This document shows, piece by piece, positions 1 through 64,000 of a DNA stretch of 64,000 nt (positions are counted from its first letter, which is position 1; every line of letters begins with the position of its first letter). Origin of the DNA: an uncultured bacterium. GTDB taxonomy: Bacteria > Patescibacteriota > Minisyncoccia > Phycocordibacterales > GWA1-40-21. The stretch is from assembly GCA_903831305.1 (NCBI GenBank), contig CAIKXE010000011.1, positions 12,002 to 76,001 on the forward strand, read 5' to 3'. The notes below the pieces were generated by a model. It was given only the letters and a program-made list of their open reading frames with translations. It had not been told where the DNA came from and did not search any database. Made by a program: the position numbers and the translations under genes.

Positions 1-237
1 ATCTAAAAATTCTCCATCATTTTTAATTCTGTATAACATTTCTTCCGTCTTGTTTTTTGCTACCTCTTTGTCATTTATATTAAATATTCCTTTCTGTTTC
101 TCAATTTCTTTGTAGTCAAAATTTATGTTAGTAATATGATCTGGTGTAATACCTACGTCGTCTCTTATGTCTATAAGTCTTTGAACAAACCACCGCATTT
201 CTCTTTTTGTAGGTATATTCATGTTGTTTATTATCAT
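1..237 (-). CDS. hypothetical protein, N-terminal 79 codons only (gene runs off window start)
   Basis: Manual minus-strand translation from ATG at 237-235 gives MIINNMNIPTKREMRWFVQRLIDIRDDVG...AKNKTEEMLYRIKNDGEFLD, open to the window edge. No recognisable motif. Confidence 0.3.
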   Translation of the reverse strand, partial: MIINNMNIPTKREMRWFVQRLIDIRDDVGITPDHITNINFDYKEIEKQKGIFNINDKEVAKNKTEEMLYRIKNDGEFLD

Positions 238-291
238 AGCAGAAAAACCGCTTAATTTCACTATTTGTCTGCCTGGGGGTGGAGTATACGG

Positions 292-1188
292 TTAATCGTT
301 TGTGCTGTAGTGTGCCTTAAGATTCTCTACATGCTGGGATGGAGAGATATCCACGGTTTGGCATAGAAGGGATAGTTTTCCTATGATTAACAGGATACTT
401 TCTTCAGTTAGACGTCCTTGCTCGAACTTTTTGAAATATTGGATTAGATCATCTATCTGGAGTACTCCTTCTATTGGTGGTGTTTTTATTTCACAAGCTT
501 CAGTAAAGACAACGATGCTTTCAAAACTATTTTCGGGGATAGCCGGAAACAGCTCCTTTAGCGCCATTATATGGGACCAGTTTTGTCTGATGGGATTTTG
601 AAATTGAAACTTATTTTCTCCACCCGGCAATGACTGTGTCCAGCTCTCTTGGTCTTTGCTACCAAATATCCAACCTTTATAATCCTTGCTTTCAATTACA
701 AAAATTCCAAATTTTGATATAACAAGGTGGTCTATCTGCGAGGAACCATTATTAGTTGCCGGGATGATCAGATTGTTGAAAATATAGTAGTCTTTATAGT
801 TTAAGCCTTCAGCGAGAATATCAGCCACTTCTTGTTCACCCCAGGATAGACCTTTAGTATAACACCGACTTGTGTGCTTTCTATAATTAATTTCGGCAAT
901 ATCTTCCGTCTTTGGATTAGCGGGTATTGATTCTGTATTATATGCGGCGCTCCATCCCAAAATCTTTCTTATGATTTTGACTATTAGGAAAACAATTACA
1001 AATAAAATACCGAGGGAGAAGATAGCACCAATAAATACTCCAGGTGAAGAGGTAAAAAATCCAATCAACAACAAAGAACCGACAAAGACAAATATGGGTT
1101 TTATCATTGAATCATCTCTTGAATTACGATATGCCGATCGGCGTAAATAATATGAACCTCTTTTTCTGTAGTTGTGAAAGTAACCCAT
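292..1188 (-). CDS. NERD-domain (nuclease-related domain) protein with N-terminal membrane anchor
   Basis: Hydrophobic N-terminal helices (IFVFVGSLLLIGFF, LGILFVIVFLIV). The C-terminal region ...IDHLVISKFGIFVIESKDYKGWIFG... resembles NERD-family proteins (family assignment from memory of the fold). Confidence 0.55.
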   Translation of the reverse strand: MGYFHNYRKRGSYYLRRSAYRNSRDDSMIKPIFVFVGSLLLIGFFTSSPGVFIGAIFSLGILFVIVFLIVKIIRKILGWSAAYNTESIPANPKTEDIAEINYRKHTSRCYTKGLSWGEQEVADILAEGLNYKDYYIFNNLIIPATNNGSSQIDHLVISKFGIFVIESKDYKGWIFGSKDQESWTQSLPGGENKFQFQNPIRQNWSHIMALKELFPAIPENSFESIVVFTEACEIKTPPIEGVLQIDDLIQYFKKFEQGRLTEESILLIIGKLSLLCQTVDISPSQHVENLKAHYSTND

Positions 1189-1189
1189 A

Positions 1190-2032
1190 TTAATTACAAT
1201 TTAACGCTTTACGCCAACCGGCATCAGTAGCTTCTTTCTCAGTACAGAACCACCTTTCACCCTTACTTTCATCTATCGTTGTTTTAGCATAGGACCCACA
1301 ACCTATCATATGGTAGATCTTTTCCTTTGTTGAGCCAATATTACCCTTGATGGAGCAGGTACTCGTCCCATTTGTCTGGGTAGCTGCACCGGTAGTGGTG
1401 ACCCCAGCCGTTGAGGTAGCGTTTGGACAAACACTATCTCCCCACAGGCCAGCTTTATTAACCTCAGCCTCTTTTTGCGCTTTCTTGAACTCTGACTGAT
1501 ATTTATAGGGCACATCATAAGTATACTCGTAAGCATAGCCCTCCTTAATCATCAGGAGATTAAAACTGGTCCCATCTTCAAGAAAAACATATCTAAGTAA
1601 CCGGTCGTACTTATCTCTTTCGCCAGAAATTATATCAGCTTCCAAATATACTTTCTGACCACTTAAAAGTTTCTTAGCCTTATCTGAGGCTTCTCGTCCA
1701 AAACACTCTACTGGCTTCCTAGGGTCCACTGTTTCCGGTGTGTTTATTCCTATCAGCCTTACTCTCTCTGTTTTACCATCAAGTGAGACATCAATAGTAT
1801 CGCCGTCCACCACTTTGACTACATCAAGCAACTTCAGATCTGTTGTGAGTGGTTTGACAGAAAGACTTGCTCCAGTACTAGAAGCTATGGACCCTGCTAC
1901 CGTATTTATCTGCTCCTTTTTTGTGTTGGTATCATGACTAGATAGGGAGATAAAAATAATTAATAATACAACTGCTATAATTCCTGTAACATACGCCCTA
2001 TTTTTAAAAATATCTTTTATTTTATTGATCAT
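1190..2032 (-). CDS. secreted/membrane-anchored thermonuclease (staphylococcal nuclease, SNase-like) with Cys-containing C-terminal domain
   Basis: N-terminal TM anchor. SNase motifs [42 protein letters not shown]-terminal ...[14 protein letters not shown]...[19 protein letters not shown]... conserved Cys module. Confidence 0.8.
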
Positions 2033-2152
2033 AATAAGGATAGTGTATAACCAAACGTGATACTTCGCAACTTTCCACGGGGCTAATAGTAGGGTGGTAA
2101 AAAGTCAAAAAACGTGTAATAATAAAGGCTATTATAAATATGATATTAAATT

Positions 2153-3949
2153 ATGCAAAAATATACAGTTAATCAGTATTTTGTAAGCAATATATTAAAT
2201 TGGGTTCAAGAAAAGGAAATAGCGATCCCCGAGATTCAGCGACCATTCGTTTGGGATTCAGTGAAGGTCCGTGATTTAATGGACTCTTTATATAAAGGTT
2301 TTCCTATCGGATATATTATTGCGTGGAAGAACCCTGATGTTCGCTTGAAAGATGGAACTATATCAGGTGGTAAAAAAGTATTAATTGATGGCCAGCAACG
2401 CATTACGGCACTTAGGGCGGCGGTTCTTGGTCAAAATATAGTAAATACTGATTACAAAGAAGGACGTATTTATATTGCCTTCCACCCAATTACCGAAGAG
2501 TTCGCAACACTTACACCGGCTATCGAAAAGGACAAGGCTTGGATTCCAGATATTTCTAAGTTAATGACTAAAGATGGCGGACTCTTTCAGGATGTTACAA
2601 ATTATTGTGAAAAAAATCCTGAAGTAAGCAGAGATCTTATAGAAAGGAATATAGAAAAATTACTTCAGATTAAGAGTAAGCAAGTTGGATTTATTGAACT
2701 TGATTCAAATTTGGACATTGAGACGGTCACAGAAATATTTATTCGCATTAACTCCAAAGGGGTAGTCTTAAGTCAGGCGGATTTTGCCATGTCCAAGATT
2801 GCCTCATATGACAATGAAGATAATTTTGGAGTGAACTTAAGAAAGTGTATTGATTATTTCTGTCACCTTTCTCGTGAACCGCATTTTTATAAATACATAA
2901 GTGAGAACGACCAGGAGTTCAGTAAGACCCAGTATCTTTCCAAGATAGCCTGGCTTAAAGATGAAAATGATGATCTGTATGATCCTGATTACTCAGACGT
3001 ATTAAGAGTTAGTTTTACAAAACAGTTTGAAAGAGGAAAGATGGCTGACCTGGTAGGATTACTTTCGGGAAGGAATTTTGAAACAAGGAGTTTTGAGCAA
3101 TCAATAATGGACGAGTCGTTTCAGAAGTTAAGCATGGCTCTATTGGACTTCGTAAACGAAACATATTTTAAAGATTTTGTGATGGCTATCAAGTCCTCCG
3201 GTTTTATAAGCAAGGATTTGGTCAATTCACAAAATACCTTAAACTTTGCATATATTTTATATCTCAAGCTTAGAGAAAAAGGCGTAAACAGGGATGAGAT
3301 TAAACGATTAGTTTCAAGGTGGTTCGTGATGTCTTTATTGACCGGCAGATATTCTGGTTCACCAGAGAGTAAGTTTGATTTTGACATCAAACAGATTTCA
3401 AAGGATGGCGCTGATAAGGTGTTAAAAGCAATTGAGGATGCGGAGCTATCTGATGCTTATTGGAATTTTGGCTTGGTCCAGGCGCTCGATAAGGCTACTA
3501 TAAATAGCCCCTTTCTGAACCTGTTCTTTGCTGCTCAAATTAAGGCTAATGACAGAGGCTTCTTGTCCACGGACATAACGGTGGGAAGCATGATTGAGCA
3601 CAGAGGTGATATACATCATCTATTCCCAAGGGATTATTTGAAATCTAAAGGCTTAGAGCGCGGTGAATATAATCAAATTGCAAACTTTGTGTATGCTCAG
3701 TCGGAAATTAATATCAATATTGGAAACAAAACACCGAAGGGCTACATGCTAGATGTCATTGAGCAGACAATGGGCGGCAAATCAAAGTATGGAGGAATTG
3801 ATAATAAAGAGATTCTGATTGAAAATCTAAGACAGAACTGTATCCCTGAAGGTTTTGAGAAAATGGAAGTCGGTGATTATGAAAATTTTCTTAAAGATAG
3901 GCGTAAGTTGATGGCAAAGAAGATAGAGGGGTATTATAAGAGTTTGTAA
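2153..3949 (+). CDS. GmrSD-family DUF262/DUF1524 protein (type IV restriction-like; ParB-like NTPase/nuclease N-domain + HNH/His-Me C-domain)
   Basis: N-terminal DUF262 hallmarks IPEIQRPFVW and LIDGQQRITAL. C-terminal DUF1524-like HHLFPRDYL. Confidence 0.8.
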   Translation: MQKYTVNQYFVSNILNWVQEKEIAIPEIQRPFVWDSVKVRDLMDSLYKGFPIGYIIAWKNPDVRLKDGTISGGKKVLIDGQQRITALRAAVLGQNIVNTDYKEGRIYIAFHPITEEFATLTPAIEKDKAWIPDISKLMTKDGGLFQDVTNYCEKNPEVSRDLIERNIEKLLQIKSKQVGFIELDSNLDIETVTEIFIRINSKGVVLSQADFAMSKIASYDNEDNFGVNLRKCIDYFCHLSREPHFYKYISENDQEFSKTQYLSKIAWLKDENDDLYDPDYSDVLRVSFTKQFERGKMADLVGLLSGRNFETRSFEQSIMDESFQKLSMALLDFVNETYFKDFVMAIKSSGFISKDLVNSQNTLNFAYILYLKLREKGVNRDEIKRLVSRWFVMSLLTGRYSGSPESKFDFDIKQISKDGADKVLKAIEDAELSDAYWNFGLVQALDKATINSPFLNLFFAAQIKANDRGFLSTDITVGSMIEHRGDIHHLFPRDYLKSKGLERGEYNQIANFVYAQSEININIGNKTPKGYMLDVIEQTMGGKSKYGGIDNKEILIENLRQNCIPEGFEKMEVGDYENFLKDRRKLMAKKIEGYYKSL

Positions 3950-3957
3950 TTGTAATT

Positions 3958-6900
3958 ATGTCTAAAGAGCCTAGAAAAACAAATAAATCTAACGATATAA
4001 ATGAAACTTTTTCATACGGTGTAGTTTATGTTTATTCTATTCCGGACGAAAAACATAAGGGGCGTTTAAAAATCGGTAGTGCAACTATAACTTCAGCCAA
4101 GTCAACTCAAGATGACGTCAATTTAGCTGCTGAAGAGCGAATACAGCAACAAACAAAAACGGCTGATATTTCTTATGTACTTGAGCATGCAGAGCTCGCT
4201 ATTACAAATGACAACTGTTTTTTCCGTGATCATGATGTTCATGAAGTTCTCAAGCGATCAGGTTATGAACGTAAAACAGAGAATGTTAAAAATGCACACT
4301 CGGAGTGGTTTGAAGTTAGTTTAGACGTTGCAAAGAAAGCAATTCAAGCTGTAAAAGAAGGGCGAACAGCATTAATGACTGGAGAAAAAATTGCTCCCAA
4401 GACTTCTGAATTTTCTTTTCGTCCAAACCAGCGCGAAGCGATTGATAAAACTATCAGAGCCATTAAGAAAAATCGCAAACATTTTCTTTGGAATGCAAAG
4501 ATGCGTTTCGGTAAAACATCAGCGGCTATGCAAGTGGCTAAAGAGAATGAAATGAAAAGAGTCATTATCGTCACTCATCGCCCTAGCGTAAGTGTTGATT
4601 GGTACGATGACTTCAACAAAGTATTTATTGGCACAAACTATGAATACTCTTCAAAAACAAAAGGCTTAAATATAAGTACCCTCATGAAAGGTGACAAACC
4701 TTTTGTTTATTTTGCATCTTTACAAGATTTACGCTTATCAAAACGGGTAGTAGAGGATGGGTCCGCTGGATCTAAGGCTGCAGGATTTGATAAAAATGAT
4801 GAAGTTTTTGATACAACCTGGGACATGCTAATTATTGATGAAGCCCATGAGGGAACACAAAGTAATCTCGGGGATGCTACTTTTTTAAAGATACCAACAA
4901 ACTTTACGCTACAGCTTTCCGGCACACCTTTTAATATTCTACATAAGCACGAAGAAGAAGATATATACACCTGGGACTATGTAATGGAACAGGAAGCAAA
5001 GCTCAATTGGGACGAGCGCAATCCCGGAGTACCAAACCCTTATGCTGAACTACCAGCTCTGAGTATTTTTACTTACGACATAGATACATTTGCTAGCCAT
5101 ATTGGTAAATTAGGCGAAGGTTTTCATGATTCCTTAGACGGTGCTTTTAAATTCCATGAGTTTTTCCGTGTACAAAAAGATAATGAGGGTAATGATACTG
5201 CTGAGTTTGTCCATGAGCCGATGGTTAAGAAGTTCTTAGATTTATTGGCTGATGATAAGTTAAAGACAAAATTCCCATACGCGACAGAAGAATACCGTAA
5301 CTATAACAAGCATTCCCTCTGGTTATTACCGAATCGTGTCAAAGTTATTGAAGCAATGGAGAAATTGCTTAAGGACCACCAGATTTTTGGTTCTAATCAA
5401 TTTGGCGTTGTAAATATTTCTGGAGATAGTCGTGATGATGAAGAAGATAAAGACGCCAAGGATCGCGTTACCAAGGCAATTAAAAATTATGACTATACAA
5501 TAACACTAACAGGTCAACGTCTCACAACTGGGGCATCTGTTCCTGAATGGACAGCAATCTTTATGATGTCTGACACAAACTCTGCCACTACCTACTTACA
5601 GACAGCTTTTAGATGTCAAACTCCAGCAAGAATAGATGGTAAGCTAAAAACACAAGGATATGTATTTGATTTTGCTCCAGATCGTACTTTGAAACTGGTC
5701 GCTGAGGCGATAGAGCTTAACCACAAATCAGGAAAGACTAATTCACCAGAACAGAAAGAAGCGATGAGACAATTTCTTAACTTCTGCCCAATTTTAGCCG
5801 CGGAGGGTGGAACAATGAAGCTATATGATGTGGGGAAAATGCTCGTTCAATTGAAAAAAGCCATTATTGAAAGGGTTAGCCGTAATGGTTTTGATGATCC
5901 TAAATTATACAACGATGAGTTGTTACGACTTGATGAGCTAGATGTAGCTAAGTTTAATGCGCTCAAAGCTATTGTTGGTAAATCTACTAGTGAAAGAATA
6001 AACGAAATTGAGATTAACAGTCTTGGTATGACTGATCTCCAAGCAAAGAAAGCAGAAGAAGCTGAACGTAAGAATAAACAAAAGAAAGAGCTATCAGAAG
6101 AAGAAAAGGAAAATTTGAAAAAATTAAAGGAAGCCCGTGAGCAGAAGCAGACGGCTATTAGTATATTACGCGCTGTGAGTATACGTATGCCGATGTTGGT
6201 ATATGGAGCAAATGTATCAATCCACGATGATATAACTTTGCAAAAGTTTATTGAGCTTGTTGATGAAGAGTCTTGGCAAGAGTTTATGCCGGTGGGACTA
6301 ACAAAAGAAAAGTTTAAGGAATTTACTAAATATTATGATGAGGAAGTATTTAAGGGGGTTGCTCACAGTATTCGGGCCAAAGCTTTTGATTGTGATGACC
6401 TCTTACCGACAGATAGAATACGCACAATTTCTGAAATATTCAGCACTTTTAAGAATCCAGACAAGGAAACCGTCCTAACACCTTGGAATGTGGTGAATAT
6501 GCATCTAACCAAAGCTTTTGGTGGCCATGATTTTTGTAGTGAGGTTATAGATAAAAAAGGAAAACCAGAATGGAAGAGTTATAATGTTGATACTAGTGTA
6601 TGGTCCCAGGACGACACAAAGATCCTTGAAATAAATTCAAAGTCTGGTTTGTATCCCTTGTTAGCATGTTATAATGTATATTCGAGACAGCTTAAGAATA
6701 GTAAAGAGAGAAATAAACTAGAAGAGAAGATATTTAGACAAGTATGGAATAAGGTTTTGGCGGATAATATTTTCGTGCTTTGTAAGAGTCCAATGGCTGT
6801 GAGTATCACAAGACGAACGCTTGCCGGATATAGCGGTGCTAGGACGAATATTATTTATATTAAGGACCTGGTTAATAAACTCCAACAGAAAGGTGGTTTT

Positions 6901-7974
6901 AAGGATTATAATTTAAAGAATGAATTATTAGAAAAGTTTAATTTAAAAGATAAAGATATGAAATTCACAGCCGCCGTAGGAAATCCCCCATATCAAATAC
7001 AAACTAAAGATACGAGTGATAATCCTGTCTACCATCTTTTTATGGATGAGTCTTACAAATTAGCAGATAAGGTTGCATTGATTCATCCAGCTCGTTTTTT
7101 ATTTAATGCCGGAAAGACTCCAAAAGAATGGAATAAAAAGATATTAAATGATAAGCATACTAAAGTCATTTTTTATGAACAGCAGTCGTCCAAGGTTTTC
7201 CCGAACACAGATATTAAAGGAGGGATTGCAATAACCTACCATGATATTAGTAAGGATTTTGGTAAAATTGGTTCATTTACTAGTCATCCTGAACTTAAAA
7301 CGATACAGGAGAAAGTCGAGAACCACGACAATTTTGCACCGCTGAGCGGAATGATATACCTACAGAACAAATTTAATCTTGATGCGTTATATAAAGATAA
7401 TCCATCGTTTAAAAAAATAATTGGAAGTAGTGGCAGAGAGAAACGTTTAACTTCTCCAATATTTGAACAACTTAATGTTTTTGTGGATAATCCAAAGCAC
7501 GATACAGATGTTAGAATTTTTGGTTTGATAAAAAATAATCGAACCTATAAATGGATAGGCAAAAACTATTTAGAAAAACATCCGAACTTAGAGAAGTATA
7601 AAGTCTTAGTTGCTAAGGCTAATGGAAGCGGGGCTCTTGGTGAGGTGCTCTCATCTCCTATTATCTGTGAACCTTTTACAGGTTTTACATTTAGTTTTAT
7701 CTCATTTGGCGCCTTTAATGATGAAGATGAAGCTCAAGCGGTTCTAAAATATATCAAAACAAAGTTTGCGCGAACTATGTTGGGAGTATTAAAAATTACA
7801 CAGGATAATCTTCCTAGGACTTGGTCAAAAGTTCCTCTTCAGAATTTCACTAATAAATCTGATATTGATTGGTCGAAATCTATTCCTGAGATAGATAAAC
7901 AACTGTATGCGAAATATGGTCTTGATAAAAAAGAAATAGACTTCATCGAGACACATGTGAAGCCTATGGTTTAA
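3958..7974 (+). CDS. fused T5orf172 (GIY-YIG-superfamily) domain - SF2/SNF2-like DEAH helicase - gamma-class N6-adenine DNA methyltransferase (Type ISP/IIG-like restriction-modification enzyme) with C-terminal putative target-recognition region
   Basis: N-terminus GVVYVYSIPD...GRLKIGSAT...HEVLKRSGYERK...EWFEV (T5orf172 pattern). Helicase motif I FGKTSAA, motif II LIIDEAHEG, motif III LSGTPF and Q/R motif TGQRLTTGAS. MTase motif X-like VLTPWNVVNM, motif I-like ILEINSKSGLYPLLA and motif IV AVGNPPYQ. About 330 aa follow NPPY. Confidence 0.8.
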   Translation: MSKEPRKTNKSNDINETFSYGVVYVYSIPDEKHKGRLKIGSATITSAKSTQDDVNLAAEERIQQQTKTADISYVLEHAELAITNDNCFFRDHDVHEVLKRSGYERKTENVKNAHSEWFEVSLDVAKKAIQAVKEGRTALMTGEKIAPKTSEFSFRPNQREAIDKTIRAIKKNRKHFLWNAKMRFGKTSAAMQVAKENEMKRVIIVTHRPSVSVDWYDDFNKVFIGTNYEYSSKTKGLNISTLMKGDKPFVYFASLQDLRLSKRVVEDGSAGSKAAGFDKNDEVFDTTWDMLIIDEAHEGTQSNLGDATFLKIPTNFTLQLSGTPFNILHKHEEEDIYTWDYVMEQEAKLNWDERNPGVPNPYAELPALSIFTYDIDTFASHIGKLGEGFHDSLDGAFKFHEFFRVQKDNEGNDTAEFVHEPMVKKFLDLLADDKLKTKFPYATEEYRNYNKHSLWLLPNRVKVIEAMEKLLKDHQIFGSNQFGVVNISGDSRDDEEDKDAKDRVTKAIKNYDYTITLTGQRLTTGASVPEWTAIFMMSDTNSATTYLQTAFRCQTPARIDGKLKTQGYVFDFAPDRTLKLVAEAIELNHKSGKTNSPEQKEAMRQFLNFCPILAAEGGTMKLYDVGKMLVQLKKAIIERVSRNGFDDPKLYNDELLRLDELDVAKFNALKAIVGKSTSERINEIEINSLGMTDLQAKKAEEAERKNKQKKELSEEEKENLKKLKEAREQKQTAISILRAVSIRMPMLVYGANVSIHDDITLQKFIELVDEESWQEFMPVGLTKEKFKEFTKYYDEEVFKGVAHSIRAKAFDCDDLLPTDRIRTISEIFSTFKNPDKETVLTPWNVVNMHLTKAFGGHDFCSEVIDKKGKPEWKSYNVDTSVWSQDDTKILEINSKSGLYPLLACYNVYSRQLKNSKERNKLEEKIFRQVWNKVLADNIFVLCKSPMAVSITRRTLAGYSGARTNIIYIKDLVNKLQQKGGFKDYNLKNELLEKFNLKDKDMKFTAAVGNPPYQIQTKDTSDNPVYHLFMDESYKLADKVALIHPARFLFNAGKTPKEWNKKILNDKHTKVIFYEQQSSKVFPNTDIKGGIAITYHDISKDFGKIGSFTSHPELKTIQEKVENHDNFAPLSGMIYLQNKFNLDALYKDNPSFKKIIGSSGREKRLTSPIFEQLNVFVDNPKHDTDVRIFGLIKNNRTYKWIGKNYLEKHPNLEKYKVLVAKANGSGALGEVLSSPIICEPFTGFTFSFISFGAFNDEDEAQAVLKYIKTKFARTMLGVLKITQDNLPRTWSKVPLQNFTNKSDIDWSKSIPEIDKQLYAKYGLDKKEIDFIETHVKPMV

Positions 7975-7977
7975 ATT

Positions 7978-8910
7978 ATGAAAGTCTCGACGCGTAATAT
8001 TGATATACTCGAAAACACGCTTCGTCGTACCGGTGATTTGCTGGATATTCTTCTATTGGACCGCACCACAAAAAAGAATATCATCTGGGCAACAGATTCA
8101 TATGAAAAACATGGCAGAGATTTTTTAGCTAAAACGAGAATCATGCCAGAATTGGTAACTGGTAAGTGTGGCTTGCTCATACAACCACGCGCTGCTAAAA
8201 GTTTGGATGAACAACGTCTACGCACTAAAGACAAGGCTGAGGTTTTTACACCATTAAAGATTGTAGATCAGATGAATAAAATGATTGAGACTGCTGACCA
8301 CAGTAGTCTGCCTAGTAAAAGTAATTGGCAAGAATACGTTCGTGAATTGAAGATTGAGATTACCTGCGGTGAGGCCCCCTTTATTGTTAGTCGCTATAAT
8401 CCAATTGCAAATACTCGCAAAATTATTAAATTAGATAGTCGCGTTGGTTTTTTAGATAGAAAATTGAAAATAGTATCTAAATATTGTCCTACGAAAAAAG
8501 AGTGGTTGTTTTGGGCAAAAGAAGCTTTTAGGGCAAGTTATGGCTATGAATGGCAGGGGGATAATGTGCTGCTTGCGCGTGAGAACTTGTTGTACACGCT
8601 TATTGACTATTACAAAGCTAAATTTAAAGAGAAACCATCTCTCAAGATACAAGAAGAATTTGCGGAAATTATAAGTTGGAATATATTCCAAATGGACGGC
8701 CTGCGGTACGTTATTCCTATGAGTTGCCATCATGAGAGCAGGGTTATTCCTAGTGTAGCTACGCTTTTTGGTGAAATACCAGGTAAGGTTGAGAAGAATG
8801 AATGTGAAGGCTGTAAGTATAATCGTCCAAATAAACACAACGGAAGACATGTCCAAATTATGGATTGGAGTAAGAATAAGGTAGTAAGGTTCGTGGATTT
8901 AATTAAATAA
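7978..8910 (+). CDS. MTase-like protein carrying HsdM/Eco57I-type motif X and motif I but no NPPY catalytic motif; C-terminal Cys/His cluster (putative Zn site)
   Basis: AEVFTPLKIVDQMNKMI matches the G-E-F-F-T-P-x-x-V motif X of gamma-class N6A MTases. EITCGEAPFIV resembles motif I. No (N/D/S)PP(Y/F) anywhere. C-terminal cluster CHHESR...NECEGCKYNRPNKHNGRH. Confidence 0.45.
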   Translation: MKVSTRNIDILENTLRRTGDLLDILLLDRTTKKNIIWATDSYEKHGRDFLAKTRIMPELVTGKCGLLIQPRAAKSLDEQRLRTKDKAEVFTPLKIVDQMNKMIETADHSSLPSKSNWQEYVRELKIEITCGEAPFIVSRYNPIANTRKIIKLDSRVGFLDRKLKIVSKYCPTKKEWLFWAKEAFRASYGYEWQGDNVLLARENLLYTLIDYYKAKFKEKPSLKIQEEFAEIISWNIFQMDGLRYVIPMSCHHESRVIPSVATLFGEIPGKVEKNECEGCKYNRPNKHNGRHVQIMDWSKNKVVRFVDLIK

Positions 8911-8992
8911 GACTAAAATTAGGGGCGTAATATATAAAGTATCCAGTAGTAGGTAGTTACGGCGGTTTAATGGAAAAAATAAGGAAACAAAT

Positions 8993-11900
8993 ATGAAGAC
9001 ATTTTTTTACAAAAATATTATTTTAAAAATAAAGAGCTTTTTTCAAAAGAAAGAAAGGTCCTTATTAGACATAGCAAATAGAGAAAAAAAGAATAATAAA
9101 GAACTAAAACGTATTGTTAAAAATAAACTTCCACCGCTATGGATGCCATCCGTTTCGTCCTTTCTAAGAATATTTTTTGTAATGATGTTTTTTTGGATAA
9201 TTTCACATCCAAAATATTTAGTAGAGTTAATACTTTCACCGTTACATAGTTTGTTTTTACACACACCATTTCTTAAAACGGTAGTTCCTTACATTATAAA
9301 AATGTTTAGCTTATTACCACATTCAATACCTATTATTAGCGAAGGTGGTAATTTATTAGCAGTTCACGCGGGTGTAGGATCTGTTTTGATTGGGTTAGCC
9401 TTTTTTGTTGCACAAAGTTTAACAGACAAGAGCGATTCTGAAAAATCTAGGGTGCTATTGTATAAAAGTTATTTTTTCCCCTTACTGGTAGCTGAGGTAA
9501 TGGCTTTCTTTTTCTTTATTGGAAAGACCAACGTCTTGGTATATATACCGATTGCAGGAATTGCTTTTTGGACTTTGTATTCTTTGGGTAAGGTAATAGA
9601 TATTCTTGTTAAAGAGTATAAAATGGAAGAAGCGAAAAAGAGAGTTCTTTTAAACGTAACAAAAGAGAATTTTATTAGAATATTAGATAGAGAAACAACA
9701 TATAGAATTGGTAATAATTTTATTTATAAAAAATATGAGAGTAGCGGGATTTTAGATGTCAATCCTTTTGGATTTTCCAGAGATAAAAAGACGGTGGTCA
9801 GAATAAAATCACAAAAAAGTGGTGCAATCGTGGATATTAAAATGAACGAGCTTGAGAGATTAATACTACTATTGAGTCAGGCGGTAAAAGTAGATTTTCC
9901 TATAGGAAATGCTGAGACAACTAACGATAATGGGGTCAAAGTTAAAAGTGAATCACTATGTTGTTTATTAACATTACTAGGTCATAAAATAGAATTAGAG
10001 CAGCCATTATTCGAGATCAAAAAAGAAATCGCTGATAAGATTGGTGTGAAAAGATTAGAAAAAATAATCGAGAGAGTGTTTTTAATAAAAGATGACATCT
10101 CAGAAGTTGAGGCACGTACCGAAGTTTTAAAATTAAAGGATAGGTGTATCCTAGCAATAAACAATCAACAAACAGGAGAATTAGAGAAGATAATAAAATT
10201 GTATGTCGAACTTGTTAATGAATTTTCTAAATATTTTAATTTGTATCATGGCGGATGTTTTTCGTCAGAACAAGCAAGACAGGAAAGAAACTCATTTTTT
10301 GAAAGACTTAAGCCTCTAGACTGGATATCAAAAGATATTAGAGAAATTTTTGATAGAGGGATAAATTCTGAAGATCTAAATATTATCAGAGATGTTGCCT
10401 ACTTGCCCATAATGCTGGTGCAACAAGCTATTGAAAGTAAAGACCATCTTATTTTTCAGGAATTCATACCTTATTCTTTGGTTCTGTACGAAAAAGCCTT
10501 TGATTTCTCAAAAAAAGATAGAGAAAAGGAATCAGAGATAATGTTTGATCGGACTTGGCGATATTTGAAGGAACTATCCGCATATTATCTCGAATCAAAA
10601 TTAAAGGAAGAAGATTACCCTGAGGGTGACTTTAAAGACTATTACATCCAGATACTTAAAATTTTACAGGCACTATTAAAGTCATCATTTGATAAGAAGG
10701 ATTTGACTAATTTTAATAAGTTCTTAAAAGTTACCTCAGATTTATTTAACAGATTAGATAGACCGTACTCAAATTCTTCTTATACTAATACTGAAAAAGT
10801 CTTTAATCTTCTAGACGGTAAACGTCAGGAAATGTTCTTTGGGGTTTCTAGTTGGATTTTATTTATCTTAAAGAACAATAAAGATCTCCAGGTCAGAGAA
10901 TTTTATAATGCAGTACAAAATGAATTACCTTCAGATATCATCGAATTCACAAGGGTGTTTTTACAATCTCATAGTTTTGATACCGAAGATCATTGGGGTT
11001 GGGATTGGTGGGAATCCAGGCCGGATGAGGGCGTACATACGATAAATGTACTTGAAAAACTTGAGCAATTCTTTGTGGTTAGACTATTGATATTATTAGG
11101 ATCAAAAAGTGACCAAGAAATTGAAAAAATTAGTTTACCTCATAATAGGGATTTAGCTTTTCTTGCCGAAGGAACAAGAGACGCAATCAAGATTATAGAT
11201 GATATTGAAAAAAACCCTGGTAATTGGACTTTTATTTTAGATAGCGAATCTGTAAAAAGATGTCTAGCATTACGTAATCTACTTAAAAAAGCACATGATC
11301 AGCAGGAACAAGATGATTTAAGGTGTAAACGTGAAGCTGATATTTCAAGAGATAAAGTTGAAAAATTTAAGAAGTATTTTATTGAAAATTATAAACAGAG
11401 TCATCCAATCAAAGAGATGTTAAAAGACTTTGGTCTTCTTTCAAATAAAACCAATAAAAAAGTTGGAAAAGAGATAAAAAAACTGGGAATTAATACTTTG
11501 TTTGATAAAGGTGCTTTTTTGGGTGATGAGGTCAATTGGTACATTCATTATACGGGAATTAAAGAAGCTTTTGGTTTTGGTAGGAGTATGGTTTATGGTG
11601 AGAATGAATATGTTCTTGGAAAAATCAGAGGTAAAGCTAAAGAAATAACAGAAGATAGGTTTGAAAATACTTTGGCGGGGATCCAATTATCTAACATCGT
11701 CCTTATTGCTACAAACCATGCTGTATGGAAGTTCTTTGAGAGATCAAATAGTAATTGGATACCTAAGTGGCATAGCGAATTTCCTAAAGAGCTCTTCGGT
11801 AATCAAATAATTGAAGGTGTCTACAGATTTAAAGATAAAATCATTCCGGTCTATCAGCTATTTACTTCAGGTTCTAGTAGTTCAGATATCTTTATTTTAG

Positions 11901-12190
11901 ATAAAACTAAAATTGGGAAATTGGTACAATTTTCTCCACTTGAGGATGGTGATAGTACAGATGTATTGTTCGATGTTTTCCTTATAGATGTTCAGGAATT
12001 TATTTTAAACTCTACCTTAATTACCGAATTTATTGATAAGCCTCCACAGTGGCTGTCGGATATTGGTAATAAAGAGAAACAGATTGAACATCTGCAAGAG
12101 TGTGTTTTGATTCATGTCTTTGAAAAAATTCAATTTAAACTTCACAATGAATTTAGTGGGTATATATTACTAACAGATAAGATAAAATAA
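8993..12190 (+). CDS. large (1065 aa) hypothetical protein, N-terminal multi-pass membrane region plus ~850-aa predicted cytoplasmic alpha-rich domain; no recognisable catalytic motif
   Basis: Hydrophobic segments LRIFFVMMFFWIISHP, VLIGLAFFVAQSL, VAEVMAFFFFIG and IPIAGIAFWTLYSLG in the first ~200 aa. The remainder is K/E-rich with no Walker A, HxK or PD-(D/E)xK motif seen. Confidence 0.6.
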   Translation: MKTFFYKNIILKIKSFFQKKERSLLDIANREKKNNKELKRIVKNKLPPLWMPSVSSFLRIFFVMMFFWIISHPKYLVELILSPLHSLFLHTPFLKTVVPYIIKMFSLLPHSIPIISEGGNLLAVHAGVGSVLIGLAFFVAQSLTDKSDSEKSRVLLYKSYFFPLLVAEVMAFFFFIGKTNVLVYIPIAGIAFWTLYSLGKVIDILVKEYKMEEAKKRVLLNVTKENFIRILDRETTYRIGNNFIYKKYESSGILDVNPFGFSRDKKTVVRIKSQKSGAIVDIKMNELERLILLLSQAVKVDFPIGNAETTNDNGVKVKSESLCCLLTLLGHKIELEQPLFEIKKEIADKIGVKRLEKIIERVFLIKDDISEVEARTEVLKLKDRCILAINNQQTGELEKIIKLYVELVNEFSKYFNLYHGGCFSSEQARQERNSFFERLKPLDWISKDIREIFDRGINSEDLNIIRDVAYLPIMLVQQAIESKDHLIFQEFIPYSLVLYEKAFDFSKKDREKESEIMFDRTWRYLKELSAYYLESKLKEEDYPEGDFKDYYIQILKILQALLKSSFDKKDLTNFNKFLKVTSDLFNRLDRPYSNSSYTNTEKVFNLLDGKRQEMFFGVSSWILFILKNNKDLQVREFYNAVQNELPSDIIEFTRVFLQSHSFDTEDHWGWDWWESRPDEGVHTINVLEKLEQFFVVRLLILLGSKSDQEIEKISLPHNRDLAFLAEGTRDAIKIIDDIEKNPGNWTFILDSESVKRCLALRNLLKKAHDQQEQDDLRCKREADISRDKVEKFKKYFIENYKQSHPIKEMLKDFGLLSNKTNKKVGKEIKKLGINTLFDKGAFLGDEVNWYIHYTGIKEAFGFGRSMVYGENEYVLGKIRGKAKEITEDRFENTLAGIQLSNIVLIATNHAVWKFFERSNSNWIPKWHSEFPKELFGNQIIEGVYRFKDKIIPVYQLFTSGSSSSDIFILDKTKIGKLVQFSPLEDGDSTDVLFDVFLIDVQEFILNSTLITEFIDKPPQWLSDIGNKEKQIEHLQECVLIHVFEKIQFKLHNEFSGYILLTDKIK

Positions 12191-12193
12191 TTT

Positions 12194-13696
12194 ATGAAGC
12201 CCATATCCAAATCTCTATTCCTTCAATACTTAATCTGTCCTAAAGACGCGTGGTTTAGGCTGCACCAGCCGGACCTGGAGGAATTTAATGTCTCCTTTTC
12301 GGACCAAAATGTGATGGCCCAGGGTAATGTGGTGGAGGATTGTGCTAAGAAACTTAAGATATTCTCCGGTTTTGTGGAAGTCAAAAGCCGGGCTTTCTCG
12401 GCCAGCAAGGAGATAGACAAGCTGATTGCTGAAGAAGTACCAGCAATCTATCAGCCAACCTTCAGCGTTGATGGTTTTATAATCCGCTGTGACTTTCTGG
12501 TTTGGAATGCCAAAACCAAGAAATGGGACTTATACGAGGTTAAAGGTACAAATTCCAAGAAGGATGACGATGGACCGCGGGACCATATCTCTGATCTAGC
12601 TTTCCAAACAATTGTGCTGGAGCGATACGGTCTTAGCATCGGTAGTAAATATATTGTTCATTTGAACAAAGAATACGTTAGGGGTAAGGAGCTGGATGTT
12701 GAAGAACTCTTTGTTATTAATGATAGCACCGAGCAGGTAGAACTAAAGAAAGCTACTACCGATGCGCAGATGGAGAAAGCTAAGGCGTATTTGAATCAAG
12801 AGGATGAGCCTAAAGACGGCTGTAACTGTCATTTATTAGGTAGAAGTAATCATTGTGAGACATTTAAGAAATCACACCCCGAGATACCGGATTATTCCGT
12901 CCATGATATATCCAGGATAGGTTCAACGCCTGATAAGCTGATTCAACTGGTCAAGAACGGTATCTATCATCTCCACGAAGCGGAAGACATATCTGATTTT
13001 ACCATTCCCCAACAAAACCAGATTCAGGCCCATAAGACAAAGAAAGAGATAATTGTCAGAGAAGAAATTGCTAATATTCTGGACAATTATACCTATCCGC
13101 TGTACTTCTTTGATTATGAGACCTTTGCACCTGCCGTGCCTATCTATGAAGGATTTAGCTCATATCAGCGTATACCAATCCAATTTTCCTTGCATATTAT
13201 TGAAAAGATGGCCGGACCTGTCCGTCATCTGGACTATCTTCACCTAGAGAATACTGACCCTTCAGAAACTGTTGCTAAGATGCTAGGCGAGGTCATAGAT
13301 CCTAAAGGAACAGTCCTGGCCTGGAATGTCTCTTTTGAGAAAGGCGTTACATCGGAGATAGCGGAAAGACTGCCTAAGTATGAGCCGGTGATAACGAGGA
13401 TTTGTGGCCAGATGAGAGACCTTCGGGATATTTTTTCCCAGCAGCATTATGTCCATAAGGATTTTAAAGGGAAAACCTCAATTGAAGCTGTTATGAACGT
13501 GTTATTGCCAGATATGACTTATGATCATTTACCATATACTGGTAGTGATGTGGGTTTTGTCTGGTGGAATGATATAGTCAATCAAGGTAAGGAACCTTCT
13601 GAAAGGGAGGAGAAGATACATCTAATCCGGGAATACTGTAAACAAGATACTTTTGTAATGGTGGAGATTTTTAGAATATTGAATAGTATTATATAA
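12194..13696 (+). CDS. two-domain nuclease: Cas4/RecB-like PD-(D/E)xK domain with Fe-S Cys cluster + DnaQ-like DEDDy 3'-5' exonuclease domain (DUF2779-like architecture)
   Basis: The Cys arrangement C15...CNCHLLGRSNHC (C-x-C-x8-C) matches Cas4/AddB Fe-S clusters. PD-(D/E)xK-like ...DGFIIRCDFLVW...WDLYEVKG. Exo I YFFDYETFAP, Exo II-like AWNVSFEKG and Exo III YCKQDTF. Confidence 0.65.
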   Translation: MKPISKSLFLQYLICPKDAWFRLHQPDLEEFNVSFSDQNVMAQGNVVEDCAKKLKIFSGFVEVKSRAFSASKEIDKLIAEEVPAIYQPTFSVDGFIIRCDFLVWNAKTKKWDLYEVKGTNSKKDDDGPRDHISDLAFQTIVLERYGLSIGSKYIVHLNKEYVRGKELDVEELFVINDSTEQVELKKATTDAQMEKAKAYLNQEDEPKDGCNCHLLGRSNHCETFKKSHPEIPDYSVHDISRIGSTPDKLIQLVKNGIYHLHEAEDISDFTIPQQNQIQAHKTKKEIIVREEIANILDNYTYPLYFFDYETFAPAVPIYEGFSSYQRIPIQFSLHIIEKMAGPVRHLDYLHLENTDPSETVAKMLGEVIDPKGTVLAWNVSFEKGVTSEIAERLPKYEPVITRICGQMRDLRDIFSQQHYVHKDFKGKTSIEAVMNVLLPDMTYDHLPYTGSDVGFVWWNDIVNQGKEPSEREEKIHLIREYCKQDTFVMVEIFRILNSII

Positions 13697-13727
13697 TCAA
13701 TTTAATACAAAAATCTGTAAATAAAAT

Positions 13728-14444
13728 ATGAAAAATAAAAGATATATAATCATAGTGCTTACAGTCCTTTTGTTGCTTATTTTGGGTGCGTATCAATTAT
13801 TTATTCTTAATCAAGAAAAACAACTAGATGTAGTCAATAAAAACACTGTTCGTGTTTGGGATGCAGAAACCGCATCATTCGTAGAATACGCTTCTTATGA
13901 AGAAATGGAGCAAGAATGGGAGAATGAAAGAAAAAGAGAAGTTGAGGAATATGATAAAACCACTAGGGGGACAATTGTGGAGCAAATTCAAAATATAAAT
14001 ATCCCATCAGATGTTGATGAAAGTGAGGTAGCCCAATTACAACAAGGAGAGGTAGAGGTTCGTAGCGAAAAATCGGAGGATTTTCCAGACGGGATTTTCT
14101 CGTGGGGAGCTTACTTAGTTGAAAATATAAAATCTTTCACTATTGGTGATTTTAATAACGACGGACTAGATGATGTTGCCCATATCATTGCATACACAGG
14201 TGGCGGTAGTGGAATGTTTTACAATCTCGTTATCTTTATGAATAATCAAGGCAAATTAAAGTATTTAACTCAAGAAGGGTTGGGTGACAGAGTTATCATC
14301 CAGAGTGTAAAATATGAATCTGGAGAGTTTATTGTTGATATAATTACTCAAGGTGAAGGGGATAATTTTAAAGGGTATTGTTGTCCAAACGTACCAAAGA
14401 CTGTTAAATTTAAGCTAGAAAATAGTAAATTAGTAGAATTTTAA
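13728..14444 (+). CDS. hypothetical membrane-anchored/secreted protein
   Basis: N-terminal anchor IIIVLTVLLLLILGAY and an acidic linker. No known motif. Confidence 0.5.
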   Translation: MKNKRYIIIVLTVLLLLILGAYQLFILNQEKQLDVVNKNTVRVWDAETASFVEYASYEEMEQEWENERKREVEEYDKTTRGTIVEQIQNINIPSDVDESEVAQLQQGEVEVRSEKSEDFPDGIFSWGAYLVENIKSFTIGDFNNDGLDDVAHIIAYTGGGSGMFYNLVIFMNNQGKLKYLTQEGLGDRVIIQSVKYESGEFIVDIITQGEGDNFKGYCCPNVPKTVKFKLENSKLVEF

Positions 14445-14445
14445 A

Positions 14446-14583
14446 ATGGATATGGATGATGAAGTATTTGAAAAAGCAAAAGAGGAGGATTTGACACTAG
14501 ATGAAGCTGAACAGCTTCAGGAGCTTGTCGACGAAACAGGTCTTGATGTTGATGAAGCTGAAGAACTTCGCCAGGAATTATAA
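14446..14583 (+). CDS. small (45 aa) highly acidic peptide, hypothetical
   Basis: Manual translation gives MDMDDEVFEKAKEEDLTLDEAEQLQELVDETGLDVDEAEELRQEL, about 40% D/E. It starts 2 nt after the upstream stop and ends 7 nt before the next ATG. Absent from the ORF track only because it is <60 aa. Confidence 0.4.
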   Translation: MDMDDEVFEKAKEEDLTLDEAEQLQELVDETGLDVDEAEELRQEL

Positions 14584-14590
14584 AAAAGTC

Positions 14591-15127
14591 ATGGGAGAAG
14601 AAAATAAACAAAAGTATATCAAGATATTAAAATTGGACCCAAACCTTGCTAGGACCGGTAGGTATACCAGGTCACTTGAAAAGTATCTTGAAAAGAATAA
14701 CCGGTCATTTAACATAGTAGACGGTAATTACATTGTCTATGTGTCTGATAAAAATGAGGCTATAAGAATAGGTTTTGAATTGAGAAAATATGAAATTGAG
14801 TATTTTGATGGTGTGGAATTATTACCCTTGGAACTTGAACCAAAAAGAATAAAAGGCGAACGAGCAAAAAGAGCGGCGCCAGATTCTTCCTCCGGTAAGA
14901 CAGTGACAGTTAGTCAGTTCATGAAAAAAACCAAACAAGATATCAAGCTAGATTGTTTAGTTAAGGCTGAAATAATCAAAAGGAAATTACTAACAAGAAA
15001 AGAAATGGAGACGGCTATATCTTGGGGGAAGTTAAAGACAATAAAGTTTAGAAATAAGGAGTATTTTGATCGTCAGGAAATATTTGATTACCTGAAAAGT
15101 AATTTTCGTTATGATACTGGAAACTAA
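14591..15127 (+). CDS. hypothetical protein with C-terminal excisionase/MerR-like helix-turn-helix
   Basis: The ORF track start at 14501 overlaps the small acidic ORF. The in-frame ATG at 14591 (MGEENKQ) follows its stop. The C-terminus TVTVSQFMKKTKQDIK...GKLKTIKFRNKEYFDRQEIFDYL resembles excisionase-family HTH (…GKLPxIKIGRRWRIxxxDLDEFL). Confidence 0.45.
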   Translation: MGEENKQKYIKILKLDPNLARTGRYTRSLEKYLEKNNRSFNIVDGNYIVYVSDKNEAIRIGFELRKYEIEYFDGVELLPLELEPKRIKGERAKRAAPDSSSGKTVTVSQFMKKTKQDIKLDCLVKAEIIKRKLLTRKEMETAISWGKLKTIKFRNKEYFDRQEIFDYLKSNFRYDTGN

Positions 15128-15132
15128 TTTTA

Positions 15133-16077
15133 CTACCAGCAAATCACTGGCTCCCCATCAGTAACTTCATTTAGATAGGCTTTAGCTTCTTCAATTCCTC
15201 CTATTTTATCTATCAGGCCTAGTTCCTTAGCTTTCTCTCCTAAGACGGATGAACTATCAGCAAAGCTTTTGACCGCAGCCATGGTGAGTCCACGATTCTC
15301 AGAAACTGACTTGATAAAATTGTTATAAATAATATTTATATCTCTCATAAAAAGAGCCTTTTCACCGGCAGTTAAGGCTTTGTCAGGATTGCCAGAATCT
15401 TTAAACTCCCCAGAAGAAATTTGCTCATAGATCAACCCTTCCTTTTTATTTTTCTCTACATTGCTGACATAAGACATGGTGACGCCAATACTACCCACAT
15501 CAGAATTAGCCGAGGCAAATATTTTATCCGCACTACTTATTGCCCAATAGGCAGATGAAACGCCTAGATCTCGTATAACAGCAATGACTGGTTTTGCACT
15601 AGCTTTTACCGCCTTAGCAATTTCCTCACCGGCTACTGGAGAACCACCACCAGAATCAACTTCTATTAGAATAGCCTTAATGTCTGGATCTAAATTAGCA
15701 TCTTCAATTGACCAGGTGACTTCTTCGCTGGAGGTTTGATCATAATCAAAGAATGAATCACCTTCAGCGTGATTCGGAATATAGGTGACGACTGTGCCAT
15801 GGAGGTTAATACCTATAACAGAACAAGCTTGATCTGAACTAGTCTCTGATTCACTACTATAATCACTCGAAGATAAATCTTCTGAGTTGTAACCAGAAGA
15901 TCCACCAAAAACATAAAAAGAAATAAAGCAACCAATAAAGACACCGGCGGCAATGACAGCTATACCAATAAGCGCTGGCGAAATCTTTTTTAAAAAAGCG
16001 TAGACTTTTTTAACCTGACCTTTTTCTTTTTTTGTTACATTTATTCCTTCCATAAAGTTATAGTGATTATAGCACAA
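15133..16077 (-). CDS. sppA: signal peptide peptidase SppA (S49 family), membrane-anchored
   Basis: KPVIAVIRDLGVSSAYWAISSADKIFASANSDVGSIGV is the S49/ClpP-fold core. N-terminal TM anchor. Confidence 0.75.
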   Translation of the reverse strand: MCYNHYNFMEGINVTKKEKGQVKKVYAFLKKISPALIGIAVIAAGVFIGCFISFYVFGGSSGYNSEDLSSSDYSSESETSSDQACSVIGINLHGTVVTYIPNHAEGDSFFDYDQTSSEEVTWSIEDANLDPDIKAILIEVDSGGGSPVAGEEIAKAVKASAKPVIAVIRDLGVSSAYWAISSADKIFASANSDVGSIGVTMSYVSNVEKNKKEGLIYEQISSGEFKDSGNPDKALTAGEKALFMRDINIIYNNFIKSVSENRGLTMAAVKSFADSSSVLGEKAKELGLIDKIGGIEEAKAYLNEVTDGEPVICW

Positions 16078-16132
16078 GATTGTTTGGTAATCCTATTTTT
16101 CAGTTATTTCTATTTGTGCTATCATCGAATAT

Positions 16133-16630
16133 ATGAAAAGAGAGATTAAATCACTGATGAAAACCCGGCAAATGGGTGTCCTGCCTTATACCTACAGAGA
16201 CTTGGATAGCTTGGAGGAGATAAGAGACCGGAAGATAGATGGTGTTCACGCCTATTGTTTTTATAATGATAAATTGGTTCTGGTTTATTCTGATAAAAAA
16301 GGCTATTGGACCCCAGCCGGCGGAGGAACAGAGAAAGGAGAAAATGTTGAAGAAACAGTTATAAGAGAAGTTAAGGAGGAAACCAATATGAGAGTTTTGA
16401 AGCAGAAAATAATTGGCTATCAGGAAGTCTTTGAACCAGACAGAATCCATGTTCAAACCAGATCAGTTTGTTTGGTAGAACCTTATGGACCTTTTGTTTC
16501 TGATCCCGACGGTGATATTACGGTCATAAAATTAATTGATCCAAAAGATTACAAACAATATTTTGACTGGGGAGAGGTGGGGGATTATATTATGCAGAGA
16601 GCGTTGGAATTATTAAAAGATTTAAAGTAA
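16133..16630 (+). CDS. NUDIX hydrolase
   Basis: Nudix box GGGTEKGENVEETVIREVKEETN. Confidence 0.8.
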   Translation: MKREIKSLMKTRQMGVLPYTYRDLDSLEEIRDRKIDGVHAYCFYNDKLVLVYSDKKGYWTPAGGGTEKGENVEETVIREVKEETNMRVLKQKIIGYQEVFEPDRIHVQTRSVCLVEPYGPFVSDPDGDITVIKLIDPKDYKQYFDWGEVGDYIMQRALELLKDLK

Positions 16631-16631
16631 A

Positions 16632-17702
16632 ATGGAAAAAGGCAGTAATAAAAAAATACACGTCGCCCTCTTGTTCGGCGGAAAATCGGCGGAACATGAA
16701 GTCTCTATAAGATCGGCACAGAGTATTTATAATGTTCTAGACAAGAGTAAATATAAAATCACGCTTGTTGGCATTGATAAGAACGGTACTTGGTTGTCTT
16801 TGAATACTCAGCAATTTCTTTCAAGTAAAGAAATTCTTTTAGACAAACAAATACTACCCTATAGTATTGATAATTTATTCCAGTCAGACAAATCAAAAGT
16901 CGATGTTGTCTTTCCAGTCCTTCACGGTCCTTTTGGTGAAGACGGCACGATTCAAGGTTTGCTAAAATTAGCTAATATCTCTTTTGTCGGGGCGGGTGTC
17001 CTTGGTTCAGCGGTGGGTATGGATAAGGAAGTTGCTAAGAGACTTTTGCGAGATGCTGGATTATCGACCGCTAAGTTTAATGTCTACAGTGAATTTGAAA
17101 GAAAAACTATTTCCTTTGAAAAAGTCAGAAAAAATCTTGGTTTGCCACTCTTCGTTAAGCCAGCGAATCTGGGATCTTCTGTTGGTATTACGAAGGTTCA
17201 TAATAAAGCTGAGTTTATAAAAGCAATTAATTTTGCTTTCCAGTATGACAGCAAAATCCTCATCGAAGAATTCATAAAAGGGAAAGAGATAGAGTGTTCC
17301 GTATTGGGAAATGAAAAGCCTATCGCTTCAGTTTGTGGTGAGATTATACCTCATCACGAGTTTTATTCTTACGAAGCAAAATATTTGGATGATAATGGTG
17401 CAGCTCTTTCCATCCCCGCTAAGATTACAAAACCACTTATGAAAAAGATTCAGACACTAGCCGTAAGAGCATTTAATGTCCTCTGCTGTGAAGGAATGGC
17501 GAGAGTAGATTTTTTCTTAAAGGAAAATGGAGAAATTTATATAAACGAAATAAACACCATTCCGGGTTTTACTTCAATCAGTATGTACCCTAAACTTTGG
17601 GAGGAAAGTGGTATCCCTTATGGAAAACTTATTGATACCTTAATTAAACTAGCAATCAGCAGACACAATAAGGAACAAAAATTAAAAACATCTTTTAAAT
17701 AA
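16632..17702 (+). CDS. ddl: D-alanine--D-alanine ligase
   Basis: HGPFGEDGTIQGLL, ATP-grasp core, EINTIPGFT. Confidence 0.85.
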   Translation: MEKGSNKKIHVALLFGGKSAEHEVSIRSAQSIYNVLDKSKYKITLVGIDKNGTWLSLNTQQFLSSKEILLDKQILPYSIDNLFQSDKSKVDVVFPVLHGPFGEDGTIQGLLKLANISFVGAGVLGSAVGMDKEVAKRLLRDAGLSTAKFNVYSEFERKTISFEKVRKNLGLPLFVKPANLGSSVGITKVHNKAEFIKAINFAFQYDSKILIEEFIKGKEIECSVLGNEKPIASVCGEIIPHHEFYSYEAKYLDDNGAALSIPAKITKPLMKKIQTLAVRAFNVLCCEGMARVDFFLKENGEIYINEINTIPGFTSISMYPKLWEESGIPYGKLIDTLIKLAISRHNKEQKLKTSFK

Positions 17703-17706
17703 AAAT

Positions 17707-18669
17707 ATGACATATAAATATTCATCACAAGTAGAGTCTGAGTATGGTCTCAAAGGACCTCTAGCTTTTGACCAAATCCATAATGGTCCGGATAACGATG
17801 TTTTTATTGTCACTGATTTTAAAAATACTAATTATGTCTTAAGACAGAGCAAAAGACTGGGTAAAAACGCCATGTTTGAAATGGAGGTACTTACCAAACT
17901 TGCTCAAGTTAGTTTTTTATCGCCGGAACCATTACAAACAAAGTCTAAAGCATTTTTAATAAATATTGATAAAATCCAGTTAGTCCTTTTTACTTATATA
18001 AAAGGAACACAAATTCCCCAGCTTGGTACCGAGCATCTGGAAACCGATGTTATAGAGCGTGGTGCTAAAAAGCTTGGTGAATTGCATAGTCTGACCAAAA
18101 ACATAAAAGTTAGTGATATACCTTCGCGGACTATTTTTACCGAGTATGACCGTCTACTCGCGCTTGACATGGAAAAGCTCAAGCCTTTTAAGGATTTTGA
18201 AATTCTTTTGGATCAAGTAAAAGATTTTTATTCAAAGGCGGAATCGAGAATTAAGGGTGGCAAAGAATTATATGGTGTAATCCATAATGATTATGGTATC
18301 CAAAATTTAATTTACATAAAGGACGATTGCTATATTATTGATTTTGACTGGGCGTGTTATGGGCCATTGTTAAAGGATCTTGGATTAGCCGTCGCTATCT
18401 GGCCTCTATATTCAAAAGATGGTGTTCCGTCCAGAACTATAATTGACAGATTTCTTAAGAGTTATAACGAAACAGCGCCTCAAACAGTCGCTTACGATAA
18501 AGATCTGATTTTTTGGGTATGTTTCGCTTGTTTATCTGATACATGTACTTTTATCACCGATACAGTTCAAAATAATTACAAATATGGTGAGAAGGCCATT
18601 AATGATGTGGAACAATGTCGAATGTATAAGAAATTCGAGTATTTTTATAAGGAACTAAAAAATAAATAA
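17707..18669 (+). CDS. phosphotransferase (APH/choline-kinase-like) family protein
   Basis: Brenner motif HNDYGIQNLIY and IIDFDW (DFD). Confidence 0.65.
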   Translation: MTYKYSSQVESEYGLKGPLAFDQIHNGPDNDVFIVTDFKNTNYVLRQSKRLGKNAMFEMEVLTKLAQVSFLSPEPLQTKSKAFLINIDKIQLVLFTYIKGTQIPQLGTEHLETDVIERGAKKLGELHSLTKNIKVSDIPSRTIFTEYDRLLALDMEKLKPFKDFEILLDQVKDFYSKAESRIKGGKELYGVIHNDYGIQNLIYIKDDCYIIDFDWACYGPLLKDLGLAVAIWPLYSKDGVPSRTIIDRFLKSYNETAPQTVAYDKDLIFWVCFACLSDTCTFITDTVQNNYKYGEKAINDVEQCRMYKKFEYFYKELKNK

Positions 18670-18830
18670 AATATTAGAATAATTTAGAAGGATATGAGGA
18701 AAGAATTAAGAAATTTGGTATTTACAGGATTGAGGTGGGGCCAGTTTTGTAGTTCTGATTTTTGTGTTATTATCCTTAATATAAAAGGTATCATGCAAAT
18801 CTAAATGCCGTGTAGTATAGTTATAATTTA

Positions 18831-20324
18831 ATGCAAAATAATCTAAACGAGAAAACTACAGAAAAGAAAATAACAAGTCGAAGCGAGGATTATTCCCAGT
18901 GGTATTTAGATGTTATTGAGGCCGCTGATTTAGCTGATAGCAGTCCAGTTCGTGGTTGCATGATCATTAAGCCTTATGGCTACGCGATTTGGGAGAAAAT
19001 TCATGATATTTTAGACAAGAAGTTCAAACAGCAAGGTGTTCAGAACGCGTATTTTCCACTATTTATACCGCAAAGCTTTTTGACGAAAGAAGCTAAACAT
19101 GTCGAGGGTTTTGCTAAAGAGGTGGCTATAGTAACTCATCACCGGTTAGAAAGTGACGGCCATGGTGGATTAAAACCTGCTGGTGAACTAGCCGAGCCTC
19201 TAATTATACGTCCAACCTCTGAAACCATAATTTATGATACTTTTTCTCGTTGGATCCACTCCTATCGTGATTTACCATTATTAATTAACCAATGGGCAAA
19301 TGTGGTTCGTTGGGAAATGAGAACGCGTCCGTTTCTCCGTACTACGGAATTCCTATGGCAGGAGGGACATACTGCTCACAAAAATAAAGAGGAAGCCGAA
19401 GAAATGACCTTAAAGATGATCAAAGAATATCAAGATTTTTCGGAAACATATATGGCTCTGCCTGTTATCCCGGGATACAAAACTGAGAGTGAAAAATTTG
19501 CCGGCGCAGATTATACCACCTGCATCGAGGCTATGATGCAAGACGGAAAATCTTTACAAGCCGGTACCTCTCATCTGCTAGGTCAAAACTTTGCGAAGGC
19601 TTTTGAGGTTTCTTTTTTAAATGAAAAAGGTGAAAAAGAGTATGTCTGGCAAACAAGCTGGGGCGTCAGTACTCGTCTGATTGGCGCTTTAATTATGGCT
19701 CATAGTGATGATAAAGGATTAGTCTTGCCTCCTAATTTAGCACCTATTCCAGTAGTCATCATTCCTATCGGCCAAGGGAAACCAGATTATGAGCAGGTTC
19801 TAAGTTTTGCCAAGAATCTGTCAGTGAAGATAAGCAAAGAAACTAATTTAACAATTAATCTTGACGATCGAGACCTTCGTCCTGGAGAAAAATTTTTCTA
19901 TTGGGAAAAAAGAGGTGTGCCTATTAGGATTGAAATTGGACCCAAGGATTTGCAAAACAATTCTGTCGTCTTTGCTCGTAGAGACACCGGGGAGAAGGCC
20001 ACCGTCTTAATTCAGGATGTTATTCTTAAAACTCGAGAAACTCTTAACGATATTCAAAAGAGTTTATATCTGAAGGCTGAATCATTCAGAAATGATAACA
20101 CTCATTTCATTGATAATCTGGCTGATTTTAAGAAAATGGTTGATGGTAAAGGAGGATTTATTAATTCTCATTGGTGCGGAAGCTCTGAGTGTGAAGCTAA
20201 GATTAAGGAAACAACTGGGGCGACCATCCGTTGTGTACCTTTTAATCAGAAAGAAGAGGTAGGGAAGTGTATTTTATGTGGAGGTAAATCTAATGGTCGG
20301 GTCATGTTTGCAAAGTCGTACTAA
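18831..20324 (+). CDS. proS: proline--tRNA ligase, archaeal/eukaryote-type with C-terminal Zn-binding domain
   Basis: Class II motifs, ...IVTHHRLE..., and the typical C-terminal ...GKCILCGGKSNGRVMFAKSY. Confidence 0.85.
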   Translation: MQNNLNEKTTEKKITSRSEDYSQWYLDVIEAADLADSSPVRGCMIIKPYGYAIWEKIHDILDKKFKQQGVQNAYFPLFIPQSFLTKEAKHVEGFAKEVAIVTHHRLESDGHGGLKPAGELAEPLIIRPTSETIIYDTFSRWIHSYRDLPLLINQWANVVRWEMRTRPFLRTTEFLWQEGHTAHKNKEEAEEMTLKMIKEYQDFSETYMALPVIPGYKTESEKFAGADYTTCIEAMMQDGKSLQAGTSHLLGQNFAKAFEVSFLNEKGEKEYVWQTSWGVSTRLIGALIMAHSDDKGLVLPPNLAPIPVVIIPIGQGKPDYEQVLSFAKNLSVKISKETNLTINLDDRDLRPGEKFFYWEKRGVPIRIEIGPKDLQNNSVVFARRDTGEKATVLIQDVILKTRETLNDIQKSLYLKAESFRNDNTHFIDNLADFKKMVDGKGGFINSHWCGSSECEAKIKETTGATIRCVPFNQKEEVGKCILCGGKSNGRVMFAKSY

Positions 20325-20404
20325 TTTTTTTAGTCTTAACGACATGAAACAAATTTTATTGCTTAATCTATAAAGGCCACTAAAAAGAGGTAAAAAGCTA
20401 GAAA

Positions 20405-21229
20405 TTGGGTTATAATACCAAGATGAAAGTTGCTTTAGTAAATTTTGCCGAATATGAGAAATTCAATAGCACTGTTTCCTTTAAACAGGACTTGGAATTC
20501 TTAGTGGAAAACAAAATTGACTATGTTGATTATTGTTTTAACTACGATAAGAAGTTAGACCTATTGGCCGGTTTCAGAAAGGCCCTTGCTAATCCTGAGA
20601 TAGATTTGATTTGGTTTGTCTGTGGCGGAAATAAAACAATAAAATTTCTGGACGATATTGATTGGGAGGTCGTCAAAAAAGCTAATAAAATATATGCCGG
20701 GGCGTCTGACTTTACTCATTTCTCATTTAAAGCAGTTCAAAACGGGCAGGTTTGTTATTACGGTACTAGTTTACAAGAAATCAAAAAATATCATCCATCG
20801 CCTAAATCAAGAAAATATCTAGCTGATTTTTTACAGACTGGAAAAATTGAAAAATATAATCATACAAATCTGTATAAAACTGTGAGTAATTTGGATGAGG
20901 AGAAAATCGTAGGTGGACATACTTTCCTGACCACTTTTATGCTTAATGAGGTCAAAATTGATTTAAGAGATAGATTTCTGTTTCTTGAACACCACTATAT
21001 ACCAGGTGAATCCCTAGAGGATCTTGAATATTTTGTTGATCAAATCAAAATGGTCACCAAAGGTAATTTACCAAAGGGCTTTATCTTTGGTCACAGCATG
21101 TTGTTTGGAAAAAAAGGTAAAATTATGAATGTCGCCACGATTAATAAAAAAATGGTTGAATGGCTAAGGGAGTATGATTTGCCTATAGCCTATATTGATC
21201 ATTTTAAACAGATCGTTAAATTTTCTTAA
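20405..21229 (+). CDS. S66-family LD-carboxypeptidase/MccF-like serine peptidase (tentative)
   Basis: GASDFTHF matches the G-x-S-D-x-T nucleophile motif of the S66 family. C-terminal GFIFGHS is a candidate catalytic His region. Confidence 0.5.
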   Translation: MGYNTKMKVALVNFAEYEKFNSTVSFKQDLEFLVENKIDYVDYCFNYDKKLDLLAGFRKALANPEIDLIWFVCGGNKTIKFLDDIDWEVVKKANKIYAGASDFTHFSFKAVQNGQVCYYGTSLQEIKKYHPSPKSRKYLADFLQTGKIEKYNHTNLYKTVSNLDEEKIVGGHTFLTTFMLNEVKIDLRDRFLFLEHHYIPGESLEDLEYFVDQIKMVTKGNLPKGFIFGHSMLFGKKGKIMNVATINKKMVEWLREYDLPIAYIDHFKQIVKFS

Positions 21230-21234
21230 ATATT

Positions 21235-22146
21235 ATGTACAGGAAAGGTGTCTCAGCGCTTATAATCAACAATAAGAACGAGTTTCTTTTAGTTAATTTA
21301 GAATCTTTTGAGGATAAGTATTTTGCAATTCCCGGCGGTGGAGTTGAACTAGGAGAGACTTTAGAAAACGCAGTATATCGAGAGATACATGAAGAGTTGA
21401 GCATAGAGAAAAAATCTCTTCAATTTGTAGGGCAAAGTGATATTCCTGTTAGATTTAAATTCAAGTTAATAAAAATGATTCGTGACGATAAGGATTATGA
21501 AGGGTCAGAACGATATTTTTTTGGATTCTGCTTTGTTGGAGATAATAATGAAATTAAACCGAAAAAAGGAGAGGTTAGATTTTATAAGTGGATACCCCTT
21601 ATACAGTTGAAAGACTATTTACTTTTTGATGGGCAATTAAAAGATACTCAAGAAAAAATAAAAGAAATATTTTCTGACCTGCAACAAATTCAAACAGGAG
21701 ATAAAAAAATGGAAACTGTTCTCCAGTGCGTTATAGATGTATCAGAGAAAACCTTGAAAGAGATGGCGGAAACTTTAGGAATGTCTTGGGTTAATCCACG
21801 AGTTACTGATACATTCTATCCTTTCCGGGATTCGTTCTTAGGAAAGTGGAAGGTTGAAGTGCAAAGACTTCGAAGAAAGGAGAAATTCGAGGAAATTGTA
21901 CGGGCGACCAGAGAAGACAATTGGCAGCCAGCGACTATTTATCACCTTCTAACCCTTCTCACTTCACCAGATAGTAAGCATCTATCTGGGTCATTTATGG
22001 CACCGGGATCCTTGTGTATAGATGACTTTGAATATCCGGGGTGTGTTGTGTTAAGTATAAAGGGTGAGGACAAAAAGATAGGCCTCGGTAATTGGAGAGG
22101 TTCTAAAATTGGTGGTTATGATGTCGTAAGGGTGAAGAGAGAGTAA
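21235..22146 (+). CDS. NUDIX hydrolase fused to C-terminal domain of unknown function
   Basis: Nudix box PGGGVELGETLENAVYREIHEELS. C-terminal ~150 aa unassigned. Confidence 0.7.
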   Translation: MYRKGVSALIINNKNEFLLVNLESFEDKYFAIPGGGVELGETLENAVYREIHEELSIEKKSLQFVGQSDIPVRFKFKLIKMIRDDKDYEGSERYFFGFCFVGDNNEIKPKKGEVRFYKWIPLIQLKDYLLFDGQLKDTQEKIKEIFSDLQQIQTGDKKMETVLQCVIDVSEKTLKEMAETLGMSWVNPRVTDTFYPFRDSFLGKWKVEVQRLRRKEKFEEIVRATREDNWQPATIYHLLTLLTSPDSKHLSGSFMAPGSLCIDDFEYPGCVVLSIKGEDKKIGLGNWRGSKIGGYDVVRVKRE

Positions 22147-22222
22147 GCCGTAATTATAAATGATGGGGAATGGGAGATAACTCCATAATGATTTTTCACC
22201 AGATTTTAATATAAAATATTAT

Positions 22223-22723
22223 ATGAATGATTCATCACACACAATTCTTATACCATATCAACCGTCCTGGAAAGATAAGTTTGAGGTAGAGAAGATAAAA
22301 ATTAAAGATATATTTGGCGATAAAGCTATTGCCGTTGAGCATATCGGTAGTACCTCGATTCCTGGTCTTTCGGCAAAACCAATTATTGATATTGCCGTGA
22401 TGATAGAAAATCATAAAGAAGCCGATGTTTTTACTGGATTATTAGATAAAATAAATTATCGATTTGATTCATTCAGCACCGAGAGACACTTTTATACCAA
22501 AGGTGATCCCATAGAATATCATCTCTCTATTGCCTATAAAGATAAGGGTGGTTTTTGGGAAAGGCAGATTTTATTTAGAGATTATTTAAGAAATCACTCA
22601 GATTTACGGGGTGAATATCAAAAATTAAAAGAAGATTTACTTAAAAATGATCCAACCGGTAAAGACATGTATATTAGTGGTAAAACTGAGTTTATAAAAA
22701 AAATCTTAGACTTGTGTAAATAA
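22223..22723 (+). CDS. GrpB-family (UPF0157) nucleotidyltransferase-fold protein
   Basis: VEHIGSTSIPGLSAKPIIDI is typical of GrpB. Confidence 0.65.
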   Translation: MNDSSHTILIPYQPSWKDKFEVEKIKIKDIFGDKAIAVEHIGSTSIPGLSAKPIIDIAVMIENHKEADVFTGLLDKINYRFDSFSTERHFYTKGDPIEYHLSIAYKDKGGFWERQILFRDYLRNHSDLRGEYQKLKEDLLKNDPTGKDMYISGKTEFIKKILDLCK

Positions 22724-22741
22724 TATGATATCATCCAATAT

Positions 22742-23410
22742 ATGAAGGAATCTTTAATAAATAAATTAATTCTAATCTCTAAGAATCGGCAAGTAAAAAA
22801 TGATCCATCTCATGACTTTCAACATGTTCAGCGAGTATTAAATCTTGCTGTTGAGATTGGTAAAAAAGTTGAAGCAGATCTTGATATTGTCATTCCTGCG
22901 GCCTTATTTCATGATACGGTTGTTTATCGTAAAGACAGTCCGAAGAGTAAATATGAGACCGATGAAAGTGCTGAAGTTGCTGGTCATATTTTAAAAAAGA
23001 TTCGCGAGTATCCAAAAGAAAAAATCGAAAAAGTAAAGATCTGTATTAGACAGTGTTCTTTTTCTAAGGGTATTATTCCTGATATTTTGGAGTCAAAAGT
23101 ATTACAGGATGCTGATATGCTTGAATCTACTGGAGCCATATCAATTATGCGTACTTTTTCGTCCGGTGGACAAATGAATCGTCCATTCTATGATTTAAAT
23201 GATCCTTTTTGCAAAAAAGGTTTATTCGGAGTACACTCAGGATTGTGGTTGTTTTATAAAAGGTTGTTACTTGTTGAAAAAAGAATGCATACAAAATTTG
23301 CTAAAAAGATAGCAAAAAGAAGGACTAATTTTCTGATAACTTTTCTAGATGAATTTAAAAAAGAGCTTATTGAAACCGAAATAATTTATGAAAAAAGAAG
23401 ATCTAGATAA
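22742..23410 (+). CDS. HD-domain phosphohydrolase
   Basis: H...HD signature: HDFQHVQRV, AALFHDT, LQDADMLE. Confidence 0.7.
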   Translation: MKESLINKLILISKNRQVKNDPSHDFQHVQRVLNLAVEIGKKVEADLDIVIPAALFHDTVVYRKDSPKSKYETDESAEVAGHILKKIREYPKEKIEKVKICIRQCSFSKGIIPDILESKVLQDADMLESTGAISIMRTFSSGGQMNRPFYDLNDPFCKKGLFGVHSGLWLFYKRLLLVEKRMHTKFAKKIAKRRTNFLITFLDEFKKELIETEIIYEKRRSR

Positions 23411-24263
23411 CACTGGTAATCTGTGTGATAAATTGGACCTTGTTGGAGAAAACAGACGGCAGGATGCTGAAAAAATTATAAAAATAGTAGAACACGAAAA
23501 GGAATCGTGGAATAATATATTTGAGGAGGAATTAAAAAATATAGATAATGTAAATTATTTATCTTACTGGTGGAGTGATCATTATTGCCAGATTGTAGAA
23601 TATATAGATAAATCCATAAAGTTTAAATGTACACCATCAATTTTGGAAGCTGGGTGTGGCTCTGGTCAATCAACTCTTCAGTTGTCAACAAAAACAAAGT
23701 TGATATCACTTTTGGATATTTCACCAGTTGCACTTGATTTAGCTAAAAAACTTTCAAAAATATACAATAAAAATAATGTCGAATTTATAGAGGGTAATAT
23801 TTTATCTATGCCATTTAAAGACAAGGAATATGATCTTACCTGGAATATTGGCGTTTTGGAGCATTACGATAAAACATTGATTCCTTATTTGCTAAAGGAA
23901 ATGATTAGGGTAACAAAAGATGGTGGTTATATAGCAATAGGAATACCTAATCCAAAGTCTTTGGCTATAAAAAAAGCTAAATTTCTCGCAAACGAGAAGT
24001 TAAAAAATCTTTTAAAATTTATCCCTGGTTATAGACTAGATACTGAAAATTTATATTCAGCTAAAGAGGTAGAAGAGATTCTTTTTGAAGTTAGTAGAAA
24101 AATAGGGCTTAAATTAAGTGAAATAAAAGTAACCCACGTAGGTAGTCCTTTGTTAGTGTGGTCTCCTAAATTTCTTATTAAGTTTTTTAAAATTTTTGAA
24201 AAATTTGAATTTATAAAAAAAAGAAAGTTTCTAATATTGATAATTGCTAAAATTAATTATTAA
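23388..24263 (+). CDS. class I SAM-dependent methyltransferase
   Basis: Motif I ILEAGCGSGQSTLQL followed by LLDISPVALDLA. Confidence 0.75.
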   Translation: MKKEDLDNTGNLCDKLDLVGENRRQDAEKIIKIVEHEKESWNNIFEEELKNIDNVNYLSYWWSDHYCQIVEYIDKSIKFKCTPSILEAGCGSGQSTLQLSTKTKLISLLDISPVALDLAKKLSKIYNKNNVEFIEGNILSMPFKDKEYDLTWNIGVLEHYDKTLIPYLLKEMIRVTKDGGYIAIGIPNPKSLAIKKAKFLANEKLKNLLKFIPGYRLDTENLYSAKEVEEILFEVSRKIGLKLSEIKVTHVGSPLLVWSPKFLIKFFKIFEKFEFIKKRKFLILIIAKINY

Positions 24264-24269
24264 AATATC

Positions 24270-25727
24270 GTGGCAAACTATTTCAACAAATTTATTAAAA
24301 TTGCAGAAATTAATAAAGATAATGTTGCTATTATCTATCCTATTTATAAAGATGGGATAAATAATGGATGTATAAAATATTTATATATAGATATAATCAA
24401 TCATATTCTATCAGCCGGGCCTATTATCTATAAAACAAATATTAAAAAAAATCCTGTTGGCTTATTTATTCCGAACCATCCATTATTTACGTCTGCACTT
24501 ATTAGCGTCTTATCGCAGGATTTTATTGCCGTTCCGATTAATCCAAAATCAACAAAGGAAATAATTTTAAAAATAATATCTGATAATAATTTAGACGTAA
24601 TTATTACTGATAATCATTATTATCAATATTTGATTGGTATCTGTTCCACTAATCAGGTTATTCTAAAAATAGGTGATATAATTTCGACACCTTCTTTTCA
24701 AAAAATCCCTAAAAGTCAGAAAAAATCTGGTGATATTGCAATTATCTCTTACACCAGTGGTACCTCAGGTAACCCCAAAGGGGCATTAATTACAAACAAG
24801 AATATACTATTTGTAACAATGAAATACTGTAGTATCTATCGTCTTGATAAAAACAGCCATGTATTAGCTGCTCTGCCTCTTTGGCATAATTACGGGACAT
24901 TTGATGTTTTGCTGGATACACTCATTAGTGCAGGAACTATTGTCTTAATGGATGATTGGGTAAGTAAAAAAGCGATTGATATAATACATAAGTACAAAAT
25001 TTCTGTATTTCCTGGTTTCCCATTTATGTTTATGGATATTGTTAATGATGATTCCAGAGAATTAGATTTTTCAACTTTAAAAGTTTGCGAGTCAGGCGGA
25101 TCTGGATTACCTCGCAGATATATTGAGCGGTTTAAGAAAAAGACAGGTATAGTTATAACTGAAGGTTACGGTTCAGCAGAAACCACGTCTCTTACACATA
25201 TAAATAATCTAACTGAGACCAGAAGAGCTGGAAGTATTGGTGAAAATATTCCTGAAGCTTTCTGTAAAATACTAGACCAAGGGGGGAGGAGAGTTAAAAC
25301 TGGTGAATGTGGAGTATTGTGGGTTCGTGGTCCAATGGTTTGTAAAGGTTATTCTAATCTTAAGTCAAACAGTTTTAATGGAAAATGGTTTAATACTGGG
25401 GATATTGCTTGTCTTGATTCGAACAATAATTATTGTGTCGTCGGTAGATTAGATAATACTAAAAAGGTTGATACTGATATTGACTCATATTCAACCAGCG
25501 TCGGGGAAATTTTGTACGAATTTGATGGCTTAATTAAATTTAACATTAAAAAAAAGGCAGGAAATAATTTAGATTATTTGTACGTTGTTTTAAAAGATAA
25601 TAGACGAAGAGCTGATTTCAGAGATTTTTTGAAAAGTAAATTTGATAAAGGTAGGTTCTACAAAATAGTTTTTGTAAAAGATATTCCAATCACGGCAACT
25701 GGTAAAATTAAGCATAGTCTTTCTTAA
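24270..25727 (+). CDS. AMP-dependent synthetase/ligase (adenylate-forming enzyme)
   Basis: AMP-binding motifs ISYTSGTSGNPKGA, TEGYGSAETT, NTGDIA and the C-terminal GKIKH lysine. Confidence 0.85.
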   Translation: MANYFNKFIKIAEINKDNVAIIYPIYKDGINNGCIKYLYIDIINHILSAGPIIYKTNIKKNPVGLFIPNHPLFTSALISVLSQDFIAVPINPKSTKEIILKIISDNNLDVIITDNHYYQYLIGICSTNQVILKIGDIISTPSFQKIPKSQKKSGDIAIISYTSGTSGNPKGALITNKNILFVTMKYCSIYRLDKNSHVLAALPLWHNYGTFDVLLDTLISAGTIVLMDDWVSKKAIDIIHKYKISVFPGFPFMFMDIVNDDSRELDFSTLKVCESGGSGLPRRYIERFKKKTGIVITEGYGSAETTSLTHINNLTETRRAGSIGENIPEAFCKILDQGGRRVKTGECGVLWVRGPMVCKGYSNLKSNSFNGKWFNTGDIACLDSNNNYCVVGRLDNTKKVDTDIDSYSTSVGEILYEFDGLIKFNIKKKAGNNLDYLYVVLKDNRRRADFRDFLKSKFDKGRFYKIVFVKDIPITATGKIKHSLS

Positions 25728-25884
25728 ATATTAGCTAATATATAATTGTGGGCTGGTCAGCTTTTTTAAAGAGTAAAATTTAGTGTTTAACTTAAGGACG
25801 CATACTTGTGCGTGTGTGTTGAATAAATATGCATTGTATGTTATATTATAAACTATTAAGTTTAATAGTTTAAATTAGTAAATT

Positions 25885-27357
25885 ATGTATTTAATATCAC
25901 AGACAACAGGTATAACAACGTTATTAATTTTTGGATTAGTAATGATAGTCATTGTTTATTTTCTGACAAGAAAGCAATTTAACTCCAAAGATGCTTTCTT
26001 GGTGGCAAGACGTGAGGTTGGCTGGCTTCGTGGATCCTTAAGTATTGCTGTAAGTTGGATCTGGGCCCCAGCAGTTTTTATCGCTTCAATGCAGGCCTAC
26101 AATCAAGGTATAGCTGGAGCTTTCTGGTTTATTGTACCTAATGTTGTCTGTTTTTTTGTTTTTGCACCTTTGGCGATTAGGTTAAGGAGGTTTTTACCAG
26201 AAGGATATACCTTGCCGCAGTTTATTTTAAAAAGGTATGATAATGATAAAAAAACTCATTTAGCTTTTCTGGTACTATTTTTTGGTTATCAATTAGGTGC
26301 AATTATTATTAACACATTAGCTGCCGGAGTCTTGTTAAATGCTTTGACTGGCATCAGTTTTTATCTTGTCGTCTCATTGATAATGGTTTTGGTATTAATA
26401 TATGCAATAATGAGTGGTTTAGAGGCTTCAATAATTACTGATGTTATTCAAATGGCAATGGTTCTGCTATTTTGTTTTATTCTAGTCCCGTGGGTAATTA
26501 TAAAAGCCGGTGGCTTTTCTGCAGTTACTGGAGGGTTTGGTGGTATAACTGGAATGTTTGGTAATGTGTTTAACCCTTGGATTGCCTATTCCTTTGGTAT
26601 AGCCACAACACTAAGCTTAATCTCTGGTCCAATTGGTGATCAAATGTTTTTTCAGAGAGTTTATGCTTCAAAAAAAGAGCAAATTGTTAAAACTTTTGTC
26701 GCTGGCGGTTTAATTTTTGGATTAGTTCCAACTATCTTGTGTCTCTTAGGTTTTATCGCAGCCAATCCACATTTTAGTTCCCTTATTACCGTTGCAGATC
26801 CTCAAATGGTGGGACCAGTTGTTATTGGTTATTTCTTACCAAAGATAGCATTAGTGGCGTTCCTTTTTATGGCCTTTGCAGCTTTGGCATCCACTATTGA
26901 TAGTGCATATTGTGCGATAAGTTCATTAGGTACAATAGATATTTATAGAAAATATTTTAATCCGGAAGCTAGTGATAGACAATTGCTAAGTATGTCACGT
27001 AAGGTCATGTTGGCTATGGCACTACTTGGTACTGGAATAGCCCTACTTCAACCTAAGCTTTTATGGGTCTTCTTAATTTATGGTGCTTTAGCATCAGCCG
27101 GTTTTTTCCCAACAGTTTTCAGTCTATATTGGAAAAAATTAAACAAACAAGGAGTGTTTTGGGCAGTTACGCTTTCTTTAATTATCGGTTTACCTCTTTC
27201 GATATATGCCAATATTACAGAGAATGTGAACCTTATTGTGTTGGCGTCAATATTAAGTGTGGTTATCGGATTAATTACTTGTTTGATAGCTGGTTTCTTA
27301 AATAAAAAAACTGTATACAACTTTGCAAGTGGTGAAATCGAGGCAGTTGTCGAATAA
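25885..27357 (+). CDS. multi-pass permease, sodium:solute symporter-like (tentative)
   Basis: About 12-13 hydrophobic helices with G/A-rich TM packing. Family assignment is by overall resemblance only. Confidence 0.45.
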   Translation: MYLISQTTGITTLLIFGLVMIVIVYFLTRKQFNSKDAFLVARREVGWLRGSLSIAVSWIWAPAVFIASMQAYNQGIAGAFWFIVPNVVCFFVFAPLAIRLRRFLPEGYTLPQFILKRYDNDKKTHLAFLVLFFGYQLGAIIINTLAAGVLLNALTGISFYLVVSLIMVLVLIYAIMSGLEASIITDVIQMAMVLLFCFILVPWVIIKAGGFSAVTGGFGGITGMFGNVFNPWIAYSFGIATTLSLISGPIGDQMFFQRVYASKKEQIVKTFVAGGLIFGLVPTILCLLGFIAANPHFSSLITVADPQMVGPVVIGYFLPKIALVAFLFMAFAALASTIDSAYCAISSLGTIDIYRKYFNPEASDRQLLSMSRKVMLAMALLGTGIALLQPKLLWVFLIYGALASAGFFPTVFSLYWKKLNKQGVFWAVTLSLIIGLPLSIYANITENVNLIVLASILSVVIGLITCLIAGFLNKKTVYNFASGEIEAVVE

Positions 27358-27358
27358 A

Positions 27359-28336
27359 ATGAAAAAAATTCTTTTGATAGGTCTAGGCGGTACAATAGCT
27401 TGTTCGGCCACTAAAGAAGGTTTAGTCCCGATGTATTCGCCTGAAAGGTTTCTTTCTCAAGAACCCAGACTTTTAACGGTTGCTCATATAAAGACTATTC
27501 AGTTGATGATGAGGACCATTATCTACCCTAAGGACTGGATAACTATTGCCAAATTCATATCAAAGTCCGTTAAAGATTTTGATGGTTTTGTGATAACGAT
27601 GGGAACAGATACTCTAGCTTATACTTCCTCGATGTTGTCTTTTATGCTTAGAAGTATCAATAAACCTGTAATTATAACCGGGGCCATGATTCCGATCGAG
27701 AAGGAAAATTCTGATGCTAGGAAAAATCTGATAGACAGCGTTATATTCGCCTGTGAACCAACCTCAGGAATTTTTGTTGTCTTTAATGGTAACGTTATCA
27801 GGGGGTGCCGAGCGTCCAAAGTGTCTGGAGTAGAAATTGACGCGTTTAAGAGTATTAATTTTCCTTTGATCGCAAAGATTATTAATGGACAAGTCAAATA
27901 TGATTTATCAATAAAAGAAGAAATTAGAGAAAATAATAAACTCTCTTTAGAGGTAAAAATCGATACAAAAGTATTGGATATTAAGCTTACCCCACAGGTA
28001 GAGCCAGATTTATTTGGGAAGCTTTTAGGTTACAAAGGTTTTGTAATTGAAGGGTATGGTGACGGCAATATATCTGATAATTTAATTCCAGTGATTATAA
28101 AACTAATTAAGGGAGGGAAAGTGGTAGTTTTAGCGTCTCAATGTGCTTACGGCCATGTAGAGCATAAATATAGAGGTGGTCTTATGGCGGTGAAGAATGG
28201 TGCAATTTCGGTCAGAGACATGACTAAGGAAAGTGCCCTTACTAAATTGATGTGGTGTATGGGAAAGACGAAGAATGTAAAAACCATAGGTAATATGATG
28301 ACTAGTAATATGTGCGGCGAAATTAAGATAATATAA
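27359..28336 (+). CDS. L-asparaginase (type I-like)
   Basis: ILLIGLGGTIACS (TGGTIAG motif) and VITMGTDTLAYTSS (HGTDT motif). The ATG at 27359 is preferred over the track start at 27323, which overlaps the upstream gene. Confidence 0.8.
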   Translation: MKKILLIGLGGTIACSATKEGLVPMYSPERFLSQEPRLLTVAHIKTIQLMMRTIIYPKDWITIAKFISKSVKDFDGFVITMGTDTLAYTSSMLSFMLRSINKPVIITGAMIPIEKENSDARKNLIDSVIFACEPTSGIFVVFNGNVIRGCRASKVSGVEIDAFKSINFPLIAKIINGQVKYDLSIKEEIRENNKLSLEVKIDTKVLDIKLTPQVEPDLFGKLLGYKGFVIEGYGDGNISDNLIPVIIKLIKGGKVVVLASQCAYGHVEHKYRGGLMAVKNGAISVRDMTKESALTKLMWCMGKTKNVKTIGNMMTSNMCGEIKII

Positions 28337-28340
28337 ATAT

Positions 28341-28982
28341 ATGAGATTGTATTTATCATCATTTAAAATAGGAAATCACCCAGAGAGATTAGCTGATTTA
28401 ACTGATGGTGGTAAGAAAGCGGTCTTTATCGTTAATGCTTTGGATTATAAGTTGGAATCTCGAAATAAATTTTTAGCAAGCGAAATCCAAATGCTTGGTG
28501 AGTTAGGTTATGATGTTGAAGAATTGGATTTGAGGATGTGGTTTGGCAAGAAAGAAAAAGATCTTGAAGAATATCTAAGAACAAAGAATCTCGTTTGGGT
28601 TAATGGAGGGAATTCCTTCTTACTTAGAAGAGCTATGAAACAAAGTGGGTTTGATAAAATTATAACTAAGCTTCTGAAAGAGGACGTGATTGTTTATGCC
28701 GGCTTTAGTGCCGGATGTGCTGTCCTTCATAAGGATTTGCACGGAATTGATATAACTGATGATCCATACATCTTAGCCGAAGGATATCATAAGAATGTTG
28801 AATGGGTGGGTCTCGATATTATTGATTTCAATATTGTGACTCATTTTGATTCTAATCAGAATGAGTCAGACGAGTCCAGAAAGGAGATGAAATTTTATAA
28901 AGATAATAATATACCATTTAAGACATTACGTGACGGTGAGGTCTTAATCGTTAATGGCAAAAATGTAGAAATAATAAAATAA
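28341..28982 (+). CDS. S51-family peptidase (dipeptidase E/cyanophycinase-like)
   Basis: VWVNGGNSFLLRR and VYAGFSAGCAV (Ser nucleophile context). Confidence 0.7.
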   Translation: MRLYLSSFKIGNHPERLADLTDGGKKAVFIVNALDYKLESRNKFLASEIQMLGELGYDVEELDLRMWFGKKEKDLEEYLRTKNLVWVNGGNSFLLRRAMKQSGFDKIITKLLKEDVIVYAGFSAGCAVLHKDLHGIDITDDPYILAEGYHKNVEWVGLDIIDFNIVTHFDSNQNESDESRKEMKFYKDNNIPFKTLRDGEVLIVNGKNVEIIK

Positions 28983-28983
28983 T

Positions 28984-30216
28984 ATGAGATACATAGTTAC
29001 CAAAAATAAACAGATAAAAAAAAGAATGCGCTCTTTTAACGAATATTATTCATTATTAAGAGAGGCAATAGTTAGCGGTAATCTCAAAAGTTCATTAGAC
29101 CGTGGTGCTTTTACGCATCCAAAACAAATCTTAAATCGTGAAATTATAAATTCTCTTGGTCTAAAAAGACATAGGATTTCTTTAGGTTATGGTCAAGAGG
29201 TTGGAGAAGATATCGTCAGAGAAAAGATTGTCGAACGAGAGAATCTTATTCATGGTACAGATTATAATCTAGAAAATGTAACGGTGGTTGCTGGGGCATG
29301 GTTTGGTGTTGAGGTTGTTATTGAGGAAATTACACAAAAATATGCAAATAAGAAACCAAAAATTGCTGTAATTGGCCCCACTCATTATCAGTTGTTCCAA
29401 AGACCAATTGAAGTCCTCGGTTTGGAGGTAATAGGTTTTGACTTCGTAAATTTTAAAGGTAGTACTCCTAAGACAAAGGAAGAAATTGATCAGATATTAA
29501 AATGTAAGCCAAACGTTGTTTTTGTTACTAATCCTAATAATCCAATTGGAGAATATTTTCCATCAAATTTACTTAGGTATCTTATCTCAACATGTAAAAA
29601 GAGGAAAATATTTGTCATTATTGATGAAATGCAGAATTTTTTAGCTACAGATGGTAAAGGAATAAATTATGGAAAATGGATAAAAGCTAAAAATGTTATC
29701 CGTATAGATTCTTTTTCAAAGCATTATGCTTTGGCAGAATATCGCGTTGGATGGGTTATTGCTGATAAAAGTATTATTGGTAGCAGATATACTGGAATCA
29801 CACAACATGTAAGAGGCTTGATGGGTAATGCTCCAAGGGCCGCGAATGATGCCATTGTAAAATTATTAGACTTTGAGATAAACGAGATTAGAAATAAAAT
29901 AGAGCATCCTCTGGGACGAAGAATTAAGCTGTTGTATAAAAAAGAGGATTTTATAATTAAACTTCTTTCTAAGAACCCAAGAATAGAAATAATACATAGA
30001 GATGCCTGTTTTAATTTGACCGTCAGAATAAAAGACTTTCCAAGTGATATAGAAATGTCGAGACGATTGATGAACCGTGGTACTCTAATTATGCCATGCA
30101 CTGGTTATGGGTATCGAACTGAGGACGTGGTTATGAGGATAACTTTTGCGGAAAGATGGAGTAGAATAAAGCATTCCATGGCAGTTCTGACTAGTATATT
30201 GAATGAAAAAAAATGA
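28984..30216 (+). CDS. PLP-dependent aminotransferase, class I/II
   Basis: DSFSKHYALAEYRVGWVIA, the S-x-S-K...R-x-G PLP-lysine motif. Confidence 0.75.
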   Translation: MRYIVTKNKQIKKRMRSFNEYYSLLREAIVSGNLKSSLDRGAFTHPKQILNREIINSLGLKRHRISLGYGQEVGEDIVREKIVERENLIHGTDYNLENVTVVAGAWFGVEVVIEEITQKYANKKPKIAVIGPTHYQLFQRPIEVLGLEVIGFDFVNFKGSTPKTKEEIDQILKCKPNVVFVTNPNNPIGEYFPSNLLRYLISTCKKRKIFVIIDEMQNFLATDGKGINYGKWIKAKNVIRIDSFSKHYALAEYRVGWVIADKSIIGSRYTGITQHVRGLMGNAPRAANDAIVKLLDFEINEIRNKIEHPLGRRIKLLYKKEDFIIKLLSKNPRIEIIHRDACFNLTVRIKDFPSDIEMSRRLMNRGTLIMPCTGYGYRTEDVVMRITFAERWSRIKHSMAVLTSILNEKK

Positions 30217-31607
30217 AAGAAAAAGTTTGGATAAAATTTTATGAAGGAGGTGTCTTAAGGGAAGAATTGACCTTTATACAAGCTGAAGAAAGAATTAAGG
30301 CAAAAGTCGCTGAATTGTCTCAACTTGGTATTGAGAATGGGGATCGTGTTGTAATTAGACTACCTAATTCACCTCTGTGTGTTATAACATATTTGGGAAT
30401 ATACCGTTTGGGTGCCGTAGCTGTTCCCGTCGGTCTATTGGAGGATCAGATTAGGTTGAATTTTATAATCTCTGACTCCGGATCAAAAGCAATAATTGAT
30501 AATTCTGGTATTAAGATCTTACCTTTAAAATCTTTGAATAATAAAATAAAGAGTGTCTGTACGATAATTTATACTTCTGGGACGACTGGTACGCCTAAGG
30601 GTGTATGTTTAAATTGGAATAACTGGGTGAAGAATGCAGAGTCGTTAATTAAGCACCATCATATTAATGAAAATACGGTTTTTGCGAGTCCTCTTTTTTT
30701 GTCGCATTGTAACGCTCATGGTTTGGCAATGATCACTACATATATCTCGAAATGTACGTGGATATTGTTTGATAAAAGTCCGAAAAATATCTTGGAAATA
30801 ATTTCAAAAGAAAAAGTACGTATTCTTAGTGTGGTCCCGTCCATTTTATATGATATTTATAATTCAAATAAAAATTGGAAGCCAAATAAAGAACTTCGGT
30901 ATATCATAACCGCGGCTGCGCCACTGAGCCCCGATCTGTTACAAAGCGTTATGGATACTTGGAAGACTAGGGTAATTCAAGGTTATGGTCTCTCAGAAAG
31001 TACTAATTTTTCATGTACTATGCCGACCAATCTAAGTGAAAAGGTATATAAACAGGTAATGTTTCCATGGCCATCTATTGGTGTGGCATTAAGTGGAGTT
31101 AAAATAAAGATAGGTCGTAAAAATAAAGAGGAAGAATTGGGGGAATTATTTATATCATCAAAATCAAACTTTAGTGGATATTGGAATAAAGATAAGATCA
31201 AACTAAGGCCGACTATTCATACGGGCGATTGGGGTTATTACAAAACTATAGCACGAAAAAGATACTTTTATTTTAAGGGAAGAATTAAGGAAATAATAAA
31301 TAGGGGTGGTGAAAAAATTAGTCCAATTGAATTGGAATATGAGTTAAGAAAAAATGGCTTGAAGGGAGAATTCGCTATAATATCATTGCGTAGTGAAAAA
31401 TATGGTGAAGAAGTTGGCCTTGCAGTTTGCAAACATTTTGATCTGTCGTTAATCGAGAAGATACCAAGATATCGTAGACCAAAACAGGTATTTCTTCTAA
31501 AGACTCTCTTTTATACACCGAATGGTAAATTACAAAGGAGGAAAATTTCAGAATTTTGTTGTAATAGTAAAGCTGAAATACTAATTAACCCGGATCCATT
31601 GACTTAA
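30213..31607 (+). CDS. AMP-dependent synthetase/ligase (second adenylate-forming enzyme)
   Basis: IIYTSGTTGTPKGV, QGYGLSEST, HTGDWGY, PNGKLQRR. Confidence 0.85.
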   Translation: MKEKVWIKFYEGGVLREELTFIQAEERIKAKVAELSQLGIENGDRVVIRLPNSPLCVITYLGIYRLGAVAVPVGLLEDQIRLNFIISDSGSKAIIDNSGIKILPLKSLNNKIKSVCTIIYTSGTTGTPKGVCLNWNNWVKNAESLIKHHHINENTVFASPLFLSHCNAHGLAMITTYISKCTWILFDKSPKNILEIISKEKVRILSVVPSILYDIYNSNKNWKPNKELRYIITAAAPLSPDLLQSVMDTWKTRVIQGYGLSESTNFSCTMPTNLSEKVYKQVMFPWPSIGVALSGVKIKIGRKNKEEELGELFISSKSNFSGYWNKDKIKLRPTIHTGDWGYYKTIARKRYFYFKGRIKEIINRGGEKISPIELEYELRKNGLKGEFAIISLRSEKYGEEVGLAVCKHFDLSLIEKIPRYRRPKQVFLLKTLFYTPNGKLQRRKISEFCCNSKAEILINPDPLT

Positions 31608-31654
31608 TCTCCTTGAGATGGTAAACTTGGTTTAGATTTTGTTTATAGGTAAGA

Positions 31655-32980
31655 ATGTACATTAACAAGCCACCCATAACGGTGGCAGAAAGGGAGTGTT
31701 ATATGTGGCAGATAAAGGTTCTTCTTGAGAAGTTCGTGTCGTTACTTGGTGTCGAAGTCAAGGTACGTGGACGGATCATCTCGATTCGTCGAATGAAGAG
31801 ATCAGTATTCGCTGATCTTTTTTCCATCGACTCGAAAGTACAATGTCGCTTTGATCCGGCAGGCGGTCTCTGCCCGAACAATGGCGACTTGGTTGAGGTC
31901 GTTGGGAAATGTGTTGTGTCAAAGAGTGGTGAATCGACGATTGACGTCTCAAGCGTAGTGGTTGTGGGCAAATGGTCTGCTAACATCGACTTTAAGGAAG
32001 TGTCGAATGGCGGATCTAGTCCACTTCTGGCTTTCATGCCAGGGGCGTATGGTCGCTTCCACTACTCACAGGTCGCTAGAAACCAAGTGAGGACATTCTT
32101 GACTTCCGAGGGTTATTTCGAGGTTCAGACCCCAATTCTTGGAAGGAATTACAACGGAGGTAGATCCTTTCCTGTATCGAGCTTTTGTTCTGGTAACAGG
32201 ATTGGTTTCAACAGAACGACGGTGGAAGATCGCATGCAAGCATTGATTGCAATGGGGTACGAAAGAGTTTTCCAGGTCGGTAGTGTGTTTCGTAGCGGAA
32301 AGGAATTAACCTTCCTCGAAGGGTACGAAGCATTCACTGAATGGGAAGCCGGCAAATGTCGTATCAAGCAGTTGCTTGCATCTGTAGTAGAAAAGCTCAT
32401 TCAAAGCGGAATCGGGAGTCCAAATGACACATCCGACCACCTGATTGGTTGTGATTGGTTAGAAGTGGATTTCCTTGACAGTGTGAGTGAGTCGACTAAG
32501 GTGTCGTCACAGCAGATAATGGAGGTAGACAGTACTCTTGCTGGATTTCTCAGAGATAGAGGGGTCATTAAGGAGGAAGAAGTATCGCCAGAAACCATCG
32601 CCGACGAACTGGCTAATCTTGTCGCCGAGGCGACGGGTGTGCCAACGATAGTCAATGGTTTTCCGGTCTGGTCATCTCCGTTGTATGCATTAAGTGAGGA
32701 TGGTGGTGAACGACTCGTTCGTAGTCGCATGTACATTCCAGGTCAAAAGGGTGGGTTTGAAATAGGTATGCAGGAAAACAATTACGAGAGATTTACTGAA
32801 AGGATTTCCCGACAGCGAAAGATGTGGAATTTGGCTACTGATGACGACCGAGTGAGAGAGTCGGATCTCTCTACGGTTATATCAGGTGGCTTACCACCAA
32901 CCTTTGGCTACGGGCTCAGTCCAGACAGACTCGTAAAGATATGGCGTCAGGATTGCAGTAATGACCCATATCGTGAGTAG
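31655..32980 (+). CDS. class IIb aminoacyl-tRNA synthetase paralog (AsnRS/AspRS/LysRS-like) with N-terminal OB-fold and apparently shortened motif-2 loop; GC-rich, compositionally foreign
   Basis: OB-like VEVKVRGRIISIRRMKRSVFADL. Motif 1 GYFEVQTPIL. Motif 2 core VFQVGSVFRSG-KELTFLEGYEAF lacks the ~8-aa ...RH..EF... loop. Motif 3 GGLPPTFGYGLSPDRLV. GC is visibly far above the flanks. Confidence 0.65.
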   Translation: MYINKPPITVAERECYMWQIKVLLEKFVSLLGVEVKVRGRIISIRRMKRSVFADLFSIDSKVQCRFDPAGGLCPNNGDLVEVVGKCVVSKSGESTIDVSSVVVVGKWSANIDFKEVSNGGSSPLLAFMPGAYGRFHYSQVARNQVRTFLTSEGYFEVQTPILGRNYNGGRSFPVSSFCSGNRIGFNRTTVEDRMQALIAMGYERVFQVGSVFRSGKELTFLEGYEAFTEWEAGKCRIKQLLASVVEKLIQSGIGSPNDTSDHLIGCDWLEVDFLDSVSESTKVSSQQIMEVDSTLAGFLRDRGVIKEEEVSPETIADELANLVAEATGVPTIVNGFPVWSSPLYALSEDGGERLVRSRMYIPGQKGGFEIGMQENNYERFTERISRQRKMWNLATDDDRVRESDLSTVISGGLPPTFGYGLSPDRLVKIWRQDCSNDPYRE

Positions 32981-33102
32981 GTGTTTCTCGAAGGTTTGAG
33001 AACCCATCCATGAAGCCGCCGAGGTTACACTCGGCGGCTCTTTCATCATTTATAAATATTTTTTCGCTTTCTTTTTATGTTTTTTTATGTTTAGATAGTT
33101 GT

Positions 33103-33507
33103 ATGTTGAACGATATTTTAACTATTTCAATCTCAGAGAAGTATATCGGTAGTAGTGGGTGTGTGAATCGCACTCATTATCTGAACTTACTTATGGAAGC
33201 ACAAAATATTTCTTTGATTAAGCACAAAATAAGTTTTGATGATATTGAGAAAAAAAATAATATACATTTTGTTCAAAGAGCATTTTCTATTGAATTTATT
33301 AAGCCTTTATTTCTGAATGATGAGGTCGTTATAAAAATATCAATACCCACACTTGGTTTGTCCAGTTTTGTATTAAAACAAGAGATTACAAAAAATAATC
33401 AAATTGTAACAACTGCCCAGACCGTGTATGTTGCCGTTGACAACTCAAAGAATAAAATATTATTACCTGATAGTATTCGAACTTTATTTTCATTAAAAAA
33501 GGGGTAA
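33103..33507 (+). CDS. hotdog-fold acyl-CoA thioesterase-like protein (tentative)
   Basis: From the internal ATG at 33103 (MLNDIL...). VNRTHYLNLLMEA resembles 4HBT/YbgC thioesterases. The upstream part of the track ORF (33010-33102) is hydrophobic junk adjoining the GC-rich gene. Confidence 0.45.
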   Translation: MLNDILTISISEKYIGSSGCVNRTHYLNLLMEAQNISLIKHKISFDDIEKKNNIHFVQRAFSIEFIKPLFLNDEVVIKISIPTLGLSSFVLKQEITKNNQIVTTAQTVYVAVDNSKNKILLPDSIRTLFSLKKG

Positions 33508-33520
33508 TTATATAAATAAT

Positions 33521-34006
33521 ATGAAACTTACGCCTAAAATTGCAAAATTAACAGCTGAAAAGTATTTTAGAAAGCATAAAGATAAGGAGGAACGGGACTT
33601 TGCTAGGGTTCATACTGCGGCCGTAGTTGAAATAGCAGTAATTCTTGCAAAAAAGTTTAAAACGGATGTTTCTACAGTAGAAATATCTGGCTGGCTTCAT
33701 GATATCGGTTCTATCGTAGAGAGATCTGATCACGCTAAATACAGCCTTGATTTATTGAACAAAGAAGGATTTGAAGTCAGTCCGTTGATTAAGGATTGTA
33801 TTCTTAATCACGGGACAGATGGCAAACCGGAATCTAAAGAGGCTAAAATACTACAGATAGCGGACAAGCTCAGTATTTTGAGTATTCCTGTACTTAAACT
33901 CTTATTTAAACAAAAAAGCATCACCCCGTATGATATTGAATTTGTTGATAAAATGACAACAGGAGCGGTAGCTTACCTGAAAGAATTAAGCACAAAAGGA
34001 ATATAA
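33521..34006 (+). CDS. HD-domain protein
   Basis: RVHTAA, SGWLHDIGS, NHGTDG. Confidence 0.6.
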   Translation: MKLTPKIAKLTAEKYFRKHKDKEERDFARVHTAAVVEIAVILAKKFKTDVSTVEISGWLHDIGSIVERSDHAKYSLDLLNKEGFEVSPLIKDCILNHGTDGKPESKEAKILQIADKLSILSIPVLKLLFKQKSITPYDIEFVDKMTTGAVAYLKELSTKGI

Positions 34007-34617
34007 TGCTTCACGATATTACTTTCATAGCAATTGGCGTCATAGTTCTAGGAATAATCATCTTTCTCATCTCCAAAAACCTAAAACGAACCGCCCAAGT
34101 GATGTCCGGCTGGGGGATATACGAGGCGTATAATTTCTCTGTCGATTATGTTCTCTGGCCGGTCTTGCAGTCCCTCTACGGACTGTATGGTATTTTGATT
34201 TTAATTGTCATGGCCTTGATCAACAACTTTATCATCCTACTCTGGTATCACCGGAAGAAAGTTGACTGGTTGGGAGTCAGTGAAGTGGAGAATTTGAAGG
34301 CCAAGGGTCACTTATGGGTCCATCAGGTCAGTAATCATGAGAACTTGGTAAGAAGATTCAGTCTGTACCTCCCAGCCAAGTTCCTGCAATTTATGATTTG
34401 GATTCTTAATAAGAATGATATCTTTGCTTTCGTAACCCTTTCCGTCTGGCAGGATTCTTTTATTACTACCATTTTTCTCCGACACGGCTCCTTTGAAAAG
34501 TTAGATAAGCGTGATTACTTTATCTTTATTTTTAGCACCATTTTTGGCTGTTTGGGTTGGAGTTTGCTTATGCAGGTCATAATTACCGCCATCAGAGCTA
34601 TTTTAGGTTTTTTCTGA
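34006..34617 (+). CDS. hypothetical integral membrane protein
   Basis: About 5 hydrophobic helices. No motif. Confidence 0.5.
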   Translation: MLHDITFIAIGVIVLGIIIFLISKNLKRTAQVMSGWGIYEAYNFSVDYVLWPVLQSLYGLYGILILIVMALINNFIILLWYHRKKVDWLGVSEVENLKAKGHLWVHQVSNHENLVRRFSLYLPAKFLQFMIWILNKNDIFAFVTLSVWQDSFITTIFLRHGSFEKLDKRDYFIFIFSTIFGCLGWSLLMQVIITAIRAILGFF

Positions 34618-34621
34618 TATA

Positions 34622-35008
34622 ATGTCTGACATGGATCGGAAATCTAAAATCCTGCTGACAGTTTTCCTTTTGCTTTTGATTGGCACTATTGCTGTGACGG
34701 TTTATAAGTATGGAATCAAGAAGGATTATCTAATTGCCGGGCAAGCTCCTTGTGATATTCAAACGGAGGCCTGTTTTTATTTTCCTTGTGAAGAAGGTGA
34801 TGCAACCTGTGATCTGGCCGAAATAGAATATTACAAAAAAGTCGAAAAGAAAGCCTACAACATTACCTTATGTGACCCAGCGGTGGAAGGTTGTAACCCT
34901 CTGGTTTGTACAGAAGGGGAAAATGATTGCACTGTCACCTATTGCTCCTCTGATACGCTGGATGAAGGAGAAGAATGTTCAACCGCTACACCCGCAATAC
35001 AAGAATAA
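34622..35008 (+). CDS. small Cys-rich (10 Cys) membrane-anchored/secreted protein
   Basis: Signal anchor LLTVFLLLLIGTIAV. The Cys spacing suggests a disulfide-rich extracytoplasmic domain. Confidence 0.5.
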   Translation: MSDMDRKSKILLTVFLLLLIGTIAVTVYKYGIKKDYLIAGQAPCDIQTEACFYFPCEEGDATCDLAEIEYYKKVEKKAYNITLCDPAVEGCNPLVCTEGENDCTVTYCSSDTLDEGEECSTATPAIQE

Positions 35009-35017
35009 TATACTGTT

Positions 35018-35770
35018 ATGAACCTAGACGAAATCTACACACCGCTCGAAGAAGCGAAGGAAGAAATACAGAGAAGATGGGAAGACAAGGAGCTGAAGAA
35101 AAAAGTGGATGAGTTTTTAGGTGGCGATATTCCGGATTTTCTGCTGGATAGTCCCAAGGCATATTTGGCTAGGCACGTGGCTAGCCCTAATTTTGAATTT
35201 TTCCGGTTTTTGGAGCAAGCTCACAATACAAATATGGATTATATTGTCCCCGAATATTTAAATGATAAATTTCATCCGGCCAATTCAATGAAATATCACC
35301 TGGGAAGAATCTTTATTTATAACGGAAAGAACAAAAACGGCGGTCATAATATTGAGTCTGAAACTATTATTGATTTTAATAAATCAAATGGAAAGAAGTT
35401 TACTGAAATGGTAACCATGTGGGATGAAAATTTTGTCGATTTTCACCATCGTATTTTAAAAGATAAGGTTTGCGATTCCCATCTAAAGGTTTGTAATATG
35501 TCAGATTGGATAAAAAAAATGGGGGATACCCCGGAAAAGTTTTATGTGTATTTTTTAGCCCTATTCATTAGAAATGGAATTTTATTTGAAAACTTTTTAA
35601 ACAACAATGAAGAAAGGATGTTTACCCTGGAAAATGTTATCCCTAGCTTAAAAATTTTACTTAAAAAGTTTGGTGTTAAACCTTTAATTGTTAGGCTTGT
35701 ACCCAAAGAAACAGAGGAAGATATTTATTGGTTATGTTATAATAATAGTGTTAAAGATCATTTAAAATAA
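35018..35770 (+). CDS. hypothetical protein
   Basis: 250-aa ORF tightly packed in the operon. No motif recognised. Confidence 0.45.
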   Translation: MNLDEIYTPLEEAKEEIQRRWEDKELKKKVDEFLGGDIPDFLLDSPKAYLARHVASPNFEFFRFLEQAHNTNMDYIVPEYLNDKFHPANSMKYHLGRIFIYNGKNKNGGHNIESETIIDFNKSNGKKFTEMVTMWDENFVDFHHRILKDKVCDSHLKVCNMSDWIKKMGDTPEKFYVYFLALFIRNGILFENFLNNNEERMFTLENVIPSLKILLKKFGVKPLIVRLVPKETEEDIYWLCYNNSVKDHLK

Positions 35771-35772
35771 TT

Positions 35773-37404
35773 ATGTCATTTGATTTAATAAAGAATATTG
35801 AGATATGCTTTGCCTATAGATCTGAAGCTCCTCTAGCTTTGATTTACTATTCTCACCTTTCCACGGTTTGTATTGCAATTATTGTGGGTATCTTTGTTTT
35901 TGTAAAGGACAAAAATTCTCTATTAAGTATGCTCCTTTTGACGCTTTCTGCCTCCTTTTCTTCTTGGGTATTGTTGGATTATATTATATGGAATTGGGGG
36001 TATAACAGTATTTTGACAATGGTGGCCTGGTCGCTACTCGGAATTATGGCTGGTTTGATCTCAGTTTCATCCTTCTATTTTTTCTATGTTTTTTCTTTTA
36101 AAAAGGACTTGAGTTTTTCTAGTAAGAGTCTGTTGTTTGCACTATTACTGCCGATATTGTTTTTTACGCCTACAGTATTCAATCTTACCCATTTTGATTT
36201 AATTAACTGTGAAGCAACTGAAAACTTTTATTTTACTAATTATTACTATGCTCTTGGAGGACTTGCTATGGTTGGGATTTTACTTTTGGCCATTTTTGGC
36301 TGGAAAAGAGCTGAAAAGACCTTTAAAAAAGAAATAGCATTAATGGCTACGGGGTTAGAATTATTCTTATTTTCATTTTTCTCACTGGGATTTATTTCAA
36401 GCTATTTTGATAATTATAGTATTGAGTTTTATGGTTTAGTCGGCATTGCTATATTTATGGCCTTCCTCGCTTATCTCATTGTTAAATTTAAGACTTTTAA
36501 TATCAAATTAATTGGAACACAAGCCCTGGTCTGGGCGTCGGCGATTCTGATTGGGTCCCAATTCTTCTTTATTCAGACGAATGTAAATCGAGTTCTGACT
36601 GGCATTACTTTAATTGTCTTTTCCTTTGTCGGCTGGATGATTGTCCGTAGTGTCAAGAAGGAAATCAGACAGAAGCAGGAGATTGAGCATTTGTTAAAGA
36701 TCAAGTCAGAGTTTATAGATATTGTGTCTCATCAGTTACGAACCCCGGTGTCCGTGATAAAAGGAATGGCCTCAATGTTGAAAGAAGGGGATTTAGATGA
36801 TGCCCCTAAAGAGCAAAAGGACCAATTCATTGCCGGTATTTATGAGAAGTCGGAAAAGTTGGCAGATATTTTGAACGACATTTTGAAAGCAGCGGAATTG
36901 GATATGGACAATTTTACTTTTGCCCCTGGTAGCGTCAAACCGGTTAATTTGGTTTTGCTGGTAAAAGGAATATTTACTGACCTCACTAGTCTGGCGGAAA
37001 CCAAAAAGCTTAATTATCAAATTAAAATCAGCCCAGAAGTCAGTGATTTAAATTTACTGACCGACGAGTCATTCTTAAAACATGCCTTTCAAAATACCAT
37101 AGACAATGCCATTAAATATTCCCGAGAAGGTGGTTTTGTAACTGTGGACATAAGTAAAGAAGGCAACTATTTTCTGTGCAAGATTATTGATAGTGGAATC
37201 GGCATACCGGCGGATCAGGCTAGCCGATTATTTGAAAAGTTCTTCCGGGCCAAGAATGCGGTTGACGCCCACGCTTATGGTACCGGCCTAGGTTTGTTTA
37301 TTACCAGGAAGATTTTTGAAGCTCATGCCGGAGGGAAAATCTGGTTTGAGTCGGTTGTAGATAAGGGCACCACTTTTTACATAAAGTTACCAATAGTCAA
37401 ATAG
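35773..37404 (+). CDS. sensor histidine kinase with polytopic N-terminal membrane domain
   Basis: H-box SHQLRTPVSVIKGM. N-box and G2 box GTGLGLFITRKIFEAHAGGKIWFES. About 8 TM helices N-terminally. Confidence 0.85.
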   Translation: MSFDLIKNIEICFAYRSEAPLALIYYSHLSTVCIAIIVGIFVFVKDKNSLLSMLLLTLSASFSSWVLLDYIIWNWGYNSILTMVAWSLLGIMAGLISVSSFYFFYVFSFKKDLSFSSKSLLFALLLPILFFTPTVFNLTHFDLINCEATENFYFTNYYYALGGLAMVGILLLAIFGWKRAEKTFKKEIALMATGLELFLFSFFSLGFISSYFDNYSIEFYGLVGIAIFMAFLAYLIVKFKTFNIKLIGTQALVWASAILIGSQFFFIQTNVNRVLTGITLIVFSFVGWMIVRSVKKEIRQKQEIEHLLKIKSEFIDIVSHQLRTPVSVIKGMASMLKEGDLDDAPKEQKDQFIAGIYEKSEKLADILNDILKAAELDMDNFTFAPGSVKPVNLVLLVKGIFTDLTSLAETKKLNYQIKISPEVSDLNLLTDESFLKHAFQNTIDNAIKYSREGGFVTVDISKEGNYFLCKIIDSGIGIPADQASRLFEKFFRAKNAVDAHAYGTGLGLFITRKIFEAHAGGKIWFESVVDKGTTFYIKLPIVK

Positions 37405-37431
37405 GTATTTAGTAGTATAATTAAGATAAAT

Positions 37432-37809
37432 ATGAAAAAACTATTATACATTGATGATGATCAAGAACAATTAGACCTCTATAAAATGTCTTTTGCTATT
37501 AACGCCCCGCAAATTGATTTCTACACGGAAAGTGATCCGTTTAAGTCTATTAAAAGGATTAGAGAAATAAAACCAGATGTTGTGCTTTTGGATTTGGTAA
37601 TGTCCGCGGAAATGAGTGGAATCGATGTTCTTAAGCTTATTCGCAAGCAGGAAGATATCAAGGATATTTTGATAATTGCCTTTACTAATTCTATGCTTAC
37701 TAGTGTAGTCTCTGAGCTGAATAGTCTGGAAGTAACGGAAATCTGGGAGAAGATAAAGGGTACACCGAAGAGCTTTGCGCTGAAGATAAATAAGATTTTA
37801 AATTTGTAG
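37432..37809 (+). CDS. stand-alone response-regulator receiver domain (CheY-like, no output domain)
   Basis: Receiver fold DVVLLDLVMS. 125 aa only. Confidence 0.75.
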   Translation: MKKLLYIDDDQEQLDLYKMSFAINAPQIDFYTESDPFKSIKRIREIKPDVVLLDLVMSAEMSGIDVLKLIRKQEDIKDILIIAFTNSMLTSVVSELNSLEVTEIWEKIKGTPKSFALKINKILNL

Positions 37810-37834
37810 TCTATTCAATCCTGATAGAGTGACA

Positions 37835-37885
37835 TAAAAAAACGGCAGGACCCAATTAATTAAGGATCCCGCCGTTATTTTATTT
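37835..37885. terminator. bidirectional intrinsic terminator between convergent genes
   Basis: aaaaaaACGGCAGGACCC-aattaattaa-GGATCCCGCCGT-tattttattt. The GC stem is flanked by an A-run and a T-run. Confidence 0.6.
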
Positions 37886-37892
37886 ATGCTTT

Positions 37893-38135
37893 CTACCCCA
37901 AACGAGAGGTTTCAAAAATATAGTCATCTGCTTCACTTTGTGTAAGCTCGTTCAAGGCATCGATTTTTTCTTCTTTTTCCTCTTCGCTCTCATTTCCAGA
38001 AGCTAGGATATAGGCTGTGAGCTGACGCTTCTGTTTCTCGGTGATCATTTCTGTACTTCTGCAATCTTCATAATCAGGGAAGAAGTACCCCTTCCTAGGG
38101 CCAAACATACCACACTTTACTTTTGCTGTTGTCAT
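37893..38135 (-). CDS. small hypothetical protein (acidic C-terminus)
   Basis: The track ORF 37893-38225 overlaps the upstream gene out of frame. The internal ATG at 38135 (MTTAKVKCGMFGP...) removes the overlap. Confidence 0.4.
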   Translation of the reverse strand: MTTAKVKCGMFGPRKGYFFPDYEDCRSTEMITEKQKRQLTAYILASGNESEEEKEEKIDALNELTQSEADDYIFETSRLG

Positions 38136-38152
38136 AATATTTTGATAAATAA

Positions 38153-38770
38153 TTAAGCTGGTAATAAACTTGAAATCAACTCTGACGCTTGAAAACTGCT
38201 CAAGTAAGGTTCGTTCAACTGGCAAAGATATTCTTTCTTCGACTCTTCGTCACATTTAGTCTCAATCAAATTTTGCAAAAAAGTTCTTTGCTTTTGACTG
38301 GCAATTTTCAATGTCCCATCATCAGAAAAGGAACAGGTGCGATCTCGACCCTCAAGGTCTGGCTCATCTTTTACTGGAAATGCCCCAGCCGTGGCTACTA
38401 CATCAGGAGAATCAATTTTCAAGGCATCTATCATCTTACAGGCCATCATTATTGAATTGATTATGGCCGTATTCCGGGCAAAAGCTAAACCACGCTCAAT
38501 CCAACGGTTCTCTTGATTAAGAAGTACACTACCATGACCCAAACCCACGATCTCTGATTCTCGGCGTAAGGTAGCCACAAAACTAACCAAACCGGGCCTC
38601 TTGAATTGGTTCATGAGTTGAGTATCTTCTGTAATTTTCAAGGATAAATTGATTTCACCGGTATTTTTGATAATCAGCTTATTAACCGGATGTCGTTTAT
38701 CATGAATATCAGCCTTTTCTTTAAGCACCGAATAAGGTGATTTAACGCTTGTTGGTTTATAATTGTTCAT
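38153..38770 (-). CDS. hypothetical protein (205 aa)
   Basis: Complete ORF in a co-directional four-gene cluster. No motif recognised. Confidence 0.45.
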   Translation of the reverse strand: MNNYKPTSVKSPYSVLKEKADIHDKRHPVNKLIIKNTGEINLSLKITEDTQLMNQFKRPGLVSFVATLRRESEIVGLGHGSVLLNQENRWIERGLAFARNTAIINSIMMACKMIDALKIDSPDVVATAGAFPVKDEPDLEGRDRTCSFSDDGTLKIASQKQRTFLQNLIETKCDEESKKEYLCQLNEPYLSSFQASELISSLLPA

Positions 38771-38964
38771 AATTTGTAACTTAGATTAGACTTCTTGATA
38801 ATAATTTCTCCGAATGAATAACAAACGGTCACTCTCTCGTTAATATCAAAGCCGGAGATATTTTTGATATGATGATTGGCTAAAGAAATATAGGGGACGG
38901 GTGGCAAGTCATGATGGGATCCTTCACGGTTCTGGTAGCCCACCTTTTGTTCACGTTCTAACAT
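38767..38964 (-). CDS. small hypothetical protein (65 aa)
   Basis: 4-nt start/stop overlaps with both neighbours suggest translational coupling. Confidence 0.35.
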   Translation of the reverse strand: MLEREQKVGYQNREGSHHDLPPVPYISLANHHIKNISGFDINERVTVCYSFGEIIIKKSNLSYKL

Positions 38965-39290
38965 GACTTTTTATCTTTTAACGGTTCCACACTGCGATAG
39001 TAGAAGAGATTGATGGTTCGTGGATAACGGCTGATAACATTACCTTGAGCATCCTTCTTTTCAATAATTGTGATACTCTTCAAAGCTTTTGAGCCCTTCC
39101 TCGGGGCGTAACCCAGACTCAACCATTTACTAAACGGAAGAGCTGACCTCTCGGGAGAATAGTTCTTTAGTTCTGCTTTTCCCCAGATTTTTTCCACCTG
39201 CGCGGCAACGGCGTCTCTCGTTTTCTTGGAATCGTGCCAATTGGAAACCTTGGGTCCAGCCAAGATCTCGGCAATACTTAATACTGTCAT
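38958..39290 (-). CDS. hypothetical protein (110 aa)
   Basis: First gene of the minus-strand cluster. No motif. Confidence 0.4.
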   Translation of the reverse strand: MTVLSIAEILAGPKVSNWHDSKKTRDAVAAQVEKIWGKAELKNYSPERSALPFSKWLSLGYAPRKGSKALKSITIIEKKDAQGNVISRYPRTINLFYYRSVEPLKDKKSC

Positions 39291-39670
39291 TTGATTTATA
39301 GATTAATAATAAATTTACACGAGGGACTAACTCGTGTGCTATGAGGATCTATATCGACCTGATTCTCATTGATATAGTTTTAAATGGTTTGTGGTGATAA
39401 TTTAAAAGGGGGTATGGGGGGGGCTGTCTGATTTGTTCCATGGCCGGTAGCGGGTGGATAGGGGGAAACGACCCTATTTGTGTCCTGGGCTACTATTTTA
39501 AAAAAGGTGGGGGGTTGTTTCAAAAGTGTGTCTCCATAAAATTTCTGCCGGAATTTTTGGAAAAGGACGTTTGCCTTATTTTGACTTTGGAGCTATGATT
39601 ATGGAGTCGGAAAAATTGAATAAATAGTAATCTAAATCAGAGAGTAAAATCTCTGACATGATGAAAAAAT

Positions 39671-39777
39671 CTGCAACAGTTTAAAGAACCCAGCATATGG
39701 GGCTACTGTTGCAGTCATATCGGGAAACCGGTATGGAGGGCCACAAGCTCTCACCTATGTGCTGGGCTTTTTGCGTC
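39671..39777 (+). ncRNA. structured RNA candidate (leader/riboregulator or sRNA) ending in intrinsic terminator
   Basis: Perfect 10-bp stem ctgcaacagt/actgttgcag. A 7-bp GAAA-tetraloop hairpin atatcgg-gaaa-ccggtat. Long-range cccagcatatg/tatgtgctggg pairing followed by ctttttg. Confidence 0.4.
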
Positions 39778-39790
39778 TAAAAATTAAAAC

Positions 39791-41803
39791 ATGCAAACAT
39801 TAAATCTTGATAATATTGAGACAATAATCGGCCACTGGGGAGAATTTAAAACAAATGCTCTGGAGCTTTTGGACAGGATGTTAGAATCATACCCAAATAA
39901 TGTAATTTTGTTACAGAATAGAGGATCCGTCTTAAATGACCGTGGTGAATTTCAAGAAGCAATAAATAATTCCGATAAATTGCTAGAGATTGATAGTCAA
40001 AATATAACGGCATTAAATAGTTTGGGGTATGCGCTGAGAAAGCTTGATAGGAATCAAGATGCAATTAGGATTCTTGATGAAGCACTTAAAATAGACCCTC
40101 AGAATTTAAATGCTCTAAACAATAAAGGTGTTGCTCTCAGTAATATGAATAAAAATCAGGAGGCTATCGAATTATATAATGAGATTCTAAAAATTGACCC
40201 GAGTTTTGAATATGCACTAAATAATAGAGAATATGCTCAAAAAAGTCTAAAAAAAGATAGCATTTTTTTAGGGAGTGATTTTGAGAATGCTATAAATCTA
40301 ATGAATGAAACGAACGGTAATCTATTTTTAACGGGTAGTGCTGGTACTGGAAAATCTACAGCAATTGAGTATTTTAGAAAAAAAACAAAGAAAAAAATTG
40401 TGATTCTAGCACCGACAGGTGTCGCCGCTTTAAATGTCGGGGGTGAAACGATCCATTCATTTTTTCATTTTGGCATCGATATTACCCCAGATTCTGTTAA
40501 AAAAAATGATTTGCTAAACCAAGGTAACGATATTTACAGGAATATAGACACAATAGTAATAGATGAAATATCAATGGTCAGGGCTGATTTGATGGATTGT
40601 GTAGATAAATTCATGAGGCTTAATGGTAAGGATGCTAATAAACCTTTTGGCGGTGTGCAGATTATACTTGTTGGTGATCCGTACCAGCTTCCACCAGTTG
40701 TCACAAAAGATGAAGAAGAACTATTCACTTCATATTATAAAAGCCCATATTTTTTTGATTCAAAAGTTTTTAGTCAAGCAGCATTCTTGTTTGTTGAGCT
40801 TAAAAAAATATATCGACAAAATGATTTGAAATTTATACAAACATTGGAAGCTTTTCGTCTTGGTCAATTTACTGGGAGTCATTTAGAATTGATAAATACG
40901 AGGTATTCAAGCCAGGCCTTATCTGAGCACGATTTACATATTAATCTTGTATCAACCAATGCTGTGGCAGATGCAATTAATAATAAAAGGCTTTCTAAGT
41001 TATCAACTAAACAATACATATCCACAGCTATGGTAACTGGAAGGTTTGATAGGAATCCACCAGCAAATAAAGAGCTACTTATTAAGGAGGGGTCAAAAAT
41101 AATGTTGTTAAAAAATGATCCGGGTGATAGGTGGGTTAATGGTGATCTTGGTGAAATAGTCAGTATTAAAGAAGAAAATAGTCAGATAAAAGAAATTGTA
41201 ATAAAGCTTGATGATAAATCGGAACATATTATCAATCGTATAACTTGGGAAAAAATCAAATTTTTTTACAACAGAAATACTAAATCGATTGAAACAGAGG
41301 TTATAGGCACCTTTACTCAATTTCCTATAAAATTAGCCTGGGCGGTTACGATCCATAAAGGTCAAGGTAAAACATACAAAAATATGGTTGTGAATTTTGG
41401 AAGAAGAACTTTTGCTCATGGGCAAGCATACGTAGCAATAAGTAGGTGTCAAAGCTTAGGTGGCTTATTTCTCACTACTCCATTAAGAAAGGATGATGTT
41501 TTAATTGACAAAAGAGTGTGCGAATTCATGGAAAGTAATATCTGTTCTGAAAAAGTAAACTCTAAGTCTCCAGAAAATGAACTAATGGGTCTCGTAGAAA
41601 GACAGGGGCAAGAATTAGGAGAATTTAGAAAGTTTTTTTCTGACATCGCACCACTCCTAGATAAACTAGATAAGAGTCCTGAAATTGTACAGGCGATTAT
41701 GAATGGAAGAATAACAACAGACATAGCTAAAGCTCTCACTGAAGATAATTTAAATCCTAAAGAAGCCCCAGAAAAAATTAATCCCAATGACATTCCGTTT
41801 TAA
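39791..41803 (+). CDS. TPR-repeat domain fused to PIF1/RecD-like SF1 helicase
   Basis: N-terminal TPR-like repeats (NLNALNNKGVAL...). Walker A LTGSAGTGKST. Walker B IVIDEISMV. ILVGDPYQLPPV, AVTIHKGQGKTY, YVAISRCQS. Confidence 0.8.
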   Translation: MQTLNLDNIETIIGHWGEFKTNALELLDRMLESYPNNVILLQNRGSVLNDRGEFQEAINNSDKLLEIDSQNITALNSLGYALRKLDRNQDAIRILDEALKIDPQNLNALNNKGVALSNMNKNQEAIELYNEILKIDPSFEYALNNREYAQKSLKKDSIFLGSDFENAINLMNETNGNLFLTGSAGTGKSTAIEYFRKKTKKKIVILAPTGVAALNVGGETIHSFFHFGIDITPDSVKKNDLLNQGNDIYRNIDTIVIDEISMVRADLMDCVDKFMRLNGKDANKPFGGVQIILVGDPYQLPPVVTKDEEELFTSYYKSPYFFDSKVFSQAAFLFVELKKIYRQNDLKFIQTLEAFRLGQFTGSHLELINTRYSSQALSEHDLHINLVSTNAVADAINNKRLSKLSTKQYISTAMVTGRFDRNPPANKELLIKEGSKIMLLKNDPGDRWVNGDLGEIVSIKEENSQIKEIVIKLDDKSEHIINRITWEKIKFFYNRNTKSIETEVIGTFTQFPIKLAWAVTIHKGQGKTYKNMVVNFGRRTFAHGQAYVAISRCQSLGGLFLTTPLRKDDVLIDKRVCEFMESNICSEKVNSKSPENELMGLVERQGQELGEFRKFFSDIAPLLDKLDKSPEIVQAIMNGRITTDIAKALTEDNLNPKEAPEKINPNDIPF

Positions 41804-41819
41804 TTATTATTATCAACGA

Positions 41820-42596
41820 ATGACAAAACTCACCCCTAAAACAATAATCTCTATCCTCCTACCAATAATGGTTATTCTTCTTGTCGTTAATTTTTTTCTT
41901 TATTATCACCCTAAATCAAAACCTATTCACCAGAAATGCCCTGACGAATACAGCACTGATGCCGCCGGAACAGCGGAATCCAATACCGCCTTTTATAAAT
42001 GGACTAATGATTTTTATGACAACTACCCACAAGCCACCGTGGCGGACTGGTCTAAGGCCAGAGTTCAGTTTTGGGTAGATAATGACTGTAAAGCCGCCCT
42101 ACAGAGATACAAAGAAGCAAAGGATGGCACAGTGGATACTGCCAAAATGAACGCTATAAAAATTATGGTGTCGGAAATGGTAGTTAATTCTAAATACGTC
42201 AGCGAACTGGGTTTCTCCTTTAATCTCCCAAACGGTATGTCGGTTATGGCCGATCCTGATGCCCCTCGCTTATTTATAATTCTGGATTCCTGGGATGCTA
42301 AGGGAGACCAAGACCCCGTAGCCGTGATAATAACCGCAACGCCAAATGATCCCTCACAAACACCTTTACAATGGCTTAATGGACCGAATTCTGGTGCTGA
42401 TATGTCAAAGGGATATACGACGATAAAGATCGACGGACAGGAAGCTATATCATTGAGGGAAGGGACTTGGGTTACCGTTAACACGCCGGACAGCAAAAGA
42501 CAGTTGAGTATTGCCACTCTTCCGTCCCTGGACCCTAGTTCAGAATTGATAGCGAAGATGAAATCTATCATAGATTCTCTTGTTTTTACTAGATAA
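41820..42596 (+). CDS. hypothetical membrane-anchored protein
   Basis: The ATG at 41820 (MTKLTPKTIISILLPIMVILLVV) avoids overlap with the helicase gene. N-terminal TM anchor. Confidence 0.5.
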   Translation: MTKLTPKTIISILLPIMVILLVVNFFLYYHPKSKPIHQKCPDEYSTDAAGTAESNTAFYKWTNDFYDNYPQATVADWSKARVQFWVDNDCKAALQRYKEAKDGTVDTAKMNAIKIMVSEMVVNSKYVSELGFSFNLPNGMSVMADPDAPRLFIILDSWDAKGDQDPVAVIITATPNDPSQTPLQWLNGPNSGADMSKGYTTIKIDGQEAISLREGTWVTVNTPDSKRQLSIATLPSLDPSSELIAKMKSIIDSLVFTR

Positions 42597-42605
42597 TAAT
42601 TAATT

Positions 42606-43394
42606 ATGAATAAAATATTCAATAAGTTCACCATTGCTTCGTACGTTCTAGGTTTGATCACTATCTGTGGCCTTGGTTACTATCTTATATATCTAGATGA
42701 CGTTTCTTGCGATGGTAATAATGTGGGGGTAATTGACATAATTGGAGATATTGATATTTTAGAAGATTCAGAATACATCAGTGTGTCGTCGATAAACGTT
42801 GTTCAACAAATTCAAGATCTGGAAGATAACCCAGATATCAAAGGAATAGTGTTAGATATTGACTCTAGTGGCGGCCGATTAGAACCAGGAGAGGAGATAA
42901 TGCTGGCTATACAAAAAGTTTCCAAGCCAACGATAGCGGTGATTCGTGACACTGGTGCCTCAGCGGCCTACTTAATTGCCAGTGGTGCGGATAGAATTTT
43001 TGCTAGTCGTTTATCTAGTGTGGGCTCAATTGGAGTTACGACCGACTTCTTAGACACCAGTGAAAGAGATAGGAGAAATGGTGTTATTTTCTATGACCTG
43101 TCATCCGGTATTCATAAGGGGGCCATGAAAGAGAATAGTCAACTTACTTCTGCCCAAAAGCAAGTGATTATGGGAGATATAATGAAACTTTATGAGGTCT
43201 TTGTTGAATATGTAGCTAAAAATCGAAATTTATCGGTAGAGAAGGTAAAAAACCTGGCAGATGGGCGTGTCTACGTGGGTGACGATGCTTTAAAATTTGA
43301 ACTTATAGATCAAATAGGAGGTATGCCAGAAGCGACGGAATGGCTGGAAAATAAGATAGGAGAGGAAGTGAGTTATTGCTATTTGGGAGAGTAG
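42606..43394 (+). CDS. sppA: signal peptide peptidase SppA paralog (S49 family)
   Basis: KPTIAVIRDTGASAAYLIASGADRIFASRLSSVGSIGV. Clear paralog of 15133-16077. Confidence 0.75.
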   Translation: MNKIFNKFTIASYVLGLITICGLGYYLIYLDDVSCDGNNVGVIDIIGDIDILEDSEYISVSSINVVQQIQDLEDNPDIKGIVLDIDSSGGRLEPGEEIMLAIQKVSKPTIAVIRDTGASAAYLIASGADRIFASRLSSVGSIGVTTDFLDTSERDRRNGVIFYDLSSGIHKGAMKENSQLTSAQKQVIMGDIMKLYEVFVEYVAKNRNLSVEKVKNLADGRVYVGDDALKFELIDQIGGMPEATEWLENKIGEEVSYCYLGE

Positions 43395-43417
43395 TAGGAC
43401 TAGTGTATCATGTAAGT

Positions 43418-43978
43418 ATGGCTGAATTAATTGAATATTGCTTTGCTATAACCACTAAAAGGTTCAGACAGGACCTGCAGCGAGTAAAGGAGCAAGGAAA
43501 GAGTGTAAGTGGCTATATTGATATAAAACACGGGAATAAGACATCTGTGGCTGATTATACTGTGGAATATGGCACTGAATATGACTATTTAGTGATCCAT
43601 AATGCCGGAGTGGAGCAAAGAATCAGGCTTGTGGACGGTCAACTAAAGTTGGGGGTCAGAATCTGGTTTTTGTGTGAGTGCGGGGCACATATGGCCAAAC
43701 TATACCTACCACCCGGCGGTAAGGAGTTTAAATGCCGAAAATGTCACCATTTGGTATACCAAAGATCCAGTATTAATAAGAACAGTAAACATGGGGCTTT
43801 TATTTATAAAAATAGTCTTATATTAAAGATTATGGCGATGAGGGAAAACTTGGGACGTATATTCTACTGTTCAAAATACACCAAGCGCTTCAAACGTTGG
43901 CTTGATTTGTGTGATAAGGCCGGACTGACAGACGAGAGGGTGAACGCAAATAATCTTATGAGCGGTATTAATCGTTGA
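43418..43978 (+). CDS. hypothetical protein with Cys4 zinc-ribbon
   Basis: CECGAHM...CRKCHH. The start is uncertain (track 43376 overlaps the upstream gene). Confidence 0.4.
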   Translation: MAELIEYCFAITTKRFRQDLQRVKEQGKSVSGYIDIKHGNKTSVADYTVEYGTEYDYLVIHNAGVEQRIRLVDGQLKLGVRIWFLCECGAHMAKLYLPPGGKEFKCRKCHHLVYQRSSINKNSKHGAFIYKNSLILKIMAMRENLGRIFYCSKYTKRFKRWLDLCDKAGLTDERVNANNLMSGINR

Positions 43979-44100
43979 TATCAGTAGATTTAGATAATCA
44001 CAGTGGATTTAGTGTGTTTGGAGCTTTAATAGCCATTAGTGGGTATATACAGGGGGCGGAAAAATCCGTAATTATCTTAGAAGTTACGTGTGGCCAGATT

Positions 44101-44134
44101 AAAAACACACCGCTTGTTTTACGGCGTGTTTTTT
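44101..44134 (+). terminator. intrinsic terminator-like hairpin
   Basis: aaaaacacACCGcttgttttaCGGcGTGTTTTTTg. A-run and T-run flank an imperfect GC stem. Confidence 0.4.
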
Positions 44135-44214
44135 GTTAATAGGTATGCTATATTTTACCTATGTTAATAAGGGTGGGGAACTGTTCCTATCTTAATAACA
44201 CCTCAAACATTGTC

Positions 44215-45717
44215 ATGGAAAATAAATACAAAGCGACAATAGGGCTGGAAATACATGCGGAGATGAAGACCAAAACAAAGATGTTTTGTGCTTGTAAAAA
44301 CAATCCGGATGAGGATAAACCCAATGTAAATATCTGCCCCATCTGTACCGGTCAGCCGGGGACCTTGCCGGTGATAAATAAGCAGGCGGTAAAGAATGTG
44401 CTGAAAATGGGAGTGGCGCTAGGGGCTAAATTGGCGGATTTTACGGAGTGGGATCGGAAGAATTACTTTTATCCAGATATTCCAAAAGGGTATCAGATCA
44501 GTCAGTATAAATATCCGCTTATCACCGGCGGTAGACTAAATGGTATAAATATCACTCGGGTGCATTTGGAGGAGGACACGGCTAAGTCCAGTCATGATCA
44601 AGGGGAGTTTTCACTAGTGGATTTTAACCGAGCTGGGGTGCCTTTGATGGAGCTCGTGACTGAGCCAGAGCTACATAGTGGTAAGGAGACGGCGGATTTT
44701 GCGCGTGAGCTTCAGTTGCTTTTACAATATTTAGGCGTGGGCGATGCGAATATGGAGAAAGGTGAGATGCGTATTGAAGCCAATATCTCCGTCAGTACCA
44801 CGGACAAGCTGGGTACTAAAGTGGAAGTAAAAAATATAAACTCTTTCAAGGCGGTGGAAAAGGCGGTGGCTTATGAAATCGACCGCCATATTCAGGTACT
44901 TGAAGGTGGTGGTAAAATAGTGCAGGAGACCAGGGGTTGGAATGAAGATAAACAAATCACTTTTACCCAGCGTCTAAAGGAGGATTCTCATGATTACCGC
45001 TATTTCCCTGATCCGGATTTGCCAAAGATGAAGATTTCCGAGATGACTGAATTTTCTGCAGAGAATTTGAGTAAAGAACTGCCAGAATTACCTTGGCAGA
45101 AGCGGGAGCGCTATGAAAAGGATTATGGTATAAAGGCGGTGGATGTAGAGATATTTGTTCGTCCCGGAATTATCAGTTCCTTCTTTGAAAAAGTGTGTGC
45201 GGATTTTGCGGGTGATACCCGTCCGACCGAGTCATCCGGGCGGGAAAACTTAATTAAATTAGCTTCAAACTACATTATTTCAGACTTGTTAGGTTTGATG
45301 AAAAATGTATCAGAAAAAGTCGGGGAGAATCCTCTCCGCTTAACGGAGTACCTAATCGCTCCGAGGAATCTCCCCGGCTTTTTAACAGATAAAGATTTTG
45401 CTAATCTGATAAAGATGGTAGCAGAGGCCAAGATTTCTTCTCGTGGCGCCAAGGATATTTTAAAGATTATGTTTGAACAGGGTGGAAGTCCGGCTGAGAT
45501 TGCGGAGAAAGAGGGTTTACTTCAAAAGAGTGATTTAGGTGAATTAGAAAAGATTGCGGAGAAGATTATTACAGATAATCCCAAAGTAGTGGCAGATTAT
45601 AAGGCCGGTAAGGAAGCCGCTCTGATGTCACTTGTTGGCCAGGGGATGAAGGCCACTAAAGGCTCTGGTAATCCGGTGGTTTTGAAGGAATTGTTTTTGA
45701 AATTGTTGGTCAAATAG
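44215..45717 (+). CDS. gatB: Asp-tRNA(Asn)/Glu-tRNA(Gln) amidotransferase subunit B
   Basis: MENKYKATIGLEIHAEMKTKTKMFC is the canonical GatB N-terminus. The C-terminal YqeY-like tail is present. Start set at the internal ATG 44215. Confidence 0.85.
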   Translation: MENKYKATIGLEIHAEMKTKTKMFCACKNNPDEDKPNVNICPICTGQPGTLPVINKQAVKNVLKMGVALGAKLADFTEWDRKNYFYPDIPKGYQISQYKYPLITGGRLNGINITRVHLEEDTAKSSHDQGEFSLVDFNRAGVPLMELVTEPELHSGKETADFARELQLLLQYLGVGDANMEKGEMRIEANISVSTTDKLGTKVEVKNINSFKAVEKAVAYEIDRHIQVLEGGGKIVQETRGWNEDKQITFTQRLKEDSHDYRYFPDPDLPKMKISEMTEFSAENLSKELPELPWQKRERYEKDYGIKAVDVEIFVRPGIISSFFEKVCADFAGDTRPTESSGRENLIKLASNYIISDLLGLMKNVSEKVGENPLRLTEYLIAPRNLPGFLTDKDFANLIKMVAEAKISSRGAKDILKIMFEQGGSPAEIAEKEGLLQKSDLGELEKIAEKIITDNPKVVADYKAGKEAALMSLVGQGMKATKGSGNPVVLKELFLKLLVK

Positions 45718-45881
45718 TGTATTATTAGAGAGTGCCTAGTAAGATTAAGATTAATTCTTTTTTCTTTGCACGATAATAATTTTGTCGTCACAAAATTATT
45801 TCTCTACTCCCTCACTTTTTTGCTAAAAAGTTCAGTCCGTAAGGCACGAAAAAGTATTAATTATAATCTTATAAAAAAGTA

Positions 45882-46394
45882 ATGGTGTCATCCAAAACAA
45901 AAAAAGAAATAGTGCATATTGGGGCGGATCATGCCGGCTATTATTTGAAGGAAGCACTGGTAGATTATTTGAAAAAACTCCATTATGAAGTGGTGGATCA
46001 TGGCGCACACTTTTTTGATGAATATGATGATTATCCGGATTTTGTTGGTCCGGTGGGTAAGGCGGTGTCAGACCGGCCGAGTGTGGTAAAGGGGATTGTG
46101 ATCGGTGGGTCTGGCCAGGGTGAGGCCATGGTGGCTAATCAGTTTCCGGGCGTCCGAGCGGTAGTCTTTTACGGTAATAAATTTTTAAAAGGTTCGGATA
46201 TTATCAAATTATCACGCGAGCATAATGATGCCAATGTGTTGTCCTTGGGGGCCAGGTTTTTAACAACCGGGGAGGCCAAGCGAGCAGTGAAAACCTGGCT
46301 TACCACTCCTTTTTCTGGTGAATATAAACACCTCCGCCGAATTAAAAAGATTGAAAAGGTTTTACGTGAGGTACGTTTAAAGAAGAATTTTTAA
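45882..46394 (+). CDS. rpiB: ribose-5-phosphate isomerase B
   Basis: IGADHAGYYLKE, GIVIGGSGQGEAMVANQFPGVRA. Confidence 0.8.
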   Translation: MVSSKTKKEIVHIGADHAGYYLKEALVDYLKKLHYEVVDHGAHFFDEYDDYPDFVGPVGKAVSDRPSVVKGIVIGGSGQGEAMVANQFPGVRAVVFYGNKFLKGSDIIKLSREHNDANVLSLGARFLTTGEAKRAVKTWLTTPFSGEYKHLRRIKKIEKVLREVRLKKNF

Positions 46395-46441
46395 TAGCAC
46401 ATAAAAATATAAATATCAAAATTTTGTGCAGAACATTTTTC

Positions 46442-46476
46442 CAGCGAAAAATCTTCTTATTCCTCGCTGATTTTTT
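46442..46476 (+). terminator. intrinsic terminator after rpiB
   Basis: cagcga-16 nt-tcgctg followed by atttttt. Confidence 0.5.
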
Positions 46477-46557
46477 CGTCTCAGAAGCCGAAACCAAGCA
46501 AAATCAGCTGCGGCACCCAAAATTTTAATATTCTTATTTTTATGTTAGAATAGTGTT

Positions 46558-47286
46558 ATGATAGAAATAATACCCGCCATATTACCAAAAGATTTAGAAG
46601 ACTTGAGAGACAAGATGGCTCAAGTGAGTGGTCTGGCGCCTTTGGTGCAGATAGACATTTGTGATGGTAAATTTGTTCCGAGTAAGACCTGGCCTTATGT
46701 GAAAGGTGGTATGGCCGAGTTTGAGGGAATTATCACCGAGGATGAAGGTTTCCCTTTTTGGGATTCTCTGGATTTGGAGATTGATCTCATGGTCAGAAAT
46801 CCTGGGGATGTGGTGGATGGTTGGATCAAGGCCGGGGCAAAACGGCTAGTTTTACATTGGGAGTCCGCGCCAAATATTTTAGAGATTGTGGAAAAACTGC
46901 GCGCCGAATATGGTACCGCTAGAGAGGAGGCCTTTGGCCTGGAGATTGGTGTAGCCCTAGACATCCGGACGCCCAATGAGGAGATCTATGAAGTGTTGGA
47001 TCTGATAGATGATGAAGGTAATTGCATTATTGATTTTGTGCAGTTTATGGGAATAGACAATGTGGGTTACCAAGGTCAGGAATTTGATGATTTGGTTTTA
47101 GAAAAAATTAGTGATTTGCGTGACCTGTATCCCAATATTCCGATCAGTGTGGATGGCGGTGTAGGCTTTGATAATGCGGCGGATCTGATTTCCGCTGGGG
47201 CTACCAAACTCATTTCTGGTTCAGCTATTTTTGACAGTGGTGACATTGCCGAGGCTATCCATAATCTGGCTAATTCGGGAGAATAA
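46558..47286 (+). CDS. rpe: ribulose-phosphate 3-epimerase-like TIM-barrel protein
   Basis: IIPAILPKD...VQIDICDGKFVP and the C-terminal VDGGV region fit the RPE family. Confidence 0.65.
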   Translation: MIEIIPAILPKDLEDLRDKMAQVSGLAPLVQIDICDGKFVPSKTWPYVKGGMAEFEGIITEDEGFPFWDSLDLEIDLMVRNPGDVVDGWIKAGAKRLVLHWESAPNILEIVEKLRAEYGTAREEAFGLEIGVALDIRTPNEEIYEVLDLIDDEGNCIIDFVQFMGIDNVGYQGQEFDDLVLEKISDLRDLYPNIPISVDGGVGFDNAADLISAGATKLISGSAIFDSGDIAEAIHNLANSGE

Positions 47287-47302
47287 ATGTTATAATTAAA
47301 AT

Positions 47303-48172
47303 ATGAAGACTTTAAAACAATATATTTTAGAAGCGGAGAAAAAGGGGATAGCGATCGGACATTTTAATATCTCTAACCTGGAGACTTTGAAAGGCATCTT
47401 TGAAGCCGCTCGGAAGCTGGACTTGCCGGTGATTATTGGTACCGCGGAGGGAGAGAGAAATTATATTGGTGTTAAGCAAGCCGTGGCACTCGTAAAAAGT
47501 CTACGGGAGGAGTTTGATTACCCTATTTTTCTAAATGCTGATCATACTTACTCCTTTGATAAAGTAAAAGAAGCCGTGGATGCTGGTTATGATGCGGTGA
47601 TCTTTGATGCTACCAGCCTACCCTTTGAGGAAAATATTAAAATTACCAAGCAGTGTGTGGAGTATGCTAGAAGTGTGAATCCGGATATTATCGTGGAAGC
47701 GGAGCTTGGTTTTATTGGTAGCTCATCTAAGGTGCTGGATGGTATTCCGGAAGGAGTAAAAATTACAGAAGAATATTTGACCAAGCCTGAAGAAGCCAAA
47801 AAGTTTGTGGTGGAAACTGGGGTGGATATGCTGGCCCCAGCAGTCGGTAATATTCACGGGATGCTCAAAGGTGGTAAGGACCCAGCCTTAAATATCAAGC
47901 GTATCAAGGAGATTAAGAAAGCCGTGGGTATCCCTATGGTTCTACATGGGGCTTCGGGTAACTCGGCTTCAGATGTAAAAGAAGCTATTTTAGCTGGAAT
48001 GTCTGTGGTCCATGTCAGTACGGAAATTCGCGTGGCTTTCCGCAAGGCCTTGGTTAAGTCTCTCCAGGATAATCCTGACGAAGTGGCGCCATATAAATAC
48101 CTCAAGGAAGCCGTTATGGCGGTGGAACAAGTAGTGGAGCAAAAACTCAGCCTTTTTAGTAATTTGGATTAG
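47303..48172 (+). CDS. fba: class II fructose-bisphosphate aldolase
   Basis: GIAIGHFNISNLE, NADHTYSFD, VLHGASG. Confidence 0.8.
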   Translation: MKTLKQYILEAEKKGIAIGHFNISNLETLKGIFEAARKLDLPVIIGTAEGERNYIGVKQAVALVKSLREEFDYPIFLNADHTYSFDKVKEAVDAGYDAVIFDATSLPFEENIKITKQCVEYARSVNPDIIVEAELGFIGSSSKVLDGIPEGVKITEEYLTKPEEAKKFVVETGVDMLAPAVGNIHGMLKGGKDPALNIKRIKEIKKAVGIPMVLHGASGNSASDVKEAILAGMSVVHVSTEIRVAFRKALVKSLQDNPDEVAPYKYLKEAVMAVEQVVEQKLSLFSNLD

Positions 48173-50088
48173 ACACCGATAATCACCGGGATCACCATCG
48201 GTTTTTTAGCCGTCTTTTGGAAGAGGTATTTACTGATGGCATCGGTGACGGCATTTTTTACATAGTCAAAATCAATCGGCTTCATGCCAGCTGCGGTAGT
48301 CTCAATAGTTTTCTTAATGATAAACCGAGTTTCAGTCAAAAGTTCTTGGGACTCACGTAAGTAGACAAACCCGCGTGAAATAATATCTGGGGATTTTTTG
48401 AGCTTACAAGTAGTGGTGTTGATACTAGCAATGATGACAAACATCCCGTCTTGAGCCAGCATTTGACGGTCTCTGATTACCACTTCCTGGACATCACCAA
48501 TGGAGAAACCATCCACCATCACTAGTCCGGATGGTGCCTTTTCTTTCAGGATTTGAATTTTCTCGCCATCACGGATTTCAATAATACTACCATTGTCTGG
48601 TACCACAATATTTTCTCGGGGGGTGCCGAGGGAAGCGGAGAGGTCCGCATTCATCTTGAGCATATAGTGATGTCCGTGCACGGGCATAAAAAACTTGTGT
48701 GGAATCTGTTTTTGGATCCAGGCTAGTTCTTCACGTTTGCCGTGTCCACCAGCATGCACATCCGTATCAGAATAAGTGATAATCCGGGCATCATGGCGGT
48801 AGAGGTTATCCTTTAGACCAGTGATAGCACGTTCGTTGCCAGGAATTACGGAGGAAGAAAGGATGATAGTATCAGTTTTATTCAGTTTGATTTGTTTATG
48901 ATTATTGTTAGCCATACGCATGAGCGCTGCAAACTCTTCACCCTGGGCACCAGTAGCAAGGATCATGAGCTTGTGTGGAGGATAATCTGCAATATCTTCC
49001 ACGGCAATAATGTGCTCCACGTCAGCTAGTTTGAGGAATTTGATTACTTCCACATTGTTCTTCATACTGCGACCTTCAATCACTAGTTTCTTGCCATACT
49101 TTTTGGCCATATTGATAAAGTGGATAATGCGCTCAACCTGCGAGGCAAAGGTGGCAATCACAATCCGTCCGGTCACCTCACTCACTATCTTATCAATGGT
49201 TTTAATCACTTGATTTTCGGAGATGGTCCAACCCGGTTTTTCAATACCGGTGGAGTCCATGGTCAAAAGCAGGACTTTGCGGTCTTTGAAAAATTTGTAT
49301 TGCTCAAATTCTTTTGGGGCCACTACTCCGTTTTCATTTTCCACGCGAACATCACCGGTGTTTACAATGTCACCAAGTGGAGTTTCAATGATGATACCAG
49401 TAGAATCAGGAATAGAGTGGGTAAGGCCAAAAAATTTTAGTTTTAAATCAGGGGTGAGTGGTAAAAAGCCATCATCTTTACCCACTATCTTAATATTTAA
49501 TTCTGGCAGATGAGGAAATTCGGTTTGCCTCTTTTTGATAAGTAAGGCGCCAAATTCTCTGGTGTAAATAGGTGGGTTACCAAGCTTTTCAATGAGATAG
49601 GGAATACCACCGATATGGTCCAAGTGGCCGTGGGTAATCACTAGAGCGCGAATCTTACCCCGCCTTTCCTCAAGATATTTAGTGTTAGGTAAAATGTAGT
49701 CAATACCAGGGGTTTCTTCGGTTTTAAATTGAATACCAGCATCTATCACAATGATGTCATTCTTGTACTCAATGGCGATCATGTTTTTACCCACCTCTTC
49801 CACTCCACCCAAAGGGATTACTCGGAGGGTCTTTTCTTTTAATAGGGGTACCACATCCTCAAACTTTTTGTGAGTACTTGGGCCGGTTCTTTTTTGAGGA
49901 GTAGGCCTCCGAGTATTTTTTAATTGCCTTTTGGCATTATGTTGAAGTCCAATCATAGAAGATAGGTGACCATCATGTTTTGGTACCTGCACATTTTTAA
50001 AGATAGAGCTATCGGCATGAAAAGGAGTAGAACGGCGTCTTTCGCCACCGGGGGTGTTTACGTTGCTAGTAGTGTTGTTTGTAATCAT
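48169..50088 (-). CDS. rnj: ribonuclease J (beta-CASP metallo-beta-lactamase)
   Basis: THGHLDHIGG zinc motif plus beta-CASP region. 639 aa. Confidence 0.8.
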   Translation of the reverse strand: MITNNTTSNVNTPGGERRRSTPFHADSSIFKNVQVPKHDGHLSSMIGLQHNAKRQLKNTRRPTPQKRTGPSTHKKFEDVVPLLKEKTLRVIPLGGVEEVGKNMIAIEYKNDIIVIDAGIQFKTEETPGIDYILPNTKYLEERRGKIRALVITHGHLDHIGGIPYLIEKLGNPPIYTREFGALLIKKRQTEFPHLPELNIKIVGKDDGFLPLTPDLKLKFFGLTHSIPDSTGIIIETPLGDIVNTGDVRVENENGVVAPKEFEQYKFFKDRKVLLLTMDSTGIEKPGWTISENQVIKTIDKIVSEVTGRIVIATFASQVERIIHFINMAKKYGKKLVIEGRSMKNNVEVIKFLKLADVEHIIAVEDIADYPPHKLMILATGAQGEEFAALMRMANNNHKQIKLNKTDTIILSSSVIPGNERAITGLKDNLYRHDARIITYSDTDVHAGGHGKREELAWIQKQIPHKFFMPVHGHHYMLKMNADLSASLGTPRENIVVPDNGSIIEIRDGEKIQILKEKAPSGLVMVDGFSIGDVQEVVIRDRQMLAQDGMFVIIASINTTTCKLKKSPDIISRGFVYLRESQELLTETRFIIKKTIETTAAGMKPIDFDYVKNAVTDAISKYLFQKTAKKPMVIPVIIGV

Positions 50089-50097
50089 TATTGTTAA

Positions 50098-51837
50098 TTA
50101 TTTTAATAAAAAGTTCCAAATCTGGTCCGTTTCGATATACCATTTATAGACCTCGTCAAACCGCTCCGAGCGGTTGTTCACTAGTCCGGATTTAAAGCCT
50201 TGGATTCTGGCTGGTAAAACATAAATAAATTTTGGGGAATAAATGAAAATGGCTGGAATATCGTTTTTAATTTCTGTTTCAAAAAGAGTATACTTTTTTA
50301 AGCGGGTAGCTTTGTCTGATATTTGTCTAGCATCTTCTAATAATTTATCAGCCTTGCTGTTAGTATACATGGCTATGTTATAGCCAGTATTTCTTTGTGA
50401 GGAGTGCCAAAAAGCAAAAAGGTCTAAACTCCGGTTGATAATTTCCCCAAAAAGCAAGGCGTCATATTTTCTAGGTCCGATGACACTTTGATTCAGGTCA
50501 CTGGGATCAAAGGTCTCAATTTCCACTTGTACACCAAGTAAAGCCCAGTCTTCTTTTAAAATATCCGCCACTTTTTTAAGTTCAACGGCGTTAGAAGTAG
50601 AAATAGAAAAAGCTAATTTTAAGGTTTCGGTCTTGCTTATCTTTTTTTCCCAAACACTGCCAGTTTCGTTAAATTTCCAGCCGCCTTTGGTTAGTATTTC
50701 CTTGGCTGTGGTTATGGCTTTTTCTTTATTATAGGAATTTGGTTTGCTTTCATTATTATCTAGAACCCCGTTGGGAAGGGGACCGTCTATCATTTCTCCA
50801 TAACCACCAAGCGCCTCGTTCACAATCCGGTTTTTATCCACCGTTATATCTAGAGCTTGTCTGACTTCCTTATTTAAAAATATTTTAGCTTGATTCTGAT
50901 TAAAGAATAAACCAAAGACTCGTGGTAAGGAAATCTCTTCGGTATTTGCGTTATCGTTCTTTTTAAGACTTTCCAAGCCCTGTAGTGATAGGGCATTGGT
51001 GCCATCTATCTCTCCTCTTAAATAGCCATTTAATAAATCTTTTTCGTTTAAATAAAAAATAAATTTTAAATCAGTAATATATGGTTTGCCTAGGGTGTAT
51101 TTATCAAAAGATTTTAAATCATAACTTGCAGGGATACCCAAATTATTCCGACTGACTTTACTGATGAGGTATGGTCCGGAACCAATAGGCTCAATGTTAT
51201 ATAGGCTTTGAGAAAACTGATTAGTCGTTGCGGTGCCCCAGATATGTTTTGGTAAAATACCCAAAGTGGTGTTTTCTAAAAAGGGTGAGTACGGTTGATT
51301 AAGCTTGAAGGTGACTTCTGTCTCGCTCATTTTTTTTGTTTCTACACCAACCCAGTTATTTCTCTTGGGACTGCGGAGGTTCATATCTTGGGTCATCTCA
51401 ACTGTATAGATAATATCATCAGCTGTAACCTTTACTCCGTCATGAAAATAAGCATTTGGGCGTAATTTAAAAGTATAGGTTAGTCCATCTTCAGAGACCG
51501 TATAACTCTCAGCCAAGTCTGGTATCAAATCACCACTGGCGGTGGCCCGCATCAGTCCAGAATAAATAAGGTAAGTTAAATCTCGGTCAGAATCTGATAA
51601 TTCTAGTAGGGGGTTTATAAACTGGGCTCCACCGATCAAGCCTTCAGTAAATGAACCACCATAAGCTGGTACACTGGTAACAAAGTTTAGGTTCATTTTC
51701 CAGAGTAATGATAAGCTGGATATCATGAGGACTATAGTCAAAGTTATAAAAAGAGCTTTTTCCGTCAAGCCAAAAGATTTGGCAATTTTTTCCAAATAGT
51801 TAATCCTGGTCCGATATATATTTTTGATATTTAACAT
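50098..51837 (-). CDS. ABC transporter substrate-binding protein, family 5 (peptide/nickel)
   Basis: N-terminal anchor. Overall OppA/DppA-like domain order. Confidence 0.65.
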   Translation of the reverse strand: MLNIKNIYRTRINYLEKIAKSFGLTEKALFITLTIVLMISSLSLLWKMNLNFVTSVPAYGGSFTEGLIGGAQFINPLLELSDSDRDLTYLIYSGLMRATASGDLIPDLAESYTVSEDGLTYTFKLRPNAYFHDGVKVTADDIIYTVEMTQDMNLRSPKRNNWVGVETKKMSETEVTFKLNQPYSPFLENTTLGILPKHIWGTATTNQFSQSLYNIEPIGSGPYLISKVSRNNLGIPASYDLKSFDKYTLGKPYITDLKFIFYLNEKDLLNGYLRGEIDGTNALSLQGLESLKKNDNANTEEISLPRVFGLFFNQNQAKIFLNKEVRQALDITVDKNRIVNEALGGYGEMIDGPLPNGVLDNNESKPNSYNKEKAITTAKEILTKGGWKFNETGSVWEKKISKTETLKLAFSISTSNAVELKKVADILKEDWALLGVQVEIETFDPSDLNQSVIGPRKYDALLFGEIINRSLDLFAFWHSSQRNTGYNIAMYTNSKADKLLEDARQISDKATRLKKYTLFETEIKNDIPAIFIYSPKFIYVLPARIQGFKSGLVNNRSERFDEVYKWYIETDQIWNFLLK

Positions 51838-51906
51838 AAATAAAGAATAAAGAGATTTAGCTTGGGCAAGCTAAGAAAATGACTTTTAATAAATAAAAAT
51901 AAATGA

Positions 51907-52152
51907 TTATTTTATAATCAGGGCTAGTAGGGAAGAAACCACAAACAGGACGGCACAGGCGATGGTGAAGTAAAATAATTTTTGTTCAAAACCTCGTCTG
52001 GTGTGAAAACCGGCGTTAAAATTGTCACCCCCGCCGAAAGAACCGCCGACGCCAGCTTCTGACTTTTGTATTAAAACAGCCACCACTAAAAGGACAGACA
52101 AGGCTATTTGGATGTATGGCAATATGCCGGCTAAACTGGTCATTCGTGCCAT
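51907..52152 (-). CDS. secG: preprotein translocase subunit SecG
   Basis: 81 aa with two TM segments and the G-rich loop GGSFGGGDNFNAG. Confidence 0.6.
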   Translation of the reverse strand: MARMTSLAGILPYIQIALSVLLVVAVLIQKSEAGVGGSFGGGDNFNAGFHTRRGFEQKLFYFTIACAVLFVVSSLLALIIK

Positions 52153-52276
52153 TATAGCATAGGGGTATATTATTGCAACCTCTTGGAACCATTTTACTGG
52201 TGGATATTTATCCGATTATATGGTATACTTTTGAGCAGTCGGTTTAATAGCTTAGCAATTATTTAATTAAAATTTT

Positions 52277-52831
52277 ATGACCATTATTTATGTTTTGATT
52301 GGAATTATCATTATTTTAGCCGTTTGGGTTATCTTTGCCTATAATCATTTTATTTCTCTGATTAACAATGCCAAGGAAGCTTGGTCTGATATTGATGTCC
52401 AGCTCAAGAGGCGTTATGATTTGATTCCAAACTTGGTTAATACGGTAAAAGGGTATGCTACTCACGAAAGTAGTGCCTTTGAAAAGGTGACTCAGGCCCG
52501 CACTGCGGCTATGGGTGCCGGTAATGTGGCTGACAAGGGTAAGGCTGAGAATATGCTGACCGGAGCCTTAAAATCTGTTTTTGCTATCGCTGAGGCTTAT
52601 CCGGATCTTAAAGCTAATCAGAATTTCCTCAGTTTGCAGACCGAGCTATCAGATACTGAAAATAAAATTCAGGCTTCCCGCCGTTTTTATAATGGTAATG
52701 TCCGTGATCTAAATATTGCTATTGAGGCCTTTCCGGGCAATTTGATTGCTGGCCGTTTTCACTTTGCTAAGATGGAGCTTTTTACTCTGGAAGAAGAGGC
52801 TGCCAAGCAACCAGTTGAGGTCAAGTTCTAA
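52277..52831 (+). CDS. LemA family protein
   Basis: N-terminal TM segment. YNGNVRDLNIAIEAFPGN matches the LemA signature. Confidence 0.75.
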   Translation: MTIIYVLIGIIIILAVWVIFAYNHFISLINNAKEAWSDIDVQLKRRYDLIPNLVNTVKGYATHESSAFEKVTQARTAAMGAGNVADKGKAENMLTGALKSVFAIAEAYPDLKANQNFLSLQTELSDTENKIQASRRFYNGNVRDLNIAIEAFPGNLIAGRFHFAKMELFTLEEEAAKQPVEVKF

Positions 52832-53749
52832 ATGTCCACACTGTATACTGAACAATCTAAGAATGTCCGAAATACTTGGTTTTTGATGACCATGTTTTTG
52901 GTCGTGATTGTCGCCCTTGGCTACTTTATTAGTTACTACTACAGCAGTCCGGTAATTTTGTATGGGGCAATTATTTTTAGCTTGCTGATGAATATTTTAA
53001 GCTATTGGTATTCGGATAAAATAGTGCTTACTATGGCCGGGGCCAAGGAAGCGGATCATGATACTTATACAGATTTATATCATACGGTGGAGAATCTCTC
53101 TCTTACGGCCGGTTTGCCCATGCCCCGGGTTTACCTTATAAAGGACGGTTCACCAAATGCTTTTGCGACCGGGCGGGATAAGGAGCACGCGGTGGTAGCG
53201 GTAACTACCGGACTGTTACAGATTTTAAATAAGACCGAGCTTGAAGGTGTGATTGCTCATGAGTTATCACATATCGGCAATAGAGATATTTTACTTCAAA
53301 CCGTGATTGTGGTCTTGGTGGGCTTTGTGTCTATCCTGGCTAATATTTTTATGCGGGGTGGTATGAGGCGAGGGGATAGGGATAATGATAAGGGCGGGGG
53401 AATCCTTATGGTGGCGGGTATTGTTTTAGTTATTTTATCACCACTTTTTGCTAAATTGATTCAACTGGCTATTTCACGAAAGAGAGAATTTCTGGCCGAT
53501 GCCTCCGGGGTTCTCCTCACTCGGTATCCGGAAGGTCTTGCTTCTGCTTTGCAGAAGATTTCTCAGGCCAATATTCCTCTGCGTAATCCTAATCAGGCTA
53601 CTGCTCATCTGTTTATTGCTAATCCTTTCCCTCAAGTAAACTTGGGACAAGTTAGTAATTTAGGTAATAAGTTCTCTAGCTTATTTAGTACACATCCGCC
53701 GGTAACTGAACGTATAAAAGCTATTTTAGGAGAAAGAAAAGTAGAATAG
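52832..53749 (+). CDS. htpX: M48-family zinc metalloprotease (HtpX-like)
   Basis: HELSHIGNRD (HExxH) and 4 TM segments. A LemA-HtpX pair is common. Confidence 0.75.
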   Translation: MSTLYTEQSKNVRNTWFLMTMFLVVIVALGYFISYYYSSPVILYGAIIFSLLMNILSYWYSDKIVLTMAGAKEADHDTYTDLYHTVENLSLTAGLPMPRVYLIKDGSPNAFATGRDKEHAVVAVTTGLLQILNKTELEGVIAHELSHIGNRDILLQTVIVVLVGFVSILANIFMRGGMRRGDRDNDKGGGILMVAGIVLVILSPLFAKLIQLAISRKREFLADASGVLLTRYPEGLASALQKISQANIPLRNPNQATAHLFIANPFPQVNLGQVSNLGNKFSSLFSTHPPVTERIKAILGERKVE

Positions 53750-53753
53750 GATA

Positions 53754-54419
53754 ATGAATAAAACTAAGCTTAAAAAAATAGAGGAGAAAATAAATAACCG
53801 GATTGAAGATAAAATCCTATCCCTGAAGATTTTTGATGAGCCACGCCCAAATTATATTTCTGATGTCACTATTATTGATCGGGTTTTAGAGAAGACTGTT
53901 TTGAAACTGTTCCCGCTCTTTATTCGCCCAAACTTTTTAACTATTTTTAGGTTTATTTCTATTCCTTTCATTGTTTTACTTTTGTTATCAGAAAATTATG
54001 TGTTTGGTTTTTGGTTGTTTATTGTGTCAGCTTTTACAGATGCTTTAGACGGGGCCATGGCCAGAACCAGGAATCAGATCACCGACTGGGGAATAGTTTT
54101 TGATCCTTTTGCTGATAAACTTTTAATTAGCAGTGTTTCTTTAATTGTGATTTCTAAATTCATTAGTCCGGTTTTGGCGGGGATAATAGTAGCCATAGAA
54201 GCTTTTTTGATAATTTCTTCTTATATTCGCTTCAAAGGGGAAGTGGTACCAGCCAAAACTGCGGGCAAGATAAAAATGATTTTACAATCTGTGGGAGTGG
54301 GGTTTTTATTATTATCAATTATGCTTAATCTGCCAGTCCTTATTATTGTTTCTACCTATATTTTGTATTTAGCTATCATCTTTGCTCTCCTTAGCTTGTT
54401 TGTCTATCGGTCTATTTAG
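53754..54419 (+). CDS. CDP-alcohol phosphatidyltransferase family protein
   Basis: DALDGAMAR-x8-G-x3-D-x3-D (DALDGAMARTRNQITDWGIVFDPFADK). Confidence 0.8.
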   Translation: MNKTKLKKIEEKINNRIEDKILSLKIFDEPRPNYISDVTIIDRVLEKTVLKLFPLFIRPNFLTIFRFISIPFIVLLLLSENYVFGFWLFIVSAFTDALDGAMARTRNQITDWGIVFDPFADKLLISSVSLIVISKFISPVLAGIIVAIEAFLIISSYIRFKGEVVPAKTAGKIKMILQSVGVGFLLLSIMLNLPVLIIVSTYILYLAIIFALLSLFVYRSI

Positions 54420-54503
54420 TACTTGACAAAACGTATTTAATTGTCTATTCTATTTTTAGATTGTTTGAGCACCTAGATTCTATGTAGAGAGAAAGGGGTA
54501 GCT

Positions 54504-55088
54504 ATGGCCACGAAGTTTGTGTACCTGCAAGGGGAGGATAGAGAGTTTTTGACTGATCTGTGCCAAGGGATGTATCTGGACGGTTCCTGCTACATCTTTG
54601 CCTTGGCCATGCATCGTGCCCTGGGCTGGCCGATCATCGGTCTCATGGAGGGACGCACTATCCGGCATGCTCTAGTGAGGCACCCCGGTGGTAAGCTCTG
54701 GGATGTCCGTGGGCCGGTGCCGGAGGAGATGGCGGTTGCCCCGTTTGGTCTCGCCACCTATGACTTCTCAGAAGTGGCCGAGGCCGAGCTCGTTACCCTC
54801 TGTCATGGTGAGGAGCACGTGGAGTACAAGGTAGAAATGGCCGAGAGGATGGCCCAGTCCCTGTGGCCGAACTTGCCCTGGAAGTCCAGTCAAAAGGAAC
54901 GTCTTCAGGAGTTTGCGGATGGGCTGGAGGAGTTGTCCAGGCGGACAGGGGTTTGGATTCGCAGTCCGGTGCCTGGTTGCCCGCCTGTTCTCGCCCCTGG
55001 TCTGGGGGATGAGGGCGGCTACCGGCTGAGTCAGATGCCCGTCCCCCAAGGCTACACAATAGACCGGTACTTCCCGGCCTTGATGTAA
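54504..55088 (+). CDS. hypothetical protein encoded in GC-rich foreign segment
   Basis: 194-aa ORF in a ~0.6-kb stretch that is far more GC-rich than the window. Codon usage is unlike its neighbours. No motif. Confidence 0.45.
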   Translation: MATKFVYLQGEDREFLTDLCQGMYLDGSCYIFALAMHRALGWPIIGLMEGRTIRHALVRHPGGKLWDVRGPVPEEMAVAPFGLATYDFSEVAEAELVTLCHGEEHVEYKVEMAERMAQSLWPNLPWKSSQKERLQEFADGLEELSRRTGVWIRSPVPGCPPVLAPGLGDEGGYRLSQMPVPQGYTIDRYFPALM

Positions 55089-55194
55089 AAAAAGGAAAGC
55101 ACAAATATCACTCGAGAAGGTCACCCGACCGCTCGGGTGATTTTCTTTTTAGGCTGTAAAATTATCCTTTTATATGTTAGGATACTTTTTAGAT

Positions 55195-55279
55195 GGAGAG
55201 ATGCGAGAGTGGTTTAATCGACAGACCTGGAAAGTCTGCGTGGGGCAACCCACCAAGGGTTCGAATCCCTTTCTCTCCG
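55195..55279 (+). tRNA. tRNA-Ser (anticodon GGA)
   Basis: Acceptor ggagaga/tctctcc. 3-bp D stem. Anticodon stem cagac/gtctg with loop cuGGAaa. Long variable arm. T arm aaggg-ttcgaat-ccctt. No CCA encoded. Confidence 0.8.
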
Positions 55280-55305
55280 CAATTTTTAGTGATATTATGT
55301 AGGTT

Positions 55306-55743
55306 ATGAAATCTAAGATATTAATAACCAGCATAATAATTTTAGTGGTGGTTTTTGTTTTAGTGGCGTTTTCCGCAAGGAAAAGTCCCCAAATAACCAT
55401 TGCCGGTAATACTTGGGTAGTGGAGCTAGCTGATACGGAGGATAAACAGACTTTGGGTTTGTCCAGCCGAGCCAGCTTGGTGGAAAAAACTGGTTTACTT
55501 TTTACTTTTCCAAGATTAGATAAACAATATTTCTGGATGAAGGACATGCTTTTCCCGATTGATATGATTTTTCTTGATGATAAGTGGAAAATTGTTTTAA
55601 TTGAATCAAATGTTGGGCCAGAAACTTTTCCCACAACTTTTGGTGGGCAAATTTTGGCTAAATACGTATTAGAAGTGAATGCAGGAGAAGCCAAGAAGGC
55701 AGATTTGAAAGTGGGGGACACGGCCGTTTTTCAAATTAACTAA
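55306..55743 (+). CDS. DUF192 family protein (membrane-anchored)
   Basis: YFWMKDMLFPIDMIFLD is the DUF192/COG1430 signature. Confidence 0.65.
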   Translation: MKSKILITSIIILVVVFVLVAFSARKSPQITIAGNTWVVELADTEDKQTLGLSSRASLVEKTGLLFTFPRLDKQYFWMKDMLFPIDMIFLDDKWKIVLIESNVGPETFPTTFGGQILAKYVLEVNAGEAKKADLKVGDTAVFQIN

Positions 55744-55942
55744 TTTTTCCTAAAATTTAGGTCCTTTTTGTCTTGTATTATAAGTAAATTTTTCTGACTG
55801 GCTTTACACCTCCTTTTTTTTGACTCAGACTGTGGATTTTTAGACTTTTCCTATTCTTTTGTGTTTGGAATTAGTGTAAAATTAGCAGACCTTAAAAATA
55901 TTTTAAGAAAATTTTATTAGTCAGGATAATTTAATAAGAAAA

Positions 55943-58225
55943 ATGGTAAAGAACACTGTCGGCGGTAAAAAAGAAGTGATGTTGGTCAAGAGCATTCAGA
56001 AAAGAGACGGCACTATCGTTCCTTTTGATTTAGCCAAGATTGTTTCCGCTATTCATAAAGGGATGCTCGTGGTCAATGAGGGTTCTTTAGAGGAGGCGGA
56101 GCTTGTAGCTACTAAAGTTTTTGCTGATTTGGTCCGAATTACCAAAAAATATCCGAATTTTGTGCCGACGGTGGAGGGGATACAGGACTCCGTGGAAAAG
56201 GAACTGATCCTAAGTGAATATGTGAAGACCGCCAAGGAATATATTCTCTATCGTCAGGAGCGGGCCAGATTGCGCGAGCAAGGGGTGAGTGTTCCACCTA
56301 AAGTGCGTAAACTAACCGCTGAAAGTAAAAAATATTTTCGTAACTCTTTGGGTGAGTTGGTTTATTACCGTTCTTATTCCAAATGGATTGAGGAGGAGTC
56401 TAGACGTGAGACCTGGATTGAGACAGTGGATAGGTATATGGATTATATGAAAAGCAAAATGGGTGCCAAATTAAAAACGGCTGAGTATGCGGAGCTCCGG
56501 GAGTCTATCCTCAAACAAGAAGTGATGCCGTCTATGCGTATGTTTCAGTTTGCGGGTCGGGCAGTGGAGAAGACAAACGTCTGTGCTTATAACTGTTCCT
56601 TTATTGCCCCATCTTGTTTACAAGACTTTGGGGAGATCATGTATCTATCCATGTGTGGAACCGGGGTGGGCTTCTCGGTGGAGAGTAAAAATATTCAGTC
56701 CTTACCACAGATAAAAATACAGACCAAGAAAAAGCTACCCACTTTTGTGATACCTGATACTAAGGAAGGTTGGGCTGATGCTCTGGTCTTTGGGATGAAG
56801 ACCTGGTATGACGGTCATGATGTGGATTTTGATTTTTCTAAGATCCGTCCCTCAGGTGCTAGACTAAAAATTATGGGTGGTCGTGCTTCTGGTCCGGATC
56901 CATTGATTCGCCTCTTGAAATTAGTGGGGGAGAAAGTCATGAAGAAGCAGGGTCGCCGTCTGTCAAACTTGGATGCTCATGACATTATCTGCTCTATCGG
57001 TGACTGTGTAGTGTCCGGTGGGGTGCGCCGTAGTGCTCTGATTTCACTTTCTGATTTAGATGATGAAACTATGCGTGATGCCAAGAAAGGTCAGTTTTAT
57101 CTCACTGATCCACAAAGAAGTATTGCTAATAACTCTGCCGTCTATATGCAGAAGCCTAGCAGTGTAGAGTTTATGGATGAGTGGGTGGCCTTGATGAAAA
57201 GTGGTTCCGGTGAGCGAGGAATATTTAACCGTGGGTCTTTAGCTAAGATGCTTCCCGAGAGAAGGATCAAAGCCCTTAAGGGTCATATTGAAGACTTAGG
57301 AACTAATCCTTGTGGTGAAATAATTTTACCTTCTAAGAGTTTTTGTAACTTGTCTGAAGTGGTGGCTCGTTTTGAAGATGATGAAAAGACCCTTTTAAAG
57401 AAAGCCAGACTCGCCACCATCCTCGGCACCTATCAGAGCACTTTGACAAACTTTGGTTATTTATCTAAAGAGTGGAAGGAAAATTGTGAGCGGGAGAGAC
57501 TCATCGGCGTGTCTATCACTGGTCAGTGGGATTGTCCGGCTATTAGGAATGAAGAGATGCTCCGCAAGATGAGGAAGGAAGTGTTAAAAGTAAATGAGAT
57601 CTATGCCAAACGTTTTGGTATTAATGCCTCTACTTGTACCACTTGTGTGAAGCCATCTGGTACTGTATCCCAGACGGTGGACTGCTCTTCCGGTATGCAC
57701 ACCAGACACGCACCGTATTATATCCGCCGCGTGCGCATTTCCGCTACGGATTCTTTATTTAAAATGCTCAAGGATCAAGGCGTACCATATTTTCCAGAAG
57801 TCGGTCAGTCCAAAGAAAGTGCCACCACCTTTGTTTTGGAGTTTCCTATCAAGGCTCCCAAGGCCGCAGTGTATAAGGACAGCTTGACCGCTATTGAACA
57901 GCTAGAATTTTGGAAGATGGTTAAAATAAATTATACCGAGCATAATCCTTCTATCACTATCTCAGTGGGGGAGAATGAGTGGATTTTGGTGGCTAACTGG
58001 GTGTATGAAAATTGGGATATTGTGGGTGGACTTTCTTTCTTGCCTCGTAGTGAGCATGTCTATCAGCTGGCCCCTTATGAGGAGATAGATGAGAAGAGAT
58101 ATAACGAGCTGTCTGAGAAAATGCGCAATATTGATTTCTCCAAGATCATTACTTATGAAAAGCATGATGAGACCGAGGCTAAAAAGGAGTTAGCTTGCAG
58201 CGGTGGAACTTGTGAAGTAGTGTAA
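55943..58225 (+). CDS. nrdJ: class II (adenosylcobalamin-dependent) ribonucleotide reductase with N-terminal ATP-cone
   Basis: ATP-cone VKSIQKRDGTIVPFDLAKIVSAI. Large RNR catalytic barrel. C-terminal redox Cys pair CSGGTCEVV. Confidence 0.8.
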   Translation: MVKNTVGGKKEVMLVKSIQKRDGTIVPFDLAKIVSAIHKGMLVVNEGSLEEAELVATKVFADLVRITKKYPNFVPTVEGIQDSVEKELILSEYVKTAKEYILYRQERARLREQGVSVPPKVRKLTAESKKYFRNSLGELVYYRSYSKWIEEESRRETWIETVDRYMDYMKSKMGAKLKTAEYAELRESILKQEVMPSMRMFQFAGRAVEKTNVCAYNCSFIAPSCLQDFGEIMYLSMCGTGVGFSVESKNIQSLPQIKIQTKKKLPTFVIPDTKEGWADALVFGMKTWYDGHDVDFDFSKIRPSGARLKIMGGRASGPDPLIRLLKLVGEKVMKKQGRRLSNLDAHDIICSIGDCVVSGGVRRSALISLSDLDDETMRDAKKGQFYLTDPQRSIANNSAVYMQKPSSVEFMDEWVALMKSGSGERGIFNRGSLAKMLPERRIKALKGHIEDLGTNPCGEIILPSKSFCNLSEVVARFEDDEKTLLKKARLATILGTYQSTLTNFGYLSKEWKENCERERLIGVSITGQWDCPAIRNEEMLRKMRKEVLKVNEIYAKRFGINASTCTTCVKPSGTVSQTVDCSSGMHTRHAPYYIRRVRISATDSLFKMLKDQGVPYFPEVGQSKESATTFVLEFPIKAPKAAVYKDSLTAIEQLEFWKMVKINYTEHNPSITISVGENEWILVANWVYENWDIVGGLSFLPRSEHVYQLAPYEEIDEKRYNELSEKMRNIDFSKIITYEKHDETEAKKELACSGGTCEVV

Positions 58226-58341
58226 ATTAAAAAGATTAGGAAATTTTCTCGTAGCGATTAGTCCTGACGTTAAGCGAAGAGAATTTTTCCTAATCTTTTT
58301 ATGTTGTTGCATTTATAATAAATATGTGTTATTATTATAAA

Positions 58342-58704
58342 GCTTCCGTATTGGACGATTGCTGGATATTAGCAATAGTATCTGGAGGAAAGTCCGAACA
58401 CAGCCAGGTGTTAGCAATAATATTTGGAGACAGGTAGTGGGTAACGCCCACCGTCCGCAAGGATAGAGGTGACCACAGTGACGTCAAAGGCGAAAGCCAG
58501 CGACTCCCTTCGGGGAGAATCCTACCGGAAGGTAGGAGTGCAACGAGCAAATCCTTACCCCTGTGCAAGGTCGTGTCCCGCAAAGCATTATGCGAAGTGG
58601 GAAGTGCCGCTTGATCCGCCGAGTAATCGGCGAGACAGATAAATGATCGTCCATCCTGCGATTTTTTCAAGGGAGGACAGAATTCGGCTTATAGGTACGA
58701 AAGC
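58342..58704 (+). ncRNA. rnpB: RNase P RNA (bacterial type A)
   Basis: Universally conserved GGAGGAAAGTCCG, P11/12 aggtagtgggtaacgcccacc and the P4 3' strand ACAGAAttCGGCTTA. Ends are approximate. Confidence 0.85.
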
Positions 58705-58713
58705 ATTATGCAA

Positions 58714-58740
58714 GATCGCTCCCCGAAGGGGCGATTTTGC
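58714..58740 (+). terminator. hairpin + short T-run downstream of rnpB
   Basis: atcgctcccc-gaag-gggcgat followed by tttt. Confidence 0.4.
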
Positions 58741-58820
58741 ATTTACAGTGGTACGGTAATACGAGGTTGTTTTTGGTTTCCAAAAATATAAAAATTCCTG
58801 TATAATGACAAGTATTAGCA

Positions 58821-60497
58821 ATGGTTAAAAAGTTTTTCAATTTTTTTAATAAAGAAATTAGTGGCCTGCATGAGGCCGCATATTTACTTGGGTTTTTTGC
58901 TTTTATGTCACAGCTTTTGGCCTTGTTTCGGGATCGAATATTGGCAGCCACCTTTGGCGCTGGGCATGAGCTGGATTTATATTATTCGGCTTTTCGAATT
59001 CCCGATTTTATTTTTGTGACGGTGGCTTCACTCGTGGCTATATCTGTGCTTGTACCGTTTATTATTGAAAAAGTAAGCGTTAGTCCAGAAGAAAGTAAAA
59101 AATTTATTAATAATATCTTTTCTTTTTTCTTTCTACTGATCATCGCTGTCTGCCTGGTCACTTTTTTCTTGATACCGTATTTGGTACCAATTATTTTTAA
59201 AGGCTTTTCTACCGCGGATTTTTCTGAGCTGATAATCCTCACTCGGATTCTTCTCTTGTCACCGATCCTGCTTGGCCTTTCTAACTTTTTTGGTAGTATT
59301 ACTCAAGTCTATAAACGCTTCCTTATCTATTCTATTAGCCCGTTATTTTATAATCTTGGTATCATCTTGGGTATTTTGGTTCTATATCCGATATTAGGAA
59401 TTAAAGGCTTGGTCTACGGGGTAGTTTTGGGAGCAATTTTACATTTGGCAATCCAAGTTCCGTTTGTTATCAAACAGGGGATGTTTCCTAAATTCAGTTT
59501 CCGTTTTGATTTTAAAGAGATAAAAAAAGTCATGGTTTTGTCTGTCCCTAGAACCTTTACCTTAGGTCTCACCCAGATCACCACTATTTTCTTGATTGCT
59601 ATGGCTACTTATATGCAAGAGGGCTCAGTGGCGATTTTTAACTTTTCTTTGAATCTGCAGTCTGTCCCACTATCAATCATCGGTGTCAGTTATTCTATTG
59701 CGGCTTTCCCTGCGCTGGCTAGCTATTTTGCTAATAAGCAGAAGGAAAAGTTTTTGGCTGAAATAGTCACTTCCGCTCGACATATTATATTTTGGTCAAT
59801 ACCCATTTCCATTTTGTTTATTGTTTTACGGGCACAAGTGGTTCGAACCATTTTAGGAGCAGGGGAATTTAGCTGGTCAAACACCAGGCTCACGGCGGCA
59901 GCTCTCGCTCTCTTTTCGCTTTCGGCCATGGCTCAGGGTCTGATTTTGCTTTTTGTGCGCGGTTATTATGCTATGAATAATACTAAAAAGCCCCTCCTGA
60001 TCGGTACTATTTCTGGTATTCTGATTATTGTTTTGTCATATTCTTTTACCAAGCTTTTTGCTGGTAGCCTCCTCTTCCAATATTTTATTGAAGCACTCTT
60101 CCGGGTGAGTGATATTCCTGGTACTACGGTCTTAATGCTACCGCTTGGTTATACCCTGGCCGTCTTTATGAACTGTTTGCTCTTGTGGGTTTATTTTGAT
60201 CGGGAGTTTAAGGGTTTTACTAAGTCACTACTAGGCACACTCTTTCATAGTTTTTCCGCTTCAGTGATTATGGGGGCGGTTTCTTATCTCTGTCTAAATA
60301 TCTTTGACAATATCTTTAATATTAATAAGGTGTTTGGCATCTTTATGCAGGGTTTCCTGTCTGGTATTATTGGGATTCTGGCGGGGATCATAATTCTTAA
60401 AATATTAAAAAATAAGGAGCTAGAGGAAATCTGGCGTACGCTACACCACAAGATTTGGAAGGCTAAACCATTACCGGTGGATATTGTGGAGATTTAA
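58821..60497 (+). CDS. murJ: lipid II flippase MurJ (MviN)
   Basis: About 14 TM helices. N-terminal ...AAYLLGFFAFMSQLLALFRDRILAATFGAGHELDLYYSAFRIPDF is typical of MurJ. Confidence 0.8.
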   Translation: MVKKFFNFFNKEISGLHEAAYLLGFFAFMSQLLALFRDRILAATFGAGHELDLYYSAFRIPDFIFVTVASLVAISVLVPFIIEKVSVSPEESKKFINNIFSFFFLLIIAVCLVTFFLIPYLVPIIFKGFSTADFSELIILTRILLLSPILLGLSNFFGSITQVYKRFLIYSISPLFYNLGIILGILVLYPILGIKGLVYGVVLGAILHLAIQVPFVIKQGMFPKFSFRFDFKEIKKVMVLSVPRTFTLGLTQITTIFLIAMATYMQEGSVAIFNFSLNLQSVPLSIIGVSYSIAAFPALASYFANKQKEKFLAEIVTSARHIIFWSIPISILFIVLRAQVVRTILGAGEFSWSNTRLTAAALALFSLSAMAQGLILLFVRGYYAMNNTKKPLLIGTISGILIIVLSYSFTKLFAGSLLFQYFIEALFRVSDIPGTTVLMLPLGYTLAVFMNCLLLWVYFDREFKGFTKSLLGTLFHSFSASVIMGAVSYLCLNIFDNIFNINKVFGIFMQGFLSGIIGILAGIIILKILKNKELEEIWRTLHHKIWKAKPLPVDIVEI

Positions 60498-60649
60498 AAA
60501 GACACACCGCCCCGTCATCAGAATGCCACCCCGCCTTGACTAAGGCGGGGAAAGGGAACACTAGAAAAGTTAGGGTCTGCTTTCTCCTCCTTAGTCAAGG
60601 AGGAGTGGCGAGGCTTGGCGAGCCGAGGTGGTTGTGTTAATATCTCATA

Positions 60650-62446
60650 ATGGATTTAAAGCATATCAGGAATTTCAGCATTATTGCCCATATTGATCAC
60701 GGTAAGTCCACCTTGGCTGACCGTATGCTTGAGATGACCCATACCATAGAAAAGCGTAAAATGATGGAGCAGGTGCTGGATAGTATGGAGCTCGAGCGTG
60801 AGCGGGGTATCACTATTAAAATGACCCCGGTTTGCATGAATTACAAATTAGATGGGGTGGATTATAAACTAAACTTGATTGATACGCCTGGGCATATAGA
60901 CTTCTCTTATGAGGTCTCTCGGGCTCTAAAGGCCGTGGAAGGCTCAATTCTGCTTGTAGACGCTACCCAAGGCGTTCAAGCTCAGACTCTCACTACCTTA
61001 AATATGGCTAGGGAATCAGGCCTTAAAATCATCCCAGTTGTCAGCAAGATAGACTCACCTTTGGCCCGGGTAGATGATGTCAAAATGGAAATTATCTCTC
61101 TTTTAGGGGTGGAGCCGGATGAGATTTTAGAAGTATCTGGTCGGACGGGTGAGGGAGTGGCAAATTTGTTAGCTGAAGTTATAAAGAGGGTGCCACCACC
61201 ACATGATGAATATCCCGGGGACAATACTTTCCGCTCTTTAGTTTTTGATTTTCAATATTCTAATCATCGTGGAGTGATTGTCTATATTCGGGTGCTTAAC
61301 GGCGAGGTGACAAAAAATACCCCACTTTTATTTAAAGTGGCCGATGAAAAGTTTTCTGCTCTTGAGGTCGGTATCTTTTCTCCTGGTGAAGTGCCAGTGG
61401 AGAAATTAACTTCCGGGGACATTGGTTATATTGTGACCGGAATCAAACAACCGGGCATTGCCTCAGTGGGAGACACTGTTTCTTCATTGAAGGACGCTAA
61501 TCCACCCTTGCATGGTTATATGACGCCAAATCCAGTGGTGTGGGCCTCAGTCTATCCAGAAAGTGCGGATGATTTTGATTTTTTGAAGCAAGCGCTCGGT
61601 CGGCTTCGATTATCTGACTCATCGTTTGTCCATGAGGAGGAATCCTCAGGAACTTTGGGGCGGGGCTTCCGTTGTGGTTTCTTGGGGATGCTTCATTTGG
61701 AAATAATCATGGAGAGGCTCAAGCGGGAGTTTAATTTAAATTTAGTGGTGACTAATCCGAGCATCACTTATAAAATTATTTATAAAAATGGCAAGGAAGA
61801 GATGATCTATTCACCGTCACTTTTCCCTGAGGATCATACCGTGGAGCAAGTGCTCGAACCTTGGGTCAATGTAAAAATTATTACACCAGCTAAATATTTG
61901 GGTGAAATAATGCAGAGTCTTTATGATCATGAAGCGGTGGTGGGGGACTCAGAAGTGTTTGGTGATACTAGGACTTCAGTCAGTTTGTCTATGCCACTGC
62001 GCGAGCTTATGCGTAATTATTTTAACGAGCTCAAAAGTCTGACTTCTGGTTATGCTTCTATTTCTTATGAGATTGGAGAGATGAAACTAGCTGATGTGGT
62101 CCGGTTAGATGTTTTAGTAGCGGATGAAATAGTCCCGGCTTTTTCTCGGGTAGTGTCTAGACGCCGAGCGGACATTGAGGCTGAGGATGCGGTGGAAAAA
62201 CTGCACAAGATATTACCTCGTCAGCTTTTTAATTTTAAAATTCAAGGTAAGGCTATGGGGCGGATTATTTCTTCCCGGAGTCTGTCTGGTATGAAGAAAA
62301 ATGTGACCGCCCATATGTACGGTGGTGATATTACTCGTAAAATGAAATTACGGGAAAGGCAAAAAGAGGGTAAGAAAAGAATGCAAGACCGGGGAGTGGT
62401 AAATATTCCCCAGGATGTGTTTCTCAAGATGATTCAGAATGATTAA
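60650..62446 (+). CDS. lepA: translation elongation factor 4 (LepA)
   Basis: G domain IAHIDHGKSTLADR, DTPGHIDF, and the LepA-specific C-terminal domain. Confidence 0.9.
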   Translation: MDLKHIRNFSIIAHIDHGKSTLADRMLEMTHTIEKRKMMEQVLDSMELERERGITIKMTPVCMNYKLDGVDYKLNLIDTPGHIDFSYEVSRALKAVEGSILLVDATQGVQAQTLTTLNMARESGLKIIPVVSKIDSPLARVDDVKMEIISLLGVEPDEILEVSGRTGEGVANLLAEVIKRVPPPHDEYPGDNTFRSLVFDFQYSNHRGVIVYIRVLNGEVTKNTPLLFKVADEKFSALEVGIFSPGEVPVEKLTSGDIGYIVTGIKQPGIASVGDTVSSLKDANPPLHGYMTPNPVVWASVYPESADDFDFLKQALGRLRLSDSSFVHEEESSGTLGRGFRCGFLGMLHLEIIMERLKREFNLNLVVTNPSITYKIIYKNGKEEMIYSPSLFPEDHTVEQVLEPWVNVKIITPAKYLGEIMQSLYDHEAVVGDSEVFGDTRTSVSLSMPLRELMRNYFNELKSLTSGYASISYEIGEMKLADVVRLDVLVADEIVPAFSRVVSRRRADIEAEDAVEKLHKILPRQLFNFKIQGKAMGRIISSRSLSGMKKNVTAHMYGGDITRKMKLRERQKEGKKRMQDRGVVNIPQDVFLKMIQND

Positions 62447-62665
62447 AGACACACCACCTCGTCATCAGAATGCCACTCCTCCTTAGAAAAGGAGGAGATG
62501 CCGCCCGGGGACTAGGACCAGAGAATAGGGATATACAAGGCAATCATACTAACAGCTACTAAAATACAAACAATCGCCCAAACTACACTGACCTTCTTTT
62601 TGTGTTTTTGATCAAATAACATACGTTTGTTTTTAAATTATTAAGAGTTATACTATACTCTATAA

Positions 62666-63043
62666 ATGCTCGAATTTCAAGAAAAAAGAAGGTTAAAGCG
62701 GTTTATGTATTCAAGGGTCACTCTGGCTATTTTACTTATCATTGTTCTTTTTCTTTTTAATTCTGTTTGGAAAGTTTATCAAAAGCAGGATATGGCCAGG
62801 GATAATTTGACCAAGACCGCCGTCAGTTTGGCTAGTTTGCAGGCCCGAGAGAAAATGCTATCATCAGAAGTTGAGAGGTTAAAAACTGAGGCTGGCAAGG
62901 AAGAGGAGATCAGAGAAAAGTTTGGTCTGGTCAAGCCCGGAGAAGAAGTGATAGTGGTAGTGGATAAGGCTGACGGCCGGGGTCAAATTACCGCTACCTC
63001 ATCCCCGAGCTTCTGGGGAAAAATAGTAAATTGGTTTAGGTAA
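62666..63043 (+). CDS. septum formation initiator (FtsB/DivIC-like) family protein
   Basis: TM anchor, coiled coil and conserved GLVKPGEEVIVV. Confidence 0.6.
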   Translation: MLEFQEKRRLKRFMYSRVTLAILLIIVLFLFNSVWKVYQKQDMARDNLTKTAVSLASLQAREKMLSSEVERLKTEAGKEEEIREKFGLVKPGEEVIVVVDKADGRGQITATSSPSFWGKIVNWFR

Positions 63044-63047
63044 AACT

Positions 63048-63121
63048 TGGTGCGGGTAGCGAGAATCGAACTCGCGTCTCAACCTTGGGAAGGTCGCATT
63101 CTGCCACTGTACCATACCCGC
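63048..63121 (-). tRNA. tRNA-Gly (anticodon CCC)
   Basis: The reverse complement gives GCGGGTA...cgacc-uuCCCaa-gguug...T-loop TTCGATT...TACCCGC-A-CCA, with CCA encoded. Confidence 0.8.
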
Positions 63122-63188
63122 GCTGGTACTTATCTTAGCAGATATGGTAGAATATTCCAGTGTTTATTAACAGTTAATAAAAAAAGAT

Positions 63189-63422
63189 ATGAAAAAAGTA
63201 GTTATATATTCCACCCCCACTTGTCATTATTGTCATTTAGCTAAGGGTTTCTTTGACGCTAAAGGTGTTAAGTATGAAGATTTTAACGTGGGTACTGACT
63301 TGGCTAAGAGGAAGGAGATGGTGGACAAGAGCGGTCAGATGGGGGTTCCGGTGATAGATATTGGCGGAGAAATCGTCGTTGGTTTTGACGAGGCTACCGT
63401 GTCACACCTGCTCGGTCTGTAG
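63189..63422 (+). CDS. glutaredoxin/NrdH-like thioredoxin-fold protein
   Basis: VVIYSTPTCHYCHLAKGFF (CxxC) and GVPVIDIGGEIV. Confidence 0.75.
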   Translation: MKKVVIYSTPTCHYCHLAKGFFDAKGVKYEDFNVGTDLAKRKEMVDKSGQMGVPVIDIGGEIVVGFDEATVSHLLGL

Positions 63423-63461
63423 TTTTAAATTTTTGGTTATTTGTGCTATATTGGGCACCAG

Positions 63462-63536
63462 GCCCTCATAGCTCAACGGATAGAGCAATCCCGTCCTAAG
63501 GGAGAGATGTAAGTTCAATTCCTACTGGGGGCACCA
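63462..63536 (+). tRNA. tRNA-Arg (anticodon CCU), tentative
   Basis: Acceptor GCCCUCA/UGGGGGC (one G-U). D arm GCUC-AACGGAUA-GAGC. Anticodon loop gUCCUaa. T loop TTCAATT. CCA encoded. Single mismatches in the anticodon and T stems. Confidence 0.6.
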
Positions 63537-63638
63537 AAAGACTGGAAATTAATTATAAAATAGTGTAATATCTTTTGTATACCAAACGCTGAGATATGCT
63601 GTTTTGGTAGATAACATCCTTTAGAAGAAAATACCAAT

Positions 63639-63711
63639 GCCGAGATAGCTCAGTTGGTAGAGCATTCCCCTGAAGAGGGAAGGGTCCCCAGTTCGAGCCT
63701 GGGTCTCGGCA
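63639..63711 (+). tRNA. tRNA-Phe (anticodon GAA)
   Basis: GCCGAGA-TA-GCTCAGTTGGTAGAGC-a-TTCCC-cuGAAga-GGGAA-ggtcc-CCAGG-TTCGAGC-CCTGG-TCTCGGC-A. Confidence 0.85.
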
Positions 63712-63720
63712 CACAAAAAT

Positions 63721-63981
63721 CTACTGTTTTCCACCCATCCAAGTAGGGAGAGCGGGGAGCTTGTCTGTGATGGTTTTTATACTGTTTACACTATCACGCA
63801 TGCCGTTGTAGCTTTTTATCAAGGGGTCAATAAACGGTTGTATGGCGTAGTAAGCACCAAAAGTAGCTCCAATAATGATGACCCAATACAAGATCCGGAG
63901 GATAGTAGAGATCCGGGCACTACGGCGCATACCGCGTAACATTTTATTGTTTTCTTCAGCCAGCTCTATGGATTTGGTCAA
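63721..63981 (-). CDS. hypothetical small membrane protein
   Basis: 86-aa ORF with one TM segment (ILYWVIIIGATFGAYYAI). Confidence 0.35.
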   Translation of the reverse strand: MTKSIELAEENNKMLRGMRRSARISTILRILYWVIIIGATFGAYYAIQPFIDPLIKSYNGMRDSVNSIKTITDKLPALPTWMGGKQ

Positions 63982-64000
63982 TAACTCTCTTTCTTCTGGT

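Follow-up and report, generated by a model that had tools for sequence, protein, structure and literature searches.

The LOOT RNA of Patescibacteria mobile DNA carries a covarying long-range helix that may act as its own terminator

A perfect inverted repeat, a GAAA-tetraloop hairpin and a U-run in front of a helicase gene raise the question of whether the 64-kb stretch of DNA analyzed here (hereafter, the window) encodes a structured RNA at this locus and what such an RNA might do. The original prediction, made for positions 39671-39777, was a structured RNA candidate with alternative pairings and a terminator, built on the logic of a riboswitch or attenuator or else a small RNA, and tied to the TPR-PIF1 helicase gene that follows. 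We answer the question by establishing the identity of the RNA, its fold and transcript ends, and the genes that accompany it in related genomes.

Identity, extent and relatives of the RNA

The whole window was scanned against Rfam 15 and yielded a match to the LOOT RNA (RF03000) at 39629-39752 on the + strand, with a score of 78.8 bits (gathering score, 46.4 bits; E = 3.6e-13) and an alignment spanning model positions 1-121 of 121. This was the sole non-tRNA Rfam match in the whole window. Neither a tRNA nor a tmRNA was detected at 39671-39777, and a permissive scan of 39200-39900 with E up to 10 returned no other Rfam family. The segment 39625-39785 has a folding energy of -57.2 kcal/mol, compared to -34.4 +/- 3.5 kcal/mol for shuffled sequences (z = -6.5), and none of 200 shuffles equaled it. 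The predicted structured RNA is thus real, and it is almost certainly a member of the known LOOT family rather than the new candidate that had been implied. Its start had also been placed too late, which left out hairpin P1 (39629-39663) as well as the promoter and leader (39571-39622). We now assign LOOT to approximately 39607-39772 of the window, corresponding to an RNA of about 165 nt (Table 1).

The LOOT motif was described by Weinberg et al. in 2017 (PMC5737381) and appears among the "metagenomic-based RNAs" in the Rfam 14 paper (PMC7779021). Two covarying pairs were added in Rfam 15, and the Rfam type of the family is "Gene; sRNA". In the searchable literature (the supplement of Weinberg et al. 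excepted) we found no function, host or context assigned to it. The Rfam model holds only P1 to P4 and ends at 39752; the 3' tail with its pseudoknot, the U-run and the 5' leader all lie outside. P1-P4 of the window match the full-length model, with P3, capped by its GAAA loop, followed directly by P4. Two elements of the original prediction find their place here: the perfect 10-bp inverted repeat is the lower stem of P2 and the GAAA-tetraloop hairpin is P3. The window departs from the model at two points. The outer pair of P1 is C-G in the model and U-A in the window, where P1 and the linker read UCUAAA/CAUGA followed by AAAAAA in place of the family's CCUAA.../...CAUGG; this change is compensatory. 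In its upper part, P2 comprises 8 bp in the model, which flags non-pairs there, and only a 4-bp apical hairpin in the window.

Relatives were sought with a degenerate pattern made from conserved LOOT positions. In GTDB species-representative genomes it matched 105 loci, of which 86 have the LOOT hairpins, and 18/18 sampled relatives scored above the Rfam threshold (59-100 bits). As the pattern fixes CUAAA, CAUG, AAAAA, GU and GAAA, the invariance of these positions in the collected sets, the linker A-run included, is imposed by the search, and only the Rfam consensus is informative for them. Genome-derived sequences were aligned and extended through the U-run (alignment A1, 82 LOOT sequences), and a second set of 63 further metagenome copies was used for replication. 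The lower stem of P2 was misaligned by MAFFT and was therefore measured sequence by sequence. All GTDB loci come from metagenome-assembled genomes. Lineages of the Patescibacteria/CPR are named for 60/86 loci, including Saccharibacteria, Parcubacteria/Paceibacterota, Microgenomates, Gottesman-, Taylor-, Staskawicz- and Nomurabacteria and others, and 13/86 are labeled otherwise, mainly with automated names or as 3-kb contigs. The named hosts of LOOT are almost all Patescibacteria. Recognized viruses were considered as a further source and set aside: a looser pattern gave 24 matches among 2.9 million IMG/VR contigs, all of them in coding sequence and devoid of the hairpins.

Table 1. Features of the LOOT RNA and its surroundings, in window coordinates.
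Feature	Position	Strand	Basis or remark
Sigma-70-like promoter TTGCCT, 17-nt spacer, TATGAT	39571-39599	+	Promoter scan
5' leader motif AAUUGAAUA (family consensus ACAAYUNAAUA)	39614-39622	+	Outside the Rfam model
P1 hairpin	39629-39663	+	Rfam alignment
P1 outer stem	39629-39632 / 39660-39663	+	
P1 internal loop UAAA / CAU	39633-39636 / 39657-39659	+	
P1 inner stem	39637-39643 / 39650-39656	+	
P1 terminal loop GUAAAA		+	
A-rich linker AAAAAAU	39664-39670	+	Upper-case AAAA in the Rfam consensus
P2 hairpin	39671-39714	+	
P2 lower stem, perfect 10-bp inverted repeat CTGCAACAGT / ACTGTTGCAG	39671-39680 / 39705-39714	+	
P2 A-rich loop L1 UUAAAGAA	39681-39688	+	
P2 apex CCCAGCAUAUGGG	39689-39701	+	
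P2 loop L2 GCU	39702-39704	+	
P3 hairpin, 8 bp, CATATCGG-GAAA-CCGGTATG	39716-39735	+	Rfam alignment
P3 tetraloop GAAA	39724-39727	+	
P4 hairpin, 6 bp, loop CACAA	39736-39752	+	Rfam model stops here
3' tail CCUAUGUGCUGGG, partner of the P2 apex (pseudoknot and putative terminator stem)	39754-39766	+	Beyond the Rfam model
C + UUUUU, putative termination point	39767-39772	+	U-run position in relatives
TPR and PIF1/Dda-like helicase gene	39791-41803	+	Pfam PIF1 2e-31; PHROG Dda-like helicase 4e-76
Island with LOOT, roughly 6 kb	37893-43978	.	ORF annotation

A long-range helix, its competitor and the transcript ends

A segment in the loop of the first hairpin (CCCAGCATATG) had been proposed to pair with a segment downstream of P4 (TATGTGCTGGG). 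The two are complementary at 11/11 positions when G-U pairs are allowed, and in the window the pairing extends to 13 pairs between the P2 apex and the 3' tail (39689-39701 with 39754-39766), with a duplex energy of -24.8 kcal/mol. Among the 82 genome-derived LOOT RNAs, its eight core pairs (39689-39696 with 39759-39766) are formed in 97.1% of cases, a conservation at least as high as that of the P1 inner stem (95.3%, compensatory changes at 7/7 pairs) and of P3 (96.0%, compensatory changes at 8/8 pairs). Covariation in relatives, which had been put forward as the check for this pairing, was found throughout, with changes on both sides at 8/8 core pairs; one position, for example, is occupied by A-U in 36 sequences, C-G in 19, G-C in 13, U-G in 7 and U-A in 5. 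The observed pairing values were reached by 0/500 shuffles, and pairing fell to 34-43% when the partner was slid by 1-3 columns. The contiguous long-range helix measures 7-13 bp per sequence, and the median duplex energy with the RNA's own tail is -21.9 kcal/mol, compared to -10.4 kcal/mol with tails taken from other sequence classes. Similarly, 60 of the 63 metagenome copies have a helix of at least 7 bp (median -20.9 kcal/mol). We are therefore highly confident of the pseudoknot pairing between the apex and the tail of LOOT. At two of its positions G-U pairs prevail (57/82 and 66/82 sequences), so that this structure is available only to the + strand transcript.

How the long-range helix relates to P2 can be read from the stem and the loops that connect the two. 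The P2 lower stem consists of 9-12 contiguous pairs in 74/77 relatives and is hypervariable in sequence, and the connecting loops are regular, the A-rich L1 measuring 5-9 nt in 68/77 and L2 measuring 2-8 nt in 63/77. Given the conserved stem and the regular loop lengths, P2 and the long-range helix most likely coexist as an H-type pseudoknot. The first hairpin and the long-range pairing had been proposed to be either mutually exclusive or pseudoknotted. The second option stands, whereas the 10-bp stem is not excluded by the pairing; the true competitor is a smaller hairpin at the apex of P2.

In the window, the P2 apex can fold locally into a 4-bp hairpin with an energy of -5.8 kcal/mol. The mean for this apical hairpin is -6.0 kcal/mol, compared to -1.8 kcal/mol for shuffles. 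Its stability depends on a 3' segment of the apex, which in 35 sequences lies outside the pairing with the tail; in 29/35, shuffling this segment alone raised the mean folding energy to more than 2 kcal/mol above that of the real fold. The full pseudoknot would break the apical hairpin in 74/77 sequences. Because the hairpin is conserved and yet broken by the pseudoknot, the 5' arm of the apex has two conserved and mutually exclusive partners, the tail and the apical hairpin. The tail must displace the hairpin, and the RNA would therefore have two alternative states. The pseudoknot is much the more stable of the two (-22 vs -6 kcal/mol), and the apparent switch may be a mere folding intermediate with constitutive termination.

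The core of LOOT may hold a further tertiary contact. The classic 11-nt receptor of the GAAA tetraloop is CCUAAG/UAUGG (PMC2615604). The internal loop of P1 in the family, CCUAAA/CAUGG, matches it at 9/11 positions, a count that draws on the Rfam consensus, as CUAAA and CAUG are imposed by the pattern in our own set. The UA_handle signature CU/AUG is kept, and the loop of P3 is always GAAA in the Rfam consensus. On the other hand, the classic G-U closing pair is replaced by A opposite C, and U-A takes the place of the outer C-G pair in the window. A contact in which the P3 tetraloop docks onto the P1 internal loop is plausible.

At the 3' end, the predicted arrangement of a long-range pairing followed by a U-run is present in the window, where the helix is directly adjoined by C and five T residues. 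The U-run starts 0-1 nt past the helix in 65/77 genome copies and 53/63 metagenome copies. A simple hairpin-terminator scan returned no + strand terminator at the element, because the stem adjoining the U-run is long-range and not a local hairpin. A G+C-rich local hairpin, as in a standard intrinsic terminator, is indeed lacking: the tail by itself forms only a weak hairpin (4 bp and -2.1 kcal/mol in the window, median -2.2 kcal/mol in relatives). What abuts the U-run is instead the 3' strand of the stable 13-bp helix. With the local hairpin weak and the scan blank, the stem would have to be the pseudoknot helix if termination occurs here. We therefore infer that this helix, with about 50 nt of folded RNA in its "loop", is probably the terminator stem.

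At the 5' end, the leader motif ACAAYUNAAUA was found within 40 nt of P1 (7-14 nt before it) in 53/84 loci, compared to 5/84 and 10/84 in two control stretches further upstream. A TATAAT-like box stands at a fixed distance 5' of the motif, 8 nt in 20/38 scored cases and 14 nt in the subfamily of the window. A mutual-information scan gave no covarying partner of the leader inside LOOT. The motif and its fixed-distance box place the transcript start at or just 5' of the motif.

Downstream genes and large serine recombinases

In the window, the start codon of the helicase gene lies 18 nt past the U-run (ATG at 39791). This gap is too short to hold a separate promoter, and the gene would be reached only by read-through. 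ORFs were called crudely, each open frame being taken to begin at its first start codon. On this basis, the closest ORF up to 300 nt downstream shares the strand of LOOT in 64 loci and lies on the opposite strand in 8 among the genomes, and the metagenome counts are 47 and 5, respectively; the next gene is thus on the same strand at about 90% of loci. The downstream ORF starts no more than 75 nt from the U-run in 49/86 loci, which therefore offer no room for a separate promoter. No Pfam family occurs more than twice among the 56 immediate downstream genes, which include nucleases, a methylase, membrane proteins, a helicase and many uncharacterized genes; a PIF1 helicase is found once (1/56), in the window itself. 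The 142 nearest neighbor genes are likewise diverse, most of them being uncharacterized or defense- or replication-like.

The island that holds LOOT in the window begins with small uncharacterized - strand ORFs (37893-39290), followed by LOOT, the helicase gene, a 269-aa ORF, an S49 "head maturation protease"-like peptidase and a 200-aa ORF. It is flanked by host genes, with a histidine kinase and a response regulator on one side and gatB, rpiB, rpe, fba and RNase J on the other. Four of the island ORFs recur beside LOOT at six loci of Paceibacterota/Parcubacteria (L032, L033, L037, L043, L075 and L106). As no recombinase gene was found within the 64-kb window, the copy here appears to be an island that is small or decayed. 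The window comes from a freshwater metagenome scaffold, and its host is assigned to the Patescibacteria through the LOOT relatives. Defense-system models run on the neighbor genes gave generic helicase matches only.

Across relatives, the one gene that recurs near LOOT encodes a large serine recombinase (Resolvase, Recombinase and zinc-ribbon domains; PHROG "integrase"). Such a gene is present in the same 8-kb block in 47/85 LOOT loci and in 0/43 pattern hits that are not LOOT; in metagenomes, the corresponding counts are 34/82 near LOOT and 1/38 in controls. It is located upstream and divergent in 35 loci, including 14 (of 86) where it lies at a distance of 40-360 nt, and downstream on the same strand in 10. 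In the subfamily with adjacent genes, nucleotide homology across CPR classes is restricted to the recombinase gene, the spacer and LOOT, ending at the recombinase stop codon on one side and 0-50 nt past LOOT on the other. Where LOOT is present in two or three copies per genome, each is accompanied by one recombinase gene. Genes encoding terminase large and small subunits, ParB-methylase, Dda-like helicase and S49 "head maturation protease" were also found near LOOT. Overall, LOOT travels with integrase-carrying mobile elements of the ultra-small Patescibacteria. In one subfamily the promoter of LOOT is overlapped by a covarying palindrome, which lies upstream of LOOT and not inside it.

An attenuating leader and its alternatives

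The reading that we favor, with a probability of roughly 55%, is that LOOT is an attenuating leader of mobile elements that acts in cis and whose own tertiary fold builds the terminator. LOOT would head a transcription unit of the mobile element, in most cases close to a large serine recombinase gene, and its transcription would start from a promoter of its own. The core (P1, linker, P2, P3 and P4) would fold first, and the emerging tail would then invade the apical hairpin and complete the H-type pseudoknot. With the pseudoknot helix next to the U-run, RNA polymerase would stop by default and a compact RNA of ~165 nt would be released. Some factor that holds the apical hairpin closed would instead allow read-through into the downstream genes, which in the window would be the gene of the Dda/PIF1-like helicase and the further ORFs as far as 43978. 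That LOOT exerts regulated attenuation in cis is a more tentative proposal, to which we give somewhat less than even odds.

Short leader RNAs whose terminator follows closely on an early or late promoter are familiar from phages. The "6S" RNA from the lambda PR' promoter is subject to antitermination by Q, and the P4 CI and P1 c4 immunity RNAs are processed from operon leaders. LOOT resembles these in being a short RNA at the start of an operon, by the integrase region, that would be made from a promoter of the mobile element and would have a terminator to overcome before downstream genes are expressed. In contrast to LOOT, we know of no conserved tertiary fold in such leaders, and no antiterminator protein or target sites were identified for LOOT.

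Distinctly less probable, and still the foremost alternative, is that LOOT works in trans or within a particle, as an independent RNA of the mobile element, with the pseudoknot and U-run serving only to make and protect its 3' end. Its possible roles would then include immunity or regulation, partnership with the serine recombinase, or self-assembly, and the downstream genes would be mere neighbors. The Rfam type is consistent with this, and an elaborate tertiary fold is kept in front of unrelated downstream genes. The strong terminator helix (median -21.9 kcal/mol), the subfamily homology limited to the recombinase gene and LOOT that stops 0-50 nt past the latter, and the separate recombinase gene for each LOOT copy in multi-copy genomes also point this way. 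However, for an independent sRNA gene one would not expect ~90% of downstream genes to lie on its strand, half of them within 75 nt and with no room for a promoter, and a conserved competing apical hairpin has no obvious use if termination is constitutive.

Structured RNA genes beside recombinase genes or in phage-like DNA are known from several systems, such as the IS110 bridge RNA, the omega RNA of IscB/TnpB (HEARO), phi29 pRNA, ROOL and GOLLD, and LOOT is alike in this setting. As with bridge and omega RNAs, LOOT and the recombinase gene form one conserved unit in one subfamily. Unlike these guide RNAs, the partner of LOOT is a large serine recombinase, a class for which we know of no described RNA cofactor or RNA dependence, and a literature search for RNA-linked serine recombinases returned nothing. 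No complementarity of LOOT to flanking DNA was found, in loci where element ends and target sites are not delimited.

A riboswitch for a small molecule or second messenger, with P1-P4 as the aptamer and the exchange between apex and tail as the expression platform, is improbable. The locus does have a complex conserved fold with a plausible tetraloop-receptor contact and alternative pairings, one of which builds a terminator, directly 5' of same-strand genes. In the ZTP, fluoride and preQ1 riboswitches, a pseudoknot strand is likewise shared with the terminator. LOOT is similar to these platforms in that one strand has two exclusive partners and one choice puts a strong helix by the U-run, but in LOOT the pseudoknot itself would be the terminator stem, whereas elsewhere it is the terminator's competitor. 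A conserved fold with exclusive pairings linked to a terminator is found, but no shared downstream pathway points to a ligand: the genes that follow have no common function, the element sits on mobile DNA and no ligand candidate emerges. Of the riboswitch or attenuator logic in the original prediction, the leader or attenuator part fits with the same-strand gene at about 90% of loci, and a metabolite riboswitch is disfavored because the downstream genes are so mixed.

A little more speculative still is the notion that the recombinase gene and LOOT make up a conserved module of two genes (about 1.6 kb) that moves among lineages of Patescibacteria, with the RNA taking part in recombinase biology. 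If so, LOOT could report or set the integrated or excised state of the element, an idea that comes from the palindrome, a possible attachment site, overlapping the LOOT promoter in one subfamily, or it could be an RNA cofactor or directionality factor. This would make LOOT the first case of a functional coupling between a structured RNA and a serine recombinase.

Conservation at the DNA level, be it as an attachment site for the recombinase, a single-stranded DNA origin or the like, is very unlikely. Serine recombinase genes are close by and the covarying palindrome covers the LOOT promoter in one subfamily, but that palindrome lies 5' of LOOT and not within it, the required G-U pairs would turn into A-C mismatches in the complementary strand, the receptor-like loop and the GNRA and UUCG tetraloops are RNA motifs, and the element is framed by a promoter at fixed distance and a U-run. 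Finally, the predicted tie to the TPR-PIF1 helicase gene, for which its start codon 18 nt past the U-run would speak, is rejected as a helicase-specific regulatory element because of the varying downstream genes, with a PIF1 helicase only in the window among the 56, and at one locus (L104) a Dda-like helicase gene beyond the recombinase gene and not behind LOOT.

LOOT has been an orphan since 2017 and is known in the searchable literature from metagenomes only. As far as we could check against that literature, the putative pseudoknot-terminator, the competing hairpin, the leader and promoter, the Patescibacteria hosts and the link to serine recombinases are all new at the family level. The orphan RNA thereby gains a host group, a setting on integrase-bearing mobile islands or prophage-like DNA, and putative transcript boundaries. 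A fifth helix, the best supported of all, turns its fold into a pseudoknot and probably into its own terminator, which suggests an extension of the Rfam model at both ends. Gene regulation and mobile elements of Patescibacteria are almost unknown, and a widespread RNA that may be regulatory is a useful handle on both, now open to concrete experiments.

Recombinase-LOOT module and its copies

Across CPR classes, nucleotide homology of 65-75% is limited to a 440-aa serine recombinase gene, a spacer and LOOT, with sharp edges at both ends (Table). By nucleotide comparison, the recombinase gene and LOOT make up a two-gene module, about 1.6 kb long, that is conserved while its flanks vary. Some genomes carry 2-3 LOOT copies, each with its own serine recombinase gene, such as MAG CAZIZK01 (loci L061, L104 and L121) and VMER01 (L036 and L081). 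L061 and L104 have 2.6 kb in common at 93% identity, comprising the recombinase gene, LOOT and a staphylococcal-nuclease-like gene.

A 5' leader motif, ACAAYUNAAUA, is found in the window and at the same position in 53/84 loci. It sits at the predicted transcript start, beyond the Rfam LOOT model, and a mutual-information scan inside LOOT detected no pairing partner for it. Two copies are atypical: one is interrupted after P3 and is devoid of P4 and the tail (L078), and the other lacks P4 and retains the apex-tail pairing and U-run (L112).

Table. Positions of features in the window and at LOOT loci (L numbers, LOOT-bearing or pattern-matched loci in GTDB species-representative genomes)
Feature	Location	Position	Detail
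Recombinase-LOOT homology	L030, L038, L046, L061, L103, L104, L114 and others	about -1470 to +50	relative to LOOT
Leader motif	window	39614-39622	
65-aa ORF	window	38767-38964 (-)	5' of LOOT
tRNA gene	window	55195-55280	Ser-GGA
tRNA gene	window	63048-63121	Gly-CCC
tRNA gene	window	63462-63536	Arg-CCU
tRNA gene	window	63639-63712	Phe-GAA
LOOT, atypical	L078	about 5034-5179 (-)	
LOOT, atypical	L112	3793-3890	
SAM-I riboswitch	L106	1005-1115	54.5 bits; Parcubacteria RAAC4_OD1_1 genome
Terminase large subunit	L104	6497-7999	
Terminase large subunit	L057, L114, L030		
Terminase small subunit and ParB-methylase	L087, L046		

Host labels and neighboring features

Some LOOT-bearing MAGs are titled Gammaproteobacteria, Pseudomonadales, Flavobacteriaceae, Rhizobiaceae or Elusimicrobium (L028, L040, L048, L053, L057, L059, L083, L123 and others); among them is one isolate name with 'PATE', on a 1.08-Mb contig. 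These non-Patescibacteria titles seem to reflect mis-assignment or mis-binning of contigs, not genuine hosts.

In the window, the 65-aa ORF is flanked by two unknown ORFs. Its SymE/AbrB-like match is weak, with an E of 0.0014 that does not reach the Pfam cut-off, and its product may be a small island-encoded protein of the DNA-binding or toxin-antitoxin type. The four window tRNA genes have no relation to the LOOT finding. The L106 SAM-I riboswitch lies 5 kb from the LOOT copy of the same genome.

Inverted repeat at the LOOT promoter

At L038, L046, L050, L051, L061, L104 and L114, an inverted repeat with arms of 8-10 nt is located 10-45 nt 5' of the leader motif and overlaps the LOOT promoter spacer and -10 box. 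Its arms covary from locus to locus in a compensatory manner (TGATAACA/TGTTATCA, TAATAACG/CGTTATTA, AAATAATAGC/GCTATTATTT). The repeat is not present in the window, and where no recombinase gene is adjacent, most loci lack it too; the mean best arm was 6.4 at loci with such a gene versus 5.0 at those without, and 4.9 in shuffles. This promoter-overlapping repeat might serve as an operator or as an attachment site for a recombinase.

Phage packaging genes near LOOT

Despite packaging genes near some copies, LOOT was not found in IMG/VR by a degenerate-pattern scan of 2.9 million contigs. These phage genes, encoding terminase subunits among others, are found a few hundred to 2,700 nt 3' of LOOT, on the other strand and convergent with it. 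Their presence points to a prophage nature for at least some LOOT elements.

Follow-up and report, generated by a model that had tools for sequence, protein, structure and literature searches.

The sequence analysed here, a stretch of 64,000 nucleotides referred to below as the window, probably derives from a low-GC (about 38%) bacterium of the Patescibacteria/Paceibacteria (CPR), as judged by the names of homologues. It contains, on one strand and in this order, a gene for a CDP-alcohol phosphatidyltransferase (pgsA-like), an open reading frame (ORF) for a protein of 194 aa, a tRNA-Ser(GGA) gene and a gene for a DUF192/UPF0127 protein. The 194-aa ORF is enclosed by a promoter-like site and a predicted intrinsic terminator. 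Positions within the window are reported in Table 1.

Table 1. Features of the pgsA to DUF192 region, with their positions in the window and the basis of each assignment.
Feature	Position	Strand	Basis and remarks
Left host flank: CDP-alcohol phosphatidyltransferase (pgsA-like), 221 aa	53754..54419	+	NCBIfam TIGR00560, E = 3e-25; Pfam PF01066; GC 0.339, host-like
Inserted promoter-to-terminator cassette, ~730 nt	54420..55152	+	Missing from all host relatives
Promoter-like site TTGACA-17 nt-TATTCT, then conserved leader (GTCTATTCTATTTTTAGATTG)	54423..54451	+	10/12 consensus matches; putative function
11-nt GAGAGAAAGGG	54487..54497	.	Perfect inverted match to tRNA-Ser 3' end (55267-55277); overlaps the ribosome binding site
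Shine-Dalgarno-like GAAAGGGG	54491..54498	+	Read from sequence; 5 nt upstream of ATG
ORF, 194 aa	54504..55088	+	ATG start; unannotated ~190-aa family; predicted Cys29-His55-Asp67 enzyme
Predicted intrinsic terminator: hairpin core TCACCCG...CGGGTGA, then TTTTCTTTTT	55107..55152	+	RNA fold
Native pgsA-tRNA spacer, kept intact; probable tRNA promoter	55153..55194	+	Alignment to L034 spacer
tRNA-Ser(GGA)	55195..55280	+	ARAGORN; Rfam RF00005, 54 bits
Right host flank: DUF192/UPF0127 protein, 145 aa	55306..55743	+	Pfam PF02643

Composition of the 194-aa ORF

No other part of the window deviates as strongly in GC as the 194-aa ORF. Its GC content is 0.595, versus 0.378 for the window, and the richest 585-nt stretch of the entire window is found at 54501-55085 (GC 0.598; runner-up 0.487; z = 4.5). 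Codon positions were compared with those of the 52 other window ORFs of at least 120 aa. GC1, GC2 and GC3 are 0.64, 0.44 and 0.70 in the 194-aa ORF, versus 0.45, 0.33 and 0.354 in the comparison set, where GC3 has a spread of +/- 0.073 and a maximum of 0.525, which places the ORF at z = 4.8. Because its GC3 lies outside that of the 52 other ORFs, the anomaly resides in synonymous sites as well, beyond what amino-acid content alone would produce.

Among the 53 ORFs compared, the encoded protein ranks first for Gly (9.8%) and Pro (7.7%), seventh for Arg (6.7%), and last for Lys, Asn and Ile. Taken together, Gly, Ala, Arg and Pro make up 32% of its residues, versus 19.1 +/- 3.2% in the comparison set. 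The original prediction had described a conspicuous GC-rich block of ~0.6 kb on an AT-rich background, coding for an Arg/Gly/Pro-rich protein unlike its neighbours, and had proposed a check of GC and codon usage; base composition, codon positions and residue frequencies all agree with that description. The distance of ~105 nt given between the end of the block and tRNA-Ser(GGA) is likewise accurate (106 nt from the stop codon to the tRNA). The AT-rich spacer said to flank the block on both sides is real in terms of composition, GC falling to 0.23-0.30 in 40-nt windows at 54421-54480 and 55141-55200, but most of it belongs to the inserted unit itself: promoter and leader occupy 54420-54503 and the terminator lies within 55089-55152, and only 55153-55194 is native.

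Boundaries of the cassette and the empty site in relatives

In 14 host relatives, whose pgsA-like proteins are 51-76% identical to that of the window, pgsA is followed by tRNA-Ser(GGA) without the cassette gene, and a homologue of the 194-aa gene is absent from all 18 relative loci fetched. HtpX is kept in 12 of the 12 such relatives with contigs reaching upstream, most of which also retain SBP, SecG-like and LemA genes, and the DUF192/UPF0127 gene is found downstream of tRNA-Ser in seven relatives. The spacer between pgsA and the tRNA is just 34-41 nt long in five of the 14 relatives with an empty site. Positions 55154-55190 of the window align with the whole 40-nt spacer of one relative locus, L034, with 31/37 identities, a score that is reached by 0/500 shuffles; the alignment with the spacer of L035 has a P of 0.018. 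Since the relatives' spacer is short and the last ~40 nt before the tRNA of the window match it, the extra DNA can be assigned to about 54420-55152.

The ends of the cassette were placed by comparison with L007 and L010, two loci of unrelated neighbourhoods that contain family genes 52-55% identical. On the right, homology with the L007/L010 cassettes ceases at 55152, and homology with the native L034 spacer begins at 55154; on the left, the end is located downstream of the pgsA stop codon (54417-54419) and upstream of the conserved TTGACA at 54423. The -35 box recurs in L007 and L010, together with its spacing and the -10/leader sequence, so that TTGACA-17-TA(T/A)T(C/A)T is common to three unrelated contexts; consensus promoter-like sites as such are no commoner in the region than in shuffles. 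Motifs of the GGAGG type are found at the same place upstream of the gene in relatives. The terminator has a predicted folding energy of -24.8 kcal/mol (z = -4.7), no shuffle having folded as well, and a homologous hairpin and tail follow the L007 and L010 genes, with a similar hairpin 3' of the L017 gene. As read from its letters, the unit is complete, with a promoter-like site of the sigma-70 type, a ribosome binding site, one ORF and a predicted hairpin/T-run terminator, and its gene is presumably expressed. No conserved DNA signals flanking the family genes were found in 24 loci beyond the promoter and terminator of the closest relatives. The tRNA is the sole Rfam match over the region, and a conserved tRNA-like element in relatives corresponds to no Rfam family at the gathering score.

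Both junctions are 100% identical in contigs obtained from several samples by different assemblers (ENA scaffolds, MEGAHIT k141 contigs, Logan), and loci L001-L004 cover pgsA through DUF192/RNR. That a GC-rich foreign fragment was mis-joined into the contig, by chimeric assembly or contamination, might be suspected from the abrupt change in GC, from the alternative junctions seen in two contigs and from a host known solely from metagenome assemblies; given the agreement of both junctions across samples and assemblers, and an insert that begins and ends exactly at functional signals, barely any probability can be attached to it.

A search for direct repeats at the borders, suggested beforehand, produced nothing significant. 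The best pair is the 9-nt TTTTTAGAT at 54453 and 55186 (P = 0.055, shuffles), which was rejected as a target-site duplication, its left copy lying within the leader conserved in L007/L010. No att-like repeat or target-site duplication was found at the borders, and direct matches between the borders and the tRNA extend to 6 nt at most. The 11-nt inverted match to the tRNA 3' end (Table 1) has a shuffle P of ~5e-4 in a post hoc test, and may be either a scar or a coincidence. No integrase is present among the called and annotated neighbours, and the single ORF of the insert has no similarity to recombinases.

Two contigs show alternative junctions, and one of the two, L051, carries a stop-codon loss. 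In the other, a contig of 11,113 bp, the left flank is different and consists of TldD/PmbA-DUF1731. In L051, cassette and tRNA are identical to the window at 835/836 positions, the sequence diverges exactly after the tRNA 3' end, and the 256-nt tail that follows has no match among the sequences compared in the analysis. A simple insertion model leaves both the alternative left junction and the right junction of L051 unexplained. Each would suit the acquisition of a larger segment, in which the cassette arrived together with the tRNA-Ser(GGA) allele, the tRNA being foreign too, through tRNA-anchored homology-facilitated illegitimate recombination or homing-endonuclease co-conversion. The tRNA alleles themselves point in the same direction: those of the window and of L033 are identical (86/86), and differ at 23-24/86 positions from those of L034 and L036, two equally close relatives whose own alleles agree at 85/86. 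Both genomes with this allele hold an insert in the spacer between pgsA and the tRNA, that of L033 being a LAGLIDADG endonuclease ORF. However, the native spacer of L034/L035, which precedes the other tRNA allele, is homologous to the 40 nt between cassette and tRNA; this homology argues for a junction between cassette and spacer. Moreover, the window genome and L033 could be sister lineages which inherited the allele, their LemA proteins being the most similar to one another (92.7%), and the insert of L033 resembles its host in GC and has no relationship to the cassette. A joint arrival of cassette and tRNA is thus regarded as fairly unlikely.

The neighbourhood of tRNA-Ser is a real hot spot, in which relatives hold other, unrelated genes. 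Besides the LAGLIDADG ORF of L033, which occupies the same spacer, genes for GmrSD, helicase-nuclease, NUDIX, GDSL and MliC proteins are found in other relatives just downstream of the tRNA.

The family of the 194-aa protein and its predicted product

The 194-aa protein belongs to an unannotated family of ~190 aa, which comprises 279 clusters, mostly from Patescibacteria, and has distant homologues on Bosea plasmids. On these plasmids it is accompanied by an AAA ATPase and an RNA ligase, convergently oriented, a context that was not used for functional inference because only two related plasmids share it. The protein has no match in PHROGs, NCBIfam or PADLOC. Related loci were searched by using an alignment of 11 close sequences, and 24 family loci were compared: within 5 genes on either side, no neighbour family occurs in more than 3 of them. 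The proposed search for a donor lineage did return homologues; no donor could be named from them, since the closest is only ~55% identical, the donor being unsampled. A rough tree places the window copy together with members whose hosts are low in GC.

Family members in Patescibacteria of 49-57% GC have a GC3 of 0.6-0.8, in line with their hosts, and the GC3 of the other members, which spans 0.33-0.82, mostly follows that of the host. Discordance between gene and host GC3 occurs in both directions across the loci (z = +4.8, +4.3, +3.0 and +2.2; also -1.7 and -1.6). GC1 (0.62-0.64) and GC2 (0.41-0.44) are alike in the members measured, whatever the GC of the host, and part of the GC excess therefore comes from the protein sequence. 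This would be compatible with an ancient, vertically inherited gene, whose high GC results from the amino-acid composition required by its function. Such a history is already contradicted by a GC3 of 0.70 in a host of 0.35, by the 14 relatives with empty sites and by the lack of synteny among the family loci, and its probability is very small; the same gene with the same high GC at a syntenic position in related genomes, which the original prediction had named as the finding that would overturn it, was not encountered. The gene thus bears three marks of horizontal acquisition: its base composition and codon usage are atypical for the host, the syntenic site is empty in relatives, and its homologues are patchily distributed with no conserved neighbourhood.

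Members of the family lie beside tRNA genes in 6/24 cases, versus 14/412 in the comparison (Fisher P = 3e-4), and those that do involve six different tRNAs and at least three subclades. No viral relatives were found in IMG/VR by two peptide patterns, and the GenBank phages gave one non-significant match. The enrichment beside tRNA genes could indicate that the cassette is the last remnant, with one cargo gene left, of a decayed prophage or genomic island once integrated at tRNA-Ser. Consistent with this are the defence-type cargo at the same locus of relatives (GmrSD and helicase-nuclease), the L051 junction at the very 3' end of the tRNA, a classic att position, the inverted copy of that end at the left edge of the GC-rich block, and a weak likeness of the N-terminal domain to phage YunG-like proteins. 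On the other hand, the insert is located 5' of the tRNA; it begins and ends with the promoter and terminator that accompany the gene in other genomes, and leaves the native spacer unbroken. Housekeeping genes make up the called and annotated neighbours, none of which codes for an integrase, the tRNA end is not directly repeated, and no relatives were found in the viral collections mentioned above. A remnant of this kind is considered highly unlikely. No paper on tRNA-linked islands in Patescibacteria was found in the literature.

Residues C29, H55 and D67 are conserved in 100, 101 and 100 of 101 family members, respectively. In the predicted secondary structure, C29 opens a helix (29-40), H55 lies in a strand (52-59) and D67 ends another (65-67), which is the arrangement of the papain/transglutaminase fold, a Cys at the N-terminus of a helix being followed by His and Asp on consecutive beta-strands. 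The structure model is confident, and its N-terminal half is weakly similar to papain/transglutaminase-fold deamidases; candidate relatives in fold include protein-glutaminase, NTAQ1/C8orf32, TecA, OspI, SseI, arylamine N-acetyltransferase and NlpC/P60. A Foldseek search of PDB returned nothing at E <= 0.001, the sole match of a sequence-profile search of PDB was 3rmq, an uncharacterised protein of 116 aa (E = 0.037), and BFVD gave only weak matches to uncharacterised phage proteins. On this modelled basis, the product may be a thiol hydrolase (deamidase, amidase or peptidase) with a papain/transglutaminase-type Cys29-His55-Asp67 triad, an assignment that is evenly balanced between right and wrong. 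It is probably cytoplasmic, no obvious N-terminal hydrophobic signal sequence being visible by eye.

The region of the triad (residues ~23-78) resembles the Phage_YunG-like family PF24591, of unknown function, in 38/101 members, the best E being 1.7e-4, with every family match below the gathering score; the window protein obtains 13.2 bits (E = 0.081) against a gathering threshold of 27 bits. The N-terminal half can be superposed with a 116-aa protein of a Salinibacter phage at a target-normalised TM of 0.61, and a 124-aa Vibrio plasmid protein, itself a weak PF24591 match, aligns with the N-terminal domain at an hhalign probability of 96%. The ~190-aa family is, however, ~75-80 residues longer, and its strongly conserved C-terminal half (WPxLPW, ELExLSR) is absent from YunG-like proteins. 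No paper on YunG or YunG-like proteins was found in the literature.

Origin of the cassette and its likeness to known mobile units

The outlying GC3, the 14 empty sites and the lack of shared synteny support the reading of the block as a foreign insertion. It is probably a horizontally acquired, self-contained cassette of ~730 nt, inserted between the stop codon of the pgsA-like gene and the native tRNA spacer. It would have landed right after that stop codon and right before the native ~40-nt spacer with the tRNA-Ser(GGA) promoter, disrupting neither neighbour. The source genome would have had a GC3 of ~0.7, i.e. roughly 50-57% GC, and the most likely donor is a different member of the CPR, the radiation in which the ~190-aa family is at home. 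The proposal of a recent acquisition from a high-GC donor is therefore upheld as to composition, by a GC3 of 0.70 in a genome of 0.35, whereas its timing is only bounded: the acquisition may be called "recent" only in the sense of postdating the divergence from the sampled relatives and predating compositional amelioration.

The view of tRNA-adjacent positions as classic insertion sites finds support in the hot spot and in the enrichment of the family beside tRNA genes; a classic integrase/att mechanism is unsupported here, because the cassette lies on the 5' side, no integrase was found and the direct repeats are not significant. Entry may instead have occurred by recombination of taken-up DNA at the tRNA-linked hot spot. 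Since the same promoter-gene-terminator unit is found in unrelated neighbourhoods elsewhere, this appears to be the unit that survives transfer.

The "morons" of phages are reportedly, according to Hendrix and colleagues, autonomous promoter-gene-terminator units located between adjacent genes and often of deviant composition. The cassette shares these traits, as it consists of a promoter-like site recognised by sequence, a single ORF and its own intrinsic terminator, is placed between genes that are adjacent in relatives, and has a deviant composition; it differs in being located in a bacterial chromosome among housekeeping genes, with no phage genes nearby and its family not found in viral collections. 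With tRNA-linked genomic islands and integrative elements it has in common the position next to a tRNA, the variable locus and, in some relatives, defence-type cargo. Unlike these, which have a terminal integrase and an att-core direct repeat and lie 3' of the tRNA, the cassette is 5' of it, measures 0.73 kb with a single gene, and has neither an integrase among the called neighbours nor a direct repeat of the tRNA 3' end. Integron gene cassettes are similarly compact, mobile single-ORF units found in many genomic contexts, but consist of a promoterless ORF and an attC site, in contrast to the promoter-like site and plain T-run terminator seen here; no GTTRRRY core site was noticed by eye at the 3' end, and no integron integrase (intI) or cassette array occurs among the neighbours.

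A broader reading may be offered as a long shot. The ~190-aa family would travel as a minimal promoter-to-terminator cassette, with a preference for tRNA-proximal intergenic DNA in Patescibacteria and without a recombinase of its own, and would encode a Cys-His-Asp enzyme of a new class, whose benefit does not depend on the host and might lie, for instance, in conflict with phages or between host and symbiont. Movement could then proceed by recombination with the highly conserved tRNA genes as anchor, co-converting the tRNA allele (as in the window genome and L033), or by mobilisation in trans. If true, the cassette would be a distinct kind of single-gene mobile unit, rather than being carried along passively by generic gene transfer.

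The horizontal transfer of one gene beside a tRNA, well documented here, is ordinary as a phenomenon. Gene flow in the CPR is, however, hard to study, as most of these organisms are uncultured and few mobile elements have been recognised, and the locus represents an unusually clean case, resolved to the base pair, with an empty site, both boundaries mapped and a unit that recurs elsewhere. With its roughly 280 clusters, near-invariant Cys-His-Asp triad and confident model lacking a close solved relative, the unannotated family merits structural and biochemical study. For the biology of the CPR, the locus indicates that a single accessory gene can pass between lineages differing widely in GC without a recognisable integrase, and that tRNA-proximal spacers serve as landing sites.

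Composition and authenticity of the GC-rich block

The GC-rich block, the 194-aa ORF that it carries and the distance of about 105 nt to the following tRNA-Ser, all reported in the original prediction, were found as described, the measured gap being 106 nt. The GC content of the ORF is 0.595, versus 0.378 for the whole window; the richest 585-nt stretch of the 64 kb is 54501-55085 (GC 0.598), and the runner-up anywhere reaches 0.487. By codon position, its GC is 0.64/0.44/0.70, versus means of 0.45/0.33/0.354 for the 52 other window ORFs of at least 120 aa. The GC3 value corresponds to z = 4.8, the maximum among the other ORFs being 0.525, and the anomaly therefore resides in synonymous sites, not in the protein sequence alone. 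The product was also confirmed to be unlike its neighbours: among the 53 window ORFs it ranks highest for Gly and for Pro and lowest for Lys, Asn and Ile, and Gly, Ala, Arg and Pro account for 32% of its residues versus 19.1 +/- 3.2%.

Two minus-strand ORFs within the block (118 and 103 aa) were rejected as shadows typical of GC-rich DNA, homology backing the plus-strand ORF. In GC content the block is followed by ORFs of 441 and 203 aa, both far less deviant. A LOOT RNA is also present in the window.

Features of the window and of the compared loci
Feature	Location	Strand	Remarks
pgsA-like CDP-alcohol phosphatidyltransferase	53754-54419		upstream neighbour
Insert	~54420-55152		roughly 730 nt
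Promoter-like site	54423-54451	+	10/12 consensus matches; begins 3 nt past pgsA stop codon
Shine-Dalgarno-like GAAAGGGG	5 nt upstream of ATG	+	read from sequence
GC-rich ORF, 194 aa	54504..55088	+	ORF call; ATG start
Terminator hairpin, then UUUUCUUUUU	downstream of ORF	+	fold -24.8 kcal/mol, z = -4.7
tRNA-Ser(GGA)	55195..55280	+	106 nt past ORF stop codon
441-aa ORF	31655-32980	+	GC 0.476, GC3 0.48
203-aa ORF	34006-34617	+	GC3 0.525
LOOT RNA (Rfam RF03000)	39629-39752	+	78.8 bits vs gathering score 46.4
LAGLIDADG homing-endonuclease-like ORF, 231 aa	L033:6703-7398		PF14528, E = 3e-9
GmrSD restriction enzyme	L048:536-2308		immediately 3' of tRNA-Ser(GGA)
AAA_12 helicase + REase_MTES_1575 nuclease	L038:7057-8370		immediately 3' of tRNA-Ser(GGA)
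NUDIX	L044:754-1179		just 3' of tRNA-Ser
GDSL lipase	L039:2891-3469		just 3' of tRNA-Ser
MliC-domain protein	L043:6933-7799		just 3' of tRNA-Ser
Conserved ~140-nt element	L039:~2020-2160, L040:~4030-4170, L043:~6710-6810, L044:~455-580		upstream of tRNA-Ser
Inverted tRNA-Ser 3'-end remnants	L036:6643-6920, L033:7462-7520		..TACCCTCCGC
Variant of window locus	L051:1-1092		window 54445-55280 with T55086A, then 256 nt of unrelated DNA
Bosea sp. megaplasmid homologues	L052:5911-6531, L053:5977-6621		33-35% identity

The exact 194-aa protein is recorded on 17 contigs. Six of these, which were retrieved and come from different samples and assemblers, match the window at 100% identity, and four of the six cover everything from pgsA, or from a point before it, to ribonucleotide reductase, with the gene, the tRNA and DUF192 in between. 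Since identical contigs from separate samples and assemblers cross both sides, a chimeric join is very unlikely.

Empty sites and limits of the insert

Metagenome contigs were queried with the upstream pgsA-like gene, and 18 loci were returned. At 14 of these, tRNA-Ser(GGA) comes next after pgsA (51-76% identical); HtpX is kept in all 12 of these with upstream sequence, SBP(-), a SecG-like gene and LemA in most, and synteny continues in seven with DUF192 and class II ribonucleotide reductase. No homologue of the GC-rich ORF was detected by tblastn (1e-6) in any of the 18 loci. Between pgsA and the tRNA the window has 775 nt and L033 has 709 nt, compared with 34-41 nt in five relatives (L034, L035, L037, L047 and L048) and 111-261 nt in another eight. 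Window 55154-55190 can be aligned to the L034 spacer over its full 40 nt (31/37 identities, a score reached by 0/500 shuffles), and the L035 spacer aligns to the same segment (P = 0.018). The ancestral pgsA-tRNA spacer is therefore intact at the right edge of the insert, where it presumably serves as the tRNA promoter, and the extra DNA spans from the pgsA stop codon (54417-54419) to about 55153.

The same limits are indicated by the nearest protein relatives, P0004 (locus L007) and P0003 (locus L010), which share 52-55% identity with the window protein and 79% with one another. Their genes lie in neighbourhoods unrelated to that of the window, between an ABC transporter and a zinc ribbon gene in L007 and beside a NUDIX gene in L010. 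Downstream, the three are homologous from the stop codon onwards, across a hairpin (atcacccg.ga.ggtca...cgggtga) and as far as the tail tttctttttag, ending at window 55152; a similar hairpin follows the family gene of L017. Upstream, the three share TTGACA, 14 nt and GT.TA.T.TA.TTT.AGA..G, which may be read as a -35 box and, after a spacer of 17 nt, a -10 box (TA(T/A)T(C/A)T) that leads into a conserved leader. Because these flanking signals are common to L007 and L010, the insert is taken to comprise promoter, leader, ORF and terminator. The spacers on either side, originally described as AT-rich, are indeed so, but are mostly the cassette's own DNA. A strong hairpin just 3' of the gene, usually with a T-run, occurs in most of the 24 family members examined, which look, from their sequences, like stand-alone monocistronic genes.

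With no homologue at the relatives' loci, a recognisable native spacer and a unit recurring elsewhere, the proposal of an acquired insertion proved essentially right. Phage morons are likewise single-gene acquisitions of promoter, gene and terminator.

The tRNA-linked site and the route of entry

Of the 24 family genes, 6 have a tRNA gene no more than 200 nt away, versus 14/412 for the other ORFs of the same loci (Fisher P = 3.4e-4). No tRNA occurs twice among the six (Ser-GGA, His, Glu, Trp, Gln and Pro), the adjacent members are spread over at least three subclades, and four of the genes are placed 5' and two 3' of the tRNA. Each member of the sister trio L012/L013/L014 is within 200 nt of a different tRNA (His, Glu and Trp), which implies relocation between tRNA neighbourhoods within one subclade.

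The tRNA-Ser(GGA) locus also varies among host relatives, being a hot spot where accessory and defence genes are found. In L033 the same pgsA/tRNA spacer holds a homing-endonuclease-like ORF of host-like GC, abutting the tRNA; restriction and nuclease genes, as well as other accessory genes, lie directly 3' of the tRNA in five relatives (see table), and ORFs without recognised function occur at other loci. Four relatives share a conserved element upstream of tRNA-Ser, composed of a start resembling the tRNA-Ser 5' end (GGAGGGTTCGCATAGTTGG), a conserved GC-rich insert of ~100 nt (..caaagacggagcgcgacggcgcgag..gggtcg..) and an anticodon arm (GACCTGGAAAGTCT). It matches no Rfam family at gathering score, and could be a disrupted tRNA copy or a novel RNA. 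Inverted remnants of the 3' end of the other tRNA-Ser allele are found in L036 and L033, and L036 also has an inverted tRNA-Ser gene; by eye, the region downstream in L033 resembles the reverse complement of the L036 spacer end, which suggests inversions around tRNA-Ser.

The view of the tRNA-adjacent position as an insertion site is thus supported as to the hot spot, but not as to integrase/att integration, because the insert comes without a recombinase, it is placed on the 5' side of the tRNA, and its borders do not repeat the tRNA end in direct orientation, the longest such match being 6 nt. The border repeats looked for did not materialise: the best, a 9-nt TTTTTAGAT, has P = 0.055, and its left copy belongs to the conserved leader. 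The cassette would rather have come in with taken-up DNA that recombined at a spacer both permissive and prone to recombination.

Three observations allow for an event larger or more complex than this, for example one in which the tRNA allele was transferred as well, or one in which part of the population underwent integration at the 3' end of the tRNA. Contig 'Ema-UXGg' (11,113 bp; ENA+JGI+NCBI) has the identical gene and an equally spaced right flank (DUF192, RNR, MurJ), but its left flank is not that of the window: it holds Crp, two TldD/PmbA genes and, on the minus strand and with a 412-nt gap, DUF1731. L051, a population variant of the window locus, departs from it at the first base past the 3' end of the tRNA, at which CCA is encoded; its 256-nt tail is unrelated and matches none of the sequences gathered in this analysis. 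The sole change in its matched part, T55086A, abolishes the stop codon and yields a 237-aa read-through product (P0373). Finally, the tRNA-Ser genes of the window and L033 are identical (86/86) and differ at 23-24/86 positions from those of L034 and L036, themselves 85/86 identical, while flanking proteins place all four lineages about equidistant; the window/L033 allele may have been replaced or co-converted.

The protein family and its movement among genomes

A word-index search returned only 6 clusters of the unannotated family to which the window protein belongs; exhaustive phmmer against 1.84 billion representatives returned 279 at E <= 0.001 and 193 at E <= 1e-10, nearly all of 185-200 aa. 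All named members in the profile search come from Parcubacteria/Paceibacteria-type MAGs (Wildermuthbacteria, Adlerbacteria, Kaiserbacteria, Paceibacterota), and almost all of 22 loci from species-representative genomes are recorded as Patescibacteria-type MAGs; the host genome is itself a probable CPR member. Outside Patescibacteria, distant full-length homologues occur on two Bosea sp. megaplasmids (for the L052 copy, hhalign probability 99.7%, E = 3.5e-25); annotated as hypothetical, both are convergent with AAA ATPase and RNA ligase family genes. Synteny is not conserved: within +/-5 genes, no neighbour family is common to more than 3/24 loci.

GC1 and GC2 are near-constant across the members measured, and GC3 ranges from 0.33 to 0.82, for the most part tracking the host. 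Gene GC3 exceeds host GC3 in the window (0.70 vs 0.35, z +4.8), L014 (0.475 vs 0.30, +4.3), L017 (0.33 vs 0.28, +3.0) and L025 (0.39 vs 0.26, +2.2), and falls below it in L011 (0.40 vs 0.55, -1.7) and L031 (0.33 vs 0.41, -1.6). Mismatches of both signs indicate that the family moves in both directions among genomes differing in GC. A GC3 of 0.70 is usual in hosts of 49-57% GC (L015, L016, L018), for members of the family as for other genes, and genes of L043, a relative of the host with 52% GC and the same synteny, are likewise at about this level. The closest protein is ~55% identical, and no sampled genome is the donor; an approximate NJ tree places the copy from the window on a long branch amid members from low-GC hosts.

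The window protein scores 13.2 bits, versus 27 needed, against Pfam PF24591 (Phage_YunG-like), which weakly matches 38/101 family members (best E 1.7e-4), and has no match in NCBIfam, PHROGs or PADLOC. In the AlphaFold2 model (101-sequence alignment; pLDDT 95, pTM 0.87), Cys29 (conserved in 100/101) begins helix 29-40, His55 (101/101) lies within strand 52-59 and Asp67 (100/101) terminates strand 65-67; Tyr30 and Gly70 never vary, and 99/101 members keep Arg69. A 124-aa Vibrio plasmid protein aligns to the N-terminal domain only, with C, H and D matched (hhalign probability 96%). The C-terminal half has no recognisable relative, and its near-invariant positions are WPxLPW, ELExLSR, E170-G172-Y173 and R188. 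The family is a predicted Cys-His-Asp enzyme family. The favoured reading, given about an even chance of being correct, is that the product acts in the cytoplasm as a thiol hydrolase (deamidase, amidase or peptidase) and has a substrate-binding half specific to the family.

The locus is best explained as a promoter-gene-terminator cassette with clean limits, acquired by horizontal transfer and placed at a tRNA-linked hot spot. As a moron-like single-gene acquisition, the phenomenon is already known in kind; the protein family and its recurring tRNA-proximal location are the parts of interest beyond an ordinary acquisition.
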